Source: a virus (taxonomy: Duplodnaviria > Caudoviricetes). From it: a stretch of DNA of 28,920 bases. Made by a program: the position numbers and the translations under genes. Below, in pieces: positions 1-28,920 of this stretch. The notes under the pieces are model-generated. The model searched no databases and was not told the DNA's origin. It saw only the letters and a program-made list of their open reading frames with translations. The number at the start of each line of letters is the position of its first letter. The first letter of the stretch is position 1. The DNA lies in the IMG/VR virus record IMGVR_UViG_3300010361_000031, positions 1 through 28,920 of that record; one strand, 5' to 3'.

Positions 1-102
1 CGCGCTCGTCAGTCCGCGATCGATCCCGTAGTCATAGAACCCCTTTGCATTGAGGATGTGATTCCCAAGCAGCTTGGTGAATTCGGGATCGGTCCGTTTC
101 AC
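1..102 (-). CDS. Hypothetical protein, N-terminal part (runs off window)
   Basis: GTG start overlaps the TGA of the methyltransferase (GTGA coupling); frame open to the edge: MKRTDPEFTKLLGNHILNAKGFYDYGIDRG... Confidence 0.45.
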   Translation of the reverse strand, partial: MKRTDPEFTKLLGNHILNAKGFYDYGIDRGLTSA

Positions 103-695
103 TCTGCCGCCTCCTGCATGATCTCCTGAATATCTACCGCCCAACGAATGCGCTGTATGATCGTCGGGCCTCGATGGGCTTTGTCCCACACGAACCACGC
201 ATAAGCTGTCGTCGTCGTGGTGACGCGTTTGCCGCGCCAGCCCTCGCGGTGCATCGGCGGCAGACGATTGGCGAAGACGTAGATTCGTGACAGCTTTTCG
301 AGAATATCGGCGCGGGTAGTGCCTTCGATGAAATTCAGGCGCAGCAGCATTGCGACATAGCGGACATCGAGCGCGAGCGCGTGGCGAACAAACTGCGCAG
401 CAAGCTTGTAGGGCGGATTTGTAACGATGGCCTCAACGTCTCTCGGCTTTCGCGTCGTCCGTAGAAAATCTTTGCCGTGCTCGACGAGATCGCTCGCGAC
501 GGCCTTGAAGCGATAATCCCTCAAAACGCGGACGATGTTGCCGGTGCCGCAGCACGGTTCCCATACGGGAGACGGGATGTAGGCACACTGAATCAGCGCC
601 TCGATCGCCTCTGGCGGCGTCATGTAGCGATCGTGCTTGCGCGCTTTGTTGCTTGATCGGGCGTTGCCCATGCTGACGGTGCGGGCCCGCGACAT
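99..695 (-). CDS. Phage DNA amino-methyltransferase (N6-adenine likely)
   Basis: YMTP N-terminal motif, SAM-binding motif WEPCCGTG, catalytic TNPPY, C-terminal YAWFVW typical of small phage MTases. Confidence 0.85.
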   Translation of the reverse strand: MSRARTVSMGNARSSNKARKHDRYMTPPEAIEALIQCAYIPSPVWEPCCGTGNIVRVLRDYRFKAVASDLVEHGKDFLRTTRKPRDVEAIVTNPPYKLAAQFVRHALALDVRYVAMLLRLNFIEGTTRADILEKLSRIYVFANRLPPMHREGWRGKRVTTTTTAYAWFVWDKAHRGPTIIQRIRWAVDIQEIMQEAAE

Positions 696-710
696 GACGC
701 ACCACGCCGG

Positions 711-1085
711 CTAGTGCGGCAGCGTATCGAGCGCACTCCCTCGGCGACCGCCTCGTTTCGGCTTGGCACTTTCGACTGCGGCGGCACCGAGCGGCGTATC
801 GGCGAACTCTCCCAGCGCCTCGACCATCTCGGCGTGAGCGTCAGCGTCCTCGCTCTCCAGCTCGGCAATGCGCGCGAGCTGCTTGCGGTCGTTGCGATGA
901 CCTTTCAGGAGGACGCGGAACGCCTTCATGTTGACGCCAGCCTCGCGGGCCTCGGTCAGGACCTCGCGAATACTTTCATGCGGCGACTTGCACTCGTTCA
1001 TGTAGGTCCCGCGTAAAGACGCGAGAACGTCGTCCTGCTGGTCAATGCGATCGAGGTAGCCTTTCAGCTCGCTGTTGTCTGGCAT
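711..1085 (-). CDS. gapR: GapR/DUF2312-like nucleoid-associated protein
   Basis: ELKGYLDRID...IREVLTEAREAGVNMKAFRVLL resembles the GapR family pattern; GGGAG RBS before ATG 1085 (shorter than the ORF-track call). Confidence 0.7.
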   Translation of the reverse strand: MPDNSELKGYLDRIDQQDDVLASLRGTYMNECKSPHESIREVLTEAREAGVNMKAFRVLLKGHRNDRKQLARIAELESEDADAHAEMVEALGEFADTPLGAAAVESAKPKRGGRRGSALDTLPH

Positions 1086-1409
1086 TGCAGGAACTCCCTG
1101 GCGCACGGGGGTTTTGGGGAGCCCGATTGTAGCCAACGTGCAATATGAGCCAATGCCGCGCGATGGAACTTTGCCGCTCACGCACTCGTGAACCGGTGTC
1201 TAAGGCAAGACAGAATAATGACAATCGTGCTAAAAACGGTGGCAGAAAAAAATATAGTGCCATTCCGGCAGTACTATCCATAAAAAACTCCCTATCGTGT
1301 GTATTAGTTGGCATTCACGGGAATACACCGGAACCGGACGGAAATAACGGTCAAATAAAAAAATGAAAAATCCCAAATCGCACCTTGTGATAGTGAGCGG
1401 AGCGCCCCT
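1086..1409. promoter_or_regulatory. AT-rich divergent control region
   Basis: Non-coding, A-tract rich, between divergent operons; inverted repeat GTGTATT...AATACAC (1299-1328) and near-palindrome ATAGTGCCATTCCGGCAGTACTAT (1254-1277). Confidence 0.55.
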
Positions 1410-2381
1410 GTGCTCACAGCGACTAGGCACTCTATTACCACGCGAACCGATTGGCTCGCACTGCGCCGTGACTATCTGACGGCGAGCGTCGTCGGCTGCC
1501 TGTTCGATCTTTATCCCTATAAAACACTTGCTGCGATATGGGCCGAAAAGACCGGCGTCTATGTTCCGCCGGAAGGCGAAGACTCGCAGCTCCTGGAGCG
1601 CGGGCGCGAACTTGAGGACGTGGTCGCCAGACTGTTTTCGAAACGCCATCCCGATTGGCAAGTCACCAAGGCCGACGAATTTCTCGCCAGCGATATCCGG
1701 CTCGGCGCGTCGCCGGACTTCTACATAACCGATGATAAGGGCCGCGCCGGCATCTTGCAGACGAAAGTCGTCGGCTCATTTCAATATCGCCGCAACTGGC
1801 TCGACGGGCTGCCGCCTCAATGGATCATCCTTCAGTGCCTGACCGAGAGCATGCTTGCCGACGCCCGGTTCGGCATCGTCGGCGCGCTGGAAATCGGCGA
1901 CTTCAAGTTCGACTTCCATGAGCACCGTATCCCGCGGCATCCCGGCGCCGAGCGCCGCATCATCGAGGCAACGGTTGCGTTCTGGATGGCGGTCGATAGC
2001 GGCCAGATGCCGAAGCCCGACTATCGTCGCGACAAGGCGCTGATCGGCGCGCTCTATCCGCGCGAGAAGGCGGGCAAGGTTCTCGACTGGCGATCTGATA
2101 ACGAAATGCCGGTGCTGCTTTCCCGGCACGAACAGCTTGCCGCCGAAATCAAGGCCCGCGAAGACGAGCTGGAGATTATCGAGGCGCGCGTCAAGGAGCG
2201 CATGCAGGACGCCGAGCGCGCGCTCGTCGATGGTTTTGCAATCACGTACAAACAAATAAAGCGCAAGGCATATACCGTCAAAGAAGCCCATTACAGACAA
2301 TTGCGAATTAATGCGAAAGCGGAGGAGGGGAAGTCCCAAGCCGCTGCCGAGCAAGGCAGCAAAGAGAAGGAAACCTCATGA
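1410..2381 (+). CDS. YqaJ-like viral recombination exonuclease (lambda-exonuclease fold)
   Basis: WLALRRDYLTAS, WAEKTG, RGRELE, GASPD...LQTK motifs and a C-terminal coiled coil. Confidence 0.85.
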   Translation: MLTATRHSITTRTDWLALRRDYLTASVVGCLFDLYPYKTLAAIWAEKTGVYVPPEGEDSQLLERGRELEDVVARLFSKRHPDWQVTKADEFLASDIRLGASPDFYITDDKGRAGILQTKVVGSFQYRRNWLDGLPPQWIILQCLTESMLADARFGIVGALEIGDFKFDFHEHRIPRHPGAERRIIEATVAFWMAVDSGQMPKPDYRRDKALIGALYPREKAGKVLDWRSDNEMPVLLSRHEQLAAEIKAREDELEIIEARVKERMQDAERALVDGFAITYKQIKRKAYTVKEAHYRQLRINAKAEEGKSQAAAEQGSKEKETS

Positions 2382-3277
2382 GCAACATTGTTGAACGCGA
2401 GCGCGAGCTGACGGAATATGAGGCGCCACCCATCGAACGGCCGCAGCCGTCTAATCTGGCAACAACAGGTTTCGCGCCGCCAGCCGAGCGGCCCTTTGGC
2501 GCCCAGCCGGTCGCCGTTCGCCGCGATGAAAGCGATCTGCTTAAGAAGCTGAAAGTTCTGGCGCAGGCAGCTGGCGACGACTGGTTCTACCGTTTTCCAG
2601 TCAAGAAAAAAGTCAAGAACGAAAAGACCGGCCGGGACGAATACGTGACGGCGTTCATTGAAGGGCCGTCGATCAAATGTGCCAACAACGTCGCGCGCCT
2701 CTATGGCAATTGCGATGTCGACTCGCGCGTCTTCGATTTCGGCGACAGCTATATGTTCTATGGCCGGTTCTCTGATCTGGAAACCGGCTATTCCCTGACG
2801 CGGCCGTACCGCCAGCGCAAGAGCCAGAGCACCATGCGGACCAAGGACCCGCAGCGCGCCGAAGACATCGTTTTCCAGATCGGCGCGTCCAAGGCGATCC
2901 GGAACGTCATCTGTAACGCTCTGGAGTTCTTCACTAGTTATGCGGCGGATGAAGCGAAGACCTCGATCATCGAAACGGTGGGCAAGCGGCTCGATTACTA
3001 TCGCGACAAGGTCGTCAAGCGGCTTGCTGAGATGCGAATCGATGTGAAGGCTGTCGAGTCCCTTCGCGGCCGACCCTTCCGGCAGTGGCTCGCGCCCGAC
3101 ATCGCCATGACGATCGCCGAGCTGCAATCGATTCAGGACGGCATGGCCACCGCCGAGGAAACCTACTTCGGCGAGGCGCCGGTCGAGGCTGAGCCTGAAA
3201 GGGCCGCCGAAGAGAAGCCGACCGACGTGGCGGCGACGCTCGACGACTTCGCTGCGCAGCAGCAGAAAGACAAATGA
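2378..3277 (+). CDS. Putative single-strand annealing/recombination partner of the YqaJ-like exonuclease
   Basis: ATGA-coupled to the exonuclease in the slot normally held by RecT/Bet/Erf/Sak; IEGPSIK...ARLYGN block; acidic C-terminal tail. Confidence 0.55.
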   Translation: MSNIVERERELTEYEAPPIERPQPSNLATTGFAPPAERPFGAQPVAVRRDESDLLKKLKVLAQAAGDDWFYRFPVKKKVKNEKTGRDEYVTAFIEGPSIKCANNVARLYGNCDVDSRVFDFGDSYMFYGRFSDLETGYSLTRPYRQRKSQSTMRTKDPQRAEDIVFQIGASKAIRNVICNALEFFTSYAADEAKTSIIETVGKRLDYYRDKVVKRLAEMRIDVKAVESLRGRPFRQWLAPDIAMTIAELQSIQDGMATAEETYFGEAPVEAEPERAAEEKPTDVAATLDDFAAQQQKDK

Positions 3278-3321
3278 AAATTAGGGAAACGTCCAGCGGG
3301 GTTGGATGAAAGAGCACGATT

Positions 3322-3558
3322 ATGATGATGACGAAAGAGACGAACGACGCCACGCGGTCTGGCGCCGAGGAGGAAATATGGATTTCTGCTGACGAAGCGC
3401 GCTCAATGCTTAAGGTCGGCGAATGGAAATTCAGGGAGATTTGCAACAGCGGGAAATTGCCCGTCCATCGAGTCGGCTATCGGACATTGCGCTTTTTGCG
3501 CAGTGACGTACTCGACTACATGAGGGGGCGGTCTGCGCCGAAACGCAATCGCGGCTGA
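3322..3558 (+). CDS. Excisionase-like winged HTH protein (HTH_17/MerR-like)
   Basis: WISADEARSMLKVG...GKLPVHRVGYRTLRFLRSDV pattern. Confidence 0.8.
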   Translation: MMMTKETNDATRSGAEEEIWISADEARSMLKVGEWKFREICNSGKLPVHRVGYRTLRFLRSDVLDYMRGRSAPKRNRG

Positions 3559-3563
3559 ATCAA

Positions 3564-4151
3564 ATGACTAGTCCCTATCCGCTGCAGTGGCCGCAAGGCT
3601 TCCGGCGTACGACGACGCGCGAGCGCGGCGCATTCCGGACCAGCTTCGACACCGCGCTGGCGAATGTCCGCCGGTCGCTGATGCTGTTTGCTCAAGACAG
3701 CGGACGCAAGATCGTCGACCCGATCCTGTCGTCCAACATGAATCCGCTCGGCGGCGAAGAAGTCAAAGACCCGGGCGTCGCCGTCTGGTTTGTTTGGGAC
3801 AACATTCAGGTCTGCATCGCCGTCGATCGCTATGCGACGCCGGCCTCGAACCTCCAGGCCGTCCATCATATTCTGGAGGCGCGGCGCACCGAGCTGCGGC
3901 ACGGCACCTTGCAGCTCGTCCGCGCGACGTTGCAGGGCCTAAGTTTCCTGCCGGCGCCGAAGGGCAAGCACTGGCGCGATATTCTCGGCATCGGGTTAGA
4001 CGCGCAGATTACCAAAGAGGCAATCGAAACGGCCTTCAAGGCGCGTCTCAAGGAGAACGCGCATCCCGACACCGGCGGCGATACAGAAGCCATGTCGGCG
4101 CTGAACGTCGCGCGAAAGACGGCGCTCCAGGAAATCGGCGCAATAGGTTGA
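3564..4151 (+). CDS. Phage DnaJ-domain protein
   Basis: N-terminal YPLQWP motif, DPGVAVWF, C-terminal J domain WRDILG...HPDTGG...LNVAR. Confidence 0.85.
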   Translation: MTSPYPLQWPQGFRRTTTRERGAFRTSFDTALANVRRSLMLFAQDSGRKIVDPILSSNMNPLGGEEVKDPGVAVWFVWDNIQVCIAVDRYATPASNLQAVHHILEARRTELRHGTLQLVRATLQGLSFLPAPKGKHWRDILGIGLDAQITKEAIETAFKARLKENAHPDTGGDTEAMSALNVARKTALQEIGAIG

Positions 4152-4157
4152 CGCGAC

Positions 4158-5039
4158 ATGATGCCATTTCATCCACTCGCCGATTGCTTCCCGCTGATCG
4201 AAGGCGCTGCCTTTGATCTGTTTGTCGCCGATATCAAAAGCAACGGTCTTAAAGAAGCAGTAGTGGTTCTCGATGGTCAGATACTTGATGGCCGCAACCG
4301 CGCCCGCGCCTGCGAGCGATTAGGAATTGATCTGATCAACGTTCAATATGATCCGGCCAACGGTGATCCGCTCGCCTACGTGATTTCGAAAAACCTCCAC
4401 CGCCGCCATCTCAATGAGAGCCAACGGGCGATGGTAGCCGCGCGAATTGCCAAGCTGAAAGTGGGCAATCCGACTTTCGGCAGAACCTCTATTGCGTCAA
4501 ATGAGTCAATTGGGCAACACACGGAAATCTCACAGGAAAAAGCGGCCACAATGCTCAATGTGAGCCGTCCGACGGTGACGCGTGCGGCGCAGATTCTTAA
4601 GCTTGGAAGTCCCGCACAAATCGCAGACGTCGACGTCGGGAAGGCAAGGGTATCCACAATGCACAATAAAGTTAGAGGAATCACAAGACAGCGGCCAACA
4701 CGCGCGCAACGCTATCGGCTCGACAAGGCCAAGATTGCGAAAGAGCGTGTGGATCAGAGGAACGTGGAGCGCGCAGCCATCTGGGGCAAGGTCCGCGGAA
4801 TTTTCGAAAATATGAACCTCGCCGGCCGACCGCGCGATGCCGCACGCATAGTTTGTCAGGTTGGTCGCGCGTTCATGGCCGTCGATAAACACCTACCCGC
4901 AGCAATAACATGGCTTGAGGAGTTTGCAGATGAATGGAACACCATCACAGCTGCCAAAATTAATTCGGGGACCGCACGCGGAGATCATGCCAATGACTCC
5001 CGACATGGCGAGGTCGCTGCTAAGCAGAAACCTCTCTAA
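4158..5039 (+). CDS. ParB/Srx-like N-terminal domain protein with HTH
   Basis: HPLADCFP, ILDGRNRARAC, SKNLHRRHLNESQRAM, then HTH SQEKAATMLNVSRPTVTRA. Confidence 0.8.
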   Translation: MMPFHPLADCFPLIEGAAFDLFVADIKSNGLKEAVVVLDGQILDGRNRARACERLGIDLINVQYDPANGDPLAYVISKNLHRRHLNESQRAMVAARIAKLKVGNPTFGRTSIASNESIGQHTEISQEKAATMLNVSRPTVTRAAQILKLGSPAQIADVDVGKARVSTMHNKVRGITRQRPTRAQRYRLDKAKIAKERVDQRNVERAAIWGKVRGIFENMNLAGRPRDAARIVCQVGRAFMAVDKHLPAAITWLEEFADEWNTITAAKINSGTARGDHANDSRHGEVAAKQKPL

Positions 5040-5799
5040 CCGCCGCATTCGCGACACTCATGTGAACCGCATAACGCGCCTGATTGCTGGCGATCGATGG
5101 CGGTTTAACGGCGACACCATCAAGCTTGACTTTGATGGCAATCTTCAGGACGGCCAGCATCGACTGCTTGCGATCACGAAGGCTGGTCGAACCTGCCTTG
5201 TCGTTGTCGTCTCGGGCGTAGAGCGTTCTGCATTCGGTACGATCGACACTATGCGGTTGCCCCGCAGCTACGGCGATGCCGCCTCACTGCGATTGCGGCC
5301 CGATCATGCGACGGCGGTTAAATATCCGGAAACCATCGGCACCGCGTTGTCCTGGTTGTGCCGTTACGATCGAGGCGTCATCCCGCATATGTCGCATCCG
5401 GAAAGCAGAATCGAAAACGACGAAATCGAGCGCAAGCTTGATGCAGAACCGGGCATCATTAATGCTGTGATGCTTTGCCAGAAAGTGAGAACAATTGCCC
5501 CGGTGTCGCTGATTGCTTTTTTCTATCATCTGTTGACGCGCGACGCTGGCGACACTTCGTTGGCAAGCGAGCTTTTGCGGATTTTGGATACCGGCGACGC
5601 CCCGGTAGATCATCCCTTTGTCAGACTGCGCCATTATTTTCTCGCGCCGGTTCGCAAGAGACGAAGCCCGGTAAATACGATCGCACTCATGATCAAGGCC
5701 GCGAATGCCGCAAAAAAAGGACACAGCGTCGGAATTCTCGGTTGGCACAATTCCGGTCTGAGACCTGAAAAGTTCCCAGTATTGTTTGGGGAGGACTGA
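4930..5799 (+). CDS. ParB-like (DGQHR-type) domain protein
   Basis: GAGGAG RBS then ATG 4930; MTPDMARSLL-NRR...LQDGQHRLLAI motif; overlaps the upstream gene by 110 nt. Confidence 0.75.
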   Translation: MNGTPSQLPKLIRGPHAEIMPMTPDMARSLLSRNLSNRRIRDTHVNRITRLIAGDRWRFNGDTIKLDFDGNLQDGQHRLLAITKAGRTCLVVVVSGVERSAFGTIDTMRLPRSYGDAASLRLRPDHATAVKYPETIGTALSWLCRYDRGVIPHMSHPESRIENDEIERKLDAEPGIINAVMLCQKVRTIAPVSLIAFFYHLLTRDAGDTSLASELLRILDTGDAPVDHPFVRLRHYFLAPVRKRRSPVNTIALMIKAANAAKKGHSVGILGWHNSGLRPEKFPVLFGED

Positions 5800-5803
5800 A
5801 ACT

Positions 5804-6301
5804 ATGAACATGCAACGCTTCACCGAAGACAATGCCCGCAAAATTGGACATGGGCGCGGATGGCGGCTCACCTGTCGCGAGTGCGGAGACAATTGGGCTG
5901 TCATGATCAACGGCAAGGCAGTCCCGTCGCCCAAGGAAGTCTTTAATTCGTTTCGCAATGAAGGCTGGTTTATCGGCCACAATGAATCCACTGATCTCTG
6001 TAGTGACTGCGGGAAGCATGACAAGCCATTGGAGACCGATCATCTTGTTGAACAAATCTGGAGATACTGCGCCTCGCCGCCATCGGATGACGAAATCGCG
6101 TCCGTCAGTGTTGCAATGATCGGTGCGCTTGAACTTTCCATTTTGCGATTTGCTAACTTCGATAAAGTGATCCGCGAACAGCTCTGCGCCGAAATGCTTG
6201 AGCTGATCGAAAAAACCAGATTGGCTTTTTTATTCTCCGGAGCGCCAGTGCCAAAAGGCGAGTTGCAGCGCTGGATCGAGTCGCTGGAAGCGCAATCATG
6301 A
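5804..6301 (+). CDS. Hypothetical Zn-binding protein
   Basis: GGGGAGG RBS; CRECG and CSDCG pairs. Confidence 0.6.
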   Translation: MNMQRFTEDNARKIGHGRGWRLTCRECGDNWAVMINGKAVPSPKEVFNSFRNEGWFIGHNESTDLCSDCGKHDKPLETDHLVEQIWRYCASPPSDDEIASVSVAMIGALELSILRFANFDKVIREQLCAEMLELIEKTRLAFLFSGAPVPKGELQRWIESLEAQS

Positions 6302-6474
6302 CCCATCATTTTATTCTCGCCCTGCAAAAGGAAACAAAGGGCGCTCTCGTTTATCGCGAGGTCGATAAAACGGGGCAGCAACCTACGAGTCTTGGCGCCG
6401 TATACGTACGTAAAACGACGCTTCCAAACAAACCGCGTTCGATAAGCATCACGCTTGAGGAGCACGAAAAGTGA
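6298..6474 (+). CDS. Small hypothetical phage protein (58 aa, not in ORF track)
   Basis: ATGA-coupled; MTHHFILALQKETKGALVYREV...LGAVYVRK. Confidence 0.55.
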   Translation: MTHHFILALQKETKGALVYREVDKTGQQPTSLGAVYVRKTTLPNKPRSISITLEEHEK

Positions 6475-6626
6475 AACGATGGCCCCTCGTTCGACACGTG
6501 CGATGGCTCGTCCTGACGATCGCAGTGAGACGCCACTACAATCATTGGCGCCAGCTCGGCTATCTGCCGGTCAACGCGCAAAGCGACTACGAAGTCCTGG
6601 ACCGCATATGGAGGGGCGACGCGTGA
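6471..6626 (+). CDS. Small hypothetical protein (51 aa, not in ORF track)
   Basis: GAGGAG RBS and GTGA coupling; MKRWPLVRHVRW...LDRIWRGDA. Confidence 0.5.
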   Translation: MKRWPLVRHVRWLVLTIAVRRHYNHWRQLGYLPVNAQSDYEVLDRIWRGDA

Positions 6627-6848
6627 TCAATCGCGCAATTTCTCTCCGGTCCCGAGTCGATAGGCATACTCGGGGGTGCGCTTCACGCGTTTCAGCAAGC
6701 GCAGAAGTATCGCGGTCTGTTGAGGGATGGCGCTTTCGCCAGATGCGAATCGCCGGACCGTACGTTCCTCGACGCCGAGGAACTTTGCCATCAGGGATTG
6801 CGTCAAACCCCAGTCATTACCCAATTTCTTGAATTCGTCGCTTAGCAT
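6627..6848 (-). CDS. XRE-family HTH regulator (73 aa)
   Basis: MLSDEFKKLGNDWGLTQSLMAKFLGVEERTVRRFASGESAIP is a typical XRE/Cro-like HTH; start reassigned to ATG 6848. Confidence 0.75.
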   Translation of the reverse strand: MLSDEFKKLGNDWGLTQSLMAKFLGVEERTVRRFASGESAIPQQTAILLRLLKRVKRTPEYAYRLGTGEKLRD

Positions 6849-6879
6849 GAGGGAACCCAGCGGGTAGGGGAAAAAGCCA

Positions 6880-7092
6880 ATGACCAAGCAGCAAATTATC
6901 GATTTACTGGCCGGGGTCAATGAGGACGAGCCCGTCTTTCTTCTACAGGCGGGGGATAAGCTCGCCGTCGATCTCGTCGAGCTGTGGGCGATTCGCGCCA
7001 GGAAGCTGCAATATCCCAATGGCAAGATTGCCGACGGGTTCGAAACTGCAACGGAGATGCTGCGATGGCAGAGCCACAATTCTCCTGGCTGA
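6880..7092 (+). CDS. Hypothetical phage protein
   Basis: DEPVFLLQAGDKLA motif recalled from small phage proteins; purine-rich RBS. Confidence 0.6.
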   Translation: MTKQQIIDLLAGVNEDEPVFLLQAGDKLAVDLVELWAIRARKLQYPNGKIADGFETATEMLRWQSHNSPG

Positions 7093-7283
7093 CCGCGAGC
7101 GAGGTCGGCGAGGTCGCCACCGCGATCGAAGAATCGTTCCGGCGCGAGCAGCGCGTCTCGCAGCCGGCTGCCGAGTTCTGGAATAAGATCGCGCGAGCCG
7201 CCCTTGAGCGCGTCGAGATCATCCGCGATCGCGGGACGAAAGCGCAAACCGCATCGCGGCGGAGGGGAGCAAAGAATGGCTAA
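7065..7283 (+). CDS. Hypothetical protein (72 aa)
   Basis: GGAG RBS, ATG 7065; overlaps the start of the TnpB-like gene. Confidence 0.5.
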   Translation: MAEPQFSWLTASEVGEVATAIEESFRREQRVSQPAAEFWNKIARAALERVEIIRDRGTKAQTASRRRGAKNG

Positions 7284-8544
7284 GCGCACGCGCCCGGTCG
7301 AAGGTTTTCGGCGTCGATATGTGTGGCGGCTCTATCTTACGAAAGAGCAGGTCGAAATGCTTCGCGAGCAGGCCGGCATGTGCGCCGATCTGTGGAACGC
7401 GTTGCTCGAAATATGCGAGGAACGCTACCGGCGGGCGGTGCAGCGCAACGGCGCATCGGTGAGCTTTCACTGCGCCGCATGCAGCGCGTTGAGCAAGCCC
7501 GGCAAGATCAGGCTTTGCGATGATCACAGACACCCGACCGAATTCGACATGGGATATTGGATCACGGCCATGCTTGCCGAGTGCCCCGAGTGGCGCGCAA
7601 TGTCCACATGGACGCCGCGTCGGGTTGCAACATCGCTAAGCGCAGCATGGGCGGCGTTTTTCCGCCGCGTCAAGGCAGGCGAAAACGCCGGCTACCCGCG
7701 CTATAAATCGCGACGGCGCAATCTGTCGATTCCGCACCGCTGCATCAGCGGGTGCCCGATCAAAAAATCAGATCGTCACGAAAGAAGCTGGGTTATGCGG
7801 TTCAAAGGCGTCCCAGGGAATGTTTGGGCGCGCGGCAGAGTGCCAGCTGCGGTCAATGAATGGACGGACGCCGACATTCGTCTTGGCGAGCACAACACGA
7901 TTTCGATCGCGGTGATTATCGACGGCCGTCGCGCCCCAGTTTTTCGGCCCGTGCCGGTGACGGTGCGATTCGATTTGATAGACGGCTTCGCCATCGTCAA
8001 CAATGAGCGCGTTAACCTGCCTGACCTCGCCAGGGTGAAGTCCCTGGATGATCAGCGCGCCGATATGCAATCACAGTTCGATCGCAAGTGGCCGCGAGGC
8101 CGTCGCTATAACGACGAGGAATGGCGCGAGCGCTGCGAATCCAAAACGGAGATTACGAGGCTGGCAGCTCGCATCGCCCGCATCCGCAACAATGCCCTGC
8201 ACGTGTGGAGCAAGCGCCTCGCCGAGGGTGCAAGCGTGATGACGATCATCAGGCCGCGCGTGAAGGAGAACACCAGAACGCCCCGCGGCGATAAGACAAG
8301 CTATGGTGCGGCCGTCAGCATCGTATCGCAGCTCAATCGCAACACGTTATCCTATGCGCCGGCAATGGCCGCTGCCATGCTGGAATACAAGGCAAAGGAA
8401 TTGGGAATTCGGTGCGAAGTCATCGACGACGACGCGCCGGATATAGCAATCGGCAGCAAGATCGTTGCCGCAGGCAAGGCGCTACGTCGCGCAAGTCGCA
8501 AAAGGAGGAGTCCGCATGACAGTTCCGTCCAAATCACGCGTTAA
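7276..8544 (+). CDS. tnpB: TnpB/Cas12f-like RNA-guided protein, predicted nuclease-dead (422 aa)
   Basis: GGAGGGGAG RBS; N-terminal RRRYVWRLYLTKEQ...DLWNALL (IS605 OrfB HTH), AWAAFF...GYPRYKS, RIRNNALHVWS, LNRNTL...MLEYKAKELG. The RuvC-I GIDxG position reads TVRFD, the RuvC-II E position reads TIIRP, and the Zn-ribbon and RuvC-III are absent. Confidence 0.88.
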   Translation: MAKRTRPVEGFRRRYVWRLYLTKEQVEMLREQAGMCADLWNALLEICEERYRRAVQRNGASVSFHCAACSALSKPGKIRLCDDHRHPTEFDMGYWITAMLAECPEWRAMSTWTPRRVATSLSAAWAAFFRRVKAGENAGYPRYKSRRRNLSIPHRCISGCPIKKSDRHERSWVMRFKGVPGNVWARGRVPAAVNEWTDADIRLGEHNTISIAVIIDGRRAPVFRPVPVTVRFDLIDGFAIVNNERVNLPDLARVKSLDDQRADMQSQFDRKWPRGRRYNDEEWRERCESKTEITRLAARIARIRNNALHVWSKRLAEGASVMTIIRPRVKENTRTPRGDKTSYGAAVSIVSQLNRNTLSYAPAMAAAMLEYKAKELGIRCEVIDDDAPDIAIGSKIVAAGKALRRASRKRRSPHDSSVQITR

Positions 8545-8794
8545 TGAAATGGTCCTAACGACACGTCCGGGCATTGAGGAAGAAACTGTACTCTTGAATG
8601 AGATGGTCGATCTCGCCCGCAAGGCGGCCGATGGTCAAATCGGAGGCAGCACGAAGCCCAGCGAAAGCAACGTCATTTTAGGCGCCGGTCGCTTGATCGG
8701 ATCGGTCGTCAAGCAGCACATGGCGAATCGCATCGCGAGAGCACGTCTTGTCGCACAGGAGGCGAAAACCATCGATCAGGACGCTGCCGCCTGA
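8516..8794 (+). CDS. 92-aa hypothetical protein between the effector and the array
   Basis: Strong AAGGAGGAG RBS (8502-8510), ATG 8516 inside the effector's 3' end, stop 12 nt before the first repeat. Confidence 0.75.
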   Translation: MTVPSKSRVNEMVLTTRPGIEEETVLLNEMVDLARKAADGQIGGSTKPSESNVILGAGRLIGSVVKQHMANRIARARLVAQEAKTIDQDAAA

Positions 8795-8806
8795 TGTCGA
8801 GTAAAC

Positions 8807-9780
8807 CCCGGCCCGCCGGGGAAAAAGCGGGAGAGCAAACCGGCAGGCGCGGCCGAGCTGGCGGCAGGTCACAACTACCCGGCCCGCCGGGAGAAAAGCG
8901 GGAGGCTTCGCTAAATCTGTCAGCGAAGCGGAGTGCCGTCCCCGGCCCGCCGGGAGAAAAGCGGGAGTGCCGCGCCGTCATCGCCAGTGTGATTGATTCT
9001 ACCCGGCCCGCCGGGGCAACAGCGGGAGGCAACTTTCGAGCAACTGGATATCATCGCATGCCCCGTCACAACTCCCCGGCCCGCAGGGACGAAAGCGGGA
9101 GATCGCCAGCACCGTTCGTGCGAACAGCTGCATTCCCTCGGCCCGCCGGGACGAAAGCGGGAGTGATGTGTCTCATTTTCGGGGACGCCTCAATACCCGG
9201 CCCGCCGGGGCAACAGCGGGAGGCCAGCGCGCTTTCGAAGCTGATCAGCGGGAGCCGATCCTCCGATGTCACAACACTCGGCCCGCCGGGGCGAAAAGCG
9301 GGAGACTGGGAAAAATGCTCGGCAGTCATGGTCCGTCACAACACCCGGCCCGCCGGGGCAATAGCGGGAGCTGCCGAGCCCCGCTGATTCACCCGGCCCG
9401 CCGGGACGAAAGCGGGAGCCGTTGATGGCGGTTACCCGGCCCGCCGGGACGAAAGCGGGAGGAGGAAATTCAACGTCGCGTCTTCGCAGCGTGCCAGCGT
9501 CGCAACACCCCGGCCCGCCGGGGCAAAAAGCGGGAGGGCCTACTGATCGAAGTCCTGGCGCAAACCGGAACGCGTCACAATTCCCCGGCCCGCCTGGAGA
9601 AAAGCGGGAGCGCAAGGTGAATTGACCGCACCCCGGCCCGCCGGGTTAAAAGCGGGAATGCCCGGACCAGATCAGGCTTTGACCGACCTCCGAGGCGGAA
9701 ATACCCCCGGCCCGCCGGGAGAACAGCGGGAGCCTGAGAACAGAATTTTCCGGCCCCGCCGGAAGAGTAATAAGCGGGAG
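8807..9780 (+). CRISPR. CRISPR-like array of 16 repeats; core CCCGGCCCGCCGGG-N6/7-GCGGGAG, unique spacers of 15-54 nt
   Basis: Repeat cores start at 8807, 8878, 8941, 9002, 9075, 9137, 9196, 9277, 9344, 9392, 9435, 9509, 9584, 9632, 9706 and ~9748 (divergent last unit). Six are preceded by GTCACAA/GTCGCAA, giving a 36-38-nt full repeat. Adjacent to the TnpB-like gene. Confidence 0.88.
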
Positions 9781-9815
9781 GTGTCCACGGTCGCGGGGGT
9801 GCGCGGAGATAACCT

Positions 9816-10187
9816 GTGACAATATTCGTCGGCGAAAAAAGACATAGATTCTACAGCATCGACAGAATCGAGATGATGCGAAGCATGTTCATCGCCGGCT
9901 CGCATATCGAGGACGTCGCCGAAGCTCTCAGTACGCCGGAACGGCCGGTGACGAGGGCGGCAGTCTATGCCGCATGCGCCCGCTACGGCGTCAACGAAAA
10001 GTATTTGAGCAAGAGACGGCGGCGCCTGAAGCGTCAGGCCGTCAGCCTGCCGCGGTGCTATCCCCGGATCGATGAAATCTTCATTGCCGAAGCGCAGCGC
10101 CGCGGCATGCGACTGGCGACGCTCGGCCGTCTCATTATCGAGGCCGTCATCAGAGACAATCTCTTTAGTGCAATCCTTGATCCGTAA
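9816..10187 (+). CDS. DNA-binding protein with a GcrA-like N-terminal HTH and an RHH-like C-terminus
   Basis: YSIDRIEMMRSMFIAG..VAEAL..VTRAAVYAACARYG resembles the GcrA N-terminus; EAQRRGMRLATLGRLIIEAV is RHH-like; GGAG RBS, GTG start. Confidence 0.55.
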   Translation: MTIFVGEKRHRFYSIDRIEMMRSMFIAGSHIEDVAEALSTPERPVTRAAVYAACARYGVNEKYLSKRRRRLKRQAVSLPRCYPRIDEIFIAEAQRRGMRLATLGRLIIEAVIRDNLFSAILDP

Positions 10188-10205
10188 ACGAAGGGAGATC
10201 GAAAA

Positions 10206-10853
10206 ATGAAAATCGTCATGTCATCCGGTCACGGGAAATATATCCGCGGCGCCAGCGGCATCCTCGACGAGGTCGACGAGGCCCGCAGAGTTGTCGAGAG
10301 CGTCGCCGCCATGATGCGAGCGGCCGGCTCCGAGGTAACGACCTTCCACGACGACACCAGCCATGATCAATCGACCAATCTTGAAACGATCGTTGATTTT
10401 CACAACGCGAGGACGCGCGATCTCGACATCAGCGTCCATTTCAATGCCTATCAGTCTACGGCCAGCCCTATGGGAACCGAGGTCCTGTATGTGACGCAGA
10501 GCAGCCTCGCGGCCAAAGTCTCAGGCGCTATAGCCTCGGCGGCGCAGCTGCCGAACCGGGGCGGCAAGAAGCGAACGGACTTGTATTTCCTGAATAATAC
10601 GGAAATGCCCGCGATCCTGATCGAGACTTGCTTCGTCGATTCGTCGACCGACGCCGATCATTATCACGCGCGCTATGATGACATCTGTCAGGCGATCTCC
10701 GACTCGATTGTCGGCGCATCGGAGCAGCCGCCCGTCGAAACCCAGCCGCCGCCCGTCGATGTCGAGGAGGTCGTCGACGTCGTCATTACAGCGCCGGCAG
10801 GCGTGCGCGTCGATGTCAGAGTTGTCGATGGTGGAGAGCGGCGCAGCAGATAG
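10206..10853 (+). CDS. N-acetylmuramoyl-L-alanine amidase (Amidase_3), endolysin
   Basis: SSGHG, DEVDE, ISVHFNA and AILIETCFVD Zn-amidase motifs; AAGGGAG RBS. Confidence 0.92.
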   Translation: MKIVMSSGHGKYIRGASGILDEVDEARRVVESVAAMMRAAGSEVTTFHDDTSHDQSTNLETIVDFHNARTRDLDISVHFNAYQSTASPMGTEVLYVTQSSLAAKVSGAIASAAQLPNRGGKKRTDLYFLNNTEMPAILIETCFVDSSTDADHYHARYDDICQAISDSIVGASEQPPVETQPPPVDVEEVVDVVITAPAGVRVDVRVVDGGERRSR

Positions 10854-10854
10854 C

Positions 10855-11097
10855 ATGCCCTGGAAGCCGGGCGCGTTGAGCGGTCATCCGGACTACGAAA
10901 TACATGACGAGCTTTATACGCCTGACGGCCGTTGCGTCGCCGTGCTGGAATGCTTCACCTCAAGCCCGGACACCTACTACTGCAACGCGCTGACCCCATC
11001 CGGCGATCTCGTCCGGCTCGGTGCCGGCGACAGCCTCGACGGTGCGAAGGACTGGGCTGAGCGCGTCGCAGGGCTGAAACCAGATCGGCCGCGCTAA
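10855..11097 (+). CDS. Hypothetical protein (80 aa)
   Basis: ATG 1 nt after the amidase stop; MPWKPG...AKDWAERVAG. Confidence 0.55.
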   Translation: MPWKPGALSGHPDYEIHDELYTPDGRCVAVLECFTSSPDTYYCNALTPSGDLVRLGAGDSLDGAKDWAERVAGLKPDRPR

Positions 11098-11110
11098 ACG
11101 GAAAATCGAA

Positions 11111-11317
11111 ATGAGCGATGACGGCGACAAGCAACAATCATGGTCCGGCAAGGTGCTTGAGGCTAGTTCGATGGTCGTCAAGCAATGCCCGCACTGCGGC
11201 ACGCTTGTTCTTATTTTAAAAGCGGTGGATGGCACGCCGTTCGCGCAAGGCCACGTCGATCAGGATGACTTGGTCACAATGCTGCACGCGCTGGACAAGT
11301 TGATGCCGAAGCATTGA
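11111..11317 (+). CDS. Small CPHC-motif protein, paralog of 20636-20884
   Basis: EASSMVVKQCPHCGTLVLILKAVDGTPFAQGHVD aligns with the gene at 20636. Confidence 0.7.
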   Translation: MSDDGDKQQSWSGKVLEASSMVVKQCPHCGTLVLILKAVDGTPFAQGHVDQDDLVTMLHALDKLMPKH

Positions 11318-11670
11318 ACGGAGACGACACAAAAGTGAGGAAGCGAGCTGTCAACGATCTGCACGTCGGCCCTTTGATCGTTCGTGGCGGCCCACGGATT
11401 GGCTTTAGAGTCGTCGAGCCTTTGACCGGGTTCAATGTTGCGCACAGTTTTCCGACTTGCATGCACGCGGCGAACGCAGCCAAAGAAATGAACGAAGTTG
11501 CGGATTGGCTGGGCGTGCTCAAGACCATCGCCGACGGCGAGCACCCAAATTGCCAGAGCGAATTGGCCAGGATCGCAGAACGCTATGGCGGACGGCTTGC
11601 TTGCAGCAGGTCTTCGGTCAGTCGAATCGCATGCGCTTATGCTGTTGAGAGAGCCGAGGCGGCCAAATAA
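11314..11670 (+). CDS. Hypothetical protein
   Basis: TTGA-coupled ORF that ends at the terminator. Confidence 0.5.
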   Translation: MNGDDTKVRKRAVNDLHVGPLIVRGGPRIGFRVVEPLTGFNVAHSFPTCMHAANAAKEMNEVADWLGVLKTIADGEHPNCQSELARIAERYGGRLACSRSSVSRIACAYAVERAEAAK

Positions 11671-11710
11671 AAAAAGCCACCGGGGGCGAACCCGGTGGCG
11701 TTTCTTCCTT
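11665..11710. terminator. Bidirectional intrinsic terminator
   Basis: GCCACCGGG-GGCGAA-CCCGGTGGC stem, with an A-run on the left and a pyrimidine run on the right, between convergent genes. Confidence 0.8.
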
Positions 11711-11720
11711 CCCGCTCGGA

Positions 11721-12221
11721 TCAGGAGCGCGACTGATAGTCGAACCACAGCGCTGCAAGGACGCGCATGAACGCGTAGATCAGGGCCGGGATGGCGAGCC
11801 CGATCGCGGCGCCGGCAATCATCAGCAGGGTGTTCGAAGCATTGCCGGCGAACGCGTAGACGTTCATTGCGGCCATGCCGGCGAGGGTGCCGATGATGGT
11901 GCAGTTCGCGAGCGTCCCGATCTGGCGGCGCACATGCTCGGTCGCGATCAGCATGGCAAGCTTTGTCAGGACAAAGCCGATCTCAATGGCGGTTGCCATC
12001 GACCACGCTTCCCACGTCGAGCACCCGGTGACGAGCTGGACGCCGTGCACACTGTGCGAGAGCGACAGCCCGATGATCGATAGGGTGACGGCGCCGATGC
12101 CGGTGGCGATCATTGCCTGCCGGCGCAGAGAGCGAACAGCGCGCTTTCCCTTGCGGACGCGAGCTGCGGCCTTCTTTGAATTGCGCGACTGCGGTAGACG
12201 GACTACGTTCAGGTTAGTCAT
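11721..12221 (-). CDS. Membrane protein with about 4 TM helices
   Basis: Basic N-terminus followed by four hydrophobic segments. Confidence 0.7.
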   Translation of the reverse strand: MTNLNVVRLPQSRNSKKAAARVRKGKRAVRSLRRQAMIATGIGAVTLSIIGLSLSHSVHGVQLVTGCSTWEAWSMATAIEIGFVLTKLAMLIATEHVRRQIGTLANCTIIGTLAGMAAMNVYAFAGNASNTLLMIAGAAIGLAIPALIYAFMRVLAALWFDYQSRS

Positions 12222-12296
12222 TTTGCGAACCCTTTCTTCGCTTGATGATTAGACCCGCGTCGAGTGCGACAACACTTGGTGCGGGTCGCTTAAGTT

Positions 12297-12419
12297 TCAG
12301 GGCATGCAGACCCAGGCGCTGGTTCCGCAGGCAACTGCTGCATAAACGTCGCCGGCAAGGATGCAGACGATGGCGCTGACGAAGCAGAAGATGGAAGCAC
12401 TTACGAAAATCTTGTTCAT
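12297..12419 (-). CDS. 40-aa hydrophobic peptide (not in ORF track)
   Basis: AAAGGAGACC RBS; MNKIFVSASIFCFVSAIVCILAGDVYAAVACGTSAWVCMP. Confidence 0.55.
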   Translation of the reverse strand: MNKIFVSASIFCFVSAIVCILAGDVYAAVACGTSAWVCMP

Positions 12420-12454
12420 CTCTTTGGTCTCCTTTGCTCAACTTGATAATACTT

Positions 12455-12482
12455 AAATAGCGCAAGTATTGGTGGTGTCAAG
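12455..12482 (-). promoter_or_regulatory. Putative sigma70 promoter (leftward)
   Basis: CTTGAC-N16-CTATTT on the - strand, overlapping palindrome AATACTT-N9-AAGTATT (12448-12470). Confidence 0.5.
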
Positions 12483-12580
12483 GAAGAAATAGCGCCCCAC
12501 TAGACTTTTTTTTTACTTTTTTTACTTAAGACACTGTTTTGTGATTACTTGCGCTTTAGCAAGTAAACCAGTCGATCGCG

Positions 12581-12609
12581 CTTGATATGGCGGACATTAT
12601 GTCCTATAT
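12581..12609 (+). promoter_or_regulatory. Sigma70 promoter with embedded operator GGACATTATGTCC
   Basis: CTTGAT-N17-CTATAT matches the rhizobial CTTGAC-N17-CTATAT consensus; 13-bp palindrome at 12592-12604. Confidence 0.65.
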
Positions 12610-12637
12610 TCACATCATCGAAAAAGGAGACCAGAAG

Positions 12638-12799
12638 ATGACCTTACAAGAAATCCGAGACGCCGGTTGGACCGCTCTGACGCTTCGCCTCGTTGTCGCC
12701 TCAGAGACCGAAAGCCAGTTGATCAAAGCGGAGCTGAAGCGTCGCGAAGACATCGGCCGGATCAGCTTCAAGTCGGCCGGCGCACGCCGCGCTCGTTGA
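12638..12799 (+). CDS. Small hypothetical protein (53 aa)
   Basis: AAAGGAGACC RBS, ATG 12638. Confidence 0.6.
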   Translation: MTLQEIRDAGWTALTLRLVVASETESQLIKAELKRREDIGRISFKSAGARRAR

Positions 12800-12824
12800 A
12801 AACGCCAGCCTGGGACACACTCTA

Positions 12825-13064
12825 ATGACCACCGAGTTTTGCATCATGTCGATGGGCAAGGCTCTCGCCTTCGCCGACTATCTTGAGCAGTCGCGATCAG
12901 GGGAGGGCTTCGCGACCGCGAAAGACGCGCATGCCGAACTTGTCGCCCGCGGTTTCGAGCTGACCGATCTTCCAATCGCGCTCCGCTACGTCCACGGCAA
13001 TCAAAGAGCGACCATCGTGAAACGCGTCGACGGCAAGTTCGCGCTTGCCTTCGGCCTGCTTTGA
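12825..13064 (+). CDS. Hypothetical protein
   Basis: ORF fits the operon spacing. Confidence 0.5.
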   Translation: MTTEFCIMSMGKALAFADYLEQSRSGEGFATAKDAHAELVARGFELTDLPIALRYVHGNQRATIVKRVDGKFALAFGLL

Positions 13065-13130
13065 TTGCAGCCCATGTCCTTTGCGGAGGACATGAACGGC
13101 GATCAAGCCGGAAAAAGGAGACCAAAGCCG

Positions 13131-13568
13131 ATGTTAAAATTTCTGATCAGCGCGGCTGCGCTTGCGCTTGCGAGCGCGGCGTTTGCGGCAGAGCCTTCCG
13201 CCGATATCTCGGCAACTGCCGGCGAAAAGGACTGGCATACGTGCTGCGGTGACATGGCGCATTACATCCCGCCGACGATCATCGTGACGGCGACTCTGTT
13301 CAATCACGGATCGCACACGTTCGAAGAATTGACGCTGACGTGCGACATGATCAACAGCGATGGACAGCCCGTGCTGCGCGGCCAGAAGACGTTCCTTCAA
13401 ACGATCGCGCCGAACATGACCTATACAGCCCGCCTCGCGATTCCGATGCCGTCGCTTTACAAAGAGGAAAACATGGGCCGCGACGGCCAGAGGATGACTT
13501 CCTGGAATCTCGTCAAGCCCGACTGCCGCGTCGATGGTGCCGTCATTGATCGGCGCACCGTCCGATGA
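13131..13568 (+). CDS. Secreted/periplasmic protein with a probable Ig-like beta fold
   Basis: AAAGGAGACC RBS; signal peptide MLKFLISAAALALASAAFA; beta-rich mature part. Confidence 0.7.
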   Translation: MLKFLISAAALALASAAFAAEPSADISATAGEKDWHTCCGDMAHYIPPTIIVTATLFNHGSHTFEELTLTCDMINSDGQPVLRGQKTFLQTIAPNMTYTARLAIPMPSLYKEENMGRDGQRMTSWNLVKPDCRVDGAVIDRRTVR

Positions 13569-13810
13569 CGCAGTCGATCAACGACGCGTCGCGCGCCCTG
13601 CTCGAAACGCTTGCGCGCGATCCTTTCAATGGCCTGTCGGCGGAAGCGCTGGCGCAAGCCGGTCATACGGCCGTAACCATTCGCAGAGCGTGCAAGGCTG
13701 GGCTCATTTCTAGTTTCATCAAACGCTACAGCAAGCCCGGGCTCATGGTGACTGCATATCGCATCAGCGCCATGGGGCTGACTCGCGTTCAAGGAGGGAA
13801 ACGCCGATGA
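13565..13810 (+). CDS. Small winged-helix-like protein
   Basis: ATGA-coupled; ...KAGLI...YRISAMG wHTH-like ending. Confidence 0.5.
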   Translation: MTQSINDASRALLETLARDPFNGLSAEALAQAGHTAVTIRRACKAGLISSFIKRYSKPGLMVTAYRISAMGLTRVQGGKRR

Positions 13811-13977
13811 CGACAATTTATGCCGTGCTCTACAATTCTGGGGGCGAACTTGACCGCGTTCAGATATCGCACAACGTCGATGATGATTCAGCCGAATTAT
13901 CGACGGCCATCCATGACGCAATTGTCGATTGGACGCTTGCAGTCGGCGATACAATCAAGATTGAGGAAAGCGAATGA
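13807..13977 (+). CDS. Small acidic protein (56 aa, not in ORF track)
   Basis: AAGGAGGG RBS; ATGA-coupled at both ends; MTTIYAVLYNSGGELDR...GDTIKIEESE. Confidence 0.6.
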   Translation: MTTIYAVLYNSGGELDRVQISHNVDDDSAELSTAIHDAIVDWTLAVGDTIKIEESE

Positions 13978-14459
13978 GCAAAAGCAAACGGCGTGCATAT
14001 GTAAGCAACAAAGAATTAAGCAAACAACTCGCAGAAATAAAGGCTCAGCTTGGCCGGCTGCTCGCCCGTGGCAATGGTCCGGCCTCGTTCTCCCTTCGAC
14101 AGTTCTGCAATCGACACGGCATTCGTGAACGACATTATTACCAACTCCAGGCCGAAGGTCGCGCACCGCGGACCATGACAATCGGCAATGAAGTGCGCAT
14201 TTCACGGCAGGCGGAAGCTGATTGGATTTCAGCATGCGAGAACCCCGCGCGGCCGACCACCCACAGCGATAAGATTTTGGAAAATCTAAGTAAGGAAGAT
14301 AGATGGATTTCACCACTCGAAGCACGAACATTGTTGGGGGTCGGCCGTACTCAATTCAGCAAAATTCGCGAGAGTGGCGCGTTAACCGTACGCAAGATCG
14401 GCTATCGCACGCTGCGTTTTTCACTGGCGAATGTGCGTGCTTACATCGACGGCGGTTGA
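13974..14459 (+). CDS. Protein with two tandem excisionase/AlpA-like wHTH domains
   Basis: FSLRQFCNRHGI...GRAPRTMTIG and WISPLEARTLLGVG...GYRTLRF. Confidence 0.75.
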   Translation: MSKSKRRAYVSNKELSKQLAEIKAQLGRLLARGNGPASFSLRQFCNRHGIRERHYYQLQAEGRAPRTMTIGNEVRISRQAEADWISACENPARPTTHSDKILENLSKEDRWISPLEARTLLGVGRTQFSKIRESGALTVRKIGYRTLRFSLANVRAYIDGG

Positions 14460-14724
14460 TCACGAGAGGGATCGCGCTTTTTCGAAAGCGCCTTCGAGTG
14501 CGTGCAGCACAATCATTCGCAAATCGAAAACGCCTCGCATCATGTAGAGATCGCCGTTGTTAGAGCACATTGGCAAGCGCTGCGTCGACAAGCAATGGAT
14601 CAATCATTTTTTCCCTACTTCCCCGCGAACAAGAGCAGGATCGCAAACAGCACAATGATGACGGCGAGAATGATCAGAATTCGTTGTGCCATTCTCATTC
14701 TCTCGTCGGCCGGCGCGTGTCTGG

Positions 14725-14961
14725 TCAGACGGTCGCGGCATGTTCAATCGTTAGCGGCATTTCGCCGATCAGCGTGAAAAATTTCCCATTCTTCCGAAGG
14801 ACCGGGACCGTCATCAGGCCGGGATCATCGCGCGGCCGATAAGCAACGACGAGCGACTTGCCGTTGCTGGAGGCGAGCACGACAAGCCCATGGACGGGAG
14901 TCGCTCCCTCTCGCGCAATGAGTACGCGGTCGCCGTTTCGGAAATGGTTGGCTGGCTTCAT
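14725..14961 (-). CDS. Hypothetical protein
   Basis: FRNGDRVLI...GLVVLASSNGKSLVV, SH3-like beta pattern. Confidence 0.55.
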   Translation of the reverse strand: MKPANHFRNGDRVLIAREGATPVHGLVVLASSNGKSLVVAYRPRDDPGLMTVPVLRKNGKFFTLIGEMPLTIEHAATV

Positions 14962-14970
14962 GCGTTCAGC

Positions 14971-15153
14971 TCATGACCGGGCCTGCGGGTCGCGCCGCGC
15001 CTGCCAGATCAGAACCAAGTCCTCGGCGTCGGCCTTCGACATGCCGGCCTTGTGCAGCGCATCGGCAGCGGCGGCGCGGGTTGCGATCTCGCGGGTGAAA
15101 TATGAAAGCCAGATGGCGGCTGCCACGGGCGCGGGTATCACGGTAATTTTCAT
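14971..15153 (-). CDS. Small hypothetical protein (60 aa)
   Basis: AAAGGAGACC RBS before ATG 15153. Confidence 0.55.
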   Translation of the reverse strand: MKITVIPAPVAAAIWLSYFTREIATRAAAADALHKAGMSKADAEDLVLIWQARRDPQARS

Positions 15154-15394
15154 TCGGTTGGTCTCCTTTGTCATGCGGTTGTAACACGCACATCGAGCGC
15201 CGGGCCAATGATTTTTCCACAGCCTGCCCGTCCCGCTCATTAGCCGCTCGCTGGTGAGCGATCTTCTGGCCGCTGTCTCAGTGCAGGCGAGCTGCCGGCG
15301 ACGCGCCAGCGGCCAAATGCCGAAGGCTGGCCGAAGCCCGAAGGCATACGCGACCGGCCGAACGAGCGGCCTTGCGCCCAGGGCCTTTCGTTTA

Positions 15395-15635
15395 CGTGAC
15401 ACCAGCATAACACCGCGCCGGCCGCGATTTACGAAGCCTTGTCAAATCAATGACTTAAGGCATGTCTGCTGCCGCCGTAGCGTGCAGCGATAGGGCAAAA
15501 CAACGCAGGAATGCAAACGAACCATGCCGAATGCGAAGCAGACAACCTGTTGTCGCACCAATATTTTCGCGTATAGTGAGGACACCGGCGGACACGCCAT
15601 GTCAGCTACCCGAGCGTGACATCTGCGTAACACCG
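15395..15635. other. Putative attP region with arm-type repeats and an IHF site
   Basis: 21-bp direct repeats CGTGACAYCWGCRTAACACCG at 15395-15415 and 15615-15635 (3 mismatches); IHF consensus AATCAATGACTTA at 15445-15457; immediately upstream of int. Confidence 0.6.
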
Positions 15636-15652
15636 ACCGCAAAGGAGACCTC

Positions 15653-16864
15653 ATGATGTCCATCACGAAACCCTCGCTCAAGACAGCGAAAGCCAGGGCG
15701 CGACTGCCGGTGCAAGGGCGGCCGCATTACGTCGTCGTCGGCCCGAACGTCTTCCTCGGCTATCGCAGAACGTCGAACGGCCGCGGCTCATGGAGCGTCC
15801 GCGTCACTGTGGGCCGAACTTACCGCCTCAAGAAGCTGGCCTTTGCGGACGATCTGGACGCGGCTTCGCCACCGAAAGTCCTGGACTACTGGATGGCCGC
15901 CGAAGCGGCTCGCGTCTATGGGCGAACCGAGATTGCGGAGCCCAGAACAATCACCGATGCGATCGAGCGCTACAAGCTCGATCTGGAGCGCCGTGGCGGC
16001 GATGCGTACAACGCCCAGCGGGCGCTCTATCACCTGACGCCGGCGCTCGCCGAGAAGCTGGTCGACGGCCTGACCGTGGACGATCTGGCGAAATGGCGCG
16101 ACAGCTTGACGGCGAAGGGGCTGAAGCCATCGACCGTCAACAGAACTGTCTCGTGCCTGCGCGCCGCCTTGGAGCTGGCCGCTGAAAGCGATCCGCGGAT
16201 TCGCAACGCCCATGTCTTCAAGACGGGATTGAAGGGCGTCGCCGACGCGCAGGCGGTGCGGAACGTCATCCTCGATGACGACATGGTCCACACCTTCGTT
16301 GCCGCGAGCTACGCTAGAAGCCACGCGCTCGGCGTTCTCGCCGATGTCATGGCGGTGACGGGCGCTCGCCCGGGCCAGCTCGCCCGCTTGCAGATCGCCG
16401 ATCTGAGAGACGGGCAAGCACCGAAACTGATGATGCCTCGATCAGCGAAAGGCGGCAGCGAAAAGCGGGCGGCGAGGAAGCTGGAGAGATATTCGGTGCC
16501 GATCACGCGAGCGCTCGCGGCGATGCTGCGCGATGAAGTCTTCGGCCGCAACGATCATGATGCCCCGCTCCTTCGGCAGGCTGACGGCTCGCCCTGGGGC
16601 GACAAACCGCACCGCTTCTATCAACGAGATATTATCGCCGTCGTAGCCTCGATTGGCCTCGATCGCAGCACGACGTTGTACGCATTGCGGCACTCGGCGA
16701 TTGTCAGAATGCTTTTGCGCAACGTTCCGATCAGGCTTGTTGCGGCGTTGCATGATACGAGCGTTCAGCAGATCGAAAAAAATTATTCCCGCTTCATCAG
16801 CGAGCACGTCGACGAGATCGCGCGAGCCGCTCTGCTGGAGCCTGCGACGCCGTGTCGCCAGTAA
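15653..16864 (+). CDS. int: Tyrosine recombinase/phage integrase
   Basis: Arm-binding-type N-terminus (LGYRR..GSWSVR), STVNR, TGARPGQL, YALRHS, HDTS..IEKNY. Confidence 0.93.
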   Translation: MMSITKPSLKTAKARARLPVQGRPHYVVVGPNVFLGYRRTSNGRGSWSVRVTVGRTYRLKKLAFADDLDAASPPKVLDYWMAAEAARVYGRTEIAEPRTITDAIERYKLDLERRGGDAYNAQRALYHLTPALAEKLVDGLTVDDLAKWRDSLTAKGLKPSTVNRTVSCLRAALELAAESDPRIRNAHVFKTGLKGVADAQAVRNVILDDDMVHTFVAASYARSHALGVLADVMAVTGARPGQLARLQIADLRDGQAPKLMMPRSAKGGSEKRAARKLERYSVPITRALAAMLRDEVFGRNDHDAPLLRQADGSPWGDKPHRFYQRDIIAVVASIGLDRSTTLYALRHSAIVRMLLRNVPIRLVAALHDTSVQQIEKNYSRFISEHVDEIARAALLEPATPCRQ

Positions 16865-16937
16865 ACGAAGGAATACACACGAATGGCATATCAGGCTACG
16901 GGTGACGCGGCGCGTTCGATGACACTAATATTCCGCC

Positions 16938-17201
16938 ATGCGCCGAACATCGAAACCGCCTCCCGTTCCACTCGAACCGGATCAGGACCTCACCGAGGAG
17001 CAGTTCTGCTTCAAGCACAACATGAGCGCGAGGCATCTGCAACGACTGAAAGAGCAGGGCCGTGGGCCGCGCATGATGCTGGTCGGCAACAAGGCCACTC
17101 GCATAACGCCCGAAGCTGATCGCGATTGGGTTAAGGAGCGCGAGGCCGAGCGCGCGGCGCAAGTCGAAGAAAGACTCGCAAAGCGACAAGCAGCCGAATA
17201 A
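16938..17201 (+). CDS. AlpA/excisionase-like protein
   Basis: LTEEQFCFKHNMS...GRGPRMMLVG..RITPEADRDW, directly after int. Confidence 0.75.
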   Translation: MRRTSKPPPVPLEPDQDLTEEQFCFKHNMSARHLQRLKEQGRGPRMMLVGNKATRITPEADRDWVKEREAERAAQVEERLAKRQAAE

Positions 17202-17320
17202 CACCCGTCGCCTTTCCTTTTGTCGCTTCGTTCCCGGCCATCCATGCCGTTGACAACCCCCCGTTGCCGGGCTTAGTGTCCTAGATTCCGGGCTGTGGGG
17301 GCCAGGGAAGAGGGCAGGAA

Positions 17321-17731
17321 ATGCGAACCGAAGTGAGCGCGCAAATTGGCGCGCGGATCAAGGCTCGTCGCGTCGAAATGCGAATGAGCCAACGCGAGCT
17401 GGGCGTCCATCTCGGCGTTACGTTTCAGCAAATCCAGAAATACGAAAACGGCAAGGACCGGATTCCCGCGGAAAGGCTGATGCTGGTCGCCGAGGCGCTG
17501 CGAACGGACGTGCGTTATTTTTTCGGCATCGACGATCGGCGCACCAAGGGACGAATTTCCGAAGAGCTTTTGAAGGCATTGGGGAAGCTCGGCGCGAGCC
17601 AGGAGCTGCTTTCGATCGTCGGCTCCTTCGGCGATACGCTCGACGATGCGGACATGCTCACTCATCTGACGGAATACAACGCCAATGGCAAGGTGATGAT
17701 CCCTGCCTTCATCGCCGGCCGGCGTCAATGA
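17321..17731 (+). CDS. XRE-family HTH transcriptional regulator
   Basis: IGARIKARR..MSQRELG..LGVTFQQIQKYENGKDRI. Confidence 0.88.
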   Translation: MRTEVSAQIGARIKARRVEMRMSQRELGVHLGVTFQQIQKYENGKDRIPAERLMLVAEALRTDVRYFFGIDDRRTKGRISEELLKALGKLGASQELLSIVGSFGDTLDDADMLTHLTEYNANGKVMIPAFIAGRRQ

Positions 17732-18081
17732 AGGGCGTCATGATCATATTCCAGCCGACGCGCGGCGACGACGAGCCTCCCGAAGAGGTCATCGAACTGA
17801 CCGCGCCGCCGCCGCTGGAGGATTTGCAGCAACGTATCGGCGGCTATATCCAGCCGGTCCCGCACCTCAAGACGATCGAAGTCTGCGGCGGGGTTTACCA
17901 GTGCGTCGCCTTCTGCAACGAGGAAGGCAAGTTCAAGCAGATGCCTTTCAATCGCCGAGCGACTGAGCTTTGGAGACTCGCCATTGAGCGCGAGACCGAG
18001 CACGAAGTCCACATGCGCGACATTCTGGTCGGCCCGCTCGTCGTCATTGTCGGCGACGATGAACTGCTTGGGAATCTCTAG
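17728..18081 (+). CDS. DUF3846-like phage protein
   Basis: LEDLQQRIGGYIQ, CNEEGK..MPFNRRAT, DILVGPLVV. Confidence 0.75.
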   Translation: MKGVMIIFQPTRGDDEPPEEVIELTAPPPLEDLQQRIGGYIQPVPHLKTIEVCGGVYQCVAFCNEEGKFKQMPFNRRATELWRLAIERETEHEVHMRDILVGPLVVIVGDDELLGNL

Positions 18082-18083
18082 CC

Positions 18084-18725
18084 GTGAAACCGCGCCAGAT
18101 CATCGGCGACATGGAAATCATAGGAGAGCCTTCGCCTGACTTTCTGCGGGCGCTCGCAGTGATCTCGCTCGGCCTAGATCGCGAGCTGGCGCGTGACTTC
18201 CGCAGCTACAAGACGCATTGCGTCCTTCGCGCCCTGACGGTGCGCGACTTCCTTCGCGGCGTCGGCATTCAGGCTCGCGTCGAGCCCGTCTCGGTCATGA
18301 TGCGAGCCGAGGACGGCGATGGTCGAATTCTGCACAACCTTACGATCGGTCGTCCCGGCGATCGCGATTTGCCCGGCGCCTGGAATGGTCATCTTGTCGT
18401 CGTCGCCGGCCATTGGCTGATCGATCCGACGCTGGCGCCGGTCAAGCGTCCGGCCTGGGCCCATCTGCGGGGGATGCTAGCCAAGCCGCTTGGCGGCGAG
18501 CACGGCGACCTTGCGCGGCTCGTCATCTATCGTGACAATTATCTTTTCGGCGCTCTGTGGCGACGCAATCCGAAAAATACCCGCTGGCGCAAGGGTCCTG
18601 ATGCGCGACCAGAGCGGCGCGCGGGTGCCGTCAGCCGGCTCGTCCTGTGTCATAGAATTACGCCAGAACGCTTTGCTTATACCGTCGCCGAAAAAGCAGG
18701 GGAGGCTTTCCGCATCGGCGTCTAG
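18084..18725 (+). CDS. Hypothetical protein, possibly papain/transglutaminase-like (C...H...D)
   Basis: THCVL ... WNGHLVV ... LIDPT spacing; fold is inference only. Confidence 0.55.
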   Translation: MKPRQIIGDMEIIGEPSPDFLRALAVISLGLDRELARDFRSYKTHCVLRALTVRDFLRGVGIQARVEPVSVMMRAEDGDGRILHNLTIGRPGDRDLPGAWNGHLVVVAGHWLIDPTLAPVKRPAWAHLRGMLAKPLGGEHGDLARLVIYRDNYLFGALWRRNPKNTRWRKGPDARPERRAGAVSRLVLCHRITPERFAYTVAEKAGEAFRIGV

Positions 18726-18735
18726 GAGGCCCCAT

Positions 18736-19413
18736 ATGAATCAGATCAACGCGAGTATTCGCGATGTCCCATTGCCGGCAGCCATGAGCAGGCTGAAGAT
18801 TTCAGACAAAGGCTATCCTGTCCCGTGGTTCGCTCTCTGGATGGACGACGAGGGCAAGCCCGCTGAATATGGGCGAGGCGTCCCCGATCTCCGCGTGGTC
18901 GATACACGCAAGGTCGCGCTCGCGGTCAAAAATCGGCTGTGCTGGGTTTGCGGCGGCATGCTGGGACGGCACTTGGCCTTCGTCATCGGCCCGATGTGCG
19001 GGATTACCCGCGTCTCGTCTGAACCGCCATCGCATCGCGCCTGCGCCGAGTACGCGACGCGCGCCTGCCCGTTTCTCGTCCGGCCCCGCATGGTGCGCAA
19101 CGACAAGGTGCCGAAGCCGGCCGGGACTTTCGTCGTCGAAGGCCATCACGATCACAACCCCGGAATGGCGCTTATCTGGATGACGCAAAACTTTTCGACA
19201 TTACGCAAAGGCGGTGACGGGTCATTGTTTCGGCTCGGTCGCGCCGACGAGATCGAATGGTTTCGCGAGGGCAGATCGGCGACGCGCCAGGAAGCCACGC
19301 GCGCAATGGACGACGGCATGCTGCTCTTGTTCAAAGAGCACACGAGAGACGACGAGCGCGAACAGCTGCGACGCGGCTATGAACGGCTGATAAGCAAGGT
19401 CCCATTGCTATGA
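18736..19413 (+). CDS. Cys-rich hypothetical phage protein
   Basis: AGGAGG RBS, ATG 18736; GYPVPWF, CWVCG, GPMC, EPPSHRAC, CPFL. Confidence 0.7.
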   Translation: MNQINASIRDVPLPAAMSRLKISDKGYPVPWFALWMDDEGKPAEYGRGVPDLRVVDTRKVALAVKNRLCWVCGGMLGRHLAFVIGPMCGITRVSSEPPSHRACAEYATRACPFLVRPRMVRNDKVPKPAGTFVVEGHHDHNPGMALIWMTQNFSTLRKGGDGSLFRLGRADEIEWFREGRSATRQEATRAMDDGMLLLFKEHTRDDEREQLRRGYERLISKVPLL

Positions 19414-19943
19414 GACAATGCGGCGGCTGCACTCTGTGCTGCAAACTGATCGGCATCGACGAGCTGAACAAGGCGCACGGCGAGCGCTGCAAGCATCAGC
19501 GCAGCGGCAAGGGTTGCGCGGTCTATCCCCGCCGGCCGATCAGTTGCCGACTGTGGAACTGTCGCTGGCTTGCCGAGGACGATACGGCTGGTCTACGGCG
19601 CCCAGATCGCGTTCACTACGTGATCGATGTTATGCCGGACTACGTCACTCAGGAGAGGACGACCGGCGAGCGCGTCGCGATTGAGGTGGTCCAGATTTGG
19701 GTAGACAAGGATTTTCCGCTCGCCTACCGCGATCCTGATCTCATGAGATTCATCGAGCGGCGCGCGGCCGAAGGCAGGGCTGCGATCATTCGCTTTGCCG
19801 GCACTAACGACGCGATTGTTCTGGCTGCACCCGCGATGTCGGATAACGGGAAATGGAACGAGGTTAAGTCGCAACACGACGCTAATCGCGAGTACGACCT
19901 CCTCAATGTCGCCGCGGTGCTTTCTGGAGTCGTGCCGCCATGA
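19410..19943 (+). CDS. YkgJ-like CxxCxxCC cysteine-cluster protein
   Basis: CGGCTLCC...CKH...CAVY..RPISCRLWNC. Confidence 0.78.
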   Translation: MRQCGGCTLCCKLIGIDELNKAHGERCKHQRSGKGCAVYPRRPISCRLWNCRWLAEDDTAGLRRPDRVHYVIDVMPDYVTQERTTGERVAIEVVQIWVDKDFPLAYRDPDLMRFIERRAAEGRAAIIRFAGTNDAIVLAAPAMSDNGKWNEVKSQHDANREYDLLNVAAVLSGVVPP

Positions 19944-20260
19944 CAGTCGTAATGCGAGTGTGGCGAGCAGCCGGGATGGCCTCGCCGAGGTCTCTTGACG
20001 ACAAGGCTGACATGATCGCCGACGTTGTGCGCAGCGGCGGCGCGCTCGGCGAATATATCTGTGACTGCGATGTCGACGCGCTTGGTGGCTTTGGGCTGAT
20101 CACATTCACGCATGACCGCAATAACGCAAAACGCTTCAAGGATCAGGCCGCAGCTTTCGAATTCTGGCGACGCCAAAGCAGAGTGAAACCGCTTCGACCG
20201 GACGGGAAGCCGAATCGCCCGCTGACGGCGTACAACGTAACGTTCGAGGAGCTTCGATGA
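19940..20260 (+). CDS. Hypothetical phage protein
   Basis: ATGA-coupled; RPDGKPNRPLTAY C-terminal motif. Confidence 0.65.
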   Translation: MTVVMRVWRAAGMASPRSLDDKADMIADVVRSGGALGEYICDCDVDALGGFGLITFTHDRNNAKRFKDQAAAFEFWRRQSRVKPLRPDGKPNRPLTAYNVTFEELR

Positions 20261-20475
20261 ATCAAGTGAAAAAGACGATTCCGTTCCGCTACGAGATCGG
20301 CGGCTATGGCGGCGACTTCTCCAATTGGGAAATGCAAGGCAGCATTTCTGGAGAGCCAGGAGGCTTTTCCGATCTTGTTGTCGCAGCTCTTCGCGACGCG
20401 ATGGAAAAGCTCGCCGCGAAGGAGTGCAGAGGCCCGCACAGGATCACTCGCCTGCTCATAGAGGAAGCACGATGA
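20257..20475 (+). CDS. Hypothetical protein
   Basis: GAGGAG RBS, ATGA-coupled. Confidence 0.55.
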   Translation: MNQVKKTIPFRYEIGGYGGDFSNWEMQGSISGEPGGFSDLVVAALRDAMEKLAAKECRGPHRITRLLIEEAR

Positions 20476-20633
20476 TGAAGGGGGTTGCGATGACAATTTT
20501 CGGAGTTGCTGCGATTGCGCTGGCTGCGGTTTATTTGGGTTGGGGCGTATGGAGTTTTCCGAACAGCGATTCGCTGCTGGTCGCTTCGGGGTTAAATCTG
20601 GTTGCGGGGGCGATCTTCATGCACGGGAGCTAA
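20472..20633 (+). CDS. Small membrane protein
   Basis: ATGA-coupled; two hydrophobic segments. Confidence 0.5.
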   Translation: MMKGVAMTIFGVAAIALAAVYLGWGVWSFPNSDSLLVASGLNLVAGAIFMHGS

Positions 20634-20635
20634 CG

Positions 20636-20884
20636 ATGGTTTTCATGAGCAACAGGACGCAAGCGACCTGGACGGGCGTCGCGATGGAAGCGAGCGCGAT
20701 CAGCATCAAGCGATGCCCACACTGCAAAACGCTGATCGTCGTCTTGGAGGCGCTGGACGGCAAGGTGTTCGCGCAGGCCCACGTCGACAGCGATGCTCTG
20801 ACCGACATGCTCGAAACTCTCGCCGAGCTGTTGGATCAGCAAGACATGGAAGAGCAAGTGCGCGACGCGCTGTCGCTGTCATGA
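20636..20884 (+). CDS. Small CPHC-motif protein, paralog of 11111-11317
   Basis: EASAISIKRCPHCKTLIVVLEALDGKVFAQAHVD. Confidence 0.7.
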   Translation: MVFMSNRTQATWTGVAMEASAISIKRCPHCKTLIVVLEALDGKVFAQAHVDSDALTDMLETLAELLDQQDMEEQVRDALSLS

Positions 20885-21039
20885 GCCGCGACGAACTCAA
20901 ATGGCTCGCGATAGCGGCGACCGCGTTTCTCATTTGGATCGGCACCCTGTTGTTGCTCGTCAAGCACAATGAATTGCCATCTTCGACCTATTCCGCGGTC
21001 AGGCCATATCCGCTGTATCCTGCGCCGCGCGGGCAATGA
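20881..21039 (+). CDS. Small single-TM protein
   Basis: ATGA-coupled; WLAIAATAFLIWIGTLLLLV. Confidence 0.5.
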   Translation: MSRDELKWLAIAATAFLIWIGTLLLLVKHNELPSSTYSAVRPYPLYPAPRGQ

Positions 21040-21272
21040 GTCGCTGGTCGTATCACCGCGAGACCGCAGCGAACATCGCGACATGGTCGGCGGCGAAAAT
21101 TGCCCGAGCCATCGATCGCGGATTGATTGAGCAATGGCCGTTCGAGCTGACGCGCGCCGGCCGGCTGTTCAGATCATGGGAACAACTCAATGACCGAAAA
21201 ACCGATCATGCGCCGCCTGTGGCGCGACGATCCGGCGACGCCCGAAGGAAAGTATCTGGTCAAGCGCCGTGA
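21036..21272 (+). CDS. Hypothetical protein
   Basis: ATGA-coupled, but overlaps the next gene by about 80 nt. Confidence 0.4.
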   Translation: MSRWSYHRETAANIATWSAAKIARAIDRGLIEQWPFELTRAGRLFRSWEQLNDRKTDHAPPVARRSGDARRKVSGQAP

Positions 21273-21525
21273 CGGCAGCATTCCCGAGTGGCCGCACTTC
21301 ACGCTGGGCGCGGCCGACCCGTGCACGCCCTGGGCGCTGCGGGCCTACGCGATCGCCGCGGTCTTTCATGGTCTGACCTGGGGCTATGCCGGGGCGGTGT
21401 GGCGGCTGGCGGCAGAATTTCGCATGTGGCGCGAGGATCACACCACGGGCGATCCTGATCGCGGCCGGCACCGCAAAGACGATCCGGCGATCGTTGCCGA
21501 AATGCGAAAGGGCAAATCGACATGA
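21190..21525 (+). CDS. Hypothetical phage protein
   Basis: GKYLVKRRDGSIP..FTLGAADP...ALRAYA...GDPD motifs. Confidence 0.65.
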   Translation: MTEKPIMRRLWRDDPATPEGKYLVKRRDGSIPEWPHFTLGAADPCTPWALRAYAIAAVFHGLTWGYAGAVWRLAAEFRMWREDHTTGDPDRGRHRKDDPAIVAEMRKGKST

Positions 21526-21716
21526 AAGAGACTCCCGAAAATAGGGCCAAGCGAGAGCAGCGCATGATCAGGTGTTATACGGTGCACGGGCTAAGCATGA
21601 ACGAAGTGGCAAAACGCTTCGGTGTATCGCCGCGCGAAGTCGGCGACCTGCTTCATCGAGCGTGCCCTGATCAGATACGTCCGGTCACCACGCCGAGGGT
21701 GTCGCAATGGCGATGA
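21522..21716 (+). CDS. Small HTH protein
   Basis: GLSMNEVAKRFGVSPREVGDLL. Confidence 0.6.
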   Translation: MKETPENRAKREQRMIRCYTVHGLSMNEVAKRFGVSPREVGDLLHRACPDQIRPVTTPRVSQWR

Positions 21717-21913
21717 AAGCGCAGCTCAAGTTCCGTAAAGGCTTCAATCCGCTGCTGATCCAGTGGGGGGCGCCCAACCAGCGCCGCACCGAAGTCTGTA
21801 GCTATTGCGAAGCCCAAATGGATGACGACGAGGTTCCGCTCATGATGTGGAACTCGGCCGGTTGGTGCGCCGAGTTTTGCGAGAGCTGCCAGAAGAAGTG
21901 GCTTACTACATAG
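21713..21913 (+). CDS. Small Zn-finger protein
   Basis: CSYC and CESC pairs; ATGA coupling. Confidence 0.55.
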   Translation: MKAQLKFRKGFNPLLIQWGAPNQRRTEVCSYCEAQMDDDEVPLMMWNSAGWCAEFCESCQKKWLTT

Positions 21914-22055
21914 CAAGACGGGCGCGACCGGAGCCGCGCCCGCTGGCGAATCGACGGAAAAGGAGACCAAGCCGAAACCGTCGATTAAAGGAAAAGGAAA
22001 TGCCCGCCGCGGTTATATGACTCGCTCGCGGAGACTGCAAGGGGGACGGACGATT

Positions 22056-22307
22056 ATGAATGAACGACGACAGGTGACGGCGCAAATTGTTCGCCAGGAG
22101 CAGCTCGTCCGAGTCATCAAGCCGATCCTCGCGCGCAACCCGCAGGGAGTCCAAGGCACCGCGCTCATGGAGCTGTTGGCGTTGTTTATCGCCGGGCACC
22201 ATCCTTCGCTGCGCGAAGTCGCATTGAACACGCACATAGAGGTGGTTCGACAGATGGTGCCGATTTGCGAGGCTGAACTTTTCCCGCACGGCAAACCCTG
22301 GGATTGA
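22056..22307 (+). CDS. Hypothetical protein
   Basis: AGGGGGA RBS, ATG 22056; helical amphipathic sequence. Confidence 0.55.
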   Translation: MNERRQVTAQIVRQEQLVRVIKPILARNPQGVQGTALMELLALFIAGHHPSLREVALNTHIEVVRQMVPICEAELFPHGKPWD

Positions 22308-22481
22308 AACGAGAGCGCGGTGCCGGCTTTGTCCGCCAACCGACACCGCGTCCCGGCTCGCAACTCTGCCCGGAAGAGGGGGCTGGGGAGGGCAGAAGTT
22401 TGCGCGAGGAAGCTAGCACAAAAAAATTGGCCCGGCAAAGCCGAGCCCAAATCACAGCGGCAAGTTCCGCTTTGCCGTTTC

Positions 22482-22688
22482 TTATCCGTGACGCTGATGA
22501 TGATCGCTGCGGCTGTAGCCAAGCAGCCCCACCGAAACGCCGACAAATCCGATATAGAGAAAGTGTCGAACCAGTCGGGCGATAAGTACGTCGTCGATGT
22601 CCCCGCCTCGGCCTTCCCTGCTCTCAATACGTTCGCACAGCTCGACGATCTGCTTGCGCGTCAAGGTTACGGGCTCGTCCCTTGTCAT
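22482..22688 (-). CDS. Hypothetical protein (68 aa)
   Basis: AAAGGAGACC RBS at 22697-22706 (- strand). Confidence 0.5.
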   Translation of the reverse strand: MTRDEPVTLTRKQIVELCERIESREGRGGDIDDVLIARLVRHFLYIGFVGVSVGLLGYSRSDHHQRHG

Positions 22689-22714
22689 GATGCTTTGGTC
22701 TCCTTTGCGCCCCC

Positions 22715-22758
22715 AAAAAAAACGGGGGGGGTCGAGCAGCGTGAACTCAGACCCCCCT
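22715..22758 (-). terminator. Intrinsic terminator
   Basis: GGGGGGTCTGAG-loop-CTCGACCCCCC stem followed by TTTTTTTT on the - strand. Confidence 0.7.
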
Positions 22759-22825
22759 AAGTTCGGAGCTTCGCGGAACGACCGGGAGGACAGTCGCTCC
22801 CCCGAGGCCCCCTTGGTGCGGACAA
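22715..22825 (-). ncRNA. Candidate ~110-nt sRNA with a UCCUCC(C) anti-SD loop
   Basis: Upstream promoter (22832-22860), 10-bp stem GGAGCGACUG-UCCUCC-CGGUCGUUCC with G-U pairs valid only on the - strand, then a terminator hairpin and U8. Confidence 0.55.
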
Positions 22826-22831
22826 CTGTGA

Positions 22832-22860
22832 CATTAGGACATAATGTCCCCTCTGTCGAG
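22832..22860 (-). promoter_or_regulatory. Promoter with a second copy of operator GGACATTATGTCC
   Basis: CTCGAC-N17-CTAATG on the - strand; palindrome at 22837-22849 in the same register as at 12592-12604. Confidence 0.55.
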
Positions 22861-22896
22861 CACTAAAAACGGCTCTGCGCTATCGCGTTGCGATGC

Positions 22897-23358
22897 TTAA
22901 GGAATCGGGACCGCTGGTCCGGTCGGCGAGATGGTGCCGCTGACTGCCTGACCGGCTACGACGGTCACGTCCAGGACGCAAATCACTTCCGTGACGCCCG
23001 CGCCGAGATCGGCGTCGGCGGCTGCGCTGATCTGCGCCGTCCCGAGATTCGTTCCGGGCACGATGGTTGCCCGACTGGTGTCGGTCTCGACCGTCACGTC
23101 CGCGATCGTCGTATCCGATGTGGACCATGCGACGGCGCCGTCGACCGCCGCGGGATTGCCCTTTGCATCGAGCCACTGAACCGCAACTTCAACCTGCTTG
23201 TCGATCGGCAACGTGTAGGCCATTTTGTCTTTCCCCGTCGTTGATGTGGTTGTGCTGGTGATTCTGATCCCGTCTATTGTCGTTGCGACGACGCAGCTCG
23301 GCGCCGCTGGCGTTTCAAATTCGATAGAGCCCGCAAGCTTGACATTGACAAGCATCAT
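22897..23358 (-). CDS. Ig-like (Big_2-type) domain protein; start may be ATG 23223
   Basis: DAKGNPA..VAWSTSDTTIADV..GTAQISA pattern. Confidence 0.65.
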   Translation of the reverse strand: MMLVNVKLAGSIEFETPAAPSCVVATTIDGIRITSTTTSTTGKDKMAYTLPIDKQVEVAVQWLDAKGNPAAVDGAVAWSTSDTTIADVTVETDTSRATIVPGTNLGTAQISAAADADLGAGVTEVICVLDVTVVAGQAVSGTISPTGPAVPIP

Positions 23359-23549
23359 CTAGGCCGTTGGAGATCGAGACATTGCTGCATGAGCGCAAGA
23401 ACGGTCTTGCGTTCCTCGGCATTGTCCGTCGTGACGCGGTGGGCGATGAAGGCGACGAAAAGCAGAAATAGGACATTGATCAGGACGAGCGCCAGCATTA
23501 CAGGCTGAGCCTTCAGGCTGTCAATTGCATTTGATACAATTTCTTTCAT
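23355..23549 (-). CDS. Single-TM membrane protein, holin-like position
   Basis: GGAG RBS; TM segment VMLALVLINVLFLLFVAFIA followed by a coiled tail; at the end of the tail operon. Confidence 0.55.
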   Translation of the reverse strand: MKEIVSNAIDSLKAQPVMLALVLINVLFLLFVAFIAHRVTTDNAEERKTVLALMQQCLDLQRPR

Positions 23550-23586
23550 GACGACTCCGATCAGATAAAGCAGCTCGACGAGCATT

Positions 23587-24687
23587 TCAGCCTGGAGCGC
23601 TTCGCTTGAGCCAGTTGAGATTTGGCCGCCCAGACTGCTCCTCGTACCAGCCGCGCCCGGCAGCGACGCTCGCAGCCATGTCCCAAAATTCGTCGTACAT
23701 CGTGGCGACGCGCGACATGGTAAAATTCATGGCCCAGTCCCGACAGGCTTGCGGCTTGATCAGATCGATATTCCTGACGGCCCACAAATAGTGGTCGAAC
23801 GTGCGGCAGCGAAAACCGGTGACGCCGTGGATGTTGTTCTCGGCGAAGGCGCCCCAGTCGCTGGTTATCGTCGGCGTACCCGACATGTGAGCCTCGGTGA
23901 CGACGCCGCAGAACGGCTCCAGATACGTCGATGGCGCCAGCAGGGCGCGGGCGTTGGCGAGCAACCTGCGGCGCTTTTCGATATCGGCTATGCCGACTTG
24001 CTCGATGCCGGGATAATCAAACTCCATTCGGCCCGGGCCGGCGATGACGAGCTGGAGAGCGAGCCGCTTCGCGATCTCGGCGGCGACGTGAACGCCCTTG
24101 CCTTCCTCGACTCTGCCGAGGCAAAGCAGATAATCGCCCTTCGCTTTCAGATACTCAAAGTCGCCCGGATTAAAATAATTCGGGATGACGACCTCGTACG
24201 CGTTCATCGTATTTCCGCGAGCGACGGCAGTCGTGCCCTTGTAGGCGTGCAACATCGCGTAGCTTTCGAACACTTTGAATTGCGCAAAATGCCCCGACGC
24301 GTAGCCGATGCCGGGCTCGACGATGATCAGATCGCTATGGGCGTCTGCGACGCGTCTGTGTCCGGCTCCCCACATGCAAAGCAGGAAATCGCCGGGCCGC
24401 TTGTAGCGCTCAATTCCTGCGATGGCTGCGGTCGCAAATAATCGGCTTGTCCGGTCGTTGAGATCGAACGAGAGATAGCTTTCGGGCTCGCCCAGGTCGC
24501 CCGCCTCCGTGACGCTAACGTGCTGGCACGGGACCGCAGAAGCCTCATTCCCGTAGTGGACGACATGATGTCCCCCATCGACAAGCATGCTGACCAGCTT
24601 CAGGACCTTTTGCGTAAAGGCGCAGCACAGCCAGTCCTGATTGGTCGCAGTGTGCGGAATTCCTAAGACGTGAAACCGATAAGTCAT
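23587..24687 (-). CDS. GT-B fold family-4 glycosyltransferase
   Basis: LGRVEEGKG, EPFCGVVTEAHMSGTPTITSDWGAFAE (EX7E), GVTGFRC. Confidence 0.88.
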   Translation of the reverse strand: MTYRFHVLGIPHTATNQDWLCCAFTQKVLKLVSMLVDGGHHVVHYGNEASAVPCQHVSVTEAGDLGEPESYLSFDLNDRTSRLFATAAIAGIERYKRPGDFLLCMWGAGHRRVADAHSDLIIVEPGIGYASGHFAQFKVFESYAMLHAYKGTTAVARGNTMNAYEVVIPNYFNPGDFEYLKAKGDYLLCLGRVEEGKGVHVAAEIAKRLALQLVIAGPGRMEFDYPGIEQVGIADIEKRRRLLANARALLAPSTYLEPFCGVVTEAHMSGTPTITSDWGAFAENNIHGVTGFRCRTFDHYLWAVRNIDLIKPQACRDWAMNFTMSRVATMYDEFWDMAASVAAGRGWYEEQSGRPNLNWLKRSAPG

Positions 24688-25079
24688 TGCCGCAACATCG
24701 CCTCCAGCGCGGCGACGCGCGCAACCAGATCGTCGATTTCTTTTGTCAGATCGCGCGGGGGCGGCGACGACTGCGGCAGCGGTTTAGGCTGCCTGTCGGC
24801 GTGCGCCTTGAGCAGTCGCGGCAGCGCTGCGATCAATCTGTCGCCGAAGTCCCAAGGAACATCGCCGACGCCAATGATGCTGACTCGATTCGAGAAGATA
24901 TGCCGTCCCTCGGCCGGGGAATAGAATCGCTCCGTTGCGCCGACCGGCAACGGAGACATGTGCTCGCCGAAGTCTTTCGCGAGATTTTCCGGCAGGTCTT
25001 GATAGACCCCATCGGAGCCGCGAACGAATACCCAGCCATCGGGATGATGATGTACTTCGGCAACTGTCGTCATAGGCAC
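24684..25079 (-). CDS. Tail-fibre-associated hypothetical protein
   Basis: Directly downstream of the fibre gene; C-terminal coiled coil [13 protein letters not shown]. Confidence 0.55.
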
Positions 25080-26149
25080 ACCATTATATTGAGAGACGAT
25101 CGCGGGTCGAGGATCGCCATCGGGGCGCCTCCTCCGGCGGCATTTATGGCGCTTCTCGTGCCGGCTGGATAAGTATTCTGGCTGACTTGAATAGCGTCGT
25201 TAGCATCAAGGGTAAGATAGTTAAACTGAGTGGAATGAGCGTGATTAGCCAGCTCTCCAGAACTTTGAGTGTGCGTCTCCGACCCAGCAGAGCTGCCCAA
25301 GTTGCGCGAAGTCAATCCTGCTCCGGCCCCGGCGATGGCGATAGCCCGGCCGAGTGCCTTCGGCAAGATCAATCTGACATTGGCAACCCAGGCCGTTGAG
25401 GCGGTGCCCTGCGCCGCTCGCGTCGTCGCTCCGCCGGCCGAGGTCTGTATCGGTACGTCCGCATCGACGCAGACGTTATAGAACAGCGTAAACAGAGCTT
25501 GATAAGTCGCACCCGTATGCGTCGCGCCCGAGGTCGTATTGCCGATCGAACTGTCGTCCATCATGAGCCAGCCGGCATCGGGCGTCGTCTTGTAGGTCAA
25601 CTTTACGTCGCCGGTTGAAAACGGCGTTCCTGCTGGGCCTGTTGCGCCGGTCGCGCCGGCCGGACCCTGAACGCCAGGAGGGCCGGTCAATCCTGTAGCG
25701 CCAGCTGGACCGCCGATGCCAGTTGCGCCGATCGGGCCAGTGGCCCCGGCTGGGCCGGTTGCCCCGACGGACCCGTTTGTTCCCGCCGTGCCGGTTATGC
25801 CCTGAATTCCCGACGCGCCGACCGGCCCGGTGGAACCCGTTGCGCCGGAAGCACCGATAGGCCCCGTCGCGCCAGTCAGTCCGGTAGCGCCGACAGGTCC
25901 GGTAGAGCCAACCCCCGGACCTGTCGCGCCCGTTGGACCGATCGGCCCAGTAGCGCCGGGCGGTCCTGTGGAACCTGTGTATCCGGTCGCACCGACTGGC
26001 CCTGTTGGACCCGTAGCACCAACCGGACCCGTCGCACCCTGCGGTCCAGTCGGTCCCTGCTGAGGCACACTGATATTGACAGTCTGGACTCCAGGCGTCA
26101 GCACAATGCGAGGCGTACCAGGATCAAAGGTCTCCAATCTGTCCGTCAT
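25070..26149 (-). CDS. Collagen-like tail fibre with a tail-collar-like C-terminal domain
   Basis: Long G-X-Y run; [39 protein letters not shown]. Confidence 0.85.
25623..26056 (-). repeat. Collagen G-X-Y coding repeat (about 45 triplets, two interruptions)
   Basis: [12 protein letters not shown] triplets. Confidence 0.9.
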
Positions 26150-26529
26150 CGTGTTGTGCCCTCAACAACGTTTGCCGTTCCCTCGAACAAGCGCTCCTGA
26201 TAGCCGTCTGGTCTGAGCCTCACGAGATCGGTCACGTATGATCCGGGGTAAAGCCGGGACAACTTCGCTTCGCGATCGAGGACGATGGTGAAGGCGCCCC
26301 CCATCGAATCAGTAATGATGATGCCGTTGCCCGGTCTGCTGTCGACCCAAAGCAAAGCCTCGTTGTCACTGTCGTGCTCTCTGATTTCCATTTTTAATTC
26401 GCTGCCGGTGATGTCGATCGCCGGTCCAGGCGTGCCGTCAGGGTTCGGCGTCGAATAGAGGAACGAAACGATCCAATCATCGTTTTTCGCGATATTGACG
26501 ATCGCAGAATAATACGCGGGGCCAGCCAT
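26146..26529 (-). CDS. Virion structural/adaptor protein (BppU-N-like)
   Basis: [13 protein letters not shown]...G.FTIVL...YVTDL..RLFEG.ANV pattern within the tail operon. Confidence 0.6.
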
Positions 26530-26538
26530 CGGGAAAGC

Positions 26539-27786
26539 TCACTTGCTGATCAGCCAAGCACTGAATCGCGTATAGTTGTCCGGGGATGTAAAGTTGGTAA
26601 TCCCAGCCTGTTGATAGACATTCCCTGTAACCACATCGCCGACGTTTAATTGAAGATGACTCGTCGCGCTCAACGCGTTGCCAGTTCCGGAAACGATCAT
26701 TCCGCTCGACTCGATCGCGGCGCCCTGTCCGTTGACGAAGACCGACATTGACGCATAGTTGCAATCCCTGCTGATCTGTATCAGGTGAACAGAGGCATAA
26801 ATGGCCCATATACCGTCTTCCCCAGCTCCGATCACAAGTCTGCTGCCGTCAAATGTAGACGTTTGAAGATTATTCTTTTGAACATTCGGGTAACTCACCG
26901 TAGTGCCGCCCGGAACGCTCGATGGAACAGTCGTTGCGGCAAATCCCTGCTGACTTGCAATAAGACCACGAAGTTTGGGCGCGGGAGGCTGAAGCACTTG
27001 GCTGCGGCACAGCCCGATAATCTGATAATAGGTGTTGTGATTTTCCAGCAGAATCGTTTCGAGCGCGAGAAGGTCGCCGCCCTGGAGCGGCTGGCCGTCG
27101 TCGCGATAGATTGGAAGAGCCGCGAGCGCGTTGACCTGGATCGTCACAGTGCCCGTGTTCGAATTCTTGACCTTCACTGAAATGAATTGGCCTTCAGTGA
27201 TCGATGTGATCGCTGGGGAATAGGGCGCAACGATCTGGTTGGCAGTCAAGCTGGTGTCGGCGCAATACGGAATTTGAACCGTAAAGGTATTGGACGTTGT
27301 CGCTGGAGCACCGACAGGATTCTGAAGCTGGAATACCGAGCCGGTGTCGGCCAGATTAGCGATCATGCCGGCCGTCACATCGTTGGCGTGGAGGTCCGAG
27401 CCGTCGGTTCGTTTGACCGCCCTCGGTCCCAGCCCATTGACATTGATGACCGTCGCGCCGGTATTCGTATTCGCGATCACCACTCGCAATGGCAAGCCGG
27501 CATGATACTGCTCCAGCGGCGGGGTCAGATTGCACAGGATCGTGTTGGCGGTGACGCTGGTGTCGGTTGTGAAGTTGAGAAACTGTCTTCGTATGCTTTT
27601 AAGCAATTGTTGCAAATCGCCATCGTCTGGAATGAGATCGGAATTTTGAATGACGTTGACGAGTTCTCGTTGCGGCTGTTCGAACGCTGCCGCTGGCGGA
27701 ATCGAGCCCTGAATGCCAGCTGCCGGATTGCCGTTGATGTAGCCGGCATTCGGATCAGAGATTCCATATGGTTGCTGATAACGCAT
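26539..27786 (-). CDS. Tail fibre protein with a duplicated domain and a C1q/TNF-like C-terminus
   Basis: N-terminal GSIPPAAAFEQPQRELVNVI..LQQL baseplate-anchor region; two NTG..INVN repeats; GIWAIYAS...LQLNVGDVV...FSAWLI. Confidence 0.75.
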   Translation of the reverse strand: MRYQQPYGISDPNAGYINGNPAAGIQGSIPPAAAFEQPQRELVNVIQNSDLIPDDGDLQQLLKSIRRQFLNFTTDTSVTANTILCNLTPPLEQYHAGLPLRVVIANTNTGATVINVNGLGPRAVKRTDGSDLHANDVTAGMIANLADTGSVFQLQNPVGAPATTSNTFTVQIPYCADTSLTANQIVAPYSPAITSITEGQFISVKVKNSNTGTVTIQVNALAALPIYRDDGQPLQGGDLLALETILLENHNTYYQIIGLCRSQVLQPPAPKLRGLIASQQGFAATTVPSSVPGGTTVSYPNVQKNNLQTSTFDGSRLVIGAGEDGIWAIYASVHLIQISRDCNYASMSVFVNGQGAAIESSGMIVSGTGNALSATSHLQLNVGDVVTGNVYQQAGITNFTSPDNYTRFSAWLISK

Positions 27787-27800
27787 CGTCTCTCGCCTCC

Positions 27801-28538
27801 TTAAGGAGTGCCGGCCATCGGATCGTCGGGACCCGTCAGACCGGAGTAATCAAATACGATTTGCGTGTGCGCCGGCTTCCAGCGGTTGAGCAGGCATTCA
27901 AGATCGGCGTCGATGCCGATTTCCAGATGATGATCGACGCCAGCCTCGCCGCCACCGCCGCCGCATCGGAACCACCGCAACCCCTTCGACGCGACGTGAA
28001 CCGTCCAGTAAAACCGCATCTCAGGCGGCCCGATGTACCAGCGATAATCGCCGATCAGCGGATTCGGATTGAGCGGTGGCGTTCGCGTATCCCCAGCGTT
28101 GCTGACGCCAGCCATGAATGGCGCGTATTCTGAAATCGTAATTGTGTAGCCAAGCATCCTCATGGCTACATCGTTGATAAAGAAATCTCGCGACTGCCCG
28201 CCAAGCAAAGTCATCTTGAAGACGAGCATTCTTTGTCGCGCGCTAATCGTCGGCGTCGATTGGAAGCACGGATCAGGCAGGCCGAAGTTTCGCTCCCAGT
28301 CCGGCAGGAGTTCTACCGTTTTGCGCGGATCGCTTTCCTGCTCAAGCAGATCGCCGGCCCTGGCGTCGCAGGTGCCCCAATAGTTGGCGAGCCCGTAGAC
28401 GCTGCGGACGAGAGTCGAATCGACATCGCGCGGCCAAGCAGCGCCCTGCGGCAGTAGACCGAGCATCGCCTGGGCATAATCCGAACCCGATCGGCGGACG
28501 TGTCGATCCTTGTCAGGCAGCGGGACTGTCGTGGGCAT
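27801..28538 (-). CDS. Baseplate protein, DUF2313/YmfQ (Mu gp48-like)
   Basis: LLPQGAAWPR, ELLPDWERNFGLPD, LECLLNRWKPAHT; GGAG RBS before ATG 28538. Confidence 0.88.
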   Translation of the reverse strand: MPTTVPLPDKDRHVRRSGSDYAQAMLGLLPQGAAWPRDVDSTLVRSVYGLANYWGTCDARAGDLLEQESDPRKTVELLPDWERNFGLPDPCFQSTPTISARQRMLVFKMTLLGGQSRDFFINDVAMRMLGYTITISEYAPFMAGVSNAGDTRTPPLNPNPLIGDYRWYIGPPEMRFYWTVHVASKGLRWFRCGGGGGEAGVDHHLEIGIDADLECLLNRWKPAHTQIVFDYSGLTGPDDPMAGTP

Positions 28539-28920
28539 ATTGGATGTCTCCGAGTACAGCCATATGACCATTGTCCGGCATTACAGTTTCGTCCTGCGGA
28601 TTGTTGCCCAAGGCATAACTTACGACTCCCACGGCGTTAATGATCGCTTCATCGCTCCATGCCCGATACCAGATTTGACCCGGCTGGGCTCTTTGCGTGA
28701 ACATCGTCTTGAGGCTTTCCGTAATATTCGCCCGCGTCGATGCGTCGTCGCTGTTGAGATTGACGATCAGCAGATTGATCGGAAACGGAATCGGCGCAGC
28801 CACAAAGAAATCCTTCACAGCGACCGGACGCACCTGATCGAGATAAGCCTGGACGTTCGCGACATCGGTCGGCGTCGGGAAGCCGTCGTAATCGGCACGC
28901 AGGTCGTCCATCATGAAGCG
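28513..28920 (-). CDS. Baseplate J-like (Mu gp47-like) protein, C-terminal part
   Basis: GFPTPTDVANVQAYLDQVRPVAV...AVLGDIQY; directly upstream of DUF2313. Confidence 0.85.
   Translation of the reverse strand, partial: RFMMDDLRADYDGFPTPTDVANVQAYLDQVRPVAVKDFFVAAPIPFPINLLIVNLNSDDASTRANITESLKTMFTQRAQPGQIWYRAWSDEAIINAVGVVSYALGNNPQDETVMPDNGHMAVLGDIQYAHDSPAA

Follow-up and report, generated by a model that had tools for sequence, protein, structure and literature searches.

A phage-borne, TnpB-derived effector with a partner gene and a pseudoknot repeat array: a candidate type V-like module for RNA-guided, non-cleaving silencing

What does a TnpB-like protein do in a phage when a second, small gene and an array of structured repeats follow directly behind it? 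The window analysed here (28,920 nt, the whole stretch at positions 1 to 28,920 of IMG/VR record IMGVR_UViG_3300010361_000031) is a fragment of a temperate phage, from a record that is 48% complete, and Pfam and PHROGs scans identify a RecE-like exonuclease, an excisionase-like protein, an integrase, an amidase and tail genes. Effector, partner and array (Table 1) sit within a run of plus-strand early genes, with the RecE-like and excisionase-like genes upstream on the same strand (PHROGs). Our reading, drawn from sequence, is that this is probably a phage-encoded, TnpB-derived type V-like module which would serve the RNA-guided, non-cleaving silencing of rival temperate phages, using spacers supplied by host Cas1-Cas2.

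Table 1. Coordinates of the module and of its guides and target in the window.
Feature	Position	Strand	Description
Effector ORF P0001	7276..8544	+	422 aa, TnpB/Cas12-like
Partner ORF P0002	8516..8794	+	92 aa, overlaps the effector 3' end by 29 nt
Array, 16 pseudoknot repeat units with unique spacers	8807..9780	+	first core 12 nt past the partner stop
Guide 7	9223..9246	+	21/24 nt against window 3661-3638 (-), 5'-TTC adjoining
Guide 12	9537..9574	+	35/38 nt against a contig of run X3, 5'-TTC adjoining
Guide 7 near-match target with TTC	3638..3664	-	within a 195-aa early gene, 3564-4151

The three-part layout, first proposed from the letters alone, is real by its ORF and repeat coordinates. An independent run from another study (X2) contains positions 7505-8526 with zero differences, and carries other spacers behind intact repeat cores; an identical stretch with different spacers indicates that the locus did not arise from misassembly and that the array varies between near-identical phages. 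The original prediction that the window lacks tnpA and cas1/cas2 is likewise borne out, since no tnpA or cas gene was found among the ORFs of this 48%-complete record (30 scanned against Pfam and 28 against PHROGs). The scanned ORFs include no Tn7-like or Mu transposase, which argues against Cas12k and CasMu-V, and no transposase or sigma factor was seen adjoining the module. Promoter and terminator counts in the window are at chance level, and the 8 runs listed for the module include no RNA run and are silent on expression.

P0001 has the WED-REC-RuvC fold and the sequence profile of the TnpB/Cas12 superfamily, with a Pfam match to the TnpB N-terminal HTH (E 3e-8). The AlphaFold model (pLDDT 93.5) has ISDra2 TnpB as its nearest structural match (Z 21.3, rmsd 5.1 over 310 residues; Foldseek E 3.9e-14), with lower Z values for Cas12f (16.5) and Cas12m (14.6 or less). 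When sequence profiles are compared instead, RdCas12n comes first among PDB entries (9J09, E 1.1e-14); phmmer with P0001 alone matched no PDB chain, and NCBIfam NF040570 matched at E 5e-21, below the model's curated cut-off. There are 107 close relatives before a sharp fall to ordinary TnpBs, and a profile search extends the family to at least 150 clusters at 50% identity, down to E 6e-47. The PADLOC Cas12u4 model matches 35 of 35 rows (E 1.3e-15), the Cas12u1 model (PDLC00930) matches none of the 31 family rows and only two outgroup TnpB rows, and no Cas12k model is listed in an NCBIfam scan of the 35 rows. Placement in a TnpB/Cas12 tree, suggested at the outset, went part of the way: 31 family rows form one clade against 12 TnpBs (SH-aLRT 100), in a quick tree without bootstrap that contains no Cas12m or Cas12n sequence.

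That the protein is a nuclease-dead member of the TnpB family, as predicted, is supported by alignment. The RuvC-II Glu is present in 4/233 family rows against 9/9 TnpBs (P0001 has I325 there), the C4 zinc finger in 1/225 against 9/9, and a 48-aa segment with the zinc finger and RuvC-III is deleted in P0001; the TnpB fold is thus retained with these three elements lost in P0001 and in nearly all of more than 200 relatives. The RuvC-I register is less uniform. Both hhalign and one MAFFT run align R231 with the catalytic Asp of TnpB (position 231 is Asp in 11/228 rows), and the other MAFFT run and HMMER align D233, kept in 165/226 rows (73%) with Gly or Asn in 22%. Because position 233 varies between Asp, Gly and Asn as a turn residue would, we infer that R231 is the equivalent position and that the RuvC-I Asp has most likely been replaced by R231 in P0001. 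Judged from these alignments, at least two of the three catalytic residues are gone from P0001, whichever register is taken.

D236 is kept in 184/225 rows (82%), which makes a rearranged metal site possible, and D385 in 62%. The module might thus do more than bind, with an acidic site of D233, D236 and D385 nicking DNA or cutting RNA, or with the partner bringing a recombination enzyme, or another enzyme of host or phage, to the bound site. Besides the conservation of these residues, the nearly constant presence of the partner, the upstream RecE-like and excisionase-like genes and the precedent of other dead Cas12s that recruit partners (PMC11656645) would fit such a role, but the Gly or Asn at position 233, which we infer to suit a turn Gly better than a catalytic Asp, the lack of a transposase or sigma factor seen next to the module, and the persistence of near-perfect self-matches in one relative (L074, see below) argue the other way, and we consider it a rather improbable explanation.

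The partner gene is almost always present. A profile built from 31 partners finds it behind the effector in 41/43 distinct loci with enough DNA, 17/65 fetched loci having been excluded as duplicates or non-family, and in 11/13 loci kept out of profile building; the profile matches nowhere else in ten phage records. The effector stop and partner start codons overlap in most loci. P0002 is predicted to be a helical hairpin of two long helices and has no family or fold match in Pfam, PHROG, Atlas or Foldseek. An effector-partner complex prediction scored 0.00, which is evidence neither way, and the coupling of its gene to the effector suggests that the partner may be a subunit of the effector complex. 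The array is kept as well, with a stable linkage of effector and downstream repeat-spacer array in the window and 18 other loci, so that the homolog collection originally called for finds both partner and pseudoknot repeats retained beside the effector.

Sixteen structured repeats had been predicted, and 15 clear cores of 27-28 nt are found at 8807-9732, followed by a degenerate 16th that ends at 9780. The stretches between the cores are unique and 16-54 nt long. The full repeat measures ~36 nt, a 9-nt 5' part plus the core, and is kept in 6/15 clear units (2, 5, 8, 9, 12 and 13); unit 15 has a variant 5' part, 8/15 units have none and start 1-2 nt ahead of the 27-nt core, and 9223-9276 is one recombined unit containing an extra repeat end. 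In an alignment of 26 repeats from the window and the 18 loci, which retains two slightly misaligned rows, base pairing holds in 98.3% of 234 cells for two stems, one of 4 bp and a pseudoknot stem of 5 bp, with two-sided changes at 5/9 pairs; 0/500 shuffles reach this level, and slid controls give 27-51%. The pseudoknot therefore covaries and the spacers are unique, as anticipated, with the unit count and repeat length amended as above. Type III toxin-antitoxin repeats are ruled out by spacers that are unique and match DNA targets. No Rfam family matches the window at E below 0.9. Counted back from the guide, the repeat has an A at -2, a G at -23 and a second stem pairing -3 to -7 with -18 to -22.

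These landmarks correct the remark that the repeat is not recognised from a described subtype, since the Cas12m2 scaffold is described as a 36-nt repeat that carries G(-23), A(-2) and a pseudoknot stem at its 3' end and whose first 7 nt are disordered (PMC10442227), and the window family's repeat has the same length, pseudoknot and both bases. Cas12m (V-M, V-U1; 8HHL, 8PM4) is also alike in being non-cleaving and in having an array without cas1/cas2. It is described on plasmids and some prophages (PMC11656645) and as silencing by binding (PMC11013384), which serves as the model for the present module. The proteins differ: Cas12m chains are about 590-600 aa with a REC roof insertion, a zinc finger and a D/H/N-D/E-D triad, whereas P0001, at 422 aa, has neither zinc finger nor triad, and the window family has a partner gene, unlike Cas12m. 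Size, zinc finger, triad and the Cas12u1 profile rule out Cas12m identity, and the resemblance of the RNAs seems to stem from convergence or borrowing.

Cas12n is a cleaving enzyme that relies on a long tracr-based guide and recognises an A-rich PAM. Cas12n (V-N, V-U4) and its sister IS200/IS605 TnpBs have in common with P0001 an insert before the RuvC-II helix, but Cas12n has an active RuvC triad and a zinc finger, both of which the window family lacks, and in the window's clade the repeat is self-contained and no tracrRNA is seen. An active IS200/IS605 TnpB is ruled out by the lack of a D-E-D triad and zinc finger, by the lack of tnpA among the scanned ORFs and by the presence of a 16-unit array instead. 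TldRs are dead TnpBs that repress transcription, with one prophage-borne clade, and are described with one guide RNA and a fixed target (PMC13622181), in contrast to the multi-unit, changing array of the window family, which has a leader in relatives; the word 'array' occurs 0 times in the main text of that paper. It is the 16-unit array with variable spacers that leads us not to class the protein as a TldR.

Among the 40 V-U groups defined in PMC10691335, V-U24 has a small associated protein, called an HTH protein in that account, whereas P0002 is predicted to fold as a helical hairpin and has no HTH match, a comparison made by description only. V-U24, V-U43, V-U44, V-O and V-P are alike in placing an inactivated or non-canonical RuvC beside arrays, again as compared by their descriptions only. 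A viral clade without RuvC motifs comprises 19 sequences with a representative of 474 aa in the account of PMC12607003, and a motif search of the supplements gave no match; none of the other multi-component Cas12 loci described in PMC10910872 is described with the window layout. We found no published description of an effector-partner-pseudoknot family, and subscription journals, Zenodo data or bioRxiv supplements may hold one. We regard the module as a new type V-like variant that may overlap with one of the unnamed V-U groups, with V-O or V-P, or with the viral clade. About 50 TnpB-to-CRISPR transitions have been inferred, with recurrent inactivation (PMC12669027), so that a transition alone is not surprising. 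Of the proposed independent transition to a silencing system on a phage, the separate clade, the dead catalysis, the conserved partner and array and the TTC-flanked matches to phage-type DNA described below remain in its favour, and the transition itself loses its novelty.

How such an array would gain its spacers is suggested by the relatives. Their arrays are regular, with a period of about 73, and in 14/15 regular arrays a leader motif lies 52-55 nt before the first repeat; a second copy is found at 130-142 in 10/15 loci, with an inverted partner further up. In type I-D leaders, acquisition is promoted by a motif some 50 bp ahead of the first repeat, which has the same position and a different sequence (PMC6607411). 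None of the relatives' leader motifs is present in the window, so the predicted lack of a leader is correct for this phage and is a loss, not a family trait. The same is true of the irregular repeats and spacers that had been noted: with regular, leader-bearing arrays in relatives, the irregularity belongs to the window phage. Cas1 was found in 0/5 phage records searched, four of them with terminal repeats, and it is on this basis that acquisition is attributed to host Cas1-Cas2.

Two of the 16 window guides have a match, both flanked by TTC. Guide 12 pairs with a 328-nt non-array contig from soil (single, short, at a depth of 2.7) from its first base, with TTC before the target. The guide translates as GLLIEVLAQTGT, in register with the matching stretch of the window integrase, which we take to be the catalytic Arg motif, and its target reads as a tyrosine-integrase-like stretch. 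Only 23/37 positions are identical between guide 12 and the window's own integrase, and the guide therefore points at a relative. Guide 7 matches the window itself with a perfect 9-nt seed, in a gene (PHROG 9210, unknown function) upstream of the effector on the same strand; in 300 control rounds over 940 TTC sites the best of 16 shuffled guides never exceeded 18. Two further matches come from the relative L074, where spacer 5 finds a 35/36 match behind a TTC on the contig that carries it, and spacer 2 one of 39/39 with no TTC directly adjoining. The contig has endolysin and virion genes, and one self-match lies within a virion-protein gene. That these near-perfect self-matches persist counts for a non-cutting effector, as a cutting enzyme would be expected to remove them.

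Three matches thus have 5'-TTC beside them and a fourth does not, and 14/16 window guides are unmatched. For 134 guides, 2/8 matches at >=18/20 follow TTC (0.12 expected), these being guide 7 and L074; at 16/20 identity TTC is not clearly enriched (8/283 against 4.4 expected). TTC serves as a PAM in several Cas4-linked type I systems and agrees with the TTN PAM known for Cas12m, and 5'-TTC is the predicted PAM here, resting on three sites. The search of spacers against sequence collections, proposed as a check, added no target from phage, plasmid, bacterial or viral collections. The window array had no usable target in phages and nothing usable in plasmids (three weak matches at E 1), and the 6/401 genomes that it matched in the order of G011 were discarded as solitary repeat-like copies or as not anchored at the guide start. 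The arrays of L014 and L018 had no usable target in phages, that of L018 had two weak matches in 301 genomes, those of L073 and L075 had weak matches in four MAGs, and four single 20-nt spacers searched against viral contigs were each present just in their own array. Apparent self-matches in G001 are scattered repeat copies.

An integrase-like target together with a near-match to a phage early gene suggests rival temperate phages of the same kind as targets. Of the three TTC-flanked targets, two are on the contig of the phage that carries the guide, which also fits self-regulation: a TldR-like regulator would use short seeds to repress genes of the phage itself, with guide 7, for example, throttling the early operon, or genes of the host. 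The seed and TTC of guide 7 in an upstream same-strand gene, its unchanged retention in X2, the self-matches of L074, the many window and X2 spacers of just 15-24 nt and the description of one TldR for which a 9-nt guide is enough (PMC13622181) all suit this possibility; yet guide 7 has 3 mismatches in 24, as expected of a spacer from a relative, guide 12 is directed at something other than the phage's own integrase, near-identical phages carry different spacers, and nine whole phage records (181 unique spacer-position sequences) contain no self-match outside repeat units. We therefore think regulation of this kind unlikely.

The loss of the leader, the irregular spacing and the recombined unit, with repeat units scattered in the genomes of the relatives G001, G005 and L027, could also mean that the family is functional elsewhere and that the window array, as degenerating or selfish repeat DNA, hardly serves as a source of guides. 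This is very unlikely given that the cores keep both stems as spacers change, in X2 as in the window, that both genes are intact and that guides 7 and 12 still match TTC-flanked targets. Least probable of all is an anti-CRISPR decoy, whose RNAs or dead effector would occupy host Cas proteins or crRNAs; phages are described with RuvC-dead Cas9 for which an anti-CRISPR role is proposed (PMC11656645), and some basal relatives use repeats of other types, but the pseudoknot repeat occurs solely in the derived part of the tree, and the spacers match phage-type DNA with a common flank.

For silencing of rival phages, the steps would be as follows. The operon transcript would read into the array and be cut within each repeat, about 29 nt ahead of the guide, so that each pseudoknot repeat with the following 16-37 nt would form one guide. 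These handle-plus-guide RNAs would load the effector, probably with the partner, and the loaded effector may bind TTC-flanked DNA and block RNA polymerase, in the manner described for Cas12m (PMC11013384) and TldR (PMC13622181). Spacers would first have been inserted by host Cas1-Cas2 through a leader of the kind present in relatives, and the window phage, its leader lost, may now mostly gain and lose whole repeat-spacer units. Points against this explanation are the small share of window guides with a target (2/16), a PAM taken from three sites, L074 spacer 2 without TTC, and the retention of D233 and D236.

The relatives also hint at how units may move. G001, G002, G004 and L027 have uniform main arrays plus extra units away from the array, and 11/12 first units of scattered clusters are without the 5' part (at most 4 of 7 bases present), the terminal-repeat duplicate of G001 being counted once; later units within the same G001 clusters keep it. 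In G005, one repeat unit lies within the effector gene and lengthens its reading frame by about 24 codons. The common 5' end of the truncated units lies near the predicted cut site of a Cas12m-like handle. The truncated units could have arisen when processed RNA was copied into DNA, through a short-ruler integrase, by recombination between cores or by loss of bases no longer needed; no RVT_1 reverse transcriptase was found in 5 phage records, which leaves phage-encoded reverse transcription unsupported as a cause of the scattered units.

Basal rows of the tree have a 5-7-bp hairpin in the loop after RuvC-I, with individual z-scores that are mostly weak, and the hairpin often precedes an array inside the effector reading frame. 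Such in-gene arrays have periods that are multiples of three in 22/22 cases (7 loci) against 27/92 for external arrays, and a repeated 5-mer occurs in the region after RuvC-I in 56/225 proteins against 9/239 in a control region. Where arrays have a 60-66-nt period, this hairpin is found behind the partner gene, and the self-contained pseudoknot repeat is limited to the derived part of the effector tree. A tentative and bolder proposal, to which we give a limited chance, is that these form a large phage-specific family of two-protein, non-cutting DNA binders with mobile guide cassettes, in which a Cas12m-like crRNA has arisen anew. The mobile-cassette part, that units starting at the predicted crRNA processing site are copied to other sites of the phage genome, even in frame into the effector gene, is equally doubtful as it stands. 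If true, mobile cassettes would be a leader-independent route to new guides, and the family would record a path that starts with a scaffold plus array inside the gene and ends with a single pseudoknot repeat.

If the silencing function is correct, an effector of ~420 aa, a 90-aa partner and a 27-36-nt handle would be among the smallest natural multiplexed CRISPRi systems, open to direct testing in E. coli and of use as a compact binder. It would also give rivalry among temperate soil phages a candidate mechanism. The family, of at least 150 clusters at 50% identity, shows guide-RNA evolution at several stages within one tree and may inform how CRISPR arrays arise beside TnpB and how phages without Cas1 gain guides.

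Arrays can lie within the gene for the TnpB/Cas12-like effector itself: relatives carry repeat-spacer arrays in frame with the coding sequence (see table), and all 22 of the periods measured in such arrays are multiples of three. The in-gene cassette of L022 recurs 3' of the partner gene, the small ORF that overlaps the effector 3' end. Pseudoknot repeat units are also dispersed outside the main array, in four phage records and at locus L027, the first unit having a 5'-truncated repeat in almost every case. The metagenome-assembled genome G011, the source of effector locus L073, additionally holds a solitary pseudoknot repeat (L111, contig C206, ~15504-15535) that is preceded 5' by a leader-like motif and has no effector within 1.5 kb.

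Arrays and scattered repeat units among effector relatives
Feature	Record	Position	Remark
In-gene array	L022	5431-5706	in frame with effector gene
In-gene array	L054	7634-8020	in frame with effector gene
In-gene array	L056	1314-1925	in frame with effector gene
In-gene array	L063	7880-8176	in frame with effector gene
In-gene array	L064	472-915	in frame with effector gene
In-gene arrays, two in one gene	L077	1625-1912, 2108-2401	in frame with effector gene
Scattered pseudoknot units	G001	98, 4538, 4919, 13213, 37570	
Scattered pseudoknot units	G002	23480, 26442	
Scattered pseudoknot units	G004	43808-43936	
Scattered pseudoknot units	G005	63158	many units; this one within effector gene
Scattered pseudoknot units	L027	1912, 2886, 8244, 11393	
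60-61-nt or 66-nt period array	L043	3930-4260	
60-61-nt or 66-nt period array	L045	1050-1480	
60-61-nt or 66-nt period array	L046	8390-8850	
60-61-nt or 66-nt period array	L069	580-900	
60-61-nt or 66-nt period array	L060	1090-1380	

In five relatives the array period is 60-61 nt or 66 nt, similar to the periods of type I-E and type I-C arrays. These loci also have a short hairpin RNA, and visual inspection suggests that its 3' tail is complementary to the end of the repeat. At L064 (~1590-2210), 3' of the partner gene, a scaffold hairpin is followed by many very short units, comprising a repeated word of 7-10 nt and spacers of roughly 10-17 nt, a possible minimal guide array.

Guide 2 of the window (8905-8928) is an 8-bp inverted repeat predicted to self-fold, and run X2, an independent sequencing run with a near-identical effector locus, carries a 15-nt insertion directly 3' of it. 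In the L018 array one 20-nt spacer is present twice, and the reverse complement of the 17-nt spacer after 9671 resembles a ribosome-binding site plus ATG.

Elsewhere, G006, the phage record containing L015, has a weak second TnpB-like match near 55526 (E 1.7e-8), and a collagen-like repeat protein (Pfam PF01391) is encoded amid the window's tail genes (25070-26149, minus strand). The window's small-gene block containing the integrase is bracketed by a pair of 35-nt inverted repeats (12580-12614 and 22827-22861; 77% complementary, 10.2 kb apart), which are possibly operators or attachment-like sites.
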